From an uncultured Chroococcidiopsis sp. (lineage in GTDB: Bacteria > Cyanobacteriota > Cyanobacteriia > Cyanobacteriales > Chroococcidiopsidaceae), in NCBI GenBank assembly GCA_964248365.1, contig CAXTYC010000018.1:1-64000 (forward strand): a stretch of DNA of 64,000 bases. The letters run 5' to 3'. The notes beneath the pieces are model-generated. The model saw only the letters and a list, made by a program, of their open reading frames with translations. It was not told the DNA's origin and did not search any database. Made by a program: the position numbers and the translations under genes. Numbering within the stretch: the stretch's first letter is position 1; the number at the start of each line of letters is the position of its first letter. Shown in pieces: positions 1 through 64,000 of this stretch.

Positions 1-418
1 GTTCCGTCCAAGTTTCCTCCTTGAGTGTATCTTATTCAATCAAGAATCGCTGTATGGCATCATGACAGCTTCTTCCAGGTCTAAAACCATAAGAATTTGC
101 CTCGAATTTGGATTCCCATTCTGGCTCTATAGCCATCTTGACAAGTCCCTGCAATGCTCTGTCTTTTATCGTGGGTATCCCAAGTGGACGTTTTTCACCA
201 TTAGGTTTAGGTATCCAAACCCTTCGGGTTGGAGTCGCTTTATCTTTGATTTCTAAGCATCCTGTAAGCTCTGTTCTGGCTGTTGGGGTAAGCGACTTTA
301 AGCCATCTATCCCAGCCGTGTTTTTGCCTTGATTGTCTTGAGTTACCCGACGAACGGCTATGGACTTTGCAGCCCATGACTTGACTAGCAATTTTTGGAG
401 TCTACGAACTGTTCTGAC

Positions 419-1561
419 CTTAGTACAGGACAAAACCTTGAAAAAATAGATTAGGAAAGGGTTTCATAGAAATTGCGAATAAACCATGATGAAACCCTGT
501 GGATCAGATTACCTTACTACGACAAAGCTTGCAGCCTCACTTAGGCTGGCATCGAGCACGGCTTACTTTTGTGTCAATGTTCCTAATTGCTTTGTTTCGC
601 GTCAAAACAGTAAACCGCTCCTCAAGTGGCTACAGCATTTTCTGGACAAGCACAGACAAATTCATACTACAAACGATTACAGAGATTTTTGCGTGAATTT
701 GAACTCGATTATTACGTAATTGCCAAGTTGGTTGTGGCACTAATGGATATTCCCGAACCTTGGGTTCTGAGTATTGATCGTACACAATGGCAATTTGGTA
801 AAGTCACCTTCAACATCCTGGTCTTGGGCATTGTTCACCAAGGTGTTGCTTTTCCTATATTATGGTGGATGCTGGACAAAAAAGGTAATTCTAACACTAG
901 AGAACGGATTGATTTGTTAGAAGAGTTTGTTACCTTGTTTCCCAAACGGCGGATTGCTTACCTAAGTGCCGACCGGGAGTTTTTGGGGCATGACTGGTTT
1001 GCTTATTTACTACTGCCACCACTGACTCAATTTCGGATAAGGATTCGTGAGAGCGAACGTTTAGGTGATGGGCGGCGCACACTCAAGGCTAGTATCCTGT
1101 TACAACATCTAAAACCGCACCAACAGCAAGTGCTAACCAAACGGCGACGGTTGTGGGGACGATGGCTCTATGTTGCCGCACTGCGCTTAGAAGACAACAG
1201 GTTATTAATTGTCGTCACCTCAAACTCACCTCATACAGCAATTAGTGATTATGCTATGCGTTGGGGCATCGAAACACTGTTTGGTTGTTTGAAGAGCCGA
1301 GGTTTTTGCTTGGAATCAACACATCTGCGCGATCCAGAACGCTTAAGTAAGGTGTTGGTTTTGTTAACGTTGGCGCTGTGTTGGGCGCATCGTACTGGCG
1401 AATGGTTAACCGAGCAAAAACCGCTCACCATCAAAAAGCATGGGCGAAAAGCCAAGAGCATTTTTCGTTATGGATTCGATCATCTGCGTCGAATTTTGCT
1501 CAACCTTGAGCAGCACTATACTGATTATCACAAGGTTCTACATTTTTTGTCCTGTACGTAG
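419..1561 (+). mobile_element. IS4-family insertion sequence (~1143 bp)
   Basis: Imperfect 17-bp terminal inverted repeats CTTAGTACAGGACAAAA / TTTTGTCCTGTACGTAG. TCTGAC is duplicated at 413-418 and 1564-1569. The element interrupts the RT ORF. Confidence 0.9.
499..1561 (+). pseudogene. IS4-family DDE transposase, frameshifted near 616-625
   Basis: The N-terminus (499-615, ..FRVKTVN) and the main body (626-1561) are in different frames. The body has SIDRTQW, LSADREF and the Y..RWGIETLFG.LK signature, and it ends FLSCT* inside the right inverted repeat. Confidence 0.85.
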
Positions 1562-2329
1562 TCTCTGACATCTCCACGACGTGACGCTTTGTAAATCCGC
1601 GTTTGCAGCTTGTGAACGTTCCTTTCTAGCTTTCGCCAGGGGATTTCATTCCATTTATACATCGGTTTGGTGTCCGTGTTCATAACTTATACACTGCTAC
1701 TTGTAGCTCTACATTCCCTTATCACCGTGAGTCCGTCAGCATATCTCCGCCATTACAGTAGAGCTTTTAGCTTTTGACTCAATCTTTCCCCTCTGTAACC
1801 TATACAAGATAGATATTTCGTCTTAGCTGACTACTCGATAATTGAGAGTGACACAGAGGTTACTTCGTTCCTCATAACCATTGATATGCTGCCTTAGAGT
1901 GATGCTATCTACCGGATGTATTGGGTGGATACTAAGCGGGTGATAACGAAAAACCCCACTACCCTGCATCTTGCTCTTTTGAGACTTCCAGTGTGACAGC
2001 CTTATTTCACTGGTTGATAGTGACGGTAGTTACGCATCTTCATTGTGTTACTCATATCAGCTTGCTCACGGGATACCATTTTAGGCTAATAGCATCTTTC
2101 CGCTTTTATTCCTGCTTCAAGGATTGATGGCTAGTTGCTACCTTGAGGAATATGCTTTCACCGAAGTATCTTCGGGACAGGACTTGTGTTTTCTAGGATA
2201 GTCACACTCACCTATAAGGTTATGAAGTTGTCATCTATTGAGGATTAAAGTGCGAACTCTACCCATGTGGGTTACTCAACAGAAGCCAGTTTTCCCCCGA
2301 TTGCTCGGTTTAAACTGAACGAATCCCAC

Positions 2330-3206
2330 TCGTTAACTATCCTACGTGATAGCTTATGCAGAAAATCTTCTTGGCAGAAGGTGATTTTCCTATGAACTCT
2401 AGCAACTTTCCTTCTAGATCTAATTCGATTATTAGAACCTTTTTGTTTTCTAGATAGCTGTTGCTGCTTGATTTTTAGATTTTTCTCATACTTGTTGAGT
2501 ATTCTAGGATTATCAAACTTAGAGCCGTCGCTGGTAATTGCGAAGTGGGTTAATCCCAAGTCTATGTTTATAGCTTTTCCATCTGCGTTTGCAAAAGGCA
2601 TATCTGTACCATCATCAAACAAAACAGAAGTAAAGTATTGATTAGCACAATTTCTGGAGACAGTTACAGTTTTAACCTTGCCCTCAATTGGTTTATGGAT
2701 AATGGCTTTGACTTCACCTATTTTGGGTAGGCTTAAGTAATTGTCTAATACTTTGACGTTTTGAGGATATTGGATTGACTGTCTACCATGCTTAGATTTG
2801 AAATTGGGATATTTAGCTCGTTTCTCAAAGAAGTTGTTAAAAGCTACACCCAAATTAAGACAAACTTGCTGCAAACATTGTGAATAAGTCAATGTTAACC
2901 AGTCATGCTCTTTCTTTAACTGTGGAATTAGCTTTTTAACATCATAGCCAGATAACCGAAGCAGAGCTTGAAAAAATGTAGCGGTCCTTGTTTTGAGTTT
3001 ATCTGTTGGCAGCATGGGCGATCTGTTATGAAAGACCGCTTCATTTTTTGGTCGCTAAATTGGTTGCCGAGTCCAGTCTCGTTATACGTTTGGTTCATCA
3101 AGTTAAGAAAGTGATTCCAAAGCCATCGGCAATTACCGAAAGATTGTTGCAGTAATTGCTGTTGTTGGCTATCTGGATACAGTCTTATCTTGACGACCTT
3201 TAACAT
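2330..3206 (-). pseudogene. tnpB: IS200/IS605-family TnpB (RNA-guided nuclease family), interrupted by a mini-element and a group II intron
   Basis: MLKVVKIRLYP..FGNCRWLWN HTH-OrfB N-terminus, YPNFKSKHGRQS, RuvC-I IDLGLTHF and FLHKLSRRIVNE. The frame is broken at ~2957-3066, and the gene is cut at 2330 just before the RuvC-II glutamate. Confidence 0.9.
2955..3070. repeat. ~115-bp hairpin mini-element (MITE-like), copy 1, inside tnpB
   Basis: Similar to 6215-6331. Internal inverted repeat AAAAAATG(T)AGCGGTC..GACCGCT(T)CATTTTTT. Removing ~110 nt restores the tnpB frame. Confidence 0.8.
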
Positions 3207-3414
3207 TAGAGCAAAAAGAATTTACTATAAATTGGTATAGCATAAAATTTGTTCGTTTCCGACCTACCCTCTTCCCTCGCAAAGCGAGGGAAAAGGATTG
3301 TCGTCAACTCACCCGCCATTCATCTGATCACTCTCCTTCGGGTGAGTGAGAGGCTTGTGTCCCCGTAGCTCGTAGTTCGTTTTGGAGTAGGGGAAATACC
3401 AGTTACCAACTACC

Positions 3415-3673
3415 GTACGCGCGGGTTTATCAAACATACTTGTAAACCTCCAGTACGGGCGGGTTGATCAGACATACTTGTGAGGCGCAAGATAACTCAT
3501 TTAAAGTGCGCCCCTACTTGATTTAAAGAGCGCCCCTACCAACTACCGTACGCGCGGGTTTATCAGATATACTTGTGAACAAGCGGAAAGTGGGGGTGTT
3601 TTTAGAGAGGGGGAAACCCCCTCTCCCCCAACTTTTCAAGAGAACAAATAACTCGTTTAAAGTGCGTCCCTAC
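3415..3673. repeat. Cluster of REP-like GTACG(G/C)GCGGGTT..AAAGTGCGCCCCTAC units
   Basis: Several partial or complete units of a ~65-bp motif. A further copy lies at 46589-46653. Confidence 0.75.
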
Positions 3674-3720
3674 CAATTACCCATTACCAATTACCGCTTT
3701 GAACGCAAGTTAGTATAAAT

Positions 3721-6045
3721 TTACTCCTCCTCATCATCATCATCAAAATAGGAATCCGGCTCGTCGCTTAAGTCATCTTCCAGAGGCGAGTTGTAATCTG
3801 TCTGTTGGATATGGGTTGGTTGTTCGCCGTTAACTGTTACTAGGTCAATTTGTTGGCGGTAATAATCAACACTTTTAACTTGGACAGATACGCGATCGCC
3901 TAGTCGATAGCTCGCACGATTTTTACGTCCAAACAGAGCTTGTTGTCTAGCTCGATACTCATACCAATCGTCTTTGAGCGAACTAACGTGTACCAGTCCT
4001 TCGACTCGTAGCAGCCTACCTTTAGCATCTGGTACTTCAATTTCGACAAAGAACCCGTAAGACTGTACACCCGTGATAATACCAGAGAAAACATCGCCGA
4101 TGCGCTGTTTCATTAGCTGAGCTTTTTGCAGCCCTAGCAAATCATCTTCGGCATCATTTACTTCCTTTTCCCGCTCCTGAAACTGGACAATTACCCCAGT
4201 TAACCCAGTTTCCAGTTCTTGCTGGACTTCTGGAGGTAAAACGTTCCAAGTAGTTTTGCCATGAGCGGAGCTATGGTGTAGATTCACACTTTCTTTGGCG
4301 CGGGTGGTACGGCGATCGCGTCCCACATCAAACAAGATATGTATTACTCTTTGCAACAGCAAATCTGCATAACGCCGTAAGGGAGCATGAGAGTGGGTAT
4401 AACCTGGGAGAGCTAGACTAAAGTGAGATTGAAAAGCAGTGCTGTAAACACTAGGCTTGAGCGTCGCTTGTAGCAAATATGTAAGTACTTGCTCAGATGC
4501 AGGCGTTGCGGCGAATTGCGAGGTAAATCGTTGGAAGTCTGCTGGTTGAACTACATCTTCTTGATCCAGTCGCAGTTCAACACCTAAATTGCTTGCCAAT
4601 TTGATCATTTCCTGCACATCTTCCACATCAGGAGCAGGTTGAACTCGATAAATGGCGGGAATACCAAGGGCGTGTAAGTGGCTTGCTACTACTTGATTTG
4701 AGACAATAATCAACTCACTCAACAGCGATGTGAGCGGGGATTCTGAAGTCGTGTGCGCCCCTATCGCCCCCTCGTCATAGTAGGAATAGGAGCGTGGTAC
4801 TTTGAGGGCAAAGCTACCCCTAGCTAAGCGCTGTGCTTGTAGTGCTTGACTCAAGAGTGATAATTGCTCTAGCTTCTCAACCGTAGAGGCTGTTAATCCC
4901 AGGTCAACTTCTGGCTGACCGCTCAAAATCGCTCCTACTGCTTGTTCGCCGATCTCGTGGTCAACTTGAATTACTGTAGGTTGAATTTCAAACTCTACTA
5001 TTTGTCCACTAGCTGCATCTAAAGTTAGTAGTACAGACAGCGCCATGCGATCGCTACCTGGTACTAATGAGCAACGCGAGGAAACAGCTTCTGGAAAAAG
5101 GGGTACTACTTTTTCACCTAAATAGACACAGCTACCACGCTTAAAACTTTCTCGGTCAAGCGGCGTATCTGCTTCTACGTAGTAGGCGACATCACTCGTG
5201 TGAACTCCTAGCTGCCATTGTCCGGCGGCGGTTTTTTCTAGGGTGAAAGCATTTTCGACGTGCTGATCTGACGAATTGAAACTTAGGGTAAGTAGCGATC
5301 GCAAATCGACCCGCTTTTTTATTTCCTTCTTAGTGATTTGACTGGGTAAACCTGCCGCCGCTTCTAGGACATGAGGTGGGAAAGCGCGGGGCAAGTTATG
5401 CTTACAAGATACAAGTTCTACATCTGAAGCGGCTTCGGCATCACTACCTAAAATTTGTACTACCCTTCCCAACGGGGGGTATTGTGCCAGTGGGTAGCGC
5501 TGGATTTCCACATGGACTAAGTGATCGATTGCTTCTGCTAAGGTATGACCATTTGCCAAAAGGTCAATTTCAAATAGCAGTCGGTCATCTAGGGGAACAG
5601 CCCGAAAGTGGGTGTTTACTTGTTTGATCCGAGCGAGTAAACTTTGATTAGCGCGTTCTAGAATTAATTCAACTTCTCCTTCTGGACTACGGCGACGACT
5701 ACCTTCTTTGGTAAGTTTGACCAAAACGCGATCGCCGTTCCAAGCTGAATTCAAATGGCTTTCACGGATATATATATCTTCCGATCCCTCTACTTCCTGA
5801 ATCGCAAAGCAAAAACCTTTGCTAGAACAGCGAAGTTTGGCTTCGATTACCCCTTCTTCTCTTACTCGGCGATACTTGCCGTGTTCTTTGACCAAAATGC
5901 CAATTTTTTCTAGTACGTCCAAGGCAATATATAGTTTTCTTAGACTCAGTTCGTCCTGGTAATCCAGTTTCTTTTCTAGTACCTTGGCAGCAACCAATTT
6001 GTCACTTGTAAAATTAGCAAGCAGTGTAGCGATTGAAAACTCCAT
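3721..6045 (-). CDS. Ribonuclease R/II family exoribonuclease (Zam-like)
   Basis: Cold-shock/OB N-terminus (SSKGFCFAI), RNB domain (YTHSHAPLRRYADLLLQR), C-terminal S1 domain (GVQSYGFFVE..EGLVHVSSL), acidic tail. Confidence 0.9.
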   Translation of the reverse strand: MEFSIATLLANFTSDKLVAAKVLEKKLDYQDELSLRKLYIALDVLEKIGILVKEHGKYRRVREEGVIEAKLRCSSKGFCFAIQEVEGSEDIYIRESHLNSAWNGDRVLVKLTKEGSRRRSPEGEVELILERANQSLLARIKQVNTHFRAVPLDDRLLFEIDLLANGHTLAEAIDHLVHVEIQRYPLAQYPPLGRVVQILGSDAEAASDVELVSCKHNLPRAFPPHVLEAAAGLPSQITKKEIKKRVDLRSLLTLSFNSSDQHVENAFTLEKTAAGQWQLGVHTSDVAYYVEADTPLDRESFKRGSCVYLGEKVVPLFPEAVSSRCSLVPGSDRMALSVLLTLDAASGQIVEFEIQPTVIQVDHEIGEQAVGAILSGQPEVDLGLTASTVEKLEQLSLLSQALQAQRLARGSFALKVPRSYSYYDEGAIGAHTTSESPLTSLLSELIIVSNQVVASHLHALGIPAIYRVQPAPDVEDVQEMIKLASNLGVELRLDQEDVVQPADFQRFTSQFAATPASEQVLTYLLQATLKPSVYSTAFQSHFSLALPGYTHSHAPLRRYADLLLQRVIHILFDVGRDRRTTRAKESVNLHHSSAHGKTTWNVLPPEVQQELETGLTGVIVQFQEREKEVNDAEDDLLGLQKAQLMKQRIGDVFSGIITGVQSYGFFVEIEVPDAKGRLLRVEGLVHVSSLKDDWYEYRARQQALFGRKNRASYRLGDRVSVQVKSVDYYRQQIDLVTVNGEQPTHIQQTDYNSPLEDDLSDEPDSYFDDDDEEE

Positions 6046-6214
6046 GTAGCGAACCGACCTCCGGTCAGAAAATCATACTTTTTTTGCAAGGAAGACAGTA
6101 AGCGATCGCTCACTGCCAACTGTAGGAAACAATCAGGTTTTTCCCCCAAGCGATCGCCAAAAGCAATCAGGATTACCTGTGTGGCTGGCTTTGGCACTGC
6201 CTAAGCTCGTTTGC

Positions 6215-6331
6215 ACCGAGGCAGAGCTTGAAAAAATGACGGCAGCCGCTGTGTTTAAGTTTATCTGTTGGCAACACTCGTTATCTGTTATGAAGGCTGC
6301 CGTCATTTTTTTGTCGCCAAATTAGTCACCG
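6215..6331. repeat. ~115-bp hairpin mini-element, copy 2, upstream of the RNase R-family gene
   Basis: Perfect 17-bp inverted repeat AAAAAATGACGGCAGCC / GGCTGCCGTCATTTTTT. Shares ACCGARGCAGAGCTTGAAAAAATG and the GTCGCYAAAT end with 2955-3070. Confidence 0.8.
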
Positions 6332-6775
6332 TAGCGACGGCAACTCACCTAATTCCTAAAATAACCCTCTTTATCAGGAAAGGCGAGAGTGTGCATCGTC
6401 AAGGCTTGTACTCAACACAAAGGTGTCAATGACGCTACTGGTCATTAACCATCAACCTCACTTACATCTGTCCTAAAAACCGATTAATAGCAGCTTAAAG
6501 AAGTGAGATTGCTGGTATTTGAGTGTCCCAGTAGAACCGCCTGTGACGCTTTTTTGACTCTACTTGTTAGCCTAGAGTTACTGCTATTTTATGCAACTCC
6601 ATATTAATAGAGTCGGTAAAACTTGAGAAAAGCAGCAAGTCAAGCTATAAGGGTAAACTATACCCATTTTATTTTAAAAAAGAAACGCACCTGTGAAAAG
6701 GGGCTAGGGGCTAGAAGAGGATGGGGGAGGGGGAGACAAGGGGAGGGGGGGAAAAGAGAAGGGGTTTGAATACTT

Positions 6776-6870
6776 CCCCTTGTCCCCTTGTCCCCTTGTC
6801 CCCTTGTCCCCTTTTCCCTTTCCCCTTTCCCCTTTTCCCTTTACCCTTTTCCCTTTTTTCTAGCCCCTAG
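6776..6870. repeat. STRR-type short tandem repeats (CCCCTTGT / CCCTTT arrays)
   Basis: Visible tandem 7-8-mers. Similar arrays occur at ~8575-8610, 19000-19050, 19625-19715, 42420-42540 and 46545-46590. Confidence 0.8.
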
Positions 6871-6893
6871 CAAGAGCGCCCCTAACCCCTCTT

Positions 6894-7874
6894 ATGATGT
6901 TGGAACAATTTCAAGCTCGCTATCCTACTGGTAGTCTAATTTCTGAGTTATTGACGATTTATCAAGGGAAATTTGTTGTTCAAGTTTGGGTTCAAATCGA
7001 TGGTGTCACCCGTACTACTGGTTTGGCGGCGGCGGAAACACCGGAGGAAGCAGAAGACAAAGCTAGAAGTCGGGCGATCGCCCTTCTAGCAATTGACTCG
7101 TCGCTACCATCAGCTATGCCAATGGCACAACGAATGCCAAAAGCATTTGTACCAGAACCAGAAAGGCAAACGATCGCCCCAGCAGAGGCTGGGCATGAGC
7201 TAAACTATCAAGCTCATGCCCAATTCACACCCCAAGCGCCCCTCTCACCTCCACAAGTGCAGGCGATCGCCCCATTGCCACCAATCGAGCCAGAAAGCGC
7301 GATCGCATCTACTATAAGTCCGAATATAAGTCCGAAAGGCAAAAGTAAACGTTCGCTCACCTCCACTTCTCCTGCGGATGAAGAGGAAGTCTTTGGAGAT
7401 TTCGGGAAGATTTCTGAACCCAAAACCGAAATTGGTACAACCGCTATGGGTAGCAAACTAACGCCAATTTCCCCAGGCTATGAGCCAGAAATAGGCTTTG
7501 AGTCCGAAATTCCAATAAATGTAAGCGACACGATTGATTTATCCGACGATCTGAATATAATCAGCGTCAAACTTGAGGAGTCAGGCTGGAAACCAAATAC
7601 TGAACGTGAATATCTAGAACAAACTTATGGCAAAAGCTCTCGCCACGAGTTGACACCAGAACAAGTGCGGGAATTCCGGCGTTATCTAGAATTATTTAGC
7701 CAAACTACTCAAATTACCAAGGAACTTAGGGAACTCAACTGGAGCAATGAACTAGGGCGTAAATATCTTGCACAAACTTTCAATAAGAAATTACGCCAAG
7801 AGTTAAATTATCAGCAATTGCAGGAATTTTTGCAATTTCTCCAGAATGAGCGCGATCGCCTCAACACAAAGTAG
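6894..7874 (+). CDS. Conserved cyanobacterial hypothetical protein (small alpha/beta N-domain, P/S-rich linker, two C-terminal GW..YL.QT.GK..R repeats)
   Basis: 326-aa ORF with a duplicated C-terminal motif. Confidence 0.7.
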   Translation: MMLEQFQARYPTGSLISELLTIYQGKFVVQVWVQIDGVTRTTGLAAAETPEEAEDKARSRAIALLAIDSSLPSAMPMAQRMPKAFVPEPERQTIAPAEAGHELNYQAHAQFTPQAPLSPPQVQAIAPLPPIEPESAIASTISPNISPKGKSKRSLTSTSPADEEEVFGDFGKISEPKTEIGTTAMGSKLTPISPGYEPEIGFESEIPINVSDTIDLSDDLNIISVKLEESGWKPNTEREYLEQTYGKSSRHELTPEQVREFRRYLELFSQTTQITKELRELNWSNELGRKYLAQTFNKKLRQELNYQQLQEFLQFLQNERDRLNTK

Positions 7875-7906
7875 GGGCGTTTGAACCCTTCGCCCCTACC
7901 TTATTT

Positions 7907-8515
7907 CTAGCTTACAACTGCCATTGGTCGGCTACCTGCGGCGTGACGGTCAATTACTTGGTCAATCAAACCATATTCGACTGATTCAGCAGGCGACATA
8001 AAGAAATCTCGCTCTGTATCTTGCTCAATTTTTTCTAGCGGTTGACCAGTATGCTCGGCTAAATGCTCGTTTAGCTTACGCTTGTGGTATAATATCTCCT
8101 TTGCCTGAATTTCAATGTCGGTTGCTTGTCCTTGAGCGCCGCCTAGTGGTTGATGAATCATAATCCGAGAATTGGGTAGACTCATCCGCTTACCCTTAGT
8201 ACCAGCACTGAGCAAGAAAGCGCCCATACTTGCTGCTAGCCCTGTACAAATCGTGCAAACATTTGGACGGATGTGCTTCATAGTATCAAAAATACCCATG
8301 CCAGCAGTCACCGAGCCACCCGGAGAGTTGATATACAGGTAAATGTCTTTTTCTGCGTCTTCGGCATCCAGAAACAGCAACTGGGCAACAATTAGGTTAG
8401 CTACATTAGCATCAATTGCTTGCCCTAAAAATATGATCCGCTCCCTAAGTAGACGGGAGTAGATATCAAAGGCGCGTTCGCCCCTACCAGATTGTTCGAT
8501 AACAACAGGAATCAT
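7907..8515 (-). CDS. clpP: ATP-dependent Clp protease proteolytic subunit
   Basis: [36 protein letters not shown] and IMIHQPLGG motifs. Confidence 0.97.
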
Positions 8516-8783
8516 CAGCTTGACTATTTTTGTATTCTTTCTTAATTTTATCGACTTTTAGAGGGGCTAGAAAAAAGGGTAAAGGGTAAAGGGTAAAGGG
8601 TAAAGGCAAAACAATTATCAATTGTTCATTATTCATTGATAATTGTTTATTGTTCATTGATAATTGCTCACCTGCGCTCCCCCTCTCCCACTCACCCCAT
8701 CACCCCATCCTTTCTCTAGCCTCTAGCCCCCAGCCCCTAGCCCCTGCGATAGACTGAAGCATTGAAGGCAACCATATTAGACT

Positions 8784-10877
8784 ATGACTAATCGTCTGGC
8801 TCAATCCCAAAGCCTCTACCTGCGTAAACACGCCGAAAATCCGATTGATTGGTGGTCTTGGTGCGAATTCGCTTTGTCCAAGGCGAAATCTGAAGACAAG
8901 CCAATTTTCCTCTCAATTGGTTATTCTAGCTGCCACTGGTGTACGGTCATGGAAGGAGAAGCTTTTTCTGACCAGGCTGTGGCGGAATATATGAATGCCA
9001 ACTTTGTGCCAATCAAGGTAGACCGAGAAGAACGCCCTGACCTGGATAGTATTTATATGCAGGCTTTGCAGATGATGACTGGTCAGGGGGGTTGGCCTCT
9101 CAATATTTTTCTTTCGCCAGATGATCTAGTACCGTTTTTTGGTGGTACTTATTTTCCTCAAGAGCCGCGTTATGGAAGACCAGGATTTTTGCAAGTGCTG
9201 CAAGCCCTGCGTCATTACTACGATACAGAAAAACAAGATTTGCGCGATCGCAAGCAGGCAATTTTTGAAGCAATCGGGCAATCGGCTGTCCTACCTGGAA
9301 CTGTTCCACTGGATAATGATTTACTGCGTCAAGGATTGGAAACCAACACAGGTGTAATTACTGGCGGCGATTACGGAACTAAATTTCCGATGATTCCTTA
9401 CGCCGAATTAGCTCTGCGGGGTGTACGATTCTTGTTTCCAGGTTCAGCATGGGAAAATAAATTTCGCTATGACCCAAAGCAATCGGGTATTAGGCGCGGT
9501 TTGGATCTATCTTTAGGAGGAATTTATGATCATGTGGGTGGTGGTTTTCATCGCTACACTGTAGACCCTACATGGACAGTACCTCATTTTGAAAAGATGC
9601 TTTACGACAATGGTCAAATTGTCGAGTATCTAGCGAATTTATGGAGTGCAGGGGAAAAGGAACCAGCATTTGAAAGAGCGATCGCAGGCACTGTACAATG
9701 GCTGAAGCGAGAAATGACCGCACCTGAAGGCTACTTTTATGCGGCGCAAGATGCTGATAGTTTTACTTCCTCTGGGGGATCAGAACCAGAAGAAGGCGCG
9801 TTTTATGTTTGGAGTTTACCCCAACTCGAACAACTGCTGACGACTGATGAGTTAGCCCACCTACAAGAACAGTTTACAGTCAGTAGTAAAGGTAATTTTG
9901 AAGGAAAAAATGTATTACAGCGTCGTCATCCAGGGAAGTTAAGCGATACATTAGAAATTGCGTTGGGAAAGCTGTTTGCACTCCGCTACGGTGCAACATC
10001 TGACCAACTCGAAACATTTCCGCCTGCACGTAACAATCAGGAAGCGAAAACGCATAATTGGTCAGGTCGCATCCCTCCAGTGACAGATACTAAAATGATT
10101 GTCGCTTGGAATAGCTTAATGATTTCAGGTTTGGCACGGGCTTATGGAGTATTCAAACAAGAATCATATCTTGAGTGTGCTACACGAGCGGCAAATTTCA
10201 TTTTGGAGCATCAATGGGTTGATGGGCATTTCCATCGACTTAATTATGAAGGTGAAGCCGCTGTATTGGCGCAATCTGAAGATTATGCTTTATTTATTAA
10301 AGCGTTGCTTGATTTACACCAAGCGACCCAGGTAAGCAATGAAGATATTTCTCTTGCATCTTTTTGGCTAGACGAAGCTATCAAGGTACAAGCAGAATTT
10401 GATGAATTCCTGTGGAGTGTGGAACTTGGAGGCTATTACAACACAGCTAAAGATGGGAGTCAAGAATTAATAGTGCGCGAACGAAGTTATGCAGATAATG
10501 CTACACCAGCTGCGAATGGAGTGGCGATCGCAAACCTCGTCCGTCTGGCTTTACTGACAGAAGATTTGAGTTATCTTGATCGTGCTGAGCAAGGCTTGCA
10601 AGCTTTTAGCAGTGTAATGAAAAACTATCCTCAAGCCTGCCCCAGTCTATTTACTGCTTTAGATTGGTATCGCAATTGTACCTTGATTCGTACCTCATCT
10701 GAACAGTTAGACTTGCTGATTACTCAATATTTACCAGCTTCAGTCTTAAAGATTGAAACCGAGTTACCACAAGGGGCATTAGGGTTAGTTTGTCAAGGTC
10801 TTTCTTGCCTTTCTCCTGCCCCTTGTATAGATGAGTTACAACAGCAAATCCAGCAAAGTCAAATTAGATCTCTTTAA
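8784..10877 (+). CDS. Thioredoxin domain-containing protein (YyaL/DUF255 family)
   Basis: MTNRLAQSQSLYLRKHAENP, SIGYSSCHWCTVME, KVDREERPD, GGWPL and VPHFEKMLYDN. Confidence 0.93.
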   Translation: MTNRLAQSQSLYLRKHAENPIDWWSWCEFALSKAKSEDKPIFLSIGYSSCHWCTVMEGEAFSDQAVAEYMNANFVPIKVDREERPDLDSIYMQALQMMTGQGGWPLNIFLSPDDLVPFFGGTYFPQEPRYGRPGFLQVLQALRHYYDTEKQDLRDRKQAIFEAIGQSAVLPGTVPLDNDLLRQGLETNTGVITGGDYGTKFPMIPYAELALRGVRFLFPGSAWENKFRYDPKQSGIRRGLDLSLGGIYDHVGGGFHRYTVDPTWTVPHFEKMLYDNGQIVEYLANLWSAGEKEPAFERAIAGTVQWLKREMTAPEGYFYAAQDADSFTSSGGSEPEEGAFYVWSLPQLEQLLTTDELAHLQEQFTVSSKGNFEGKNVLQRRHPGKLSDTLEIALGKLFALRYGATSDQLETFPPARNNQEAKTHNWSGRIPPVTDTKMIVAWNSLMISGLARAYGVFKQESYLECATRAANFILEHQWVDGHFHRLNYEGEAAVLAQSEDYALFIKALLDLHQATQVSNEDISLASFWLDEAIKVQAEFDEFLWSVELGGYYNTAKDGSQELIVRERSYADNATPAANGVAIANLVRLALLTEDLSYLDRAEQGLQAFSSVMKNYPQACPSLFTALDWYRNCTLIRTSSEQLDLLITQYLPASVLKIETELPQGALGLVCQGLSCLSPAPCIDELQQQIQQSQIRSL

Positions 10878-11024
10878 GTGGGATGGGCATCATGCCCGTC
10901 CGAAGGAAGATCCAGATTAGCACAATTGCGATCGCACCGATACCCAAACTCCAAAAGAAAGCAGTAGTTTGGTAAACTACAAAGTTGTTAGTCCAACACC
11001 TGCGATCGCAAGAGTTTAGTAATT

Positions 11025-13796
11025 CTATCTACCAGTAATTGTAAAAGCTGCCCAATAATAGGGTTCGTCAAAAAGTTTTTGTTGCTTTTGGGATAATTCC
11101 ATTTGACTAATTTCGGTTAGCTCACTTTCTACAAAAGGACGAATTAACATTTCATCTTTTGGTAGCTGAGCAAAGATTACTTTATAAATTCTTTCAAGTT
11201 TTCTATATGTTAAATTACGTAACCATTTTGTTGCTTTGGCAAGGGCAACATCTGGTGATTTACCTTTCTTTAGTTGCCTGTAAAAATCAATCATTAAAAA
11301 ACTAGTAGCATAGTCAGTTACAGTCCACAAGGTACTAACAACATTGGCAACACCTTGATAGAGAAAGGCGCTGACTAAACCGACATATTCTGTAGTGATG
11401 GAACAGTTGCTTGTAATAGCGGTTTCACAAGCAGAAAGATTTACTAACTAATAGCTGCTGAGGTTATCAATCTGGCAAATTGCTTCTAGCGTCAGGTAAT
11501 CTTTCCCACTCAAAGCAAGGGCAGATTGTTTGGGATTGTAAAAGTTATAAGTGCCATGTCCAGCAAAGTGAAAGATGCTATATCCATCTTTTAAAGCTTC
11601 TTTGACTACTGTTTCTGTAGCTTCTGCGTCAGCAATTCGTTTGGGAATAGGATTGTTAAATAGCTGGGTAATAGCAGCAGATTCGATTGGGGCATAGTGG
11701 AGTAAATTAAAACCTTCGCTGTTGGGATGTTCCACACTCAAAAGATGTCCTTCCACCCAAGTCTTTTTCCTTAGATTAATGCCCATTTGGACACTGGGCA
11801 GATAGGTAATAGTGAAATCATCTGGAAACAGCGCATGAAGGGGGAAGCGGTGTAAGTCGCGGTGGGGAATCAATATCAGATTTTGGAGCCTTGGATTAAT
11901 TGGACTATGGTGGGGATATCGAGAATATTAGCTAGTTGCTCAAGCATTTGCGGCAAGTTACCCCGCCAGCTAATTTCGGCATATTGTTGATTCCAATCTT
12001 TCACCCAGTTCTCAAAATCACGCAAGCGTTGCACTGCTGCTGGTACTTCCTCAGTTGTGTCTGTGGGTGTAGTAATCAGGATGGGCGCTGGGGCATCGTG
12101 TTTTAGGATGAAAGTATGTAGGGCAGCTGGGCTGAGATGCCAGTACACTAGGGCAGTTGTGGGATTAAGTAGCTGTTTAATCTCTTCCCATCTAGGTGAG
12201 GAAACTTCCTCACTCCTAGCATCTAGTAACCAAGACAAGCAAGCATTTTTCCCCTGTTGTGCTAGTTCCAGCGCTTGCACCAATTTACCTGAGTGCACAG
12301 CTAAATCAACAGTTAACTGCCCAAAACCTGCAAATTCAAGAGCTAGCTGTTTTTTACTATGCTCTGAGTAATTTGTTTCCTTCAGCAACCGTCGCAACAA
12401 ATCTGTACCGCGTCGCTGTAATTCTTTAGCTTCTGCTATTTGCCCCAAAGCTAACAAAGCGCGAATCAAGTCTTGCAATACTTTCAGATGCAACTGGAGA
12501 AAATATGTTTCTGTAAGGGTTACAAGTGCCTGGTGGTAACTATTAACGGCTTTGTACCAATAGCTGCGAGGACGGGAATCGCCAAGCCCTCGGAAATAGT
12601 GAGCATTACCTATTCCCTGATTTAGCTTACCCCAGCCTTCTGGGTGGGTGTCTTGCTGACAATACTTCAACCCTTCCTCATAGCTTGCTAATCTACCCTC
12701 ATAACCGCGCTTGTTGAGGTGGGGATTTTGTCTAGCTATCGGACTCAATGAAGCTAGTAGTGGATCGCAACTAACAGAATTTCCCGCCGCAATGCCTCGA
12801 TTGTACCAAGCTTTGTAGTCGTCGGGTTTGATTTCTATCGCTTTGTCGTAGGAGGCGATCGCTTCTTCATATCGCCCTAAATTAGCCAGTGCCAAACCTC
12901 GGTTGTTCCGAGCTTGGTAGACATCAGGTTTGATTTTTCTCACTAGGTTGAATGATGCGATCGCATCATAAAATCGCCCTAACTTACCTAGTGCTGTACC
13001 CTGGTTGTACCAAGCTTGGTAGAAGTCAGGTTTGATTTTTATCGCTTCGTCGTTGGATGCGATCGCTTCTTCATTTCGCCCTAACTTACCCAGCACACTG
13101 CCTCGGTTGTTCCAAGCTTTGTAGTCGTCGGGTTTGATTTCTATCGCTTTGTCCTATGATATGATCGCACCTTCAAAATCCCCTGCCTCGTATTGCTTAT
13201 TGCCTTGGCTAAACCATGCTTCTGCTTCTTCTTCCTCTTACGAGCGCGTTTCCCTGGGGTTTAAACCCCCTGCTTGCGTCGAGTGCGGTTCGTTTCTTCT
13301 TCTACCAACAACTCACCACTAGCATCGAATTGATCAAATTCTACTGACTGACTATCTTTCCTCCTTCTTGATCAGCAGACGCTATCGGTTCGGCATCTGG
13401 TCCATCGTACTCCCATATCGGATCGCCTGGGTTTTTGGATAACAGTCGCATCCCAATATCATAGGCAACGTCTCCAATTTCCTCGATGCCCAACTCACCC
13501 AACTGCACCAGCTGCTTTGCTAACTCATTCTTCGGTACAGGTGTTGCTAACAATCTTTCACCAAAGCGCCGTAACCATTCCACCCAGCGTTCAGTCGTAA
13601 CCCGATGTTCTATATTTTTTAGCCACTTATGCGCCCACTCTTGCCCTCGTCTTTGATCCACTCCTAACAACAACTGAGTGAAAAGAGATTCTAAATCGGC
13701 ATCGCTAAGAGGTGGTGGCGCTTCCTGACTGTGTGGGGGTGTTTGCTTCTGCTTTCTACCAAACAAATGCCCAAATAACTGATTTAACATCTGCAA
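11025..13796 (-). pseudogene. TPR-repeat plus CHAT (caspase-like) domain protein, fragmented
   Basis: TPRs (AWYNRG..EEAIASYDKAIEIKPD), CHAT catalytic FHFAGHG and LSACET, and terminal PYYWAAFTITG. In-frame TAG at ~13155 and 11448-11450, with further breaks at ~13341 and ~11876. Confidence 0.85.
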
Positions 13797-13857
13797 AATT
13801 AGGAGCGATCGCCTTAATCCTTAATTTTGATTATGATGCCAAAAGAAGCGAGCGCTC

Positions 13858-14088
13858 TTATTCTCCGCCTTTTTCTTTTGCCTTTTCTTGCATCAAAGAT
13901 TCTACCAAACGCTTTCCTTTCTCTCGGCGGTAAACATTGAATGGATTGTTGCGATTTTCAGCTTCTACTTGAGCAATCAATTCATCCAGTATCATTATTT
14001 GAGCATCAAACATTGTGCAAATGTCGCGTAGCTTGGCAATAGAACGCGCTCTCGTCTCTGGATCGGGGATTCTGGGTTGGTTAGTCAT
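13858..14088 (-). CDS. Small hypothetical protein (MTNQPRIPDPETRARS..)
   Basis: The ATG at 14088 overlaps the upstream TGA (ATGA overlap). Confidence 0.65.
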   Translation of the reverse strand: MTNQPRIPDPETRARSIAKLRDICTMFDAQIMILDELIAQVEAENRNNPFNVYRREKGKRLVESLMQEKAKEKGGE

Positions 14089-14429
14089 AGCAAATTCCAA
14101 TTTCTTTTGATTTCTTGGGTACTTGCTTCTCCAGCATCAGAAATAGCTTGTGTCTGTGCAATCGATTGAGCCAGTAAATTTAGCGTAGCAGAAGTAGCGA
14201 CAGGTTGGGATTCCGATATCTGCAACAGCAGCCTATAAAGACGTATGTAGTAAGATGTTGCCCGTTCTCTAACGTTTTGGAGTTCATCTAGTTCGGGAAT
14301 CGTTTCCTCTGTTTCGCCAAATTGTTCAAGAATGACGAATCCCGCTGCTGTTGCTTCATTAATTAATTGCAGCAGTCGTCGTTCTAAGTTTAAAACAGTA
14401 GTTATCGTTTCGTTGGGTAAATTTGCCAT
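14085..14429 (-). CDS. Hypothetical helical protein, 114 aa
   Basis: Clean ORF downstream of an AT-rich region, translationally coupled to the next ORF. Confidence 0.7.
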   Translation of the reverse strand: MANLPNETITTVLNLERRLLQLINEATAAGFVILEQFGETEETIPELDELQNVRERATSYYIRLYRLLLQISESQPVATSATLNLLAQSIAQTQAISDAGEASTQEIKRNWNLL

Positions 14430-14750
14430 CAGCTTTATTTGAGCTTTTTAAAGCAGTAGCTTGTCTTACATATAATAAAATTTCAAATTTATTTTACTAA
14501 CATTTTTTTGCATTTATTCTAGCAGATTTTTGCTTTAAAAAGTAAACAAAATTTTTATATTTAGTAACTGTAAAAAGAAGAAAAGACTTTTTAATCATAA
14601 ATAAAATTAAAGGATTAAATATATGTAAAATAAGTTAATTTTGGAATGAATTTATTGTTTACTAAATATATAAATGCGTTAAAATAGTAAAATATAAATA
14701 AAATAGCTTGGATAGTAATAGGTATTTTTTTTAAGTATAATTTTAAAGTT

Positions 14751-16769
14751 ATGTCTTACGAGCCGCTGCACCACAAGTATCGACCCCAGACTTTTGCCGA
14801 ACTAGTGGGGCAGGAGGCGATCGCCACTACCCTCACCAATGCCATCCTGAGCGAAAAAATTGCTCCAGCATATTTGTTTACTGGTCCTAGAGGTACGGGT
14901 AAAACTTCCAGCGCTCGAATTCTCGCCAAGTCTCTTAATTGTCTAAAAGATAACAAGCCAACGGCTCAACCTTGTGGTGTGTGTAATGTTTGTCACTCAA
15001 TTGCTAAAGGCTCAGCTCTCGATGTAATTGAAATCGACGCTGCTAGCAATACTGGAGTAGACAACATCAGGGAAATTATCGAACGCGCCTCTTTCGCCCC
15101 TGTCCAGTGTCGCTACAAGGTGTATGTGATCGACGAATGCCATATGTTATCGGGTGCGGCTTTTAATGCTTTACTCAAAACATTAGAGGAACCACCCCAA
15201 CACGTCGTATTTGTCCTGGCTACAACTGAGGCGCAGCGAGTATTACCAACGATTATTTCTCGATGTCAGCGATTTGACTTTCGCAGGATAGCAACCGATG
15301 CGATGGTGAAGCATTTAAGTGCGATCGCCTCTAGGGAAAACATCAACATCACACCCGAAGCGTTGCATTTGGTAGCTTCTTTTGCTCAAGGAGGATTACG
15401 GGATGCCCAAAGTTTACTTGACCAGCTGAGCTTATTATCCGGTCAAGTGAGTGTAGAGCAAGTTTGGAATTTAGTTGGTTCTGTGTCCGAACCAGACTTG
15501 CTCTTGTTATTACAGGCGATCGCCCAAAATCAACCCGAAGCCTTACTTGATTGCATTAGTAAAATTATGGATCGGGGGAAAGAACCGCTTACCCTCCTCC
15601 AGAATCTTGCTAGTTTCTATCGAGATTTGCTCATTGCCAAAACTGCCCCCAATCGGAATGATTTAATTACCATCACGCCTCAAACTTGGGAAGCGCTATG
15701 TGAAGAGGCGAAATCTTGGGATATTTCGACTATTTTGGCAGGACAGCAGCATCTGGCAAAAAGTGAAGTTCAACTTAAAAATACTACTCAACCGCGTTTG
15801 TGGTTAGAAGTCACAATGTTGGGATTATTGCCTGCCAATATTACTCAATACCACCAGCTACAAAATACTAATGACTTGCCAACGAATCAATTTCAGCTAC
15901 AGCCAAGAATTAACTCTCAAAATCTAACCACCCAGGCGGCAGAAAACTTTCAAGTACAAGTCTTGTCAGAACATTTGCCACCAATCGAGCAAAATGAGGA
16001 GCCAGAATCTGCGCCAGTTACCCATCTTGAAAATATTGCTTCAGTATCAACACAAGTTGAATCAGAATCTGCGCCAGTTGCTGCACCAATAGCCTCTGTT
16101 GAAAATATTCCCTCATCTGAGCAGGGCGTAGTAGAAAATTCTGCTACCCCACTTCCCACAGAGCAATGGCAACAAATACTTGCTAATCTCCAGCCCATGT
16201 CAACGCGAGAGCTACTGCGTCAAATGGGTCATCTAATTGAGTTTAATAATAATGTTGCTCGAATTGGCATGAGATCGGTAGCTTTATGCGATCGCGCTAA
16301 AGCCTACCTACCTAACATCAAAGCAGCTTTTGAGGCAACATTTAAGCAGCCTGTGCAGGTCAAGCTGGAATTAGCAACCACTACCCAAACTAAAAAAACT
16401 CCCGTCAAGGAGCCACTAGTAACAAGTTCGGCTAATGTTCCGCCAGCTGGGCGGAGAATCAATCAGCCAGTAGCAGATATTAGCACAAATACTGCATCTA
16501 GTCAAGCAACCCAACACAGGGCTGATACAGTCGGAAAATCAACGTGGGAAGAAGTTGCAGCAGCATCGAACGATGCTACAACCAGTAACCAGTGGGACGA
16601 TCATGAAGTAGCGATCGCATCCCAACGACTAGCTGAATTTTTCAAAGGCGAGGTAGTCGGGCTTGATGATGATACCTTTGCTCAACCGCTAGCAATAAGT
16701 AGCCTACCGCCCCTAACTGACTCTGATTTTTATAATGTTGATGCCGAAGACGCAGATCCTGGCTTTTAA
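14751..16769 (+). CDS. dnaX: DNA polymerase III subunit gamma/tau
   Basis: KYRPQTF, Walker A GPRGTGKTS, Zn cysteines, EIDAASN, IDECHML and SRCQRFDF. Confidence 0.96.
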   Translation: MSYEPLHHKYRPQTFAELVGQEAIATTLTNAILSEKIAPAYLFTGPRGTGKTSSARILAKSLNCLKDNKPTAQPCGVCNVCHSIAKGSALDVIEIDAASNTGVDNIREIIERASFAPVQCRYKVYVIDECHMLSGAAFNALLKTLEEPPQHVVFVLATTEAQRVLPTIISRCQRFDFRRIATDAMVKHLSAIASRENINITPEALHLVASFAQGGLRDAQSLLDQLSLLSGQVSVEQVWNLVGSVSEPDLLLLLQAIAQNQPEALLDCISKIMDRGKEPLTLLQNLASFYRDLLIAKTAPNRNDLITITPQTWEALCEEAKSWDISTILAGQQHLAKSEVQLKNTTQPRLWLEVTMLGLLPANITQYHQLQNTNDLPTNQFQLQPRINSQNLTTQAAENFQVQVLSEHLPPIEQNEEPESAPVTHLENIASVSTQVESESAPVAAPIASVENIPSSEQGVVENSATPLPTEQWQQILANLQPMSTRELLRQMGHLIEFNNNVARIGMRSVALCDRAKAYLPNIKAAFEATFKQPVQVKLELATTTQTKKTPVKEPLVTSSANVPPAGRRINQPVADISTNTASSQATQHRADTVGKSTWEEVAAASNDATTSNQWDDHEVAIASQRLAEFFKGEVVGLDDDTFAQPLAISSLPPLTDSDFYNVDAEDADPGF

Positions 16770-16898
16770 AGCTAGTAACTAGTCACTAGTGGAACCAGTG
16801 GCTAGAATTCCCACTTGAAGTCTTTTGGTTGGATCTCTATTCACTAGTTACCAATCACGCTTCACTATTTCTAGTCACTAGTCACCAGCCACTATCCA

Positions 16899-18317
16899 CT
16901 AATTTTTCTCGCCTTGATGGACAGTTTTGACCCATTTGAGACGTTTTGGAAGCACTGACATTCGGGCAGTAGTAGTAGTCATTACTACTAACCAGTGGAA
17001 CATATAAAAAGTGCCGCGCAGTGTCTGGAGCATTAGCACAAAAAATGTAGAGACGGGAAATTTCTTTTGTCCGCCAACCAGCTTTAGACCCTTAAACATC
17101 CATACCATTGACATAGCCATCGCTAAGCTGGTAATTGGACTAAGGACAGGTAGACGGTTATTCGCTGTCGCCATTACTAAGTCTGGAACCTGGGCTGTTG
17201 GTAGCAGGTACTGAGCTAGCAAAAACATGAACAAATCGAAGGTTTTCCGAGTTCCCATCCGGTTACTAGCAATCAGCCGCCAGTAGTCGAGATAGCGCTG
17301 ATATCCCCCTTCTGCCCAACGATTGCGCTGATGCCATAGAGCGATCGCACTCGTTACGCCTTCTTCTTCCACTGCACAAGAGGACACACACTCAATATCC
17401 CACTGGTCTAAATGTAGGCGGATCGTCAGATCCAAATCATCTGTAATTGTTTCTTCGTTCCAACCACCACACATCTCCAAAGCTGTACGCCGGACAAATT
17501 GACCGTTACCGCGCAGTTCGCCAATACCTCCTAGAGCGACTCGCTGCTGTTGTACATAGGTGTCCAGAGCCATTTCTGCCACCTGCCCCTGTGTCCAGAA
17601 ATTCTCATTTGAATTAGCGATCGCTTTTCGCACCTGCACCGCCCCCACTTTTGACTGAGCAAATAAGGGCAGCACCTGCCTTAGCAAGTCTGGAGCAACC
17701 GTTGCATCTGCATCAAAAACGGCTAATATTTCCCCTTTAGTCAGGGGCATAACTTGATTGAGCGCTCCTGATTTGCCTCCTTGTGCCTCCGCCGCCCGAC
17801 GCAACACCTTCAAATGGTCGTATTTTTCTTCCATCTGTGCCAGGAGCGAGGGCGTTTTATCAGTGCTATTGTCATCAATTATCCAAACTTCGTATCGATC
17901 GTTCGGGTAGTCTTGGCTACAAAGGCTCTTGACAATATTACCAATCACTGCTTCTTCGTTTTTCGCTGCCACCAGTAGCGAGACAAAAGGAAATGCTAAA
18001 GGTTCATCTGCTAGAGGTTCGCTATGGCGGCGCTGGCGAGCGAATACAATGCGTAAGGCATGAATTCCGAATATCGTGGTCATACCAAGTACAAACCACG
18101 AACCCCAGGAGACTAGATGCAGGGCGATCGTACCACCCCAGACAACTGTTAAAACGAGTGCCGCTTTACGCCTACGACCTGGATAGGATGATTTTAGAGA
18201 CATTGCTGACACAAGTAGCGGCGCTGACTCCTGGGAATCTGATATCTCAGACAAAAGAGAGTTAAGCGCGTCAAGCTCGTTGTAAGAATCGTTTTCGGGC
18301 CAGGAATTCGCTGGCAT
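16899..18317 (-). CDS. mgdA: GT2 glycosyltransferase, monoglucosyldiacylglycerol synthase
   Basis: IDDNSTD, GGKSGALN, VFDADA, ITDDLDL and QRNRW motifs, with the cyanobacterial MPANSWPEND N-terminus (recalled family). Confidence 0.8.
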   Translation of the reverse strand: MPANSWPENDSYNELDALNSLLSEISDSQESAPLLVSAMSLKSSYPGRRRKAALVLTVVWGGTIALHLVSWGSWFVLGMTTIFGIHALRIVFARQRRHSEPLADEPLAFPFVSLLVAAKNEEAVIGNIVKSLCSQDYPNDRYEVWIIDDNSTDKTPSLLAQMEEKYDHLKVLRRAAEAQGGKSGALNQVMPLTKGEILAVFDADATVAPDLLRQVLPLFAQSKVGAVQVRKAIANSNENFWTQGQVAEMALDTYVQQQRVALGGIGELRGNGQFVRRTALEMCGGWNEETITDDLDLTIRLHLDQWDIECVSSCAVEEEGVTSAIALWHQRNRWAEGGYQRYLDYWRLIASNRMGTRKTFDLFMFLLAQYLLPTAQVPDLVMATANNRLPVLSPITSLAMAMSMVWMFKGLKLVGGQKKFPVSTFFVLMLQTLRGTFYMFHWLVVMTTTTARMSVLPKRLKWVKTVHQGEKN

Positions 18318-19166
18318 AGGCTACTGTTTCAACCACCAATATTTGTCTACACCCATAGCGAAGCTAGGAATTAGGTAACACTAGAGTGCGATCGCACACG
18401 CAAACCAATAACTTCCCTTAAGATTGCTGATACTACCTCTTGGAACTGGCGAGCTATTGTCGCCGTTGCCTATTGGTAGGTACTCCAAATTAGGCATGGT
18501 TAGTAAATTGCAGCATCTCGCCCTTGAGAAATTGCGCTTCACAGCCTCCACCGCTTTAGGGCGGGGATTTTTAGTGTTATTGCTTCCAGCTTCAATAAAA
18601 GCTATTGCAGCTTTATTGTACCCGACATTTCTATACTTCTTGGCGGTTGACGAGGGTTAGAGTCGAAATGAACACAGGTAGAGTTCTTCTGATTGTAATG
18701 TTCAAGGCAAGGTGAAAGCCCTTTTGAGCTAAAAAAAGCACACCTAGTTTTTGCCCCAGTTGTCCCACTAGCAATGCCGATCAGGCGGATTATTTGTTTA
18801 AGTAGAGTGTCAATTGATGCAATGTATTTTAGATTTAACAATTTGGATTCACTATCCCAAGAGTTAGCGCTAAGAGCAAAAGATTTTAGATTTAGGATTC
18901 GTAGGACAATCGTTACTGCATGAAACACCCCCTCAATTCAATATTTGTAAGTGTGTAATCTTATCAATTTCTGGGAATACTGAAAATGAAGCATGAAGTG
19001 GGAAGTTAGAAGTGTGAAGTTAGAAGTGTGAAGTTAGAAGTGTGAAATTTAGCCTAGTCTACGGTAACGCGCTCGCGTACATCCTTTAACCTTCAATCTT
19101 TATCCTTTACCGCAATACCTCTTTACCCATTCCCCTAGTTCCTAGCCCCTAGCCCCTAAAAAAGTT

Positions 19167-19541
19167 ATGTCTATCCAACAACTACAGCCTGCCAACCCAC
19201 AAGATCTGAGGGTATATCTACCCTACTTCCAAGGCAACAAGCGCAATATTTTACCTCTAGCTATTAGTCAGTTTAAAAAAGGATCTCTGGAGGGACAGCG
19301 CAAAATTGAAAACAGCGATGGTATTCCTTTTATTGCTACTTGGAATGTTTCAACTTTACCAGCAGACTTGATCCGTTGCCGAATCCAATTTGAGGGTAAT
19401 GCAGAACTAAGTTATGAAATTATGATGTCCAGTTCAGAATTTATTGATTTTTTGATTGATGTCATCCTAAATTTTCAGCGCACTCGGAGCACAGATTTTT
19501 CCAAACCTTTCTACCGGAAACTCTTACGCCAAGATGAATAA
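19167..19541 (+). CDS. ebsA: Type IV pilus/biofilm-suppression protein EbsA
   Basis: VYLPY.QG.KR..LP.AIS..KG.LEG.RKIE..IPFIATW..DFSKPFYRKLLR pattern. Confidence 0.8.
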   Translation: MSIQQLQPANPQDLRVYLPYFQGNKRNILPLAISQFKKGSLEGQRKIENSDGIPFIATWNVSTLPADLIRCRIQFEGNAELSYEIMMSSSEFIDFLIDVILNFQRTRSTDFSKPFYRKLLRQDE

Positions 19542-19786
19542 GGGACTGGAGGCTTGGGGCTTGGGGCTAGGGACAGTGGGAGAGGGGGAATCAAGGGAGA
19601 TAAATATAATTACGAAGTAACCGAGTCCCTTTTCCCTTTCCCCTTTACCTTTTACCCTTTATCCTTTACCCTTTATCCTTATTCTGTCTTCTGACTTCTG
19701 TCTCCTGACTCCTAAGTGCTGATTAAAATGATAGAAAGCTAAGTTCATCAGTTCATTTTCTATGCGTTGGAATAAGGAGTGAGTGG

Positions 19787-20881
19787 GTGTCAAAAGCTGC
19801 TAAATACTTGCTGATCGGGTCAACCGAGACTTACAGTGGGAAGTCTGCTACTATATTGGGTCTTTTTCATCGGTTGCAGCAACTCGGACTGGATATTACC
19901 TATGGCAAACCACTGGGGAACTATTTAGGTGGTGAATGTCCAGGGGCGATCGCTGAAGCAGATGTCCAGTTCTTGACGCAATTGCTCAATCTACCGCCTA
20001 GTCGCCTTCTTCCAACAATACTCGCTTTGGATGAAACAACGATTAGCAACCGCCTACGTGGTGAAGACAATACAGATTACCGAGAACTGCTCAAGCAATA
20101 TCGCCAAATGCCCATAGGCGATTTGGCATTGTTGGAAGGTCCTGGTACTTTGGAGGAAGGCAGTCTGTTTGACTTGCGTTTGCTGCAAGTGGCTGAGGTG
20201 GTTAATGCATCAATACTTTTGGTTGCTCGCTACAAATCGGTTTACTCAGTCGAGCCACTAATATCTGCCAGACGGCGACTAGGCGATCGCCTAATTGGTG
20301 TCTTGCTAAATGATATCCCCGCTGACCAATTAGAAACCGTTGAAACTCAAATCCGCCCCTATCTAGAGCAACGTAGCATTCGAGTGTTTGGGATGCTCCC
20401 TCGCAATGATTTGCTCAGAAGTGTGAGTGTGGAAGAATTGGTAAATCAACTACAAGCAGAAGTACTTTGCCGTTCAGATCGGCTCGATCTGCTGGTGGAA
20501 AGCTTGGCAATTGGGGCAATGAATGTTAACTCAGCCCTGAGATACTTTAACAAGCGGCGCAATATGGCAGTGGTGACAGGAGGCGATCGCGTGGAAATTC
20601 AGCTAGCAGCCCTAGAAAGTTCCACCCAATGTCTGATCTTAACTGGAAAACTTCCCCCTCCCACTTTCATCCTGAAAAAAGCAGAAGAACTAGAAATTCC
20701 GATTCTATCTGTCGATCTCGATACCCTAACTACAGTGGAAATCGTCGATCGCACTTTCGGACAAGTGCGCCTACACGAACCGATTAAAGTTGAGTGCATT
20801 CGTCAACTGATGACAAAGCATTTTGACATCGACCGCTTGTTGTCTCAACTTAGGATAAGCCCAGCAGTGGCGTTGCCTTAA
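19787..20881 (+). CDS. Phosphotransacetylase-family protein (BioD-like AAA N-terminus plus DRTGG domain)
   Basis: YSGKSATILG, LLEGPG and VVTGGDR motifs. Confidence 0.85.
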   Translation: MSKAAKYLLIGSTETYSGKSATILGLFHRLQQLGLDITYGKPLGNYLGGECPGAIAEADVQFLTQLLNLPPSRLLPTILALDETTISNRLRGEDNTDYRELLKQYRQMPIGDLALLEGPGTLEEGSLFDLRLLQVAEVVNASILLVARYKSVYSVEPLISARRRLGDRLIGVLLNDIPADQLETVETQIRPYLEQRSIRVFGMLPRNDLLRSVSVEELVNQLQAEVLCRSDRLDLLVESLAIGAMNVNSALRYFNKRRNMAVVTGGDRVEIQLAALESSTQCLILTGKLPPPTFILKKAEELEIPILSVDLDTLTTVEIVDRTFGQVRLHEPIKVECIRQLMTKHFDIDRLLSQLRISPAVALP

Positions 20882-20898
20882 AACTAAATTTAACTTTC

Positions 20899-21348
20899 TC
20901 ACACCCTTTGAGCTTTTTTTCTAGGACATAGTACCTGTGCCAAAGCCTCAGATGAAGGTGACGGAATTCTTCTTTCTAATTGCGCTACCGAGGGCTGGGA
21001 TAGTCGGGTAGTATGTCCTTGTGCTATCATCCGGCGGTGAATTTCTTCCCATGTGGGAAAATTGCTGTCTGTCTGTTCCCAATGAACAACTACTGCTTCA
21101 TCACACCACTTTTGAATATTTGGCATGGCTTGACGGTGTGCGCCAGAATTTCGGTAGTACTTCATTGCTGCTTGTTTTTCCCAAACTGTCAACGTCCAAC
21201 TTCCACCGCGATCGTCTCCAAGGAACTTGCCACCTAAAAATCCTGGTGTGTTGATGATTTGCCATGTACTTAGTGCAGTATGCCACCAAAAGCCTGGTAG
21301 ATACAAAGGCGATTTTAAATGCAGGCGTGTGACTGAAATAAAAACCAT
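20899..21348 (-). CDS. DUF3291-like / antibiotic-monooxygenase-fold protein
   Basis: FISVTRLHL..PGFLGG..WTLTVWE..GAHRQAMP..WCDEA pattern. Confidence 0.7.
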   Translation of the reverse strand: MVFISVTRLHLKSPLYLPGFWWHTALSTWQIINTPGFLGGKFLGDDRGGSWTLTVWEKQAAMKYYRNSGAHRQAMPNIQKWCDEAVVVHWEQTDSNFPTWEEIHRRMIAQGHTTRLSQPSVAQLERRIPSPSSEALAQVLCPRKKAQRV

Positions 21349-21447
21349 TTTCTTTTCTCCTGTTAACTGTTGAATATGCTCCTCGAGGAGAGTGTCGTGT
21401 GAGTTACCTGACAGACGGCAATAATGTGCTATTGCTGTACAATTTCT

Positions 21448-21495
21448 TTATGCAATTAATTGCATAATATACTTTATATGCAATTAATTGCATAT
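21448..21495. promoter_or_regulatory. Two perfect 20-bp palindromes, probable PadR operators
   Basis: TTATGCAATTAATTGCATAA (21448-21467) and ATATGCAATTAATTGCATAT (21476-21495) lie between divergent genes, just upstream of padR. Confidence 0.75.
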
Positions 21496-21513
21496 GTCAA
21501 GTAAAGAATTATT

Positions 21514-22053
21514 ATGGCTTTAGCACACGCAATTTTGGCTTGTTTGGTTGAACGTCCCTGTAGTGGATACGACTTAGCAAAGCAATTTGATGGTTCAGTA
21601 GGCTATTTTTGGTCGGCGAGTCACCAGCAGATATATCGGGAGTTGTCCAAGCTTGAAGAGCAAGGCTGGATAACTTCACAGACGCTACAGCAGTCAGGGC
21701 GACCAGATAAAAAGCTCTATCGCATTACAGACAAAGGAGATGAGCATCTCAGGACATGGATCGCTTCTCCTTGTGAACCGATGCCGATTAAAGATGATTT
21801 ACTAGTGAAAATTTTTGCAGGTTATATTGCTTCCCCCCAAACAATCTTGTCGGAAATAGAGCGTCACCGTGAAGCTCATTTAAAAAAATTATCTGTATAC
21901 AAGGATTTGGAACAACGCTACTTTCAAAATCCGCAAGAACTGTCTGAAGAAGAAAAATTTCAGTATCTAACTCTGCTCAAAGGCATTAGCTATGAAACAG
22001 ATTGGCTTGCTTGGTGTGACAAAGCGATGCAATTACTCGGCTTTCGCAATTAA
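21514..22053 (+). CDS. PadR family transcriptional regulator (AphA-like)
   Basis: LAHAILACL..SGYDLAK.F..FWSASHQQIYREL..GRPDKKLYRIT.KG. Confidence 0.92.
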   Translation: MALAHAILACLVERPCSGYDLAKQFDGSVGYFWSASHQQIYRELSKLEEQGWITSQTLQQSGRPDKKLYRITDKGDEHLRTWIASPCEPMPIKDDLLVKIFAGYIASPQTILSEIERHREAHLKKLSVYKDLEQRYFQNPQELSEEEKFQYLTLLKGISYETDWLAWCDKAMQLLGFRN

Positions 22054-22108
22054 GCTATTTTAGCAGCTGCCTTGTTTGCTACAATATCTAGGTTGTTTAA
22101 TCTGATAC

Positions 22109-22627
22109 GTGTCTTTGATCAACCAGAGTCAGTCAATCGGTATATCCAACGTCGATACCCTAGCCCAAGAACTGGCAACAATCCAGCAAACGGGCGCTAA
22201 ACGTATTGCTTTACTGGGTTCGCGTCATGTTCCCCTTACTCATCAGCACCTGATTGAAATGATGAGCTATGCTCTGGTTTTGTCAGGCAATCGGCTCATC
22301 ACTTCTGGTGCTACTGGTACAAATTCAGCTGCAATTCGCGGCGCTATGCGTGCCGATCCAAATATGTTAACGGTGATTCTGCCCCAAAGCCTAGAGCGTC
22401 AACCCGCAGAATCACGCCAGCAACTAGAATCTGTGATGCATTTGGTGGAAAATGCCAAAAACGATCAGCTATCCCTGGCGGAAGCTAGCGCTGTTTGTAA
22501 TCAGGAGATTATCTCCCGTTGTCAGCAGCTAATTTGTTTTGCCTTTCATGATAGTCGCACTCTGCTGCAAACTTGCCAGGAAGCAGAAGACCAAAGCAAA
22601 GTAGTGACGTTGTTTTACTTTGATTAA
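22109..22627 (+). CDS. Small DprA/Smf-like (SLOG fold) conserved protein
   Basis: RIALLGSRH, ITSGATGTNSAAIRGA and FAFHDS. Confidence 0.75.
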   Translation: MSLINQSQSIGISNVDTLAQELATIQQTGAKRIALLGSRHVPLTHQHLIEMMSYALVLSGNRLITSGATGTNSAAIRGAMRADPNMLTVILPQSLERQPAESRQQLESVMHLVENAKNDQLSLAEASAVCNQEIISRCQQLICFAFHDSRTLLQTCQEAEDQSKVVTLFYFD

Positions 22628-22770
22628 AAGTGAGGAGCAATGAAAGTATGAAGTTAGAAGTATAAAGTGTGAATTGTTAAAGTTGCAACTTCATCCTTTA
22701 TCATGCCCGCCTTCAATCTTTCTCTAGTTCGTTAATTTAAGCTAGATTTTAACCAAAATGTATTAGGTAG

Positions 22771-23205
22771 ATGAATATATCACAACTAGCGCCATCTGTT
22801 ACGTTTGTGTATTGTATTGCCGCTGCTGCTGTCCTGATTTATCTACCATTTTTGGTTGTAGCTTATGAGCGGATGCGTGTTGGTTTCAATATTGCTGCTC
22901 CCCGCACTATGTTTGATAAACTACCACCCTATGCCCAACGCGCTACTTGGGCGCATGAAAACTCATTTGAGGCTTTCACAATTTTTGCCCCAGCAGCGTT
23001 AATGGCATTGGTGACTGGTGTAAATTCATCTCTAGCAGTGGGAGCTGCGATCGCTTTTGTAGTAGCTAGACTACTCTACTCGGTTTTTTATATTGGTAAT
23101 ATACCCCTAGCACGAAGTCTCATGTTTGCGATCGGCAGCCTTTGCTCTGGTATCCTAATCGTTCTGAGTATCCTACAAGCAAATAGCTCTTCACTATTGC
23201 CTTGA
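22771..23205 (+). CDS. MAPEG family membrane protein
   Basis: YAQRATWAHENSFEAF motif and hydrophobic helices. Confidence 0.85.
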   Translation: MNISQLAPSVTFVYCIAAAAVLIYLPFLVVAYERMRVGFNIAAPRTMFDKLPPYAQRATWAHENSFEAFTIFAPAALMALVTGVNSSLAVGAAIAFVVARLLYSVFYIGNIPLARSLMFAIGSLCSGILIVLSILQANSSSLLP

Positions 23206-23288
23206 TCTAAACTTGATTTTCAAAGTTCGATAGATCAAAACAAACCCCTAGCCCCTGGATCCTCTAGCCCCTAGCCCCTCACCTGCTT

Positions 23289-23780
23289 ATGGCTTCTAAC
23301 TATTCCTTCGATATTGTCAGCGACTTTGATCGCCAAGAACTAGTCAACGCTGTCGATCAAACCATTCGGGACATCAACAGCCGCTACGACCTCAAAGATA
23401 CTAAAACTACAGTAGAATTGGGCGAGGATACTATTACCATCAACACAGATAGCGAATTTACCCTAGAGTCTGTTCACACCATCTTGCGGGAAAAAGCTGC
23501 TAAGCGCCAACTCTCCCAAAAAATCTTTGATTTCGGTAAAGTTGAATCAGCTAGTGGTAATCGTGTACGTCAAGAAATCAAACTTAAAAAAGGCATTAGC
23601 CAAGAAATTGCTAAACAAATTAGTAAGTTGATTCGGGACGAATTCAAAAAGGTGCAAGCTTCAATCCAAGGTGACGCTGTGCGTGTTTCCAGTAAAACTA
23701 AAGATGACCTTCAAACCGTAATTGCCCGTTTGAAGCAAGAAGATTTACCCGTCGCTTTGCAATTTACTAATTATCGATAG
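23289..23780 (+). CDS. yajQ: YajQ family cyclic di-GMP/nucleotide-binding protein
   Basis: [32 protein letters not shown] and LQFTNYR. Confidence 0.95.
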
Positions 23781-23832
23781 GTAGGCTCAAGTGAGTCTGT
23801 CTATCTGATGGCAATATATATTTATTTTAGTT

Positions 23833-23858
23833 AATGCCTGAATATCTGTTCATACGTT
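23833..23858. promoter_or_regulatory. SmtB/ZiaR-type 12-2-12 operator upstream of smtA
   Basis: AATGCCTGAATA-TC-TGTTCATACGTT has the TGAA..TTCA core and abuts TATAAT (23858-23863). Confidence 0.65.
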
Positions 23859-23891
23859 ATAATAAATGAAGGAACGAGTAGGAATAAAGTC

Positions 23892-24062
23892 ATGACAAAC
23901 GTAACTCAAATGAAATGTGCTTGTGAGTCTTGCCTGTGTGTTGTTTCATTAGCTGATGCAATTCAAAAAGATGGTAAGCCCTACTGTAGTGAAGCCTGTG
24001 CTGATGGTCATCCTCAAGGTAGTAGTGGCTGCGGTCATAGTGGTTGTGGATGCAACAGTTAA
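23892..24062 (+). CDS. smtA: Bacterial metallothionein, 56 aa (missing from the ORF track)
   Basis: MTNVTQMKCACESCLCVVSLADAIQKDGKPYCSEACADGHPQGSSGCGHSGCGCNS*, a classic SmtA cysteine pattern. Confidence 0.95.
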   Translation: MTNVTQMKCACESCLCVVSLADAIQKDGKPYCSEACADGHPQGSSGCGHSGCGCNS

Positions 24063-24182
24063 GCTGATGCAAATTAAATGTACATCAGCTGATTAAGATT
24101 AACCGGATTTGATCGAAGGAAGATCTGTTGGGTTTAAACGTTTCTTCATTTTCCCAGCCGTTCCCCCGTGACTTGGAGCATC

Positions 24183-25592
24183 TCAGATTTTCGCTTTCAA
24201 TTTAGTGCTGGATTGTCCTACTTGGAACGAGCGATCGCCTACTTTCTTGAGCTTAATTCCGCCTGCGGGTGCAAGCGTACCGCCTCGGCGCTGTGGCTTG
24301 ACGGGTTTGGTTTCGGCTAGCTCTAGTTCGCAGTGACTCAAGATTGTTTTCAAAATTAGCGTCATTTCATACATCGCTAATGCCGCTCCCACACAGCGAC
24401 GAGTTCCAGCGCCAAAGGGTAAAAACTCATAAGGTGAAAACTGCCGCTCTAAAAAGCGTTCGGGGCGAAACTCTTTTGAATTAGGGTACAGTTCTTCCCG
24501 ATGGTGAACCAGGTAAATGCAACCCATGAGTAACGAACCAGCCTCTAAGTCATAGCCCATTAATTGCATTGGCTTTTCCACGCGACGGGGTAACGTCACC
24601 AAGGCAACTGGATAGATGCGTAGGGTTTCATTGCAAACTGCCGTCAGATATGGTAGTCGGGCAATGCTAGTAAAATCATTGCTTTGTTGCCAGGGTTCCA
24701 GTTCTTTCTCCAGTTTGAGGCGCACTTCGGGTAGTTTGTGAATCCAGTACAGCGCCCAAGCAAGGGCAGTTGCCGTTGTCTCGTGTCCGGCAATCAGCAG
24801 TGTCATCAGTTCGTCATGCAGTTCCTCATCTGTCAACCCCCGACCGTTTTCATCTTTTGCACTTAACAACAGTGATAGAACGTCGGTTTGTGCTGGATCG
24901 AGCGATGCGCGGCGCGAGCGAATTTCTGCATACAGTAAGCGATCTGTTTGCTCAACAGTTCGGCGGATTTTGCCCCCAATGCTTTGCGGTCCAAGATCGA
25001 TCGCCAGCTGGGGAAAGAATACCAAAATTGAAGTTAGAGGAGTACTAATCGCATTTAGCCGCTGTGCCAGTAGTTGTTCGAGTTGTCGATAGCGATCGCC
25101 CTCATGCAGACCAAAAACCGCTTGCAAAATCACTCGCATCGTAATTTTTTGCATGGCATCGCGGGCGGAAAAACTAGAGTTTAGCTGCCATTCGTCTATA
25201 ACTTCACGAGTAATGCTGCAAATCAGTTCGCCATAGGCTTTCATGCGATCGCCGTGAAAAGGTGGCATGATTAACTGTCGCCGCTGACGATGCTGCTTGC
25301 CATTGAGGAGAATCAGCGAATTTTCTCCCAATAGTGGCTTTGCTAAAATGTTGACATCCCCAGGAGCTGTTATCTCGTTGCTATTATCGTGAGTCAGGAG
25401 ATATTGAATTGCCTGGGGGTGATTTACCAAAATCAGCGGCTCTGGGTTAACCGGAGAAATTTCAGCTTGAAACAAATCGCCAAAGCGCTGAAAATTTGTT
25501 TCCATATATTCCAAAGGATTGAACACCCATTGGAGAGTTTGCAATAGTGCAGGCGTTTTGGGGCGCTTAACAGCAATCATAAGCGGTTTCAA
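24183..25592 (-). CDS. Cytochrome P450 (CYP110-like)
   Basis: AGHETTA, ETLR, FRPERF and the heme motif PFGAGTRRCVG. Confidence 0.95.
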   Translation of the reverse strand: MKPLMIAVKRPKTPALLQTLQWVFNPLEYMETNFQRFGDLFQAEISPVNPEPLILVNHPQAIQYLLTHDNSNEITAPGDVNILAKPLLGENSLILLNGKQHRQRRQLIMPPFHGDRMKAYGELICSITREVIDEWQLNSSFSARDAMQKITMRVILQAVFGLHEGDRYRQLEQLLAQRLNAISTPLTSILVFFPQLAIDLGPQSIGGKIRRTVEQTDRLLYAEIRSRRASLDPAQTDVLSLLLSAKDENGRGLTDEELHDELMTLLIAGHETTATALAWALYWIHKLPEVRLKLEKELEPWQQSNDFTSIARLPYLTAVCNETLRIYPVALVTLPRRVEKPMQLMGYDLEAGSLLMGCIYLVHHREELYPNSKEFRPERFLERQFSPYEFLPFGAGTRRCVGAALAMYEMTLILKTILSHCELELAETKPVKPQRRGGTLAPAGGIKLKKVGDRSFQVGQSSTKLKAKI

Positions 25593-25662
25593 GAAACTTT
25601 ACTTCAAATTTTAAAGCCTTGAGTCAGATTTACAAGTTAATATAGCATTCAAATTAATATTT

Positions 25663-25863
25663 ATGAATCTTCGCCAAGAATTGTTGAATCTAATTGAGCA
25701 AATGCCTGATGAGCAGTTATTTGTGTTGATAAATACGGCTCTTAAGCTAAAAGAAAATAATTATGATGAGATTTCTAATTTAAAGACTTTACAGTTTGAG
25801 TCTCAGGCTTATCAAGAATGGGTAAGTGCTGAAAACGATATTTACGAAGAAATATTTAGTTAA
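25663..25863 (+). CDS. Small acidic hypothetical protein (antitoxin-like)
   Basis: 66-aa ORF ending YQEWVSAENDIYEEIF. No partner toxin is visible. Confidence 0.5.
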   Translation: MNLRQELLNLIEQMPDEQLFVLINTALKLKENNYDEISNLKTLQFESQAYQEWVSAENDIYEEIFS

Positions 25864-25921
25864 GAAATCTAAAAAAGTTAATGTTATGTGTTTATTTGTA
25901 GATTCATATTAAGATAAAATA

Positions 25922-26713
25922 CTAATTTGCCATGCTTGCACACAAAAAGCGATAGCCTACATCGATTTCTGTTAGTTGCCGTATTTGTCGATATTTTGCC
26001 TCCCATTCTCCACTATTTAAATCTGCTTCAAGCAGTTTTACACCCTTTTCAAATACGCCCTTTTCAGCTAAAATAAAAGCTGACATACCTGCTCTTATTT
26101 GAGGATTTAAATATACTTCTGGTCGCCGCCAACCTGCTGCAAGAAACATATCTGATAAATCAGGTGGTAGCATTAGAGTAGAAACTTTAACTATCCTCTG
26201 AGTAGATTGCTCGATTAAAGTTACGATATTTTCTAAAGGTGGAAAAAAGCGCTCGTCGTATTCCCGAATAAAGGGAAAATAATCATAAAGCCAGAAGTTA
26301 TCCCCAATTCTAGGATCAAAAGTGAGAAAAACGATCGCCCCATTCTTCTTTGTCACTCGGTTTATTTCTGTGAGGGCGCTTTCTAGATCAGAAAAATGAT
26401 GCATAGCTAAAATGCTGAAGGCTGCATCCACACATGAACTATCTAGGAGAATTAACTCTTCTGCATTTGCGCTAATCCATTGCACTTGGGGATGGGGTAT
26501 AGCTTGGGAACGCATTACATAGGATGGTTCGACGGGGTAAACAACAAATCCCTGATTGGCGATCGCCCGACTATAGCCTCCCGTTCCAGCACCAATATCA
26601 GCAACAATGCTTCCCTTGTCTAAAGCTAGTAAATGCAACAAAAAATCTACTATTCGAGGATCGGGAAGCCGAGATTTTGAATAAGACTGACCAATAGCAT
26701 CATAAATTGGCAT
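25922..26713 (-). CDS. Class I SAM-dependent methyltransferase
   Basis: VADIGAGTG motif I and AMHHF. Confidence 0.88.
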   Translation of the reverse strand: MPIYDAIGQSYSKSRLPDPRIVDFLLHLLALDKGSIVADIGAGTGGYSRAIANQGFVVYPVEPSYVMRSQAIPHPQVQWISANAEELILLDSSCVDAAFSILAMHHFSDLESALTEINRVTKKNGAIVFLTFDPRIGDNFWLYDYFPFIREYDERFFPPLENIVTLIEQSTQRIVKVSTLMLPPDLSDMFLAAGWRRPEVYLNPQIRAGMSAFILAEKGVFEKGVKLLEADLNSGEWEAKYRQIRQLTEIDVGYRFLCASMAN

Positions 26714-26944
26714 AACTCAAGAATCTAGGCGAAGCCTTCTGTGAAGGGTAGGATAAAGTGTGAAGGATGAAGGCTGAAACTTTTCATCCTTCAGCCTTCA
26801 TACTTTACCCTAGCCCCTAGCAAAAGCGCCCCCTCTTTAAATATTTGATGCGAGCGCCCTAAAACACCACAAAGTGGGCAAAATAGATTACAGGTAAAAA
26901 TATGTAAATTATCTAAACTGTAGTTTAAATAAACGTCACTGCCT

Positions 26945-29900
26945 ATGAATAGTTTATTTCTATCACGCCTACAAAGTAGCGATCGCCCCGTTCTCGTTTT
27001 TGATGGGGCGATGGGTACTAACCTGCAAAGTCAAAACCTCACTGCGGAAGACTTTGGAGGGGCGCAGTACGAGGGATGTAATGAGTATCTAGTACACACT
27101 AAACCCGAAGCAGTTGCGAAAGTTCACCGTGATTTTCTCGCGGCTGGCGCTGATGTAATTGAAACAGATACCTTTGGCGGTACATCAATTGTACTGGCAG
27201 AATATGACTTGGCAGACAAGGCGTACTACCTGAATAAGACAGCAGCCCTACTAGCAAAGCGTGTCGCTGCTGAATTTTCCACACCAGAAAAACCCCGATT
27301 TGTCGCAGGTTCAATGGGACCTGGAACCAAATTACCTACCTTGGGGCATATTGACTTTGACACGATGAAAGCTGCTTATGTAGAACAGGCAGAAGCCTTG
27401 TTTGATGGTGGGGTAGATCTATTTATTGTTGAGACTTGCCAAGATGTGCTGCAAATCAAAGCGGCGCTTAATGGTATAGAAGAAGTCTTTGCGAAAAAAG
27501 GCGATCGCCGTCCCTTAATGGTTTCTGTAACAATGGAAACTATGGGGACGATGCTAGTGGGTACGGAAATCAGCGCCGTAGTGACAATATTAGAACGTTA
27601 CCCAATTGACATTCTCGGTCTGAACTGTGCCACAGGACCAGACCTAATGAAACCACATATCAAGTATCTATCGGAACATTCGCCTTTTATCGTTTCCTGT
27701 ATTCCCAATGCTGGTTTACCAGAAAACGTCGGCGGACAAGCGTATTATCGCTTGACACCGATGGAATTGCGGATGTCGCTGATGCATTTTGTTGAAGATT
27801 TGGGTGTCCAAGTGATTGGGGGTTGCTGTGGGACACGTCCAGAACACATTCAACAAATGGCAGAAATTGCCTCTTCGCTAAAACCAAAAACCAGACAGCC
27901 AAGCCTAGAACCAGCCGCCGCGTCAATTTATAGCACTGTACCCTACGACCAGGATAACTCTTTCCTAATTGTGGGAGAACGCCTTAACGCCAGTGGTTCC
28001 AAAAAATGCCGTGATTTGCTCAATGCGGAAGATTGGGATGGACTCGTGTCGATGGCGAGGGCGCAAGTCAAGGAAGGCGCACACGTCCTAGATGTGAACG
28101 TGGATTATGTAGGACGGGACGGCGTGCGGGATATGCACGAATTGGTATCTCGTTTGGTAAACAATGTTACATTACCTTTGATGCTCGACTCCACCGAATG
28201 GGAAAAGATGGAGGCAGGGTTAAAAGTTGCCGGAGGTAAGTGTTTATTGAACTCCACCAACTACGAAGATGGGGAACCACGTTTTCTAAAGGTGTTGGAG
28301 TTGGCGCTCAAATATGGTGCTGGCGTAGTAATTGGCACAATTGATGAAGAGGGGATGGCAAGGACGGCTGATAGAAAGTTTGAAATTGCCCAACGTGCTT
28401 ATCGTCAAGCTGTAGAATATGGTATTCCCCCCCATGAAATCTTTTTTGATACACTAGCTCTACCAATTTCTACTGGGATTGAAGAAGACCGCGAGAATGG
28501 AAAAGCAACAATTGAAGCAATTCGCCGCATTCGCCAAGAATTGCCAGGATGTCATGTAATTTTGGGTGTATCCAATGTTTCGTTTGGGTTAAATCCCCCC
28601 GCGCGGGTAGTGCTGAACTCGGTGTTTTTGCATGAGGCGATCGCTGCTGGTATGGATGCAGCAATAGTTAGTCCTAATAAGATTTTACCACTGTCAAAGA
28701 TTTCGGCAAGACATCAAGAAGTCTGTTACCAACTGATTTATGATCAGCGAAAATTTGAAGGCAATGTGTGCGTTTACGATCCCTTGGGTGAGTTGACGAC
28801 ATTGTTTGAAGGAGTGACAACGAAACGCGACAAAGGTGTTGACGAAAGCCTCCCCATTGAAGAACGCCTGAAGCAGCACATCATCGACGGCGAACGCATT
28901 GGTTTAGAGGAACAACTCGCAAAAGCTTTAGAGAAATATCCACCTTTAGAAATTATCAATACCTTCCTACTAGATGGCATGAAAGTAGTAGGGGAATTGT
29001 TCGGTTCTGGACAAATGCAACTACCTTTCGTGTTGCAATCTGCTGAAACGATGAAAGCAGCGGTTGCTTATCTCGAACCTTTGATGGAAAAGTCAGAATC
29101 TGGCAATAATGCTAAGGGTACAGTGATAATTGCCACAGTCAAAGGTGATGTCCACGATATTGGTAAAAATCTTGTAGATATCATCTTGTCGAATAATGGC
29201 TATAAGGTGATTAACTTGGGTATTAAGCAGCCAGTAGAAAACATCCTCAATGCTTACGAACAGCACAAAGCTGATTGTATTGCTATGAGTGGTTTGCTGG
29301 TAAAATCCACCGCTTTTATGAAAGAGAATTTAGAGGTTTTCAACGAAAAAGGAATTACTGTTCCTGTAATTTTAGGTGGTGCAGCGCTGACTCCCAAATT
29401 TGTCTATGATGATTGCCAAAAAACCTACAAAGGTAAGGTGGTTTATGGCAAAGATGCCTTCTCTGACTTGCATTTCATGGATAAATTAATGCCAGCGAAG
29501 GCTGCTAGCCAGTGGGATGATTTTCAGGGATTTTTGAATGGAGTTGGAACTCAGGAGTCAGAAGTTAGGAGTCAGGAGTCAGAAGTCAGGAGTCAGGAGT
29601 CAGAAACACCAATTACCAATCATCAATTACCAATTACCACCCAACTAGATACAAGGCGTTCTGAAGCGGTGGCGGTGGATATTGAACGTCCAACCCCACC
29701 TTTTTGGGGAACTAAGTTATTGCAGGCGAGTGATATTCCTTGGACAGAGATATTTTGGCATCTGGATTTGCAAGCTTTGATTGCTGGACAGTGGCAATTT
29801 CGTAAGCCGAAGGAACAATCTAAGGAAGAATATCAGGCTTTCTTGAATCAGAAGGTGTATCCGCTTTTGGAGGAGTGGAAGCAAAAGATTGTTGAGGAGA

Positions 29901-30523
29901 ATTTGTTGCAACCGCAGGTGATTTATGGGTATTTTCCTTGTCAGTCTGAGGGAAATACTTTGTATGTTTATGATGCGAACCGCGAAGGCGCTAGCCTGGG
30001 GTTTAAACCCCAGGGAAACGCGAAGGAGGTTGCAAAGTTTGAGTTTCCAAGACAAAGGTCGTTGAGGCGGTTGTGTATTGCGGATTTCTTTGCACCCAAG
30101 GAGTCGGGGATTATTGATGTGTTTCCGATGCAGGCGGTGACTGTGGGTGAGGTTGCTACTGAATATGCACAGAAGTTGTTTGCTGCGCATCAGTATGCAG
30201 ATTATCTCTATTTTCACGGGTTAGCGGTGCAGGTGGCGGAAGCTTTGGCGGAGTGGACACACGCCCGAATTCGGCGCGAGTTGGGTTTTGGCGCTGAGGA
30301 ACCGGATAATATTCGGGATATGCTAGCACAGCGTTACAGGGGTTCGCGGTATAGTTTTGGCTATCCGGCTTGTCCGAATATTCAGGATCAGTATAAGCAA
30401 CTGAATTTGTTGGGGGCTGACAGGATTAATTTACATATGGATGAAAGCGAACAGCTTTATCCCGAACAGTCTACGACGGCGATTATCGTTTATCACCCAG
30501 TAGCTAAATACTTCAGCGCTTAA
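26945..30523 (+). CDS. metH: B12-dependent methionine synthase
   Basis: [31 protein letters not shown], cobalamin motif [12 protein letters not shown] and [10 protein letters not shown]. Confidence 0.97.
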
Positions 30524-30635
30524 TACAGCGATCCTGTAGGTGTAGTGTAGTGCAGTAGCAGTAGGGTGGGCAATGCCCACCTTACAAGTAACGCTATGTT
30601 TATGAAGCGGCATATGAATTGAAGCACATTCTACC

Positions 30636-31295
30636 ATGAAAGATAACATTCTACAATATGGTCCCAACCCTTGTAATCCCTATCCACTTAAGGACTACAA
30701 GCGTTTGTGTTTTCTAAAAAATATTGTTAAAAATCCCAATATCATCATAGGAGATTACACCTATTATGATGATTTTGAAAATCCTGAAAATTTTGAGAAA
30801 AATATATTATACCACTTTGATTTTATCGGAGACAAACTAATAATTGGCAAATTTTGCGCGATCGCCAGCAATGTAAAATTTATTATGAATGGTGGCAATC
30901 ATCAGATAGCTAGTTTCACCACATATCCCTTTTCTATATTCGGTAACGGTTGGGAGAAAGCTTCTCATGATGCTTTCCCTTATAAGGGAGATACTGTTAT
31001 TGGTAATGATGTCTGGATTGGCTATGAGGCATTAATTATGCCAGGTGTAAAAGTGGGAGATGGGGCAGTTATTGCTGCTAAAGCTGTTGTCACTAAAGAT
31101 GTCGAACCTTACACTATAGTTGCTGGTAATCCAGCAAAGCTCATCAAAAAAAGATTTGATGATGAAGTGATTAAAACTCTGCTTGAACTCCAGTGGTGGA
31201 ATTGGGATAGCAAAAAGATATCAGAAAGTATTTCGATTCTTTGCAGTAATAATTTACAAGCTCTCAAATCTCTTGGAAAAATTAAAGATAACTAG
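30636..31295 (+). CDS. Vat/CatB-family (hexapeptide) O-acetyltransferase
   Basis: [35 protein letters not shown] and WWNWD. Confidence 0.9.
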
Positions 31296-31426
31296 TAGAT
31301 AGCCCAGCAATACCCACCTTAGTTTTTAAGTAATTAGACTAAAACGCCCATTTTATAATAATTTGAACTTGGTGTAAGAATTGAGCCTACTAAACTTTAT
31401 CCTAGAAATAAATAAGGAGCAAAAAT

Positions 31427-31708
31427 ATGCAAGCTTACAAACTCAAAGGTAAAGTTGATGAGGCAGGCAATTTAACGATTACAGAACCTGTGATGCCGCC
31501 AGGTGATGTAGAAGTGATTGTCTTGCAGACAGTTGAAACGGTTGATAGCGCTACAATACCAGAAACCGAGCCACAAGCAAAGACACCCAAAAGATCAACT
31601 AAAATTAAAGCTTCGCAACAATGGTTTGACAAAACTCAGCCAGCGCCTCCTGATTTTGACCCAGATCAAGCTAAATGGGAATATCTGAAGGAGAAACATA
31701 ATCTGTGA
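31427..31708 (+). CDS. Hypothetical protein, probable antitoxin
   Basis: GGAG RBS. Ends AKWEYLKEKHNL with a GTGA overlap onto a PIN gene. Confidence 0.7.
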   Translation: MQAYKLKGKVDEAGNLTITEPVMPPGDVEVIVLQTVETVDSATIPETEPQAKTPKRSTKIKASQQWFDKTQPAPPDFDPDQAKWEYLKEKHNL

Positions 31709-32122
31709 AAGTCTTGCTAGACACCAACATTATTGTGGATGTTGCCCTTGAGAGACCACCTTATTTTGGTGATAGTGAGACAGTTTTATCACTCGTTGAA
31801 CAAGGACAAATAGAAGGTTATATTTGAAGGATCAACCTTTAGTGACCTTTACTATATTATCCGTAAAGACAAAGGTCGAGCTTTAGCCCTTGAGTTATTG
31901 AGGGAAATATCCACCTTCTGCCAAGTTGCTACAGTGAATCAGGATGCAATTAACATGGCGCTAGCTGCCAATTTTAAGAATTTTGAAGATGCTATTGGGT
32001 ACAGTACTGCTGTAGTTAATCAATTGGATGCAATTGTTACTCGCAATCCTCAAGATTTTCCTGTTGTTACTCCAAGAATTTTGACTCCTCAACAGTTAAT
32101 TCAAGAATTAATAAATTATTAG
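31705..32122 (+). pseudogene. PIN-domain (VapC-like) toxin, disrupted
   Basis: VKVLLDTNIIVDVAL.. reaches TGA at ~31825. A frameshifted continuation reads STFSDLYYI..FEDAIGY..IVTRNPQDF. Confidence 0.85.
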
Positions 32123-32145
32123 GTGGGCAATGCCCACCCTACAAA

Positions 32146-33543
32146 TTACACAGCTGCGTCCAACTGTGACTCAGATACCCAAGTACCGTGGAATCCATAA
32201 GGTACTCGCTGGGGAATGATTACCCGCGCTACAGGTTCACTTGTAAAATCTTGGGCGTTCACTACGACTAGTTCAGAAGTATCCTGGGCGGTGTCGTGGA
32301 TAAAAGTTACAAGCCAGCCATCATCCTCTTGTGTTGCACCAGGGCGAGGTACAAATACAGCCTCACCGCCATAGCGCCCCTTGCCAAATTCATGGCTTTG
32401 GGATTTACCACTGTCGAGATCGTATTTGATTAAGCCGTCGAATAGTGGTGTGGAACTCTTCGCAGATTTTGCTGTGTAGCCATATCGGGTTTGCCGTCCT
32501 AATAGATTTTCGTTGATGCGGGGAAATTCCGCTTCTACATCGTCTAGCATCTGTTCGCGCACAGTACCTGTTTTAAGGTTGAACCGCCACTGATGCAGGC
32601 GGGGGATATTGCCTTCAGAATCTGATTGTGTATTTTGAGACATCAAGATAGTGGTAGAATTCATGCGACAGGCAATTAGTACTACTTCGTCGCCTTCTTC
32701 GTAAGCGTTGAGGGTATGGAAGATGTAGCAAGCTGGACTTTCAAACCAGCGGATGTTGCTATTATCGCCCCATCGGGGAAGAATACCAAAACGACTGGGG
32801 CGATCGCGCTCAAACATCATTAAAGGTTCTCCCCGTCGCATCCTTTCTACACTGAAAGTCACAGGCAGATCCATAAAGATTGTATAGTCTTCGCTAATGG
32901 CAAAATCATGCATCATCACCGCCATCGGTAGATCAATCGGTACTGTCCGCAACAATTCACCTTCAGGCGAAACTATGCTGTATTTTAGATAAGGTGGCGC
33001 AAACGAGTAGCCAAAGAACATCATTTCGCCTGTCACTGGATCTACTTTAGGATGTGCCGTGAAGGCAGAAGCTAGCTTGCCATTATATGTATATTCGCCA
33101 ACTGTCTCTAACTGGGGAACCTTAATCGCGTGAGGCGCACCACCTTCCCACGTAGCTAACATTTGACCACTGTGCCACACTAGGGCAGTATTTGCCGGAT
33201 TTTTGCCGAATCCGTAGGGGTTGTCCTTGCGCGGTGCTTCTAACAGTCCACTCCAAACCGCCTTACCCGCTTGTTGCTCGATTTTCCATGCTCGTGTTTG
33301 CACATAGCGGTTGCGATAAGTGGCTTTACCATTGCTAATTCGTAGCCCGTGTAACATTCCATCCCCATCAAACCAGTGATATTGTCCTATAGGTGTCCAC
33401 TGGGGATTAGGACCATTACGCACGAACATACCAGATAAATCGGCTGGTAACTCACCTATTACCTTCAGCGACTGGGTTGTGATTTCTTTTTGCACTGGCG
33501 CAAAGTTAGCATCAAGATAAGGATTGATTGCTGTTGTTTCCAT
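32146..33543 (-). CDS. Carotenoid oxygenase (CCD/RPE65 family)
   Basis: FVRNGPNP, HWFDGDGM, TAHPKVDP, MMHDFAI, EDDGW and RVPYGFHG. Start taken at METTAINPYL. Confidence 0.93.
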   Translation of the reverse strand: METTAINPYLDANFAPVQKEITTQSLKVIGELPADLSGMFVRNGPNPQWTPIGQYHWFDGDGMLHGLRISNGKATYRNRYVQTRAWKIEQQAGKAVWSGLLEAPRKDNPYGFGKNPANTALVWHSGQMLATWEGGAPHAIKVPQLETVGEYTYNGKLASAFTAHPKVDPVTGEMMFFGYSFAPPYLKYSIVSPEGELLRTVPIDLPMAVMMHDFAISEDYTIFMDLPVTFSVERMRRGEPLMMFERDRPSRFGILPRWGDNSNIRWFESPACYIFHTLNAYEEGDEVVLIACRMNSTTILMSQNTQSDSEGNIPRLHQWRFNLKTGTVREQMLDDVEAEFPRINENLLGRQTRYGYTAKSAKSSTPLFDGLIKYDLDSGKSQSHEFGKGRYGGEAVFVPRPGATQEDDGWLVTFIHDTAQDTSELVVVNAQDFTSEPVARVIIPQRVPYGFHGTWVSESQLDAAV

Positions 33544-33677
33544 TGGATCTGTTTTGTCTGCTTGGCACTTTGTCCAATATATGCGCGATCGCAAACAGTT
33601 GTGATTCGCCGAAAGCTAGAGGTAGTAATTGGGAACGATTCTAAGTAAGGATATTTCAAATTTTCAAAGCTCTAATT

Positions 33678-35123
33678 ATGAATCTCCCAGAAACAACCAC
33701 TTGGAATCAAGCCCACGCCACCTTCAAAAAAATTTGGGGTTATGAAGATTTTCGTCCACCCCAAGGGGAAATTATCAGCAGCTTATTATCTGGAAAAGAT
33801 GCTTTAGTAGTTATGCCCACAGGGGGAGGTAAATCTATTTGTTTTCAACTTCCGGCTTTGCTGCAAACAGGATTAACTCTGGTGGTTTCGCCCTTGGTTG
33901 CTTTGATGGAAAATCAGGTAAAGGAATTACGCGATCGCCATCTTCCAGCCGCCTTGTTACACAGTGAATTGCCAAGTTTTGAGCGATCGCAAACTCTCAA
34001 ACAACTCGAAAGACAACAACTAAGATTACTCTATCTGTCCCCAGAAACACTACTAAGTCAACAAGTTTGGCAACTTCTATGTCAGCCTCAGCTAAAAATT
34101 ACAGGCTTAATACTCGATGAAGCACATTGTCTAGTGCAGTGGGGAGATACTTTTCGACCAGCTTATCGGCGTTTAGGTGCAGTACGTCCAGCTTTATTGA
34201 AGTATAAACCACCTGGGACACAAATAGCGATCGCTGCCTTCACAGCTACAGCCGATCCGATTGCTCAGCAAACTATTGAGCAAGTCTTACAATTACAAAA
34301 ACCAGATATTTTTCTGCAAAATCCCTATCGAGAAAATCTCCACCTCAAAGTACAAACAATTTGGACACCGCGAGGACGTAAACAACAGCTATTAAAATTC
34401 ATAAAGGAAAAACCTGGTGAAGCGGGGTTAATTTACGTCCGTACCCGTCGAGATAGCGAGAGTTTAGCCGAGTGGTTGGAACAACAGGGATATACAACTG
34501 CTGCTTATCATGCGGGGTTAAGTCCACAAGAACGCCGCAACCTTGAAGCTAGCTGGCTGAGTGGCGAAAAGCAATTTGTTGTTTGTACGTCAGCGTTCGG
34601 TATGGGGATAAACAAGCCAAATGTTAGATGGGTAGTTCACTTTCATGCCCCATTGTTATTATCTGAGTATGTACAGGAAATTGGCAGGGCAGGTAGGGAT
34701 GGTAAGCCGAGTATAGCTTTGATGTTGATTAGTGAACCGACGGGATGGCTAGATCCAGAAGATAAACAACGACAGAGTTTCTTTGAAAATAAACTGCGAT
34801 CGCAATACTTGCAAGCGCAGCAGCTAGCTAAACAACTCCCAGTTAGAGGCGAGGTTAATACTGTAGCAAAATTTCCTGATGGGGCGATCACCTTATCTCT
34901 TCTCCACAGTGCAAAGCTGTTGGACTGGCAAGATCCATACAACTATATTATTCGTCAACCAGCACGACTTCAATCTCCGTCTAAATTTCCCGCCGCCCTT
35001 CAGATGATACAGTATCTTACGATTAAGCAATGTCGTTGGCATTTTTTGTTAACTGCTTTTGGCTTTGGGAAAGAAGCACCACAAGCAGGTTGTGGACATT
35101 GCGATCGTTGTATACAACAGTGA
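33678..35123 (+). CDS. recQ: RecQ-family ATP-dependent DNA helicase (short form)
   Basis: MPTGGGKSICFQ, DEAHC..WG..FRP, TATA, AFGMGINK, QEIGRAGRDG and CGHCDRC. Confidence 0.92.
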   Translation: MNLPETTTWNQAHATFKKIWGYEDFRPPQGEIISSLLSGKDALVVMPTGGGKSICFQLPALLQTGLTLVVSPLVALMENQVKELRDRHLPAALLHSELPSFERSQTLKQLERQQLRLLYLSPETLLSQQVWQLLCQPQLKITGLILDEAHCLVQWGDTFRPAYRRLGAVRPALLKYKPPGTQIAIAAFTATADPIAQQTIEQVLQLQKPDIFLQNPYRENLHLKVQTIWTPRGRKQQLLKFIKEKPGEAGLIYVRTRRDSESLAEWLEQQGYTTAAYHAGLSPQERRNLEASWLSGEKQFVVCTSAFGMGINKPNVRWVVHFHAPLLLSEYVQEIGRAGRDGKPSIALMLISEPTGWLDPEDKQRQSFFENKLRSQYLQAQQLAKQLPVRGEVNTVAKFPDGAITLSLLHSAKLLDWQDPYNYIIRQPARLQSPSKFPAALQMIQYLTIKQCRWHFLLTAFGFGKEAPQAGCGHCDRCIQQ

Positions 35124-35223
35124 TGAAATTATTAAGTTAATTTAAACTAGTCCTAGCTTCCAGGCTCAGCTTGGAAGCAGGGTAAGGCTTCGCCTTGAGA
35201 TTGTTCGCTTTCTATAAAAACTT

Positions 35224-36264
35224 ATGAGTAACAATTTAGAGCAATTTGCGAGTGATAACGGTGCTGGGATTTGTCCTGAAGCACTGGAATACATGATTAA
35301 AGCAAATCATGGTAGTGCGCCTGCTTATGGTAATGATGAATGGACGCAAAAAGCCACAGATTATTTTCGAGAACTATTTGAAATTGACTGTGAGGTATTT
35401 TTTGTCTTTAACGGTACAGCCGCAAATTCTTTATCATTAGCCGCACTTTGTCAGTCCTACCACAGCGTCATTTGTCATGAGACAGCACATATAGAAACAG
35501 ATGAATGTGGTGCGCCTGAATTTGCTTCCAACGGTTCTAAACTTCTACTTGCAAAAGGGGAAAATGGTAAGTTAACTCCCCATGCTATAGAAGCAATTGT
35601 AAATAAACGAACTGATATTCACTTTCCCAAACCTAAAGTTATTAGTATCACTCAAACTACTGAATTGGGAACTATATATTCTGTTGAGGAACTAGTAGCT
35701 ATTAAAGAAGTCGTACAAAAGTATAATTTAAAGCTTCACATGGATGGCGCTCGGTTTGCTAATGCAGTTGTTGCTATGAATAAAAGTCCGGCTGAAATTA
35801 CCTGGAAAAGTGGAGTAGATGTATTGTGTTTTTGTGGGACAAAGAATGGTATGGCGATGGGCGAAGCTATTATTTTCTTCAACAAAGCCTCTTCTGAAGA
35901 TTTTGAATATCGTTGTAAACAGGCTGGTCAACTAGCGTCAAAAATGCGCTTTATTTCTGCTCCTTGGTTAGGTTTGTTGGAAACTGGCGCGTGGATTAAA
36001 AATGCACGACACGCCAATTCTTGCGCTGAATATTTAGAAAATAAGCTATTAGATATAGAAGGCGTTAATATTCTGTTTCCTAGACAAGCAAATGGTGTTT
36101 TTGTCAAGTTACCTGAGCAGGTAATTAAAAAATTAAGAGATAACTGGCAATTTTATACATTTATTGGTGGAGGAGTGCGATTAATGTGTTCTTGGAACAC
36201 AACGCAGTCAAGAATTGATGAATTGGTAGGCGATATTAGGGAAGCGATGGTAAATTATTTGTAA
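35224..36264 (+). CDS. ltaE: Low-specificity L-threonine aldolase
   Basis: FASDN, AYGND, NGTAAN, HMDGARF and GTKNG. Confidence 0.85.
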   Translation: MSNNLEQFASDNGAGICPEALEYMIKANHGSAPAYGNDEWTQKATDYFRELFEIDCEVFFVFNGTAANSLSLAALCQSYHSVICHETAHIETDECGAPEFASNGSKLLLAKGENGKLTPHAIEAIVNKRTDIHFPKPKVISITQTTELGTIYSVEELVAIKEVVQKYNLKLHMDGARFANAVVAMNKSPAEITWKSGVDVLCFCGTKNGMAMGEAIIFFNKASSEDFEYRCKQAGQLASKMRFISAPWLGLLETGAWIKNARHANSCAEYLENKLLDIEGVNILFPRQANGVFVKLPEQVIKKLRDNWQFYTFIGGGVRLMCSWNTTQSRIDELVGDIREAMVNYL

Positions 36265-36344
36265 TTCGTAATTAACTATTAGCTGTCTCCTTTATACTTG
36301 TTCAAAAGTAGTTACTGTGGGGTTGAGCGTTCAAATAATCCACT

Positions 36345-36923
36345 TTAGGGGGCATCAAACTCAACCTTATCGTAAATATCTGTTAACGACACTTGAACTT
36401 GAATAGAATTTAAAGTTAATATAGTATTCTTACCATCATATTCAGAAAGTAACCATTTGTTATCAGCAGTTTTGGCAAATTGTTCAACGTGCATCTCTGC
36501 TTGAGAAAGCAAAACATATTCCAACAAAGTAGGAATAGTACGGTAAAGCCTAAACTTTTCACCTCGGTCATAGTTGGCGGTAGATTCTGATAATACCTCT
36601 GCAATTATTAGCGGATTGGTAATTGTATCTCTCCTACCTTCGGCAAATTGTAGCTGTCCTGAAACCACCATCACATCTGGATAGGTGTAAAGTCGGACTT
36701 GAGGTATCCATAAGCGCATATCGCCTATGAATACATCATATGCTTGTCCTTTCAAAGCAAAATTCAGTGCTGCGTAAAAATTACCTGCGATTCGATTGTG
36801 ATTTGGTGTTCCACCAGCTATAGGAATAATTAGACCATCACGATATTCACTTTTAGATTCAGCAGCGGTTTGTATTTCTAAATATTCTTCTGGTGAGTAG
36901 TCTCGCTTTTCTTTAGTTTGCAT
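36345..36923 (-). CDS. Uma2 family endonuclease-like protein
   Basis: SEYRDG, YTYPDVMV and EVLSESTANYDRGEKF. Confidence 0.9.
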   Translation of the reverse strand: MQTKEKRDYSPEEYLEIQTAAESKSEYRDGLIIPIAGGTPNHNRIAGNFYAALNFALKGQAYDVFIGDMRLWIPQVRLYTYPDVMVVSGQLQFAEGRRDTITNPLIIAEVLSESTANYDRGEKFRLYRTIPTLLEYVLLSQAEMHVEQFAKTADNKWLLSEYDGKNTILTLNSIQVQVSLTDIYDKVEFDAP

Positions 36924-37010
36924 ATTTTTGATTGCTTTATAATTTAACCAATGTTGTAGAAACGTTATATATAACGTTTTTACATTATATACAACGTCTC
37001 TACGTTGGAT

Positions 37011-37412
37011 CTATCCCATCAAAATCACTGTATCAATTACATGAATTACACCGTTATCGGCTTCGATATCTGGAGCTAGAACAGTGGCATTTTTCACCTC
37101 AAATCCATCAGAACAATCAATTCTAATTGGTGAACCTTCCACCGAGGTGACAGAATTGAGTTTTGCCAAATCAGCTTTCATTAACTTACCAGGAACAACA
37201 TGATAAGTCAGAATTCTTGACAATTGTGGTATATTCTGTAATAGAGTTTGGATAGTTCCAGGTGGAAGTTTGGCAAAGGCATCATCATTAGGTGCAAAGA
37301 CAGTGAAGGGACCAGGACTTTTGAGCGTGTCCACTAAACTAGCAGCTTGTACCGCCGCTACTAGAGTGTTGAAAGAACCCGCGCCAACAGCAATATCTAC
37401 TATATCAGCCAT
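37011..37412 (-). CDS. Fasciclin (FAS1) domain protein
   Basis: [22 protein letters not shown] and [11 protein letters not shown]. Confidence 0.93.
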
Positions 37413-37564
37413 GTATTTTCACTCTTTTCTGAATAAAAGGCTCAATTAAAGAGATTAAACTAATTTTCGTTTGACAAGCGATCGCTTGACCACTTAACCT
37501 ACAATATTTTCATAACAGCCTCCCCTGCGTCCTCTTGCTTACCCTTCACTCTTAAGATGGTGTT

Positions 37565-37718
37565 TACGGGTAAAGATATAGTTCTTTATACAGTATAAAG
37601 ACGACAAGCAGGACGAAGGCAGCAATGATAGCGGTGTCTCGAACTTCATCACTATTAACACCAAGATATTATCAAATAAGAAGTGATTGAGGTTGATGAG
37701 GTTGTCTTTTTGAACTAT
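37565..37718 (-). pseudogene. Remnant of a Mn/Zn ABC transporter permease
   Basis: The minus strand reads IVQKDNLINLNHFLFDNI and, after a frameshift, GVNSDEVRDTAIIAAFVLLVVFILYKEL. Confidence 0.65.
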
Positions 37719-37756
37719 TGGTTAATTCTATTCGGGATACATTGATTTTGGTTTAA

Positions 37757-38211
37757 TCAGAGGATAAAAAGAAATTTACCCAGAATGCGACGCGACTAAC
37801 GACTCAATTGAAGCAATTGGATAGGTGGTAACTCACGGAAATTCAAACTATCCCACCTGATAAGCCCAGATTGGTAACAACGCACGATGCATTTCAATAT
37901 TATGGTGGTGGGTATGGAATTGCGATCGCAGGCACTTTAATTGGTATCAGTACAGAAGAACAACCCATTAGTAGAGGCGGTCAAAAAAGCCCAGGTTCCG
38001 GCAATTTTCGCCGAAACTACAATCAATCCGGCTCTAATTACTACAGTTGCTCAAGAAGCAGGAGTAAAACTAGCTAAGCCAACTCTACTCAGATTCGATT
38101 GGATCACCAGGTAGTGAGGGAGATTCGTATATAAAGATGATGCAGTCGAATACGCGCACGACTGTAGAGGCGTTGGGGGGAAAGTATACGCCATTTGTGC
38201 CATCTCGGTAG
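37757..38211 (+). pseudogene. 3' remnant of a Mn/Zn ABC transporter substrate-binding protein
   Basis: FTQNATRL..LVTTHDAFQYY..LIGISTEEQP, then a frameshifted VPAIFAETTINP..LYSDSIGSPGSEGDSYIKMMQSNT. Confidence 0.8.
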
Positions 38212-38369
38212 GGGCGGGTTTAACGCAAAGATTTGTTACAAAACAGATATGTTAGAAAAACCCGCCCCCACCCCATCCAAAATCTATGGGTTCAAAATAT
38301 TATAAAGGAGCGATCGCCCAATATTTAGGCTAGACGAGTTATAATCCCAAGGTCTGGTCAAACTGTGGC

Positions 38370-39680
38370 ATGGATAGCAAACAACGACCTATTGGTATGG
38401 ATTTGTTCGCGGGCGCTGGTGGCATGACGCTTGGCTTTGAACAAGCTGGGTTTGACGTGCTTGCTGCTGTTGAGTTAGACCCAATTCATTGTGCCACCCA
38501 CGAATTCAACTTTCCGTTGTGGTCTATCTTGTGTAAGAGTGTCGTAGATACAACAGGTACAGAAATTAGAAACCGTTCTGCTATTGGAAACTCTGATATA
38601 GATGTTGTATTTGGGGGTTCACCTTGCCAGGGATTTTCGCTGATTGGCAGACGCGCTTTAGATGATCCCCGCAATGCTCTTGTATTTCACTTCTTGCGGC
38701 TAGTTTTAGAGCTACAACCTAAATACTTTGTATTTGAGAATGTACCAGGGCTGACAGTTGGTAAGCATCGGCAGTTTCTCTTAGAAATTATCGAAGAGTT
38801 TAACTCTAATGGCTATGAAGTAGAAACAAATTATAAAGTCCTTAATGCTGCCAATTACGGAGTACCGCAGGACAGAGCCAGATTATTTCTTCTAGGATGT
38901 CGCAAAGGTTTATCTCTACCTAAATATCCCCAACCAATTACTAAACCCACAAGAGATATTATTCACAAGGCATCTACATTGTCCGATTTGCCAGTTTGTC
39001 CTACAGTTTGGGATGCCATAGCTGACCTACCAGAGGTAGAATTATATCCCGAATTACTGACGAGAGATTGGGTAATAGCCGAGTACGGCAAACCTAGCAA
39101 TTACAGCAGTTCTTTGCGTGGTCTTTTACCTCATGAGGATGACAATGAGTATGAGCGGCTATTCGATCCAAGAATCTTAACCTCAAGCCTGCGAACAAAG
39201 CACAGCTTAGAATCTATTGCTAGATTTTCTGCCACAAATTCTGGGGCAACTGAGCCTATTAGCCGCTTTTATAAACTCGATCCTCAAGGCATTTGCAACA
39301 CTCTCAGAGCTGGAACAGCTAGTAACCGAGGCGCTTTTACCTCTCCTCGCCCAATTCATCCCACCCGTCCTCGATGTATTACTGTCCGCGAGGCAGCGCG
39401 ACTGCATTCATACCCAGACTGGTTTCGGTTTCATGTGACAAAGTGGCACGGTTTCCGGCAAATCGGAAATTCAGTACCACCCCTACTAGCAAAAGCAGTT
39501 GCAACAGAAATTATTCGCGCGCTGCGTGTAGTTCCAGTTAAGCCAAAACACAAGTTACCCCTAGCAAATGAGAAATTGCTTCAATTAAATATGTCGCAAG
39601 CGGCTCAAATTTATGGTGTTCCTGCAAACGTTATAGAGCCGAGAACAAGACAGACCGAAAAAAAGGTTAGTCATGGCTAA
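38370..39680 (+). CDS. DNA (cytosine-5)-methyltransferase
   Basis: DLFAGAGG, GGSPCQGFS, FENVPG, YGVPQDRAR, TVREAARL and QIGNSVPP. Confidence 0.95.
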   Translation: MDSKQRPIGMDLFAGAGGMTLGFEQAGFDVLAAVELDPIHCATHEFNFPLWSILCKSVVDTTGTEIRNRSAIGNSDIDVVFGGSPCQGFSLIGRRALDDPRNALVFHFLRLVLELQPKYFVFENVPGLTVGKHRQFLLEIIEEFNSNGYEVETNYKVLNAANYGVPQDRARLFLLGCRKGLSLPKYPQPITKPTRDIIHKASTLSDLPVCPTVWDAIADLPEVELYPELLTRDWVIAEYGKPSNYSSSLRGLLPHEDDNEYERLFDPRILTSSLRTKHSLESIARFSATNSGATEPISRFYKLDPQGICNTLRAGTASNRGAFTSPRPIHPTRPRCITVREAARLHSYPDWFRFHVTKWHGFRQIGNSVPPLLAKAVATEIIRALRVVPVKPKHKLPLANEKLLQLNMSQAAQIYGVPANVIEPRTRQTEKKVSHG

Positions 39681-40476
39681 GGCGAGAAACCAGCCTGGAA
39701 GATACGACGCTATTATCGTAGAGATTTTTCAGCGGCACTATCAGCAAGGAATTGAAAGTTTTGAGTTTAGCCGTTCTGAATTTGCCCAAGTAGCAGATCA
39801 CCTTAATGTTGTTTTGCCTAAAAATATTGGTGACGTTCTTTATTCATTCCGTTTTCGGAGAGATCTACCAAAGGAAATCTTAGACACTGCACCCACTGGT
39901 TTGGAATGGGTGATTGAACTAGCTGGACACGCTACTTATAGGTTCCGGCTTAGCCAGATTAATCGTATACTTCCCAACTCTAATCTTATACAGATTAAGA
40001 TTCCTGACTCTACACCTGAAATCATTGCAAAGTATGCATTGAGCGATGAGCAAGCTTTGCTGGCAAAGGTACGCTACAGCCGTCTAATAGACATATTTCT
40101 GGGAATTACAACATATTCCTTGCAAAACCATCTCCGAACTACTGTCCCAGATATTGGTCAAATCGAAATTGACGAAATCTATGTTGGTGTGAACCGTAAT
40201 GGAACACATTTCGTGATTCCGGTTCAAGCAAAAGGTGGAAATGACCAACTTGGAATTGTTCAGACTAAGCAAGACATCGCCTGTTGTGCAGTAAAGTTTC
40301 CAGAATTGATTTGTCGCCCTGTAGCTGCCCAATTTATGGCAGACAATCTTATAGCGATGTTTGAATTGGCTTTGGAGGGAGACGAGATCGCAGTGGTTGA
40401 AGAAAAGCATTACAAAATGGTTCCGGCAGATGAAATTTATGACGAAGAGTTACGTAGCTATAGAATTCGAGAATAA
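39673..40476 (+). CDS. Putative type II restriction endonuclease (PD-(D/E)xK-like)
   Basis: 8-bp overlap with the methyltransferase gene and the motif E-Q..IEIDEIYVG..IPVQAKG. Confidence 0.75.
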   Translation: MAKARNQPGRYDAIIVEIFQRHYQQGIESFEFSRSEFAQVADHLNVVLPKNIGDVLYSFRFRRDLPKEILDTAPTGLEWVIELAGHATYRFRLSQINRILPNSNLIQIKIPDSTPEIIAKYALSDEQALLAKVRYSRLIDIFLGITTYSLQNHLRTTVPDIGQIEIDEIYVGVNRNGTHFVIPVQAKGGNDQLGIVQTKQDIACCAVKFPELICRPVAAQFMADNLIAMFELALEGDEIAVVEEKHYKMVPADEIYDEELRSYRIRE

Positions 40477-40506
40477 AAACGCGACGGCACCCTCCCCATA
40501 TCCAAC

Positions 40507-40570
40507 ACCGTCAAATCGCTACCGAAATTAAATAAAATTAAACTTATCTAAATCTGATAAAACTTAAACA
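40507..40570 (+). repeat. 64-bp direct repeat, copy 1
   Basis: ACCGTCAAATCGCTACC..CTGATAAAACTTAAACA, 62/64 identical to 41574-41637. Confidence 0.9.
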
Positions 40571-41458
40571 AAAGTGTAAAGGTAGCATTTATTGGTAAGA
40601 ATGCTTATAAACGTTTTCCCAATGATGAAGAATTTCGCACAGCGTTTGTAGTTAAAGATATTTATAATTTGCGTAACTGTAAGTATCTGCTGAGTAAATT
40701 AGAAAACTGCGAACGTCCAAAAGAATTAGTGAATGTAGAAGAATATACTATTGAACACATCATGCCCCAAAATTCCAAATTGTCTAAAGAATGGCAAACC
40801 CAGTTAGGAGAAAGGTGGAAAGAAGTACAAGCAAAATATTTACACACTATTGGGAATCTGACTCTAACTGGCTATAACTGGGAGTATAGCGATCGCCCCT
40901 TCCCAGAAAAGCGAGATATGAAAGATGGCTTTGCTGATAGCCCTCTGCGGTTAAACCGGATGTTGTCAAAGCTTGAACAATGGAATGAAACAGAAATTAA
41001 GAATCGAGCAGAAGCTTTGGCAAATAAAGCTATTAAAGTTTGGTCATTTCCATCCGTACAGTTAAAACTTAAAATTTCGCCCTTTTCTGATGCTTATAGT
41101 AACAATTACATGGAGGATATTTCAGAAGAAATTAAGGATTTATTAGAGACTATTAGGAAACGAATATTAAATATAGATGCCTCAGTTAGAGAGGAGGTTA
41201 AGAAGAAATACATTGCTTATAAAACTAAAACCAACTTTGTAGACATTGCACGTCAGAAAAGCCGCCTTCTCTTGTTTCTTAATATTGGTTTTGAAGAAAT
41301 TAAAGATCCGCGCATGTTTGTGTCGAGACGTATCCAATGTAGGGCATTGGGGTAATGGTGATGTGGAAGTTGGTTTTTCATCCTTAGACCAGATTGATGA
41401 TGTAATGTTTTTAGTACGTCAGGCTTTCAACAAGCACAGCGAGGGTGTGGCTGATTGA
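40571..41458 (+). pseudogene. 5'-truncated GmrSD-like (DUF262/DUF1524/DUF5655) nuclease remnant
   Basis: Starts abruptly (..YKRFPNDEEF..). Has the DUF1524 motif TIEHIMPQ..HTIGNLTLTGYN and a DUF5655 tail (YIAYK..GHWGNGD) with a frameshift near 41315. Confidence 0.8.
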
Positions 41459-41573
41459 AAACGGCTGTGTGCTGATGCTCAAGATTTTTCTCTCTCCCAG
41501 GCAAGAGCCTGGGTACAAGCTTGGGGAAGATCCTATCTCCCCTGTTTTGATAATGCATTGCAAAAGGTAAGAA

Positions 41574-41637
41574 ACCGTCAAATCGCTACCAAAATTAAAT
41601 AAAATTAAATTTATCTAAATCTGATAAAACTTAAACA
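41574..41637 (+). repeat. 64-bp direct repeat, copy 2 (deoC upstream region)
   Basis: Matches 40507-40570 and ends 23 bp before the deoC ATG. Confidence 0.9.
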
Positions 41638-41660
41638 TAAGTAACTACAAGCAACAAACG

Positions 41661-42350
41661 ATGGCGGCAGACTACCGAGAGATTGATATTGCGCCATTTA
41701 TTGATCACTCTCTACTCACTCCGACAGCAACGCCGGAGCAGGTGCAGCAGTGGTGCAATGAAGCAGACAGATTTCAGTTTGCAGCAGTTTGCGTTTATCC
41801 TGTTCATGTGCGCACTGCGGCTGAACTCCTCAAGGGTAAAAATCCTAAAGTCTGTACGGTGATTGGCTTTCCTACCGGAGCAAATACCTCATCCGTGAAG
41901 TTGTATGAGGCTCAGGAGGCGGTAGAAAATGGGGCAACGGAACTAGATGTAGTAATTAATCTAGGCTGGTTGAAAACTGGGAAAACGAATGAACTACACC
42001 GAGAAATCGCCCAAATTTGTGAAGAAACGGGAAAAACAGTCAAAGCAATTTTAGAAACCACCCTCCTGACGGATGCAGAGAAACGACTGGCAGCGGAAAT
42101 ATGTATGGATGCGGGAGTAGCCTTTTTGAAGACCAGTACAGGCTGGAATGGGGGTGCAAGTGTGGCAGATGTGCGAAGTCTCAAACAAGTAGCGAAAGAA
42201 CGGGTAGGCATCAAGGCATCAGGAGGAATTCGTAGTGTTGACCAAGCCTTGGAGTTAATTATGGCAGGCGCAACCCGATTAGGTACTTCGCGCGGTGTAG
42301 ATTTGATCCGCCAACGCGATAACCTGGATAAAGAGGCAACTGAAGTATGA
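41661..42350 (+). CDS. deoC: Deoxyribose-phosphate aldolase
   Basis: [35 protein letters not shown] and RLGTS. Confidence 0.96.
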
Positions 42351-42546
42351 AGTATGAAGTCTTCAGGAGTCAGGAGTCAGGAGTCAGGAGATCCACGAAG
42401 ATCGACCCTGGACAGAATATTAATTCTTTCCCTTTTCCCTTTTCCCTTTTCCCTTTCCCCTTTATCCTTCAACCTTTACCCTTTTTGCCTTCAACCTACC
42501 CCTTCTTCTCCCTAGCCCCTAGCCCCTAGCCCCTAGCCCCTAATTT

Positions 42547-43527
42547 ATGAGTCGAGTTTACAAAGCTACAGGAATTAATCTCAAGAGTATGCCGCTGGGC
42601 GAATCAGATCGGCTGCTGACAATTTTGACACAGGAGTATGGTCTAATTCGGGCTGTAGCACCAGGAGCAAGGAAACACAACTCAAAGTTAGCAGGTAGAA
42701 GTGGGTTATTTGTAGTGAATGAGCTATTGATAGCTCAGGGGCGATCGCTTGATAAAATTACCCAAGCCGAAACTATAGAATCATACCCCGCACTCAGTCA
42801 AGACTTAGGCAAGCTAGCCGCTAGCCAGTACTTGGCAGAAATGGTTATGTGTCAAGCTTTGAGCGAACAACCCCAAACTGAATTATTTTGCTTACTGGTG
42901 GAGCATTTGGGGCGGTTGGAGCAGTTGCCCAAATCTTCGGGATTTTCAGTTTTAGCTCATTTATCTCATGCTGTCTTCCACTTCTTAGTCTTGGCAGGGA
43001 TAACTCCTCAAGTACAAGCTTGTTGCCTAACTGGACATCCCTTGTCGCCAGATTTTACCTCTCCAGACTGGCAAGTAGGGTTTAGTATTTCATCCGGTGG
43101 AGTTGTTAATTTAGCAGCATGGTCACACCTAAAAAACGGGGAAAAAAATAATTATAAAACTAAACCAATACACTCTGCTCGAACAATCCCACTCGTGCCA
43201 TCTCCATCAGCTAGAGTTGCTGAGGCTAAAAGCTCAGGCTATCAAACAGTTGTCCACAGGCAAGAAAAATTAGTGCTAGACACGCGACTGAATGCTACAC
43301 AACTTGCTCTACTCCAGCAGCTAGCTGGGGCAAATTTACCGCAAATAAATACACATTCGTCAAACCAGCCGTTGCTGGATACGGATACTGGTTGGCTATC
43401 TATAGAACAGATTCTGCGTCAGTACGTGCAGTATCACTTCGGTCGTCCAATTCGGTCGGCTGCTCTAATTGATAGTTATTTTGCTTCCTTGCCGACTCCT
43501 TATAAAAAAGATCATGCAACCGTTTGA
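42547..43527 (+). CDS. recO: DNA repair protein RecO
   Basis: [34 protein letters not shown] and the C-terminal YHFGRPIRS. Confidence 0.93.
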
Positions 43528-45178
43528 CTTGGATACAAAAATTTCTCAATCTGGCTCTAAGATAAATTCACCTTTTGCAATGGGGATGGCTATAAATTCC
43601 CGCCCAAATGGTTTACAGTCTACGCGGGGAAATTTGTCTAGTAAAAAGCAATTTTTGCCAGACGAAAATCGAGCATCACAGGGCTATGTATGTGATACCA
43701 CTGGGGGAGAAAAAAGTGAAGTGGGTGGGAAAGAGGCAAATGAACAACTCCCTACCTTCGAGCAGTTGAATAAACTAGCTACTAATACCCAAAGTGAAGA
43801 TTCCAGCCAGGTTACAGAGTCAGGAGGATCAAACAACAATCACGAGGGTAACGGCAACATTGGAGGATTTGAGTCAGAGCAAGAACTGGGGTTTCTACCA
43901 GTTTTGCGAAACCGCAATTTTCTATCTTTGTGGAGTGGTCAAGTCTTTTCTCAACTGGCAGATAAAGTATATCTAGTGTTGATGATTGCGATTATTTCCA
44001 GTCGATTTCAAACGGGCGAGCAAAGCATCAGTGGCTGGGTTTCGGCGATTATGATGGCTTTTACCATTCCAGCCGTCCTATTTGGCTCAATAGCTGGGGT
44101 GTTTGTTGATCGCTGGTCAAAAAAAACCGTTCTAGTAGCAACAAATGTGCTACGTGGAATTTTGGTATTATCAATTCCCTTTCTCTTATGGCTGACTAGG
44201 GATTGGCAACCACTAGTGGCTAGTTTACCAGTGGGTTTTGGTATTCTCTTGGGACTAAGTTTTCTAATTTCTACTCTGACACAGTTTTTTGCTCCAGCTG
44301 AACAAGCAGCAATTCCCCTAGTGGTGGAACGTCAGCATCTACTATCAGCTAACTCGCTCTACACAACTACGATGATGGCTTTGGTAGTAGTGGGATTTGC
44401 CGTTGGTGAACCGCTGCTGGCTCTAGCTGATACCCTGACAACCCAATTAGGTATTGGTGTAGGGATAGGCAAAGAATTGGTGGTGGGTGGTAGTTATGCG
44501 ATCGGCGGAATCGTGCTATTACTACTCAAGACTGATGAAAAGCTCCCATCAACCGAACAAGAACAAGCTCATGTTTGGCAAGATCTCCGCGACGGGTTGC
44601 AATACCTACAACAGAATCATCGTGTCCGTAATGCATTGATCCAACTGGTAATTCTGTTTTCTATCTTTGCGGCTTTAGCCGTTCTTGCCGTGCGTCTGGC
44701 AGAAATAATTCCAGGCATGAAATCTTCCCAATTTGGCTTTTTGCTAGCAGCTGGTGGTGTTGGGATTGCCGCTGGTGCTACACTTTTGGGTCAGTATGGT
44801 CAACGCTTTTCCCACGCCCAGCTAAGTCTGTATGGCTCTAGCGGGGTGGCTGCATCCCTAATCGGTTTGTCTGTGTTTACCAAGCAATTGTGGGTAGAGT
44901 TGGCTTTGATCGCACTTTTGGGCGGCTTTGCGTCCCTGGTGGCTATTCCCATGCAAACCTCGATTCAAAAAGAAACTCCGCCCGAAATGCGTGGTAAAGT
45001 CTTTGGTCTGCAAAACAATGTAATTAATATTGCCCTGTCGTTACCCTTGGCGTTGGCAGGCGTAGCAGAAACTTTCATTGGGTTACAGGCAGTTTTTCTG
45101 AGTTTAGCCGCAATAGCGATCGCAGGAGGTCTCTTAACCTGGTATATTTGCCGTACAGACACACAATCTGTCAACTAG
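43514..45178 (+). CDS. MFS transporter with a long N-terminal extension
   Basis: [30 protein letters not shown] and TQFFAPAE, with about 12 hydrophobic segments. Confidence 0.9.
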
Positions 45179-45353
45179 TGCGAAAACTAAAGGCTGGAAG
45201 AGAGCAGGGAGAGCAGGGGGTGCAGGGGAGCTTCGGGAGCAGGGGAGATAAATATATATCCACTCAACCCCTCAGCCCTCACCCCTAGCCCCTCGCCTCT
45301 CGCCTCTCGCCTCTCGCCTTTTGCCTGAATCAGAAAATCGAGCCTCAACCTGA

Positions 45354-46523
45354 ATGCGTATTGCCTGGATTGGAAAAAAATCACCCTTTTGTGGCAACGT
45401 TACTTACAGTCGAGAAGTTACTAATGCCTTAATTGATCGGGGACACTCTGTTAACTTTCTTCACTTTGCTCAAGAAGAAGAATCTGACTTACATAACTGG
45501 CCCGACTGTCCAGAAGTGTCCCTCCCCTTCCTTTATAGATCTCAAGTCTATACAATCCCCGCCCTGGGAGCGGCTAAAGTTTTAACTCACTCGTTACGTC
45601 AGTTGCAGCCAGATTTAGTACACGCATCTTTAACGCTATCTCCTCTGGATTTCCTGCTACCTGAAATTTGCGATGAGCTAAACTTACCACTTGTCGCCAC
45701 CTTCCATACGCCTTATGCTGGCAAAGGAGCAAAGCTGGTATCAGGAACGCAATTGTTGGCATACCAACTTTATGCGCCGTTCCTGGTTAACTACGATCGC
45801 GTTATCGTCTTTTCGGAAGTACAGCGAGAATTGTTGGCAAGACTAAGTGTACCAGCTGCTAACGTGGCTGTAATTCCCAACGGCGTTGACGTTGGGAAGT
45901 ATTGTCCAGGGGAATCTAATATCAAGCAGGAATTCTTTGCAGAACGCTTGTTTGTTTACCAAGGTCGCATTGCCACCGAGAAAAATGTAGAAGCACTCCT
46001 GCGAGCCTGGAAGCAAGCGGAAATGCACCCAACTAGCAAGTTGCTGATTGTAGGTAATGGTCCAGTGGCATCGTCTTTGAAGCCGTTCTACGGTTCAGAA
46101 CATGGCATTCATTGGCTTGGTTTTGTTGCTGACGAAAACCGACGAGTGGAAATTTTACGTGGTGCTGATGTATTTATCCTACCTTCTCTAGTGGAGGGAT
46201 TATCAATTTCTCTGCTGGAAGCGATGGCTTGCGGTCTTGCCTGTCTAGCCACAAATGTAGGTGCAGACGGAGAAGTATTGGAGAATGGAGCAGGTGTAGT
46301 TCTTACTACTAAGCGAATTGCTTCACAATTATCTACTCTGCTGCCATTATTCCAAGATCATCCTGAGTTAACAATTTTGTTAGGGCAAAAAGCACGGCAG
46401 CGGGTATTAGAGCGCTACACACTCAATCGCAATATTACCCAGCTAGAACAACTCTATACCCAAGTTTTAGAGCAGCGTCCAAGTTCAGGAGTTATAAGTT
46501 CTAAATTTAAAACTAGCTATTAG
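45354..46523 (+). CDS. dgdA: GT4 glycosyltransferase, likely digalactosyldiacylglycerol synthase
   Basis: MRIAWIGKKSPFCGNVTY N-terminus, IPNGVD, GRIATEKNV and EGLSISLLEAMACG. The deoC-recO-MFS synteny is recalled, not verified. Confidence 0.65.
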   Translation: MRIAWIGKKSPFCGNVTYSREVTNALIDRGHSVNFLHFAQEEESDLHNWPDCPEVSLPFLYRSQVYTIPALGAAKVLTHSLRQLQPDLVHASLTLSPLDFLLPEICDELNLPLVATFHTPYAGKGAKLVSGTQLLAYQLYAPFLVNYDRVIVFSEVQRELLARLSVPAANVAVIPNGVDVGKYCPGESNIKQEFFAERLFVYQGRIATEKNVEALLRAWKQAEMHPTSKLLIVGNGPVASSLKPFYGSEHGIHWLGFVADENRRVEILRGADVFILPSLVEGLSISLLEAMACGLACLATNVGADGEVLENGAGVVLTTKRIASQLSTLLPLFQDHPELTILLGQKARQRVLERYTLNRNITQLEQLYTQVLEQRPSSGVISSKFKTSY

Positions 46524-46588
46524 CTGTTAGCTGGCGCGCGGTTAGCTGTTACCAGTTACCAGTTACCAGTTAACAGTTACCAACTACC

Positions 46589-46653
46589 GTACGGGCGGGT
46601 TTATTAAACATACTTGTGAACCTCTAGATAACTCGTTTAAAGTGCGCCCCTAC
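46589..46653. repeat. REP-like unit within STRR array
   Basis: GTACGGGCGGGTTTAT..TTAAAGTGCGCCCCTAC, the same family as 3415-3673. Confidence 0.75.
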
Positions 46654-47277
46654 CAACTACCAATTACAGCTAAAAGCTAAAAGCTAACAGCTAATTGATA
46701 ATTGAATTCATTTGTTCTGCACAGTAATAACACGCCACATAATAAAAACCGTGAAGCCTAAATAGGCTAATACAGTTAACCACTCCTGCCAAGTACCAGA
46801 TGTATTGTTCATCTCTAAAAGCCAAAAAATAAATTTATCTTTCCTCACCTCTAAATCCTACGCGCTTATGCTAAAAGTTGGTGACGTGTGCAAGTGTAGG
46901 CGATAACTACGACGAGCGCTTCCAAGAGCGCGCTTTGGGGATGCAAAAGCCCCTTATATGAAGGCGCATCTAGCAAATGAAAAGCAAAACATGGTTGCCA
47001 TCTGGGGTGTTTGAGAACAGATGTTGTGCGATCGCAAACGCGATCGCATCCGTTTTGATGTCGGCTTTTGGATACCGACGATGCCAACATCCCAAAAGAC
47101 TGCCTTTGCTAGTTGCTGCTAAGATGCAACCTTCTATTAACAAAAGGAGGCGATCGCCAGCCTGGGATACGAGGAAAAACACAATTCTTGTTATCAAACT
47201 AAATATTCAAATCCAAATTTTAGCTGACAGTTGCTTAGACTAGAAATTAATTAGCTCAGCAACAATAACAATCCTTT

Positions 47278-48861
47278 ATGAAACCCGCCTGGAATAAACT
47301 ACTCATCGCCTTGAACTTGGTGACAATCTCAGCTGGCACATCAATTGTTCTACCACCAAAAATCTCTTCTGTTAGCGCTACTACACCCCACGCATTAGTA
47401 GTGCCAGCCCAGGTAGTAAAAACTCATACCATAGCCTCTGCACCGCCTCAAACGTCAAAGCCAGCCCAGACACAAAAGCCTCAAACTACATCGTCGTCAA
47501 AATTAGCAACCATCATCCGGCGACGACAAAAATTGATCGAAGCCGATCAGCTCTATTTAGCAGGACACAAGGCTGAAGCTGAAAAACTTTATCGAGAAGT
47601 AAAAGCACCTTTTGCCACCCCAACTCCACCAAAACGTCCAGAACCCATTCTAGATCCTGCCTTCCTACCCCCAGCAGGGAAAGTCTACTGGCGCGAAACA
47701 CAGGCTGGGGCGGAAGGGAAAGTGCAAACTAGAATGATGGTTCCGCTGCGGCTGCTAGTTGAGAATTATCCCCAATTTATTCCAGGTCAATTGTGGCTGG
47801 CACAAACGTTGCAAAAATCAGATCGTGGCAAAGAAGCGATCGATGTTTTAGAACAAGCAACATCCCTCTATCCAAATCAGCCCCAGTTACTTAAAGCTAA
47901 AGTAGCCGCCCTCGCAGCAGACAAAAAATGGATGGAAGCATCACTTGCAGCTCGTCAATTTGCTATCCTCAATCCCAACCAACAAAACGCTGCCGAGTTT
48001 ACCCAATTAGCAGATGAAAATCTCCAGCGCTACAAAAAGCATTTGCGCCGAAAAGTGCGGCGAAACATGTTCGCTAACATCATTACAGGCATTTTAGGAT
48101 ACGCCGTTACTGGTAGTCTTTTTGGTCCCCTCTCTGCCGTCCAAACAACTACAATGGTACTCAAAGGCGAATCATCTGTAGGCAATTCAGTTGCCAAACA
48201 GGCGCGCCGACAACTACCACTAGTAGAAGACAAAGTAGTTGTGGACTATGTGAACGAAATCGGACAAAAACTTGCTAAAGTATCCGGTCGCAATGATTTT
48301 CAATACGAGTTTTATGTTGTCTTAGACGACGAACTTAATGCCTTTGCCTTGCCTGGAGGTAAAGTATTTGTCAATGCAGGAGCGATCGCCAAAACTAACT
48401 CAGAGGCAGAATTAGCTGGATTAATTGGTCATGAATTATCTCACGCTGTTCTCTCTCACGGTTTTCAATTAATTACCCAGGGCAATTTAATTGCTAATGT
48501 AACCCAATACGTTCCCTACGGCGGTACAGTTGCTAGTCTGTTTACCTTAGACTACAGCCGAGATATGGAACGTCAGGCAGATACTCTGGGTACAAGGCTA
48601 ATTGCTTCGGATGGTTACGCTGCTGATGGTTTACGCAATTTAATGGTGACACTCGAAAAGCAAGAAAAGAGTTCTCCACCCACTTGGTTATCCTCTCACC
48701 CAGGCACTGGCGCTCGCGTTCGTTACATAGAAAATCTAATTGAGCGTAATGGTTATAACCGCTACGCATACGAGGGAGTAGCACGTCACGCCATCATTAA
48801 AGCTAGGGTGGAAAAATTGTTAATAGAGGAACAGCTGCGCCAGAAAAAGCATCGTCGATAA
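47278..48861 (+). CDS. M48-family metalloprotease with TPR region, secreted
   Basis: Signal-like N-terminus, LNAFALPGG, HELSH, YSRDMERQAD and LSSHP. Confidence 0.9.
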   Translation: MKPAWNKLLIALNLVTISAGTSIVLPPKISSVSATTPHALVVPAQVVKTHTIASAPPQTSKPAQTQKPQTTSSSKLATIIRRRQKLIEADQLYLAGHKAEAEKLYREVKAPFATPTPPKRPEPILDPAFLPPAGKVYWRETQAGAEGKVQTRMMVPLRLLVENYPQFIPGQLWLAQTLQKSDRGKEAIDVLEQATSLYPNQPQLLKAKVAALAADKKWMEASLAARQFAILNPNQQNAAEFTQLADENLQRYKKHLRRKVRRNMFANIITGILGYAVTGSLFGPLSAVQTTTMVLKGESSVGNSVAKQARRQLPLVEDKVVVDYVNEIGQKLAKVSGRNDFQYEFYVVLDDELNAFALPGGKVFVNAGAIAKTNSEAELAGLIGHELSHAVLSHGFQLITQGNLIANVTQYVPYGGTVASLFTLDYSRDMERQADTLGTRLIASDGYAADGLRNLMVTLEKQEKSSPPTWLSSHPGTGARVRYIENLIERNGYNRYAYEGVARHAIIKARVEKLLIEEQLRQKKHRR

Positions 48862-48937
48862 TATGTATGCCTGCCTAATAATCTACTAATGCAGGTAACG
48901 CCGCTCAAAGCAGTTTTAATTTTGAGGATAGTTTAGC

Positions 48938-49720
48938 ATGGCACTGCAATCATATATGTTTCAGTTTTTGAAGAGTCTGAGTTTATTGGCTGGGGTGGCG
49001 CTGCTAGTGGCTAATGGTAGCGCGATCGCTGCACCTCGAACTTCTGGTGATACTTCAAACCGCTCTGTAGTAGTAGATACAGAAGGGGATGGGGGATATT
49101 CTACACGGCAAACTCCTACACAAAGATCTTCTAGTCCTGTAACAAGCGCTACTCGCTTTAGTTGTCAACCGCTCAACGGTCAGTATACAGTAGTATATCA
49201 GCCACAAAGCCAACCAGGTCAGTATTTTCCTTGGGCAAAGCCAGTTCAGCTAGGTGGGGGCTGGACTCCCCAAAGTCGCTGCAATGAAATTGCTCGACGG
49301 CTGGAATTGTACCGCCCAGACGGTTTACAGGAAATGACTACAGGTCAAGAAAATGGCTACAACACTGTGTGCGTCACGACCGAAAAAGTCCCCGCTTGCC
49401 GAATTGTATTTACTGTACCACCTGGGCAAGATCCAGTATCAACCCGCGATCGCGTGTTTGAAAATCTGACTGTTGCCGACAGCGGACAACAAACCGATGC
49501 CGTCAACACCTACACCAGTCGGGGAGACGACGGTATTGGCAATTTGCTGAATATGGGTCGAGAAATCTTCGGCGCGGGCAAATCTCGTCCCCACTCTAAA
49601 AATATCAACCTCCAACCTTTCCTAGACCAGAAAGATGGTGGTAGTGGTACTCAACTCCAAGGAGGAGTACAATTAAAACCCAGCAAATCGAGTCAGCTAA
49701 ATCCAGCTAACTTTCGCTGA
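48938..49720 (+). CDS. COP23 domain-containing protein
   Basis: Signal peptide, RFSCQ..GGGWTPQSRCNEIARRL..NGYNTVC. Confidence 0.8.
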   Translation: MALQSYMFQFLKSLSLLAGVALLVANGSAIAAPRTSGDTSNRSVVVDTEGDGGYSTRQTPTQRSSSPVTSATRFSCQPLNGQYTVVYQPQSQPGQYFPWAKPVQLGGGWTPQSRCNEIARRLELYRPDGLQEMTTGQENGYNTVCVTTEKVPACRIVFTVPPGQDPVSTRDRVFENLTVADSGQQTDAVNTYTSRGDDGIGNLLNMGREIFGAGKSRPHSKNINLQPFLDQKDGGSGTQLQGGVQLKPSKSSQLNPANFR

Positions 49721-50007
49721 TGTATCAGTGGTTGGTAATTGGTAATGGGTAATGGGAGAACAGCAAAAGGGAAAAGGGGGAATTGGTTTAAACTTTAACC
49801 ATTCACCTAAAATCACTTACCAACTACCAACTACCAATTACCCATTACCTACATAAACTCTAGAATATGTTGGAACTCTAAATTAGAACCCTGTTCACCT
49901 GCGCTATACAAAAGCCCTAAATTAGGACGCTCTGCATACTATTCCTTGTTACCAGGCGCTTAGCCTGGTAACGAGTAAAAAGAGGCTCTGCCTTGGTGTT
50001 CACTGTT

Positions 50008-50490
50008 CTAGACAGTGCGCGACACACCAGTATCAGCCACCTTAGCTGGTAATATAATTCCGTAGTATGCTACGGCGAGGGCGGTCAGACCATTGATCAA
50101 AACATTGTAACCGAAGATCGGCATCAAACCGAATGTCGTGTTAGCAAATGGCAGCAATCCCATGATTGCAATCAAGGTGTAAGACACTACGAAAAAACGA
50201 TTGAATATCCGCGAACTGCTGTAGCTGGTATATGCGGTAATCCCAAACAGACCAACCGCGCAGTGAACAATGTTATGCAAGAAATTCGTAGGAAATAGCC
50301 CAAATACATAGCCAAATCCCTGAGAATAAGCATCATGAGCTGCGGCAGGTGGGATAAAAGACATATCTGCTGCACCTGGTAATGTCACCAAAGCTGGTAT
50401 AAATCCAGCTATTCCTAAAATCAAAAACATAATTCCGATAGCCAGAGCGCAGTAACGCTCTGACATTTTAACTATGCCTGTATTGCTCAT
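50008..50490 (-). CDS. DUF4383 membrane protein
   Basis: GIAGFIP..FGLFPTNFLHNIVH..FGLMP, four hydrophobic segments. Confidence 0.8.
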   Translation of the reverse strand: MSNTGIVKMSERYCALAIGIMFLILGIAGFIPALVTLPGAADMSFIPPAAAHDAYSQGFGYVFGLFPTNFLHNIVHCAVGLFGITAYTSYSSSRIFNRFFVVSYTLIAIMGLLPFANTTFGLMPIFGYNVLINGLTALAVAYYGIILPAKVADTGVSRTV

Positions 50491-50891
50491 TTTACTACCC
50501 CTAATTTGTGCAATGATTGCACTGTTTGTACGCTTTTTGTAAAAATCTCGTTTCAACCCGTTGCTATCAGAAACAATAGGTAATACTATCTTCAGTAGTC
50601 AGCTAAAATCGAGACTTCATACTTATGATTAAACTTAAATTTTGCCGCTCTAACTCTATCAAAAGACTGGGGTTTAGCTTAAAAACTTTGAGTTATATTT
50701 TATACAATATAACGTTGCTGTAAAAAGAGAAAATGTGCTAATATAAAAATTGATAAAAAGTATTTTTTTCATTATTGAAGTGTTTATTAGTTAATTTATT
50801 ATTACTGATTAGAAGATTAACAATAGAAGTTGACACCTCCTCTTAGGGAAGTGCCAAGCTCAGCCGATTCGTAAATTACAATAAATTACAA

Positions 50892-51074
50892 TTAGCGGAA
50901 AATCCCTAAATAAAGAGTTGCAGCAAAAAGCACAATTATCAAAACTCCCAAAGTTACACTGATACCAAATTGCAAGGAGGCGCTTTTAGTAGCTTCCGGT
51001 CCAGCAGACTGCTGGGTTATATTAGTGTGCTTCTTGTTAGAATTTGTTACTTTGTCAGAAGTCATAGCTATCAA
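50892..51074 (-). CDS. Small single-pass membrane hypothetical protein
   Basis: About 60 aa with a C-terminal TM helix. Start uncertain (ATG at 51065 is plausible). Confidence 0.45.
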   Translation of the reverse strand: MIAMTSDKVTNSNKKHTNITQQSAGPEATKSASLQFGISVTLGVLIIVLFAATLYLGIFR

Positions 51075-51406
51075 GGTTTTTGAGTATTTATCACTTATAT
51101 TGGCTCCAGATGCGAAAAACTGAATCTAACTAGAGGATTATCTAGGCTATACGCGCGAGCGTGGGGCAAAAAGGACGCTAAAGCGATCGCCTTTTCATCT
51201 GTAGCAGGGTAGAATTTTAAGTCCTGACAGATTGGATTAGATGTGCATGGGTTCATGCCTTACAATCATGACATCTTTAAAACCATTTGATTTCTTCTGC
51301 CATTGGTTGTTTGGATTAGTAGGAAGTAAAAACAAGACGGAACGAAATAGCTAACCTATGTGAATATGCAATCAAACTTGATATAAATTCGAGATCCAAC
51401 TGAACA

Positions 51407-54124
51407 CTACTCTAGAGAAGCAAAGTCCTCATCTCTAAGAGAAATAGCATAATCTCTGGCGTGTTTAGCGTAAGGAAAAGGAAAAGGCAAGGAAGTTGTT
51501 CCGGCAAAATATGCCCAGCGGTTTCTGAGTCTTTCTAGGAATCTAATTAATATTATGTTGTTAAAACTCGAATGAATCACATCATATTCCAAAAGCGGCG
51601 GATTACCAGCAGGGTGTTTTCCGTTATCCAGACGAGATTGATTCACCCTTAAAAGGTCTTGTTCGGTGTTTAGCCTTTCTCTTAACCCCAGATAAATCTC
51701 TTGTTCGAGATTGTCGCAAACATTTTTCCAAGCATATATACCATAATGACGACTGCCTGGGTTTTTGCCTATAGGGTTCCAAGCAGGTGTTTCTAAAGTA
51801 TTGCCTTTGGTTAAACTACGAACAATATGCAAACGCTTTTGACGTTCTTGTAACTGAATATGCCTTCTGAGTTCGTTAGGAAACTCCCCACATTCTAAAT
51901 TGGAATTTTGCAACCACTTGAATGTAGAACGAGCATTTTGTCCATCCATCATAAACAGGACATGAGGCTTATTTTCATTGTTTATTGGGGTGGTTAAACA
52001 ATCGGTTAAACAGTTAGCTAGAAATTGGTTTAATAACCTTTGGTCACGTTGTTGTTCTTCAGTTTCTTCTGCATTTAAATCTTCTTCACCAGAATCTTCA
52101 TAAAACTGAGAATCCCAATTTTCTGTTAAAAGATGATTGTATATTTCCCAGGATGAAACCCACCTACTATTACCTCGGCTTTGCTGTCTCAGAGAAGGTG
52201 TTGTGAATTGTACTTCTCCCAAAAATGGATTGACTCTGACTACCACTACTACCAGAGATGGTAATCCTGACCAAGTCGTTATTGAAGTGCGACGTATAAC
52301 GAGGCAACAAGTTAACCACATTTGCTCAGGAATAGAATCTTCTTTTGTGATAAAATATTGTTCTGGTAAAACTCCAGCTTGTGAGAATAAGTCAGCAACA
52401 GAATTTCTAACACGAGATTCATCTGCTTGTTCTTCAGTTTTTTCTGTTAAAGGATGAATCCGCTGATTAACATACCCCATTTGCATTAAAGCAATTTTAG
52501 TTGCTTTATAGGGGTCAGCATTTTCTGAATAATAATCCGGTTCAAAAATTTCTAGGATGGCTCCACTCCGTCCCACAGGTTTTGGTAGAACTCTTTTGAA
52601 AAACTCAATTCTTTCTTTCGCTGCTTCTATTGCTCTTGCGTCTGGAATTTTATCTACATCTGCTAAACTTAAAGGTCTTATTAATTCCTCTCCACCTAGA
52701 GTCTGAATTTTTATCCGAAACAAATCTCCTAATTGGCTAGCATATTCAACTGTCCTCATAATTCCTAAATCAGTCATAGTTTCAGACACTTCTAACTCTC
52801 GATTTAATTGGAGAACAGTGCGTATTTCTTGAATTAAATAGTCTCTTGTCGTCGGATATATGTAAAGAATCAGAATTGTCTCTAATGGGAAGCGAGACAT
52901 AAATAGACTGCTAGTTGCTACAGAGGGACGGTGCATTACAACATTTGATTCTTCTCTATTTTGTCCAGAGCTAGGCTGATTTTTGTTAATTGGTATAGGT
53001 ACTATCTCGCCAGCACGTCTTAAAGGTAAATGTTGTGCAATATGAGCATTTAATGTTCCTATATCTTTGATGCTTACTCCTGGTTTGCAGAAATGTTTAC
53101 CTAAGCGGGAATGGTAGGCGATCGCTGTTATAATCCCTTCAGTATTACCATCCCAAATCCCTGGAAGTGACCTTGATGCAATTTCTACAGGATTGGGTAG
53201 ATAGTTTGTATTTTTAATTAGTTCCGACAATGCACGGTGAAGATGAGGAGTTTCTCTTCCACGATATAGTTTGATGGGGATAATACTTAAATCTTGTGTT
53301 TGGCTGTCGAGCCAGCGAAAGCGGTTAGAAACATAAACTGTAACACCACTACTATTTACTCTGTTAGGACTTTCATTCCCTTCAAGCCACAAAGGATATG
53401 TCAACCACCTTCTCACCCCAAGTCCGCAATAAATTAGAGGTGCTGTTCTTCCTTGCAAGGTACGCAACCTGATTTTGATAACAAAGGAAATATATTTAGG
53501 AAATCTACTATTGCTATCGCCTGTAGGTCTTGGAGGAAAAGATATTAGCTCGGCTCCCGATTCACAAGTAGCCACATGGTAAAAATTTAAGGGTGGTAAA
53601 TCGGTTGTAAACTGAATTTGTCGATTATCTTCAAACAGCCTAGCTAAATAATTTGGTATTGCTTGGTAGAGGATGTCATTAGGAGGTAAATTGCAATTGA
53701 AATCAAGAGGGACAGTTTGATAATTCCATTCAACGTATCTTAATCTGTCTAAAAAATCCTCTACACAGTCAGACCCAAGCGTTCGGGTAAACTCTTCTCT
53801 CAACCATTCTTTTACCAAAAGCCCTAAATTTTCCAAAGCTGCTGGCGTTGGCTGTTGTGTTGTGTAAAGCCAAGTTCCGCCATTCCTCCAACTATTGGGA
53901 ACAGTATGAAAAGTTGAGTTCCACGCAGCAACTACCAACGGGTTTAATGACCGCACTGGTGGAGACGAGTTTCTGTTTCGCATTCTGGCTAATTGCCATG
54001 CTATATCAACGTATGCTTGAGGAGGAGTAATTGAGTAAATTTCCTCCTGATTTATCGCTTCGGTAAGTTCCCAAGCTCCTAGCTCAATCGGCTTTGTTTG
54101 ATACAAGTTGCTTTTGTTTGTCAT
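51407..54124 (-). CDS. pPIWI-RE protein (N-terminal X domain, MID, RNase H-like PIWI)
   Basis: ISFVIKIRLRT..IYCGLGVRRW, KPGVS.KD, DPYKATKIAL..GYVNQ, RVRNSVADL, DGQNARS..WLQN, ETPAW, NPPLLE and LR..LPFPFPYAK. Third gene after an REase and a helicase. Confidence 0.85.
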   Translation of the reverse strand: MTNKSNLYQTKPIELGAWELTEAINQEEIYSITPPQAYVDIAWQLARMRNRNSSPPVRSLNPLVVAAWNSTFHTVPNSWRNGGTWLYTTQQPTPAALENLGLLVKEWLREEFTRTLGSDCVEDFLDRLRYVEWNYQTVPLDFNCNLPPNDILYQAIPNYLARLFEDNRQIQFTTDLPPLNFYHVATCESGAELISFPPRPTGDSNSRFPKYISFVIKIRLRTLQGRTAPLIYCGLGVRRWLTYPLWLEGNESPNRVNSSGVTVYVSNRFRWLDSQTQDLSIIPIKLYRGRETPHLHRALSELIKNTNYLPNPVEIASRSLPGIWDGNTEGIITAIAYHSRLGKHFCKPGVSIKDIGTLNAHIAQHLPLRRAGEIVPIPINKNQPSSGQNREESNVVMHRPSVATSSLFMSRFPLETILILYIYPTTRDYLIQEIRTVLQLNRELEVSETMTDLGIMRTVEYASQLGDLFRIKIQTLGGEELIRPLSLADVDKIPDARAIEAAKERIEFFKRVLPKPVGRSGAILEIFEPDYYSENADPYKATKIALMQMGYVNQRIHPLTEKTEEQADESRVRNSVADLFSQAGVLPEQYFITKEDSIPEQMWLTCCLVIRRTSITTWSGLPSLVVVVVRVNPFLGEVQFTTPSLRQQSRGNSRWVSSWEIYNHLLTENWDSQFYEDSGEEDLNAEETEEQQRDQRLLNQFLANCLTDCLTTPINNENKPHVLFMMDGQNARSTFKWLQNSNLECGEFPNELRRHIQLQERQKRLHIVRSLTKGNTLETPAWNPIGKNPGSRHYGIYAWKNVCDNLEQEIYLGLRERLNTEQDLLRVNQSRLDNGKHPAGNPPLLEYDVIHSSFNNIILIRFLERLRNRWAYFAGTTSLPFPFPYAKHARDYAISLRDEDFASLE

Positions 54125-57100
54125 AGACAAGAAAGTCTGTTTCTTTGAGCAGGTGTAAAAATATTCCCCATAGTTCTCTAGCAATAGTCGCTTCCCAAGG
54201 AATATCAGAACTCATCCAAAATTCAAGAGTTTTAATAATAGCAACTAGGAGTGAAGTTGTTTCATCATCTTGCTTATTATCTGCGGATAGGGGAGCAAAG
54301 CTTTTATCGAGCCAATAAACATTTATTGGAACATTCCCCCTTACGCCTCTGCCAATAACTTGCCAGATAGAAACAACTTGATTAGCGCATAACGTCCATC
54401 GTTCTTTGGCAGTTAAGTCACTAAAATATACACTTTTACTAGTAAGCTTCATTAACTCAATCCATGCTGCACGGGCAAAATAATCTCCCTGCATCTGCAA
54501 TGTAGAATATTGGTGAATGAGTTGATTTGGCTCAAATTGTTGTAATGCCCAGCTATTGAGTCCCTGTACCACTTCAAACCAATCATGGGGAACTGGCATA
54601 GGTCGTTTGATAAATAAAATCGTACCAAAAGCAGCTTTTTTCTCATCATTGAGGGCATTGTGACTCCGTTCCATTGCGCCTAATACTCCTACAAGTAACC
54701 GAATAATTGATTCAGCTACTTTTTCAAATTCTCCTCGCTTCAAGCCAGGATACCAATGAACGCGATTATCTGCGTCACGACGCAATGGTTGAATAGCATT
54801 AATATCGCCTACAGGATGACGATAGCGCGATCGCAATTCTTGTATAATCCACTCAGCTTGTTCGTAGCTTCCGGTAACTCCGAGTATTCTTTCTCGGTCT
54901 GACCAAAGCGCTGGGTCATCCTGTGCTAATTCTTTCAGTTCTTCAAAGCGATCGTCAAGGAAATTTGGATACACTCCAGTAATAGCCTTTGCCATTTCTC
55001 GGTAAGCCATTTCAACTTTGTGTTGTGGAACACCGGAAATAGCGATGTATTTACCTTTTTCATTTACATTTAATTGAGGAGAAAAGACAAACTTTCCTTG
55101 CAAAATGGGGTCAGTTGATGACTTGGATTTGAGTAGTAAACTGGGACGAATAGGAATATGAAAAGCACTGCTTCCTGGTGCATAACTGGTTCCCGATACC
55201 AAAACTGTATGGGCGCTATCCCAGCCGTCAATTTCCAGCAACTTGTCAAAGTTCAACAACAAACTTTCCCCTACACCTAGATAGCGGAAGTATTTTAGAA
55301 TTCCACCTCCCTCTTTGTTGGGATAGTACAAGAAACCTAAAAGGTTTCCCACAGGAGATTCTGGAATCATTGCTAGATATTCTTGTGGCGGTCGAAGAAT
55401 TAATGGAAAGGCGTTATTCTGAAAGGCTTGTAAATCCAAAAGTTCCACCTGATTGTCCACCAACTTTTGCAGATGATGGCTTAAAATAGCTAGCAAAATT
55501 CCAAATCTAAATTTTTCAACTAATTCATCTAAGCTGTCATCTGGACAAGACAAGCCTTTTTTCGCAAGCCAATCTAGACACCAATATCGCAAATCATCTA
55601 AAGCTAAATCGCTCGTTCCTAGTAAAATTAATTCACGAGCAATGTTGGTAAGTTCATCTATTTTTTTCTATCCAAAGGATTAATGTTGCCAAGTCCATCT
55701 TTTTTTCGTTTATCCAAAGGATTATCTATAAATAATTTCAATTCACTCAATATTGCTCGAAAGGAATCTGTATCTGTTATGCCAGAGCAATCTAGCAGTT
55801 CTTGCACTATCCTTGAAAAAACACCGTAACTGTGAAAAGTTATTTTTCCTAGCCAGCCTACTAACAATGGATTCTTATTTAACTACCTGTATAGTGGAGG
55901 GATAGCTAATTCAATAATGTTGTAGCAATTAGCAAACTTTTCCCAAGATTTGTATTTAGTTTGAGGTCTATTTGAATTATTGATTTGGCTGAGTTCTATT
56001 CCAGTTTGATTAATTAACCCACCTTTTGCAATTAATTCAGCTTCTGGAGCAAACACATTATTTAATCTGCCCTTCATTAAGTCAGCTTCATCAACAAATA
56101 AAAACTCACATTCCCTAGCAACAAATTCTGCAAAGCGAATTTTATCAAGCGATACGCTTCTAGGAACTGGGGTATGAACAAAACTTTCTGGCGTTAATAC
56201 CCACACCAACCCGTTAGCAATGTCACGTTCTATTTGGTGTCGAGGACAAGTATAGTAATAAGGGCAGGTACTATCTACATTAGATCTCTTTGTGGCATTT
56301 GGTTCTTTTTGATAAAGCGCGTGACAAGGTTCTTCGCCAAAATTCCAAATGTCGGCAGATGCAACATGAGAAAGGAGAGGACATGATTCATTAAACCATT
56401 CCCTTACCGGATGTATTGCCCCCTGTTCTACATCACTTCCTGTGGTTTGAAGTATAGACTTATTAATTTTCTCTAAGTGTTCTACTCGGTTTTTACCTAG
56501 TATTGGTGCAGCAGGGATTTCTAAAAGATGTTTGAAGAGACTAGCTTTTCCGACTTGCGAGACTACATCACTAACTATTAATGCACAGCGTTTAGCATTT
56601 CTACCTCTAGAAACTAAATTAAAACTGACTACATCAATAAATGTTGACTTACCTACATTCAACAGCCCAACAATATGATTTAATCGATCTAAAGTCAAAA
56701 TAGTATCTTCAGAAAAATCATTTAAGGACTGGTTATAGACAGATAAAACAATATTTCTAAAGCGTTCATAGTAATTTAAATATATGTTGGAACGTGCTAG
56801 TCGGCAATCCATTTCTTTGGCACTTAATAAAAGTGACTTCAAGGAAAAAGTATAAGCCGGATTAGACTCACTTCGAGTTCTGACAAAGCGAACGATTGGA
56901 CTTCTGGGTAAATTTAATACACTTTGAGGAAGATTGATGACAACAGGGTCTTCTCCTTTCTTGATTTCAGCTAGCCATCGTCCTTCTTGTCTGGCTAGTT
57001 TTACCTTGTGTTGCTTAACTGCGGGAGATGTCTGCAAGACATAACGATAGACACGATGCCGATAATAACTATGTTGTCTGGAAGTGGGTATTTGTTCAGC

Positions 57101-57445
57101 ATCAGCTAAATCAAAAGCTTTGAGAACATCAGGGATGTCTTTAATGTATTCATCTAGATGATATTCCCAATCACTACCTTTGTATTCCAATAGATAAAAT
57201 CTAGCTATTTTACAAGTAAGCCATTTATTACCAATTGCTGGAAAACGATATCCTGAGATTAAATGTCTTACTTCTGTTGCGGGTTGTGTAGGTGCTACTT
57301 CCAAAAGCAGCGATAAACCTAACTCAACATGAACAATTAGCCTTGCTATTCTTCCTCTTTCTTCCTCTGCCCATCTTGCAACTACATCAGGATTTTGCTT
57401 TAATTCTTTTACTAAATTTTGATACCAATCGGTTGTATCTCTCAT
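54084..57445 (-). pseudogene. pPIWI-RE-associated DinG-like SF2 helicase (~1120 codons), broken by one in-frame TAG and one frameshift
   Basis: Walker A VGLLNVGKST, Cys cluster, Walker B FVDEAD, SGTSYAPGS, TGSYEQA, MERSHNALN and QVIGRGVRGNVP..LD.SFAP. TAG at 55885-55883. Frameshift at the A7 run 55667-55661. Confidence 0.85.
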
Positions 57446-58524
57446 TTTGTAATTATTTCCTTGGCTTGTTTGATGATTTCACCAATCGACCTTAGCTGTA
57501 ATCCCTTAAGGGCTTGAGGTTGAAATTTTTTTCTTTTACGAATAGCTGGAATATTTAAATCATTCTCATCAGGAAAGACTACAAAGGTTGCATCAACATC
57601 TGGTTGACATCTAACTTTTGATAATCTTTCTTCGCTGACATAAGACCAATCTTTTACATCAATTGCCCATCTTTGGGAATTAGGAAATTCTACAAGTAAA
57701 TCGTATCTATCAATTTGAGGATAAAGCGTGACAAGTGCGCCTAATTCAACCAATTTGTCTCGCAGGTATAATTCCCAAATGCCTGGAATAGTACCGTAGC
57801 GATGAACTCCTAGCGTTACAGCTACCCACTCGCTAATTTCTTCTGCGGGAATAACCCGAATATTCTTTAATTTTTTCTGACTTACAATTAATTCACAAGA
57901 TTTCTTGCGACAAATATATTCTCCTTCCCATAGCCGCTGGATATATCCACATCGGGGACACAGACGACACTCTGTTCCTCCAAATAAGTTTGCTACTGGT
58001 CGATAAAATCCCTCGTCGTCTAACTTGAAAAAATCTCGAACTTTTGCCAGTTCCTTTGTATCAAGCTTTTTCCGAAGTTGGGTAAGTGTCAAAACTGGAT
58101 GAGTACCAATTAACTCACGCGCTTTTCTGTAAGATTCGTCAAGCTGGTTTCTTTCGCAATACTCCTTGAGTTTCGCAAGGGTTAATTCTTGAACTTGGTG
58201 AATGCTGTCTTTACCAGATAATGCCCAATCTCTAGCAAAATCGGAAACCAACCCATATTCTAAAAGGGTTGCATTGTCAGGAATGCTTGGCACTTTGGCA
58301 GGTTCCCACCAAGATTTGATTGGTTTAGCTGCTTCTTCAAATAATTCTGGAAGTGTGGTAGGGACTTGTTTTTGAGATAATGCAGCAGCTGCACACATTC
58401 TCGACATTCCTATTCGCAAGGATTGAGGAATTTGAATACGTTTTTCTGGCGGTGTTTCCTCCCACTCAACTAACCCTGTTGCTAGATAGTGAACAGTGGT
58501 GTCATCTTTGGTTGATGCACTCAT
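57442..58524 (-). CDS. pPIWI-RE-associated restriction-endonuclease-fold protein (Y domain, Zn ribbon, REase)
   Basis: CPRCG..C..C, PGIWELYL, LYPQIDRYDL..WAIDVKDW (D..D-x-K). ATGA overlap with the helicase gene. Confidence 0.85.
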   Translation of the reverse strand: MSASTKDDTTVHYLATGLVEWEETPPEKRIQIPQSLRIGMSRMCAAAALSQKQVPTTLPELFEEAAKPIKSWWEPAKVPSIPDNATLLEYGLVSDFARDWALSGKDSIHQVQELTLAKLKEYCERNQLDESYRKARELIGTHPVLTLTQLRKKLDTKELAKVRDFFKLDDEGFYRPVANLFGGTECRLCPRCGYIQRLWEGEYICRKKSCELIVSQKKLKNIRVIPAEEISEWVAVTLGVHRYGTIPGIWELYLRDKLVELGALVTLYPQIDRYDLLVEFPNSQRWAIDVKDWSYVSEERLSKVRCQPDVDATFVVFPDENDLNIPAIRKRKKFQPQALKGLQLRSIGEIIKQAKEIITK

Positions 58525-58532
58525 ATAGCAAG

Positions 58533-58608
58533 GCTATCCGAATTTTGAAATTTAATTGCTTGGTGGGCAATGCTATCCGAATTGTGAAATTTAATTGCTT
58601 GGTAGGCA
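58533..58608. repeat. 39-bp tandem duplication upstream of the pPIWI-RE operon
   Basis: GCTATCCGAATT(T/G)TGAAATTTAATTGCTTGGT(G/A)GGCA starts at 58533 and at 58572. Confidence 0.9.
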
Positions 58609-58748
58609 TGGGTGGCAAACAGTATATTGTATGTATCGAATATTACTCAAGCGCAAAAGACGGGGTGTGGATTTATATTTTCGAGACTGGAAGGTTGTGG
58701 CGATGCCTGCGGCAACGCTAAAAGCGTACTTACTAAAATTAAGCTATT

Positions 58749-59350
58749 CTATCTCTTAATATATTCGTCATACTTAAACTCATCTTTATCTAAAGAATAC
58801 TTAACCACTTCTGGCTCAATTTCTGGATGAATAAACTGTAGCTCAAATTTCAAACCTGCTTTTTCCATGACGCGGATAGATGCTTTGTTAGCGGATATTG
58901 CTGATGACACTACTCGCCACGTACCTAATTCACAAAAGCCTTTCAATATCAATGCGCGAGATGCTTCTGTAGCGTAGCCTTTACCCCAATCCCTCGGCGC
59001 AAACGATAACCTAGCTCAATATCGTTGTCATTATATAATCTTGAATTGACATTGAACTGACTATCTAATGCTGGTCTAAATTGAAACCAACCGATAAATT
59101 CATTACTCAGCTTTTCAATAGCTGCCCAAAATCCATAACCTTCATACTTTTGGTAGTAGCTAGTAAATTTGGGTAATGTTTTATTTATGATAGTTTCGTA
59201 ATCTGTATCTATGGGATTTCCACCCTTGATGATTCCTAAATTGACAAAACGAATTACATTGCGATCGCTGTCTAATTCAAATAAATTATCAGCATCATTT
59301 TCGGTAAACTGACGTAGAATTAATCTTGGTGTTACAAGAAACACTTTCAT
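58749..59350 (-). pseudogene. RimJ/RimL-type GNAT acetyltransferase, frameshifted
   Basis: TPRLILRQF..FIGW..IELGYRL, a break near 58990 (WGKGYATEA continues in another frame), then NKASIRVMEKAGL. Confidence 0.85.
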
Positions 59351-59444
59351 ATATCTTCCTTACCATAATAAAATAGATCCTCATTGCCCAGCCAAGACCT
59401 GGTAACAAGAAGTTGAGCAGTCACGCCAAAGCACAAAACAAGTA

Positions 59445-60443
59445 ATGTCCCGAACGAATTTCCTATCAGAAACTATTCAACAAACAAAATCATTTGAAGC
59501 AGCGATGCCGTTGATGGCTCAAACAAGTGGGTCTCAATTTCTTCTCCAGCCTAACCAAACTGATAAAGTATGTGTTTTCTTTCATGGATTTACTGCTACT
59601 CCAGAACAATTTGTCGTAATAGGACTCGCATTTTACCAGGCGGGATATAATGTTTTGATTCCTTTGCTACCAGGACATGGGATTGCAGGTGATTGGGATA
59701 AAGATAATCCGCCTCCTCTACCTGAAGATAAACAAATTTATCAAAAATTCGGGTTGCATTGGCTACAAGTCGCCCAATCTTTGGGGAAAAAAGTAATTGT
59801 GGGAGGGTTATCAGGTGGTAGTACTTTGGCGGCTTGGCTTGCGTTAGAATGTCCCGAACAAATAGATCGTACTTTAGTTTTTGCGCCGTATTTGAGTGGC
59901 AGTAATAAAGTAGTTGATTTATTTGTGCGGTTGTTCAATATATACTTTCAGTGGCGGACTGAACCAGGATTAGCACATTTTGGCTATGATGGGTTTCTGA
60001 TGCCAGCTTTGCGAGTTTTTTTAGATATGGGTACTGATGTACTTGAGCAAGCACAAAAGACTGTTGCAGCGCCTATGATAATAGTATCAAGTGAGAGCGA
60101 TCGCGCTGTAGGTAATCGAGAGCATAAAGCTTTGTTTGAAGCTACCGTTGGGTTCCAGCCTAAATCCTGGTATATCAGCTTTGATCAAGAGTGGGATATC
60201 CCCCACAATATGATGACAGTAGCTGAAGGGAATGAAAATCTAAATTTACTTATAACCCTTAGCTTAGCTTATGTCAAAAGTGATTTAACTTGGGCTGAAG
60301 TTACAGAAATTAGCGATCGCTTGCGGCTGGGTAATTCATTTGATACCGTAATTAATCAACTGCATCTTGCTCACTCGGTTGCACCTGAACTTTTTACCAT
60401 AACAGGCATAATTGATTCATCTATTGAGGAACTGAAACACTAA
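59445..60443 (+). CDS. Alpha/beta hydrolase (carboxylesterase-like)
   Basis: FFHGFT, LLPGHG, nucleophile elbow GLSGG, D and H (IPHN). Confidence 0.85.
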   Translation: MSRTNFLSETIQQTKSFEAAMPLMAQTSGSQFLLQPNQTDKVCVFFHGFTATPEQFVVIGLAFYQAGYNVLIPLLPGHGIAGDWDKDNPPPLPEDKQIYQKFGLHWLQVAQSLGKKVIVGGLSGGSTLAAWLALECPEQIDRTLVFAPYLSGSNKVVDLFVRLFNIYFQWRTEPGLAHFGYDGFLMPALRVFLDMGTDVLEQAQKTVAAPMIIVSSESDRAVGNREHKALFEATVGFQPKSWYISFDQEWDIPHNMMTVAEGNENLNLLITLSLAYVKSDLTWAEVTEISDRLRLGNSFDTVINQLHLAHSVAPELFTITGIIDSSIEELKH

Positions 60444-60570
60444 TCTGTCTAAACAGCAAACAAGATAAGATCGCAAGTTAATTTTAACTTTGTTGAATAT
60501 GACATAATCACGAATATAAAGCTATTTGTCGCTAGCATATTTCTTACAACTGAGCTTTATTTTTCATTCC

Positions 60571-60822
60571 ATGCCATCAAAAAAGGTTTTTGTCCGAGAG
60601 TACACTGTTCGCGCCCATGAGCGGGTGATCAACACGCGCTTGTATAAATTTATCTGCGCTTCTTGTCAGCAGCCGACACAACGCGAATCTTATGGTCCCC
60701 GTCCGCTTTATTGTTTAGTGTGTCGTCCGCCCGTGTCTCCAACCGAGACGACTTCACACAAAAAGAAGAAACCTAGACCAGTTAAGGTACTCCCAGCGCG
60801 AAATCGAAGGAAATCATCCTAA
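60571..60822 (+). CDS. Small basic Zn-ribbon hypothetical protein
   Basis: [25 protein letters not shown] with a K/R-rich tail. Confidence 0.7.
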
Positions 60823-60884
60823 GTGGGTAATTCTCCTTTTTATATGCCTGCGGTTCTAAAAGAAAAATCCATCTTCCCACTAGC

Positions 60885-61316
60885 TTAGTGTGGATCGCCG
60901 ATTAGGGCGTATTCATATTTACCAAAAATTGCTTCCGCGTGACGATAATACTTAAATTCCATCAAGTTATAAAACGGATCTTCTAAAAAGAAGGTGCTAT
61001 GCTCCAGAGGTGAATCGACAAAGCGGTGCTTGGGTTCCTCTCTAAATAGTAGTTGTTGTTGTTGCGATCGCGTAAGCAAACTTTCCCAGTCACTTTGGGA
61101 AGTAAAAATCAGCCCAAAGTGTCTAGGATAGATACCTCGTTGAGGAGTAACAGGCTCTTTAGTGACGTGAGCCACTAGCTGATGACCATACAGATCTAAA
61201 ATCAGGGCATGACGAGTTTCACGACCAGCAATACAACCCAAGCCATCAACATAGAATGCTTTGGTTTGAGCAATATCGGTAACGGGAAAAGCAAGATGAA
61301 ATATCGTTTGATTCAT
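60885..61316 (-). CDS. VOC/glyoxalase family protein
   Basis: FHLAFPV..FYVDGLGC..GHQLVAH..PRHFG..DPFYNLMEFK. Confidence 0.9.
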   Translation of the reverse strand: MNQTIFHLAFPVTDIAQTKAFYVDGLGCIAGRETRHALILDLYGHQLVAHVTKEPVTPQRGIYPRHFGLIFTSQSDWESLLTRSQQQQLLFREEPKHRFVDSPLEHSTFFLEDPFYNLMEFKYYRHAEAIFGKYEYALIGDPH

Positions 61317-61391
61317 ATATATTAAGTTGCAGCGATTGCAAGCAAAACTTACTTGGGTAAACTAGCTTTTTTAATATTTTGGCAAACTAAA

Positions 61392-62186
61392 ATGTTTCTA
61401 AATTCATCATTTCTCAATCCTTGGCTAATTGCTGTTGGGCTGAATACAGTTTTACTGAGTATAGGCTTGATTGCTCCCAAAAAGCTCCTTACGAGGGCAG
61501 GGCTATTGCATGGCTGGTTGCTAGGTGTAATTCTTTGGGGTTGCTTGGGGTGGCAGGGATATTTAGTGGTACTTTTCTATTTTCTAGTAGGTTCTGCTGT
61601 CACGCGCATTGGCATGGCACAAAAAGAAGCCGAAGGAATTGCTGAAAAACGCTCTGGGGCGCGGGGACCTGAGAATGTTTGGGGTTCGGCACTCACAGGA
61701 ACTCTGTGTGCTTTGGGAGTGCTGATTGTTCCTATTGTTTACCCTTCCGCCAAAGTCTCCCCGCTTGGGGATGGGGGGATTACATATCTACTATTGTTGG
61801 GTTTTGTGGCAAGTTTTAGCACCAAGCTGTCTGACACCTGTGCCAGCGAAGTCGGAAAAGCTTACGGCAAAAGGACATTTCTAATTACCACCCTGCAACC
61901 AGTGCCACGCGGTACAGAAGGAGCTGTCAGTTTGGAGGGGACGCTAGCTGGGATTGTGGGTTCAGCTGCTATGTCCCTGGTAGGCTGGCTCGTAGGTTTA
62001 ATCGACTTGACAGGAGTGATATTTTGTGTCTTAGCAGCATTTATTGCCACCAATATAGAAAGCTTGATTGGGGCAACACTGCAAGCTAAGGTAAGTTGGC
62101 TGACAAATGAAGTAGTGAATATTTTGAATACTTTGATTGGTGCGATCGCTGCCGTGTTATTAGCTTTAGCATGGCAACTGGTATAA
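61392..62186 (+). CDS. TIGR00297/DUF92 membrane protein (VTE6-like)
   Basis: RGPENVWGS, KLSDTCASEVGK, GTEGAVSLEGTLAG and TNEVVN. Confidence 0.9.
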   Translation: MFLNSSFLNPWLIAVGLNTVLLSIGLIAPKKLLTRAGLLHGWLLGVILWGCLGWQGYLVVLFYFLVGSAVTRIGMAQKEAEGIAEKRSGARGPENVWGSALTGTLCALGVLIVPIVYPSAKVSPLGDGGITYLLLLGFVASFSTKLSDTCASEVGKAYGKRTFLITTLQPVPRGTEGAVSLEGTLAGIVGSAAMSLVGWLVGLIDLTGVIFCVLAAFIATNIESLIGATLQAKVSWLTNEVVNILNTLIGAIAAVLLALAWQLV

Positions 62187-62296
62187 TTTTATGCCTTCTA
62201 TCTAATACCAAATTGGTAATCAATAATCGGTAGAGACGTAGCAGTGCTACCTGTCTACTGGTAATTGGTAATTGGTAATTGCTTTTTAATTACGAA

Positions 62297-64000
62297 TTAC
62301 GAATTACCAAGTGGTATGAGATTTTCAACTAGTAGCCACTTAGCAGCATGATTCAATCGACCTCTTACTGTAAGTGGTTGCTGGTGCGGATAAATTTGCA
62401 GTTGCTTGTCTATTGGCGATCGCAAAGTAACTAATGTCCATTCTCCTTGCTCTTGCACTGGTTCAGCCACACTCAAGGTATAATTTTGCTCATTCCAACG
62501 GCAGAAAATCCCCGAAAACAATTGATAATTTCCCCCAACCTCCCCAGCTTCCCCAACAGGACAATCACCACTAGCAGGATAATTTTCAGGGTGCTCTAGG
62601 TAGTAGCGTTGCCAGTGCAGCCAGTCGGGGTGATCGGGTGGTAAGTTAAATAATGGAATAATTGCCGTTGGACAGCGTTGGTCTTGCAACAAAGCTGATT
62701 GCAAATCTCTCACAGGCAAATCTCTGGGTTGACAACCTCTAGCCACACATAGCGCCGCCGCCATACCAGCCGCCATCCCAATATTCATAACCAGGGGCTG
62801 CAATCGAGTAGCGCCATTGGCAATATGAGACACTGAGATATTTTTTTCACACACCAATAAACCATCTGTATGGGCTGGAATTAGACAGCCGTAGGGAAGG
62901 GTAAAAGGTGTTCCCGTCCAGCGTCCTCCCCAACGAATTGATTTTGGTTGCAGCGGAAAATCTATCCCAGGATAGTGGTGGTCATTGGCATAGTTACCAA
63001 GAGCGATCGCGCTTACCCTTCCTGCTGCATCTACTGGTAATCGAGCAACTCGACCCCCAGCAACGGGTAAAATATCTTGCTCCCGCACCTGTGCTAATCC
63101 CACCAAGCGACGACTTTCTCGGTAGTAAGGATGCAAGGCGTACGCACCAGTTTGATTTTGGATTTTAGCTCCCCCCTTATGAAGGGGGGTTGGGGGGATT
63201 GGATTTTGGATTATCTCGCCCCTGATTGAAGGAAAAATACCCTCTGCTAAGCCGTAGCGACGACCTAACTGGGTTTGGATAAAGTGGGCGAAACTTTGCG
63301 TATGCCGCATAGCTTCTTGGAGAAATTGATACCTTGCTTGCTCCCCGTCAATCAAACGCCCTAAACCTTCACCGTAGTCATTACCACATTGGGGCCAGTT
63401 GATCATAAACAATCCCCCTGGTAAGCGTCCGTAATTCAGGAATTGTTCGCTACCATAGCCATCCCAAGCCCCCATAAACTGAGTTAAGTCGTGGGGTGGA
63501 GGGGGAATTTCCATCGCCCCTGATTCCCCGAAATCCTGCATAATCACTACCCAGGTGGGCGCTTGTACTGGGTATTTTGCTGTAAGTGAATTAGGAGCTT
63601 TTGGCGCACTAGGTTCTGACCACTGGGATTGCCATTCCCAACCCCAGCGGTAAGGAACATCCGACATTGCAAGTAAATCACCTAGTTCGGTAGCGTCTAG
63701 GGTAATCTGGGCTGTGACGGTAAAATCAGCAAACTGCACTCCCGTAATGCGATCGCCTTGTCGTAAAACAGCTCGTGGTACTTGCCCAACTATCCAATGC
63801 AAGCAAGGTAATTCTTGTACCCAAGAGGCAAAAATCTGCGCCCCTAGCCGAGGATCAAAGCTAAAAAAGCTAACCCAGCTATTATCTAATCCTCCTAGCT
63901 GACGCTGTTGCAATTCGCCCAGAAACGCCCCCCACATCCCTGTTTGAAAGGAAACCAATTCATTGCCATCGGGCGCAGACACCCCAGCTGATGTCAGCAT
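62297..64000 (-). CDS. FAD-dependent oxidoreductase (5' end outside window)
   Basis: MLTSAGVSAPDG, LDATELGDL, PYYRESRRL and VSHIANGATRLQP. Confidence 0.85.
   Translation of the reverse strand: MLTSAGVSAPDGNELVSFQTGMWGAFLGELQQRQLGGLDNSWVSFFSFDPRLGAQIFASWVQELPCLHWIVGQVPRAVLRQGDRITGVQFADFTVTAQITLDATELGDLLAMSDVPYRWGWEWQSQWSEPSAPKAPNSLTAKYPVQAPTWVVIMQDFGESGAMEIPPPPHDLTQFMGAWDGYGSEQFLNYGRLPGGLFMINWPQCGNDYGEGLGRLIDGEQARYQFLQEAMRHTQSFAHFIQTQLGRRYGLAEGIFPSIRGEIIQNPIPPTPLHKGGAKIQNQTGAYALHPYYRESRRLVGLAQVREQDILPVAGGRVARLPVDAAGRVSAIALGNYANDHHYPGIDFPLQPKSIRWGGRWTGTPFTLPYGCLIPAHTDGLLVCEKNISVSHIANGATRLQPLVMNIGMAAGMAAALCVARGCQPRDLPVRDLQSALLQDQRCPTAIIPLFNLPPDHPDWLHWQRYYLEHPENYPASGDCPVGEAGEVGGNYQLFSGIFCRWNEQNYTLSVAEPVQEQGEWTLVTLRSPIDKQLQIYPHQQPLTVRGRLNHAAKWLLVENLIPLGNS

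What the first reader, a model, noticed from the sequence alone, without database searches (positions are those of the whole stretch)
1944..2341. Group II intron whose EBS1/EBS2 match a tnpB site next to RuvC-II at 12/12 nt
Seen: tnpB reads ..HKLSRRIVN-GA and then switches to GTGGGATTCGTTC, a variant of the group II 5' GUGCG end. The last 12 exon nt GATAGT|TAACGA are exactly complementary to two intron segments in the expected order: ACUAUC (2021-2016), just before a hairpin, and UCGUUA (1949-1944), in the loop of GGGU..ACCC. Known: EBS-IBS pairing determines retrohoming specificity. Inference: this intron is adapted to home into IS200/IS605 tnpB genes, a retroelement parasitising an RNA-guided nuclease gene. 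TnpB activity would then depend on splicing. This is the reverse of the IStron arrangement.
Basis: partly seen in the sequence, partly recalled or inferred. Interest (0 to 1): 0.7.

Follow-up and report, generated by a model that had tools for sequence, protein, structure and literature searches.

The report
Dead mobile intron inside tnpB gene
A self-splicing mobile intron really did insert at its own recognition site inside a transposon's RNA-guided nuclease gene (tnpB) in this cyanobacterium, but both are now broken relics, and introns that target tnpB have been reported before.

Summary
A group IIB intron starts at 2329 (minus strand) inside an IS200/IS605 tnpB. The window begins at a contig end. 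The intron's 3' part lies on contig C12, where tnpB resumes in frame seven codons before the RuvC-II glutamate. A public run holds a ~94% identical intron lacking the window's two IS insertions, at the same site in a different tnpB paralogue, which supports site-specific homing. This copy is dead: insertion sequences break the RT gene and domain V, and tnpB is frameshifted and 3'-truncated, so nothing here depends on splicing. Perfect EBS pairing does not mark tnpB hosts (5/49 versus 3/71). Relatives sit in tnpB in 36 of 66 cases, at many sites (18/29 genomes versus 8/29 in a control lineage). Kapitonov 2016 (Suppl. Fig. S9) already reported group II introns targeting tnpB, and this scan noted it before on other DNA. 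Verdict: new member of a known kind.

The parts
3207..3324 (-). Putative left-end and leader region of a non-autonomous IS200/IS605 element; no tnpA ORF beside it
   Evidence: Block at about 3324-3299 aligns with the sequence upstream of an intact tnpB relative, L168; strong hairpins; Y1 tnpA matches lie on other contigs. End not mapped precisely.
2330..3206 (-). tnpB 5' exon (HTH, WED, RuvC-I Asp codon at 2562-2560), ending ..HKLSRRIVN + GA
   Evidence: PF12323 E 1.9e-16 and PF01385 E 1.3e-20; last 600 nt 63-80% identical to 27 intact tnpB loci
2956..3065 (-). 110-nt dispersed repeat inserted in tnpB, shifting its frame
   Evidence: Absent from a near-identical allele in run X1 (joint 2955-3066) and from L168; 13 further partial matches in the genome, one at window 6216-6326
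2330..2342 (-). Target site in the 5' exon: IBS2a G2342, IBS2 2341-2337, IBS1 2335-2330
   Evidence: Sequence; covariation; all 12 scored positions Watson-Crick
1684..2329 (-). Group IIB intron 5' end and ribozyme domains I to start of IV
   Evidence: About 70% identity to relatives over this span; alignment. No Rfam hit in the window because domain V is not in it.
2016..2022 (-). EBS2a (2022) and EBS2 (2020-2016)
   Evidence: Covariation z 6.6-8.0; EBS2a as defined in PMC8643678
1944..1949 (-). EBS1 in the loop of the d3 hairpin
   Evidence: Covariation z 5.8-7.9; fold
1907..1907 (-). EBS3 (U), predicts A at +1 of the 3' exon
   Evidence: 45 of 55 introns pair here, z 8.4; the C12 exon starts with A
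1564..1683 (-). Intron-encoded RT, first 40 codons
   Evidence: 72% identical to the L023 protein, residues 1-40
413..1563 (+). IS4-type insertion sequence (transposase 626-1561) splitting the RT gene
   Evidence: PF01609 E 5.6e-12; X3 and X8 contigs skip these 1151 nt with 6 ambiguous letters, consistent with a target duplication
53..412 (-). Intron-encoded RT continued, to ..HDAI
   Evidence: RVT_N and RVT_1; best solved relative 6me0_C, E 2e-25
1..52 (-). End of a second IS that cuts the RT gene and the contig (IS630-like; family label recalled from the start of the neighbouring ORF in the C37 copy)
   Evidence: 91% match to C37:41671-41618; in X3 the RT frame continues at 53 instead. The rest of the element is on G000:C12 (L001): maturase/HNH remnant about 1304-1960, D5 split at 1996-4190, D6 and 3' end at 4259, tnpB 3' exon from 4260 to about 4535.

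Best explanation
A cyanobacterial group IIB retro-intron (RT-maturase-HNH type) inserted by ordinary retrohoming into a conserved motif of a non-autonomous IS200/IS605 tnpB, in sense orientation, seven codons before the RuvC-II glutamate. Shown: boundaries, EBS1/2/2a/3 pairing, in-frame exons, and a close relative at the same site in a different paralogue. Inferred: reverse splicing into DNA and reverse transcription as for other IIB introns; while intact, splicing would have restored TnpB. It belongs to an intron lineage that often lives in tnpB genes but keeps changing its EBS and its site. The likely reason (inferred) is that tnpB genes are multicopy, conserved at catalytic motifs and dispensable. 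This copy has since decayed into a sink for other insertion sequences and can neither splice, move nor yield TnpB.
For: Junction and in-frame exons. EBS assignments by covariation, including EBS3 predicting the C12 base. Both tnpB halves match the same subfamily to a similar degree (best 81% and 79.5%; profile correlation 0.61, within the -0.14 to 0.84 range of 27 intact genes). C12 holds the only matching TnpB C-terminus among 5 in the genome. Run X3 contig 16 (2946 nt) covers 53-412 and 1564-2370 at about 94-95% identity without the IS4, crosses the junction without a gap there, and then continues in a diverged tnpB. Run X1 contig 3 matches tnpB 2330-2642 with 6 differences and leaves exactly at 2330. 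Empty 14-nt targets: 34 matches in 23 of 250 genomes against 8 for the reversed pattern; 28 of 30 examined are tnpB. Relatives in tnpB: 36 of 66. Lesions.
Against: The C18-C12 join is inferred and not bridged by any sequence; RT residues about 162-381 are missing from the assembly. No occupied same-site copy in 400 other genomes, and all 9 metagenome pattern hits were chance. The EBS letters of the X3 copy and the 362 unmatched letters of the X1 contig were not displayed. The protein tree put the window's degenerate RT on a long branch outside the tnpB-rich clade, unlike the RNA trees. No splicing or mobility data.
Confidence: 0.85

Rival explanations
1. A working splicing-gated TnpB: the intron controls nuclease output at this locus.
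For: Sense orientation, perfect EBS/IBS pairing and in-frame exons. Intact-looking examples exist elsewhere: L090 (RT 604 aa with YADD, ligated TnpB frame 392 aa) and L100 (RT 600 aa, stop-free ligated frame 482 aa).
Against: Here D5 is interrupted by 2.2 kb of IS sequence, the RT gene is broken by three ISs, a frameshift and a stop, tnpB is frameshifted, and its tail is replaced just after the RuvC-III motif. Many relatives' hosts are broken too.
Confidence: 0.03
2. A one-off ectopic insertion (retrotransposition) into tnpB, with the EBS later fitted to the site and no tnpB preference.
For: Single copy in the genome and no perfect empty target there; same site absent from 400 genomes; 19 of 44 clade members are outside tnpB.
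Against: Same site in a different paralogue in X3; EBS2a, needed for mobility but not splicing (PMC8643678), is matched; 36 of 66 relatives are in tnpB.
Confidence: 0.08
3. The C18 and C12 pieces are halves of two separate intron copies in two tnpB paralogues, each missing its other half from the assembly.
For: No physical bridge; the 3' exon differs from the usual NQV at two residues next to the junction; the best-matching relatives differ between halves.
Against: Exactly one orphan 5' half and one orphan 3' half, complementary and without overlap; similar identity levels.
Confidence: 0.1

Closest known systems
RT-maturase-HNH group II introns in TnpB of IS605-1_CC and IS605B-1_CC, Coleofasciculus chthonoplastes (Kapitonov et al. 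2016, PMC4810608, main text and Suppl. Fig. S9; passages seen)
   Same: Cyanobacterial ~2.5-kb intron, sense orientation, site-specific, same site in divergent tnpB genes; the authors add that many other examples occur at different positions of TnpB (data not shown).
   Different: Their site is near TnpB residue 50; this one is just before RuvC-II and the copy is a multiply disrupted relic. They gave no EBS analysis or census in the passages I saw.
TeI3 family F4 introns in ISEL1 (IS200 family) of Thermosynechococcus elongatus (Mohr et al. 2010, PMC2882425; passages seen)
   Same: Retargeting by EBS divergence and preference for insertion elements and other introns; TeI4-type RT is the best solved relative (6me0_C).
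   Different: TeI3 F4 are ORF-less; the passage does not say which ISEL1 gene is hit.
Subgroup IIB1/IIB2 RT-encoding introns with EBS2a-IBS2a (PMC8643678; passages seen)
   Same: EBS1, 5-bp EBS2, EBS2a two positions upstream of EBS2, EBS3.
   Different: Here IBS2a is at -13 (29 of 44 clade members fit that register best), which the paper notes for chloroplast IIB1 introns, not the usual -14.
IStrons (group I intron + IS605/IS607; bioRxiv 10.1101/2023.11.20.567912; passages seen)
   Same: An intron and TnpB in one locus, with splicing bearing on TnpB function.
   Different: In IStrons a group I intron spans the whole transposon and moves as DNA. Here an independent group II retroelement interrupts the tnpB reading frame.

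Membership tests
Group IIB intron | 5' GUGYG and 3' AY ends | tested here: met
   5' GTGGG (one change from relatives' GTGCG) at 2329; 3' end ..AT at C12:4259
Group IIB intron | EBS1/EBS2/EBS3 (and EBS2a) pairing with the exons | tested here: met
   Covariation in 80 introns; 12 of 12 scored positions Watson-Crick and EBS3 matched
Group IIB intron | Domain V with catalytic triad and domain VI | tested here: met
   Present on C12 but split by an IS with a 3-nt duplication; without the IS it is 78 nt like relatives and folds as two hairpins. Relatives score RF00029 57-58 bits, the broken piece only a weak D5 hit.
Group IIB intron | Intron-encoded RT-maturase(-HNH) | tested here: met
   RVT_N, RVT_1, GIIM and a weak HNH hit as fragments; middle missing
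Group IIB intron | Assignment to IIB1 versus IIB2 / CL1 versus CL2 | not tested
   Only nearest solved RT and the EBS2a register
Active group II intron | Intact ribozyme core and RT frame | tested here: not met
Active group II intron | Splicing and retrohoming shown | not testable with these tools
   Only assembled contigs were available for the runs
IS200/IS605 TnpB | HTH, OrfB and TNB domains with RuvC D-E-D | tested here: met
   PF12323, PF01385, PF07282; D, E and D codons present across the two exons
IS200/IS605 TnpB | Continuous frame, C-terminal tail, omega RNA and right end | tested here: not met
   110-nt insert; similarity to intact relatives stops just after the RuvC-III motif
IStron | Group I ribozyme whose ends coincide with the transposon ends | tested here: not met
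   No group I Rfam hit; the intron is group II and lies inside tnpB

The most novel reading that the evidence does not exclude
This intron marks a cyanobacterial IIB lineage specialised on tnpB as a gene family and not on one site. It keeps re-aiming its EBS at different conserved RuvC and zinc-finger motifs, rides on IS200/IS605 elements moved by TnpA without needing to splice, and in intact copies throttles the element's RNA-guided nuclease through splicing: a retroelement parasitising a homing-type transposon.
Probability: 0.3. Interest if true: 0.55.

Novelty: new member of a known kind. Interest (0 to 1): 0.27.

Why it matters
As a locus it matters little: it is a relic. Its value is as a pointer. 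The census puts numbers on a statement left as 'data not shown' in 2016: more than half of this lineage's copies sit in tnpB, at many motif-coding sites, which bears on the proposal that the HNH of IscB/Cas9 came from such an intron. It also names intact-looking intron-in-tnpB loci (L090, L100, the X3 contig) where splicing-dependent TnpB activity could be tested.

Tried and rejected
Rfam on the window found nothing. Same-site pattern: 0 of 400 other genomes; 9 metagenome hits were all unrelated sequence. The 5' motif found nothing in viral contigs. Plasmid search gave only distant introns and intact tnpBs. The RT middle was not found on any contig. I tested whether non-tnpB clade members carry EBSs aimed at tnpB: most showed no enrichment (ratio about 1), only L036/L041, L010 and a few others 2-4-fold, on a panel chosen partly by the window's own motif, so this was dropped. 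The FastTree protein tree was not used for placement because the window's RT is partial, degenerate and reference-anchored. PMC7923331 was irrelevant; PMC7306698 gave only the general 'hiding in mobile elements' statement and no TnpB mention. Six literature searches listed no paper devoted to a census of group II introns in tnpB; the library lacks most subscription journals, and supplementary file 2 of PMC4810608 could not be searched.

Full report
Observation. The window is the start of contig C18 of a cyanobacterial assembly (the organism group is inferred from its relatives). On the minus strand a tnpB gene (PF12323, PF01385) runs from 3206 to 2330 and is followed at 2329 by a group II intron 5' end. 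Both occur in order in 43 of 5000 shuffles, and at a plausible spacing in 9 of 5000. A blind scan of every domain I column against each exon position in 80 non-redundant related introns returned exactly window 1949-1944 for EBS1, 2020-2016 for EBS2, 2022 for the base just upstream of IBS2 and 1907 for the first base of the 3' exon. The 2022 signal is the EBS2a-IBS2a pair, reported as needed for mobility and not for splicing (PMC8643678, passages).

The missing half. The RT gene starts at 1683, is split by an IS4-type element (413-1563), resumes at 412 and is cut at 53 by another IS end at the contig border. A search with another TnpB of the genome found an orphan C-terminus on C12. C12 begins with a DDE transposase element, then maturase and HNH remnants with a frameshift and a stop, then domain V split by an IS5-type element that itself holds an IS4-type one, then domain VI ending AT at 4259, then tnpB. 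The exons join in frame as IVNE|NSFICVENL, seven codons before the RuvC-II glutamate, and the first exon base is the A that EBS3 predicts. Both halves resemble the same tnpB subfamily to a similar degree, and there is one orphan of each kind among 5 TnpB C-termini in the genome. The join is not bridged, and RT residues about 162-381 are absent from the assembly.

State of the locus. It is dead on both counts. The intron lacks a continuous domain V and RT frame. tnpB carries a 110-nt dispersed repeat that shifts its frame (2956-3065), and its similarity to intact relatives stops just after the RuvC-III motif, so the tail, and with it the expected omega RNA and right end, is gone (their position is from general knowledge). 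The intron is single-copy and the genome has no perfect empty target.

Is the site a real homing site? The empty 14-nt target occurs 34 times in 23 of 250 other genomes (reversed pattern 8 times); 28 of the 30 loci examined are tnpB, none occupied. An occupied site was not found in 400 genomes, and the 9 metagenome hits were chance. Public runs did show it. In X3 one 2946-nt contig matches 53-412 and 1564-2370 at about 94-95%, lacks the IS4, continues the RT frame beyond 53, crosses the junction, and upstream of 2370 continues in a diverged tnpB frame. In X1 a contig matches tnpB 2330-2642 with 6 differences and departs exactly at 2330, and another lacks the 110-nt insert. I read these as an intact sister intron at the same site in another paralogue and an intron-less allele; the output did not show the X3 EBS letters or the X1 departing letters. 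Four of the nine listed runs were laid.

Does perfect pairing show tnpB adaptation? No. Of 131 aligned introns 120 could be scored (11 lacked exon or EBS1). Allowing one-base shifts, Watson-Crick pairs averaged 8.8 of 11 for 49 tnpB-hosted and 8.7 for 71 other introns, against 5.0 for mismatched pairs; perfect scores were 5 of 49 and 3 of 71 (Fisher p 0.27). The window is among the best matched, which suggests little drift since insertion.

Where do relatives sit? A 5'-end motif census of 400 genomes gave 67 matches in 39 genomes besides this one; 66 had a usable exon. 36 of 66 lie in a tnpB frame or its C-terminal tail: 30 by a TnpB profile built here, 2 by Pfam, 1 by its 3' exon, 3 by motif alone. 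Others lie in dnaB, an IS5 transposase, DUF2887, an integrase, other introns or unassigned sequence. Taking one match per genome for the 29 genomes for which the tool returned loci, 18 of 29 are in tnpB, against 8 of 29 (7 by profile or Pfam, 1 by motif; plus one RRXRR/IscB-like host) for a second intron lineage in the same genome set, of whose 114 matches I examined 30 (p 0.017). In the domain I tree the window falls in a 44-row clade (support 98/99) with 25 tnpB hosts, against 6 of 28 in another clade; kin are not independent, so these p values overstate. Inside the clade there are at least seven tnpB sites, the commonest just after the RuvC-III DRD.NAA motif and inside the RuvC-III aspartate codon; two more sites lie one and two codons from the window's. 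Capilliphycus salinus has three near-identical copies at one site in three different tnpB genes. The protein tree disagreed on the window's placement. I did not measure how much of these genomes tnpB occupies, so enrichment over abundance is inferred (5 TnpB C-termini in 5.6 Mb here).

Mechanism. Shown: boundaries, pairings, frame, decay, and repeated occupation of tnpB by relatives. Inferred: insertion by EBS-guided reverse splicing and reverse transcription; persistence because tnpB genes are multicopy, conserved at catalytic motifs and not needed for transposition (recalled), so the intron finds new targets at low cost and may travel with the IS. Splicing-dependent TnpB is a logical consequence for intact loci such as L090 and L100, untested, and not true of this copy.

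What is known. Kapitonov et al. 2016 report group II RT-HNH introns in IS605 elements of cyanobacteria (main-text passages). Their Suppl. Fig. S9 is titled as TnpB being targeted by mobile group II introns, shows independent insertion at one site in divergent tnpB genes, and mentions many other positions as data not shown (supplement passages; file 2 not searchable). Mohr et al. 2010 describe EBS divergence and a TeI3 family in an IS200-type element (passages). Waldern et al. describe hiding in mobile elements generally (passages). IStrons are group I introns spanning a whole transposon (passages). Earlier notes of this scan describe similar cases in other genomes; they are unchecked and were seen after the papers.

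Verdict. Real, well delimited, a new member of a known kind, and a relic. The part worth keeping is the lineage-level bias towards tnpB with shifting sites. Interest 0.27.

Noticed in passing
window 6216-6326 and 2956-3065: A 110-nt dispersed repeat with 13 further partial matches on other contigs and one more copy in the window; folds as a long hairpin; MITE-like.
   Followed up: partly
G000 contigs C4, C7, C11, C12, C13, C19, C28, C32, C50, C67, C91, C95, C96: About 15 further group II intron-like 5' ends (a few may be chance) and several broken RT genes; C96 appears to hold an intron inside another intron's RT gene.
   Followed up: no
L001 (G000:C12) 57-4190: The intron relic has collected nested insertion sequences: an IS5-type element in domain V containing an IS4-type element, and another DDE element in the RT gene.
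   Followed up: yes
L137/L188 and L189/L190 (G273:C1 about 1463534-1466164 and 3058785-3061415): Two identical-D1 introns in direct tandem inside tnpB, the second starting right after the first one's 3' end, at two loci.
   Followed up: partly
L117, L178, L179 (G290): Three copies of a related intron at the same site in dnaB-like helicase genes.
   Followed up: no
L043/L044/L048, L066, L068, L099, L118, L139, L141, L176, L177: Introns inserted in the tnpB C-terminal tail, where the omega RNA is expected to overlap.
   Followed up: partly
L038 and L094: Introns inserted at or near the junction between a resolvase-type gene and tnpB (IS607-like).
   Followed up: no
L215 (G212:C11 about 74187): Intron of the control lineage inserted in an RRXRR (IscB-like) gene just after its first RuvC motif.
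   Followed up: no
L074, L075, L087, L095, L097: A separate intron clade fixed at one site in class II ribonucleotide reductase genes across Nostoc, Calothrix and Microseira.
   Followed up: no
L080 and L130: Clade members inserted inside another group II intron (domain I, and the RT gene).
   Followed up: no

Follow-up and report, generated by a model that had tools for sequence, protein, structure and literature searches.

The minus strand of the window, by which we mean the whole 64,000-nucleotide stretch analysed here (uncultured Chroococcidiopsis sp., contig CAXTYC010000018.1, from an assembly 99.97% complete), carries a three-gene operon that encodes, in order, an REase, a DinG-type helicase and a pPIWI-RE protein, with overlapping termini as in the pPIWI-RE three-gene island (Burroughs, Iyer and Aravind, 2013; PMC3702460). 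The REase and helicase genes share a 4-bp ATGA (57445-57442), and the helicase and PIWI genes overlap by 41 bp (54084-54124) between the helicase TGA and the PIWI ATG. All six pPIWI-RE Pfam models (PF18154, PF18156, PF18155, PF13111, PF18157 and PF13032) score above cut-off and the PADLOC Ppr models match, so that the assignment to this family is practically beyond doubt. The first-pass annotation had named the operon, its gene order and both overlaps from the letters alone; the HMM and structure checks that it proposed were run, and both bore it out. Its description of the family as largely uncharacterised was overstated: known since 2013, the system is catalogued in Pfam and PADLOC, and in vitro guide and target data and a knockout phenotype exist for one member, PsPIWI-RE (PMC10991935).

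The first gene (57442..58524, minus strand) is intact and encodes a 360-aa REase (PF18154, 77.8 bits; PF18156, 45.8 bits; PADLOC PprRE, E 2.5e-22) comprising a Y domain, a zinc ribbon (C189, C192, C205 and C210) and a PD-(D/E)xK nuclease (E251, D275 and D289-x-K291). These key residues are kept across 58 homologues, and in a set of 39 sequences the four cysteines and E251, D275, D289 and K291 are invariant or nearly so. The protein lacks the LexA-like N-terminal HTH of about 80 aa seen in most cyanobacterial homologues, and the lack of this HTH in the subclade of the window operon is a small new point. No second whole REase was found in the genome. Directly 5′ of the start lie two 39-bp tandem copies (58528..58605, no strand assigned) that are 92% alike and absent elsewhere in the genome, followed by a candidate promoter (58621..58678, minus strand). 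The latter consists of a 40-nt element that also precedes the REase of the related locus L019 (90% over 40 nt, E 2e-7) and an overlapping, weak sigma-70-like match, TTGAGT-18-TATACT, which agrees with the consensus at 9 of 12 positions and is not above chance (2 found vs 1.6 expected). The upstream element has two genomic matches, both within long coding genes, which were discounted. An associated guide RNA or array was rejected: Rfam gives no match at E<=1 across 48000-62000, no repeats lie downstream of the operon, and its downstream flank has nothing in common with 71 other flanks.

The middle gene is where the locus departs from a working system. The single gene assumed in the first-pass annotation, which merely hinted at damage by speaking of a repaired helicase, was correctly identified as a helicase; it is not one open frame, as a functional pPIWI-RE system would have, and a TAG and a frameshift divide it into three pieces, of which 57445-55883 and 55882-55661 share a frame and 55667-54084 lies in another. 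The N-terminal piece (55883..57445, minus strand; 520 aa; PF18155, 54.5 bits; PprDinG profile 11-398 of 930) holds the Z domain, the Walker A motif GLLNVGKST (260-268) and DEAD (452-455), as located by alignment with 49 intact helicases, together with cysteines 355, 374, 394 and 400, a putative Fe-S site. It is closed by an in-frame TAG (55885-55883, minus strand) in place of the relatives' Gln codon, from which it differs at two positions; all four of the relatives' sequencing runs have other letters here at full depth, and the relatives G011 and L019 read through. The middle piece (55661..55882, minus strand; 74 codons; 81% identity with G011 across 54 aa) ends at a second TAG. The second lesion is a diverged tandem duplication (55641..55723, minus strand) of 42-bp and 41-bp copies with about 7 differences, the net gain of 41 bp causing a frameshift at a run of seven A residues (A7, 55661-55667); it is absent from G011 and L019, and joints that remove 41 or 44 bp net, in frame, occur in three of the four relatives' runs. 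The C-terminal piece (54084..55667, minus strand; 527 codons stop to stop; PprDinG profile 517-923 of 930, E 8e-76) supplies the helical insert, motif III (SGTS) and motif VI (QxxGRxxR). By the PF18155 match, the PprDinG matches of both halves and the motifs, the gene encodes a DinG-type SF2 helicase with a Z domain, a Cys-rich region and a helical insert; no DinG structure was matched by sequence.

Judged from the relatives' runs and from G011 and L019, both lesions appear to be real and lineage-specific. Two lesions in 1,121 aa exceed the background of breakage in the assembly (4 lesions in 40,015 aa over 107 orthologues; P=0.006). Because the helicase gene is broken twice, this copy is very probably inactive, a judgement that depends on the assembly sequence for both lesions, the A7 run being a typical site of assembly error. 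Inactivation was probably recent, as suggested by dN/dS values of 0.13-0.29 in 10 of 11 pairwise comparisons and by the roughly 7 stops expected under neutral drift of 5%. The signal for relaxed selection on the window branch is mixed (N/S 9/8 in helicase residues 229-520, 5/18 in the C-half), and this reading was set aside. Complementation in trans was rejected: the search of the genome yielded no other complete helicase, and a second locus, on contig C33, is a helicase C-half alone. It is quite improbable that the copy works after all, with the breaks being assembly errors or being bypassed by stop read-through and -1 slippage on A-AAA-AAA. The A7 run does lie directly 5′ of the second stop, where a -1 shift rejoins the frame, none of the catalytic motifs is damaged, nor is either of the other two genes, and in G011 a 1-bp loss lies in the same loop. 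However, two separate bypass events would be required, the stop is two substitutions away from the codon of the relatives, and the assembly has a low lesion background and a completeness of 99.97%. Programmed recoding was rejected, since neither the stop nor the frameshift is kept in relatives (L019 is continuous), as recoding signals should be.

The third gene (51407..54124, minus strand) is intact and encodes a pPIWI-RE protein of 905 aa with X, MID and RNase H/PIWI domains (PF13111, 175.5 bits; PF18157, 53.6 bits; PF13032, 92.4 bits). Its structure model (pLDDT 89.6, pTM 0.91) has the Argonaute fold, with the MID/RNase H part that the first-pass annotation had predicted, and matches TtAgo (Z 18.1, rmsd 5.8, 544 aligned) and CbAgo (Foldseek E 1.2e-14); a single-sequence prediction (pLDDT 33) was discarded. 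Neither the PIWI nor the helicase-N profile has a PDB sequence match beyond chance or P-loops. The signature residues R769 and E846, assigned by conservation and by spacing to Ps R639 and E718, are kept in 131 and 135 of 139 family members, respectively. The first catalytic Asp position, on beta-1, is L608 here and an Asp in only 1 of the 139, strand 602-612 having no acidic residue; the second is D727, at the end of strand 721-727. These positions were mapped by strand order and spacing, and one of the three spacings to PsPIWI-RE misfits (42 vs 29). The protein is thus probably non-slicing according to the model, and slicer loss is likely, short of proof, because the mapping follows topology, not superposition. 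The MID pocket reads Y539-K543-Q554-S581, as against K-R-Q-R in 122 of the 139 members; this predicted guide pocket of the subclade is the other small new point.

The base composition of the block and its patchy distribution support a foreign origin of the operon. The block is AT-richer than its surroundings, as first described (38.7% GC vs 43.4% in the remaining window), and falls within the lowest 1.8% of 735 same-size genome tiles; HIP1 (GCGATCGC) is indeed sparse, occurring inside the block only at 53118 and 54827, a count within the lowest 2.7% of tiles (tile median 7; Poisson P=0.028). The RNase H model is matched in none of six same-genus genomes and in 7 of 27 other genomes of the family. 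Neither a clean insertion site nor mobile genes were found around the operon; a clean site was rejected, as in the closest same-genus genome the flanks sit on different contigs beside other neighbours. Of the proposal of a horizontally acquired defence system, the acquisition is supported, the defence function of the whole triad is putative, and this copy is very likely non-functional. Among 61 cyanobacterial loci gathered by PIWI motifs, all three genes are whole in 41 and at least one is broken in 20 (REase in 7, helicase in 15, PIWI in 9); these counts are close to gene length, and preferential damage to the helicase was rejected. In the subclade, the helicase is broken in three of four fully spanned operons, each time by a different lesion. 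At 11 of the 61 loci an intact REase accompanies a broken helicase, as would suit a nuclease that does no harm by itself, provided that it is expressed. Viral copies were absent among 28 pattern matches.

Taken as a whole, the locus is reasonably well explained as a canonical pPIWI-RE operon that was functional until recently and has since been put out of action by the damage to its helicase gene. For intact copies, we infer, with slightly better than even confidence, a mechanism in which the non-slicing PIWI protein would bind a guide and load the putative Fe-S helicase onto the target, and unwinding would license the zinc-ribbon REase to cut and destroy invading DNA, as in DdmDE, giving the triad an anti-plasmid, defensive role. 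The preference of PsPIWI-RE for RNA:DNA hybrids (PMC10991935) counts for this mechanism, as does the DdmDE precedent (10.1101/2024.05.10.593530). So does a finding in Pseudomonas sp. H2, where mutations in an Xpd/Rad3-like helicase, described as a predicted component of Argonaute type III, reportedly relieved the cost of plasmid RP4 (PMC11637435); Argonaute type III corresponds to PIWI-RE systems in PMC11333966. Against the mechanism, the H2 account is second-hand and a UvrD helicase and rpoB were also involved, the literature searched held no trial of the complete triad with phage or plasmid, the only knockout phenotype was ciprofloxacin sensitivity (PMC10991935), and the genes flanking the operon in the window are not defence genes.

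The ciprofloxacin phenotype, a roughly 15-fold drop in survival together with filamentation in a P. stutzeri piwi-re deletion mutant (PMC10991935), favours instead accessory genome-maintenance modules that would resolve R-loops of the host chromosome, or replication intermediates that have stalled or become catenated, and would have no anti-invader role. DinG helicases have R-loops among their substrates, according to work cited in PMC3702460, and one downstream gene common to about 25 neighbour-checked loci points to a stable chromosomal site. We consider this unlikely, since the patchy distribution, four plasmid-borne copies, the decay of one third of loci and a restriction-type nuclease as the first gene fit a conflict system better. 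Still less likely is abortive infection, in which guide-target pairing would unleash the REase as a non-specific DNase, with death or arrest of the cell as the outcome, so that knocking out the helicase would relieve autoimmunity. Long-B, short and SiAgo-like systems that carry effector enzymes work by abortive infection (PMC11333966), the plasmid cost in Pseudomonas H2 could be toxicity, and pPIWI-RE loci decay frequently; on the other hand, the presence of a processive helicase points to directed degradation in cis of the DdmDE kind, and the decay is not centred on one gene. It is tempting, if rather doubtful, to speculate that the window operon belongs to a fast-evolving subclade that lost its autoregulatory HTH and rebuilt the guide 5′-end pocket toward the classical Argonaute Y-K-Q, and would therefore read a different guide class at a cost, its helicase being repeatedly knocked out as the natural counterpart of the plasmid-compensating H2 mutations. 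If so, the triad would act against plasmids under the direction of a guide, and the helicase would serve as its off-switch.

Returning to the disabled canonical operon, the locus itself matters little, being a probably dead copy of a catalogued system, and it is a poor experimental start when 41 intact cyanobacterial operons exist. The wider interest lies in the family: in this widespread branch of the Argonautes, the mechanism of the three proteins together had no test in the literature searched, and solved structures gave no match by sequence. The changed pocket and missing HTH of the subclade offer a natural contrast pair for guide preference and regulation.

Compared with the described island, whose components PADLOC names PprRE, PprDinG and PprPIWI (Argonaute type III), the window operon has a twice-broken helicase, lacks the optional N-terminal HTH and has Y-K-Q-S in place of K-R-Q-R in the MID pocket. 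PsPIWI-RE of Pseudomonas stutzeri DSM 4166 shares its family and triad context, and the R-E distance is 77 residues in the window protein and 79 in PsPIWI-RE; the latter slices with D525 and D610, whereas, compared by spacing, the first of these positions would be L608 in the window protein and D727 is kept (PMC10991935). Long prokaryotic Argonautes (TtAgo, CbAgo and RsAgo) have a similar overall fold, and the spacing of Y539/K543/Q554 (+4, +15) equals that of RsAgo Y463/K467/Q478 (10.1101/366930), but identity is about 10%, the N-terminal region is family-specific, the full catalytic tetrad is absent and the fourth pocket residue is not basic. DdmDE of Vibrio cholerae likewise combines a catalytically inactive Argonaute-fold sensor with a helicase and a nuclease (10.1101/2024.05.10.593530; PMC13618286), and DdmE aligns with the pPIWI-RE model (Z 11.7, rmsd 5.9, 486 aligned). 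However, DdmE uses DNA guides on DNA, whereas PsPIWI-RE cuts only RNA:DNA hybrids. No Ddm model was among the PADLOC matches, and DdmD is a helicase-nuclease fusion, whereas the window and related loci have separate REase and helicase genes; an REase-helicase fusion was rejected, none being present among 6,114 longer candidates, which is weak evidence. DdmDE is thus an analogue of the window system, not a member of its family.

The three minus-strand genes at 51407-58524 are a copy of the three-gene pPIWI-RE system, as it is defined in the available text of PMC3702460, so the name given in the first-pass annotation was correct and denotes a known system. The REase gene (58524-57442, 360 aa) comes first of the three co-oriented genes and carries the Y and REase domains; the helicase gene in the middle carries the Z domain, and the pPIWI-RE gene (54124-51407, 905 aa), whose ATG is also the start of the database protein P0001, carries the pPIWI_RE_X, MID and RNaseH domains, all above the Pfam cut-offs. 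PADLOC matched PprRE, PprDinG (in each half of the helicase) and PprPIWI. An AlphaFold2 model of the PIWI protein, built from 85 of the 139 originally aligned rows (pLDDT 89.6, pTM 0.91), has an Argonaute fold: Argonaute/PIWI proteins make up all of the top 50 Foldseek matches, and TtAgo aligns over 544 residues (Z 18.1, rmsd 5.8). Argonautes also rank first in an unbiased structure search of 48,161 chains, in which DdmE and the CDK8 kinase module are among the matches.

The layout and composition described in the same annotation likewise hold. Both the ATGA overlap and the 41-bp overlap are present, the block is AT-rich (GC 38.7% versus 43.4% in the rest of the window), and it contains two sites of HIP1, which occurs about once per kb in the host genome; ranked against 735 genome tiles, its GC is in the bottom 1.8% and its HIP1 count in the bottom 2.7%. 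The genome-wide frequency of HIP1 and the named close homologues mark the host as a cyanobacterium. Another short duplication in the operon region, besides that in the helicase gene, is a unique 39-bp tandem duplication at 58528-58605, between a candidate promoter and the REase start. Compared with a related genome (G005), the adjoining GNAT acetyltransferase gene (58949-59350) is missing a net 1 bp near 58993, and its product is cut short at 133 aa. A 98-aa ORF at 60526-60822 has two CxxC pairs and several similar copies in same-genus genomes; it had no match in a Pfam search.

The helicase gene, as read in the assembly, is broken. Its N-terminal frame ends at a TAG (55885-55883) and, if read on, meets another stop after 74 codons; the C-terminal half is encoded in a different frame, the frameshift being inside a tandem duplication (55641-55723) with copies of 42 and 41 bp. 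In contigs of relatives from four sequencing runs, mostly 80-95% alike and not the strain itself, the TAG position encodes Gln in all four runs; at the duplication, joints in three runs remove 41 or 44 bp net and thus restore the frame, and the fourth has loose ends only. The helicase of one relative's operon (L019) is uninterrupted across the lesion junction, and that of another (G011) lacks both lesions but has independently lost 1 bp in the same loop and carries other frameshifts. Aligned with X at the two breaks against 49 intact homologues, the window helicase retains four cysteines and the SF2 helicase motifs Walker A, DEAD, III and VI.

Two lesions in 1,121 aa are unlikely at the background rate of the assembly (P=0.006), because 107 orthologues passing filters, drawn from 232 ORFs of a same-genus genome, contained 4 lesions in 40,015 aa (5 were flagged, of which 2 were dropped as tandem paralogues and 3 were broken). 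Of 11 comparisons, 10 gave a dN/dS ratio of 0.13-0.29 and one gave 0.50, and simulated neutral drift yields 1.4 stops at 1% divergence and 7.2 at 5%; the loss of the helicase is therefore probably recent. Since the duplicate copies differ from each other at about seven places, the gene probably tolerated the duplication, still in frame, until 1 bp was lost. The window copy is probably dead, and a search of the assembly found no further complete helicase or REase of pPIWI-RE type. A second, distantly related remnant lies on another of its contigs (G000:C33:43374-47366, minus strand; L014 7375-11367; GC 36.2%), with an intact-looking 855-aa PIWI-RE containing all three Pfam domains and a 475-codon helicase C-terminal half; the REase and the helicase N-terminal half are absent at this locus. 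Second operons occur elsewhere: that of G011 (L118 7132-16537) encodes a 1,101-aa PIWI and a fragmented helicase whose pieces are separated by an unrelated 151-aa ORF, and NZ_KK073767.1 carries two inverted copies about 15 kb apart (L079/L080), each with a split helicase.

None of the 6 genomes of the same genus matched the PIWI RNase H model, against 7 of 27 further genomes of the family, and full-length homologues occur on four plasmid records. Of 193 pattern matches in a genome scan, 155 were confirmed, and the best 80 of these represent 75 loci; after 14 short loci were dropped, 41 of the remaining 61 had all three genes whole and 20 were broken. The automatic rule behind these counts was coarse: one contig supplied two of the loci, and one internally deleted PIWI was scored as whole. 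Breaks among these loci, from the best 80 of the 155 matches, track gene length, so the counts do not single out the helicase as a preferred target. About 20-25 loci (L033, L037-L052 and other Nostoc loci) have their upstream and downstream neighbours in common, which suggests vertical inheritance and repeated decay at one chromosomal site.

The interest of the locus is modest and lies in the features of its subclade. The window groups with G011, L019 and a Trichodesmium locus (L021) in a REase tree built from 37 selected rows; this clade has support of 99/100 and long branches. The REases of this clade lack an N-terminal extension of about 80 aa that is found in about 55 of 58 homologues and resembles the LexA HTH in sequence comparisons (hhalign E 1.4e-4, probability 52%; Pfam E 0.004, below cut-off); a LexA-HTH fusion is already noted in the available text of PMC3702460. 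The helicase is broken in three of the four fully spanned clade operons, a number too small for a test, each time by a different lesion, that of L019 being an insertion of about 720 bp. Four MID columns that read K-R-Q-R in 122 of 139 family members read Y-K-Q-S in the window protein and its three closest proteins. The first three are spaced like Y463, K467 and Q478, the 5'-phosphate residues of RsAgo (10.1101/366930; see also 10.1101/2023.06.08.544223 and PMC4919518, as far as these texts were available). As aligned, this pocket is not a product of decay, because it is common to independent relatives.

No test of the whole triad was found in the literature searched, which was mostly that outside subscription journals, and one may nevertheless exist; the passages found in a DinG review (PMC11981726) do not discuss the family. 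Judging from the alignment and the model, slicing by the window PIWI is unlikely, because the beta-1 strand carries no acidic residue (Asp stands at the inferred column in 1 of 139 proteins), although D727 ends beta-4. According to the available text of PMC10991935, the Pseudomonas stutzeri homologue PsPIWI-RE binds all four guide types and cuts only RNA:DNA hybrids, D525 and D610 being required, and its deletion raises sensitivity to ciprofloxacin. A role of the triad in genome maintenance appears improbable, and one in abortive infection somewhat more so. The reading that we favour over both, with slightly better than even confidence, is that in intact copies a guide would direct the destruction of invading DNA with the assistance of the helicase. 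It is preferred because of the PsPIWI-RE data, the apparently missing beta-1 aspartate and two parallels in sources available in part. In Pseudomonas sp. H2, compensation for a plasmid is reported to have involved mutations in an Xpd/Rad3-like helicase, which is identified as a predicted component of Argonaute type III (PMC11637435), the PADLOC name for PIWI-RE systems (PMC11333966), and in DdmDE an inactive Argonaute loads a helicase-nuclease onto plasmid DNA (10.1101/2024.05.10.593530; reviewed in PMC13618286).
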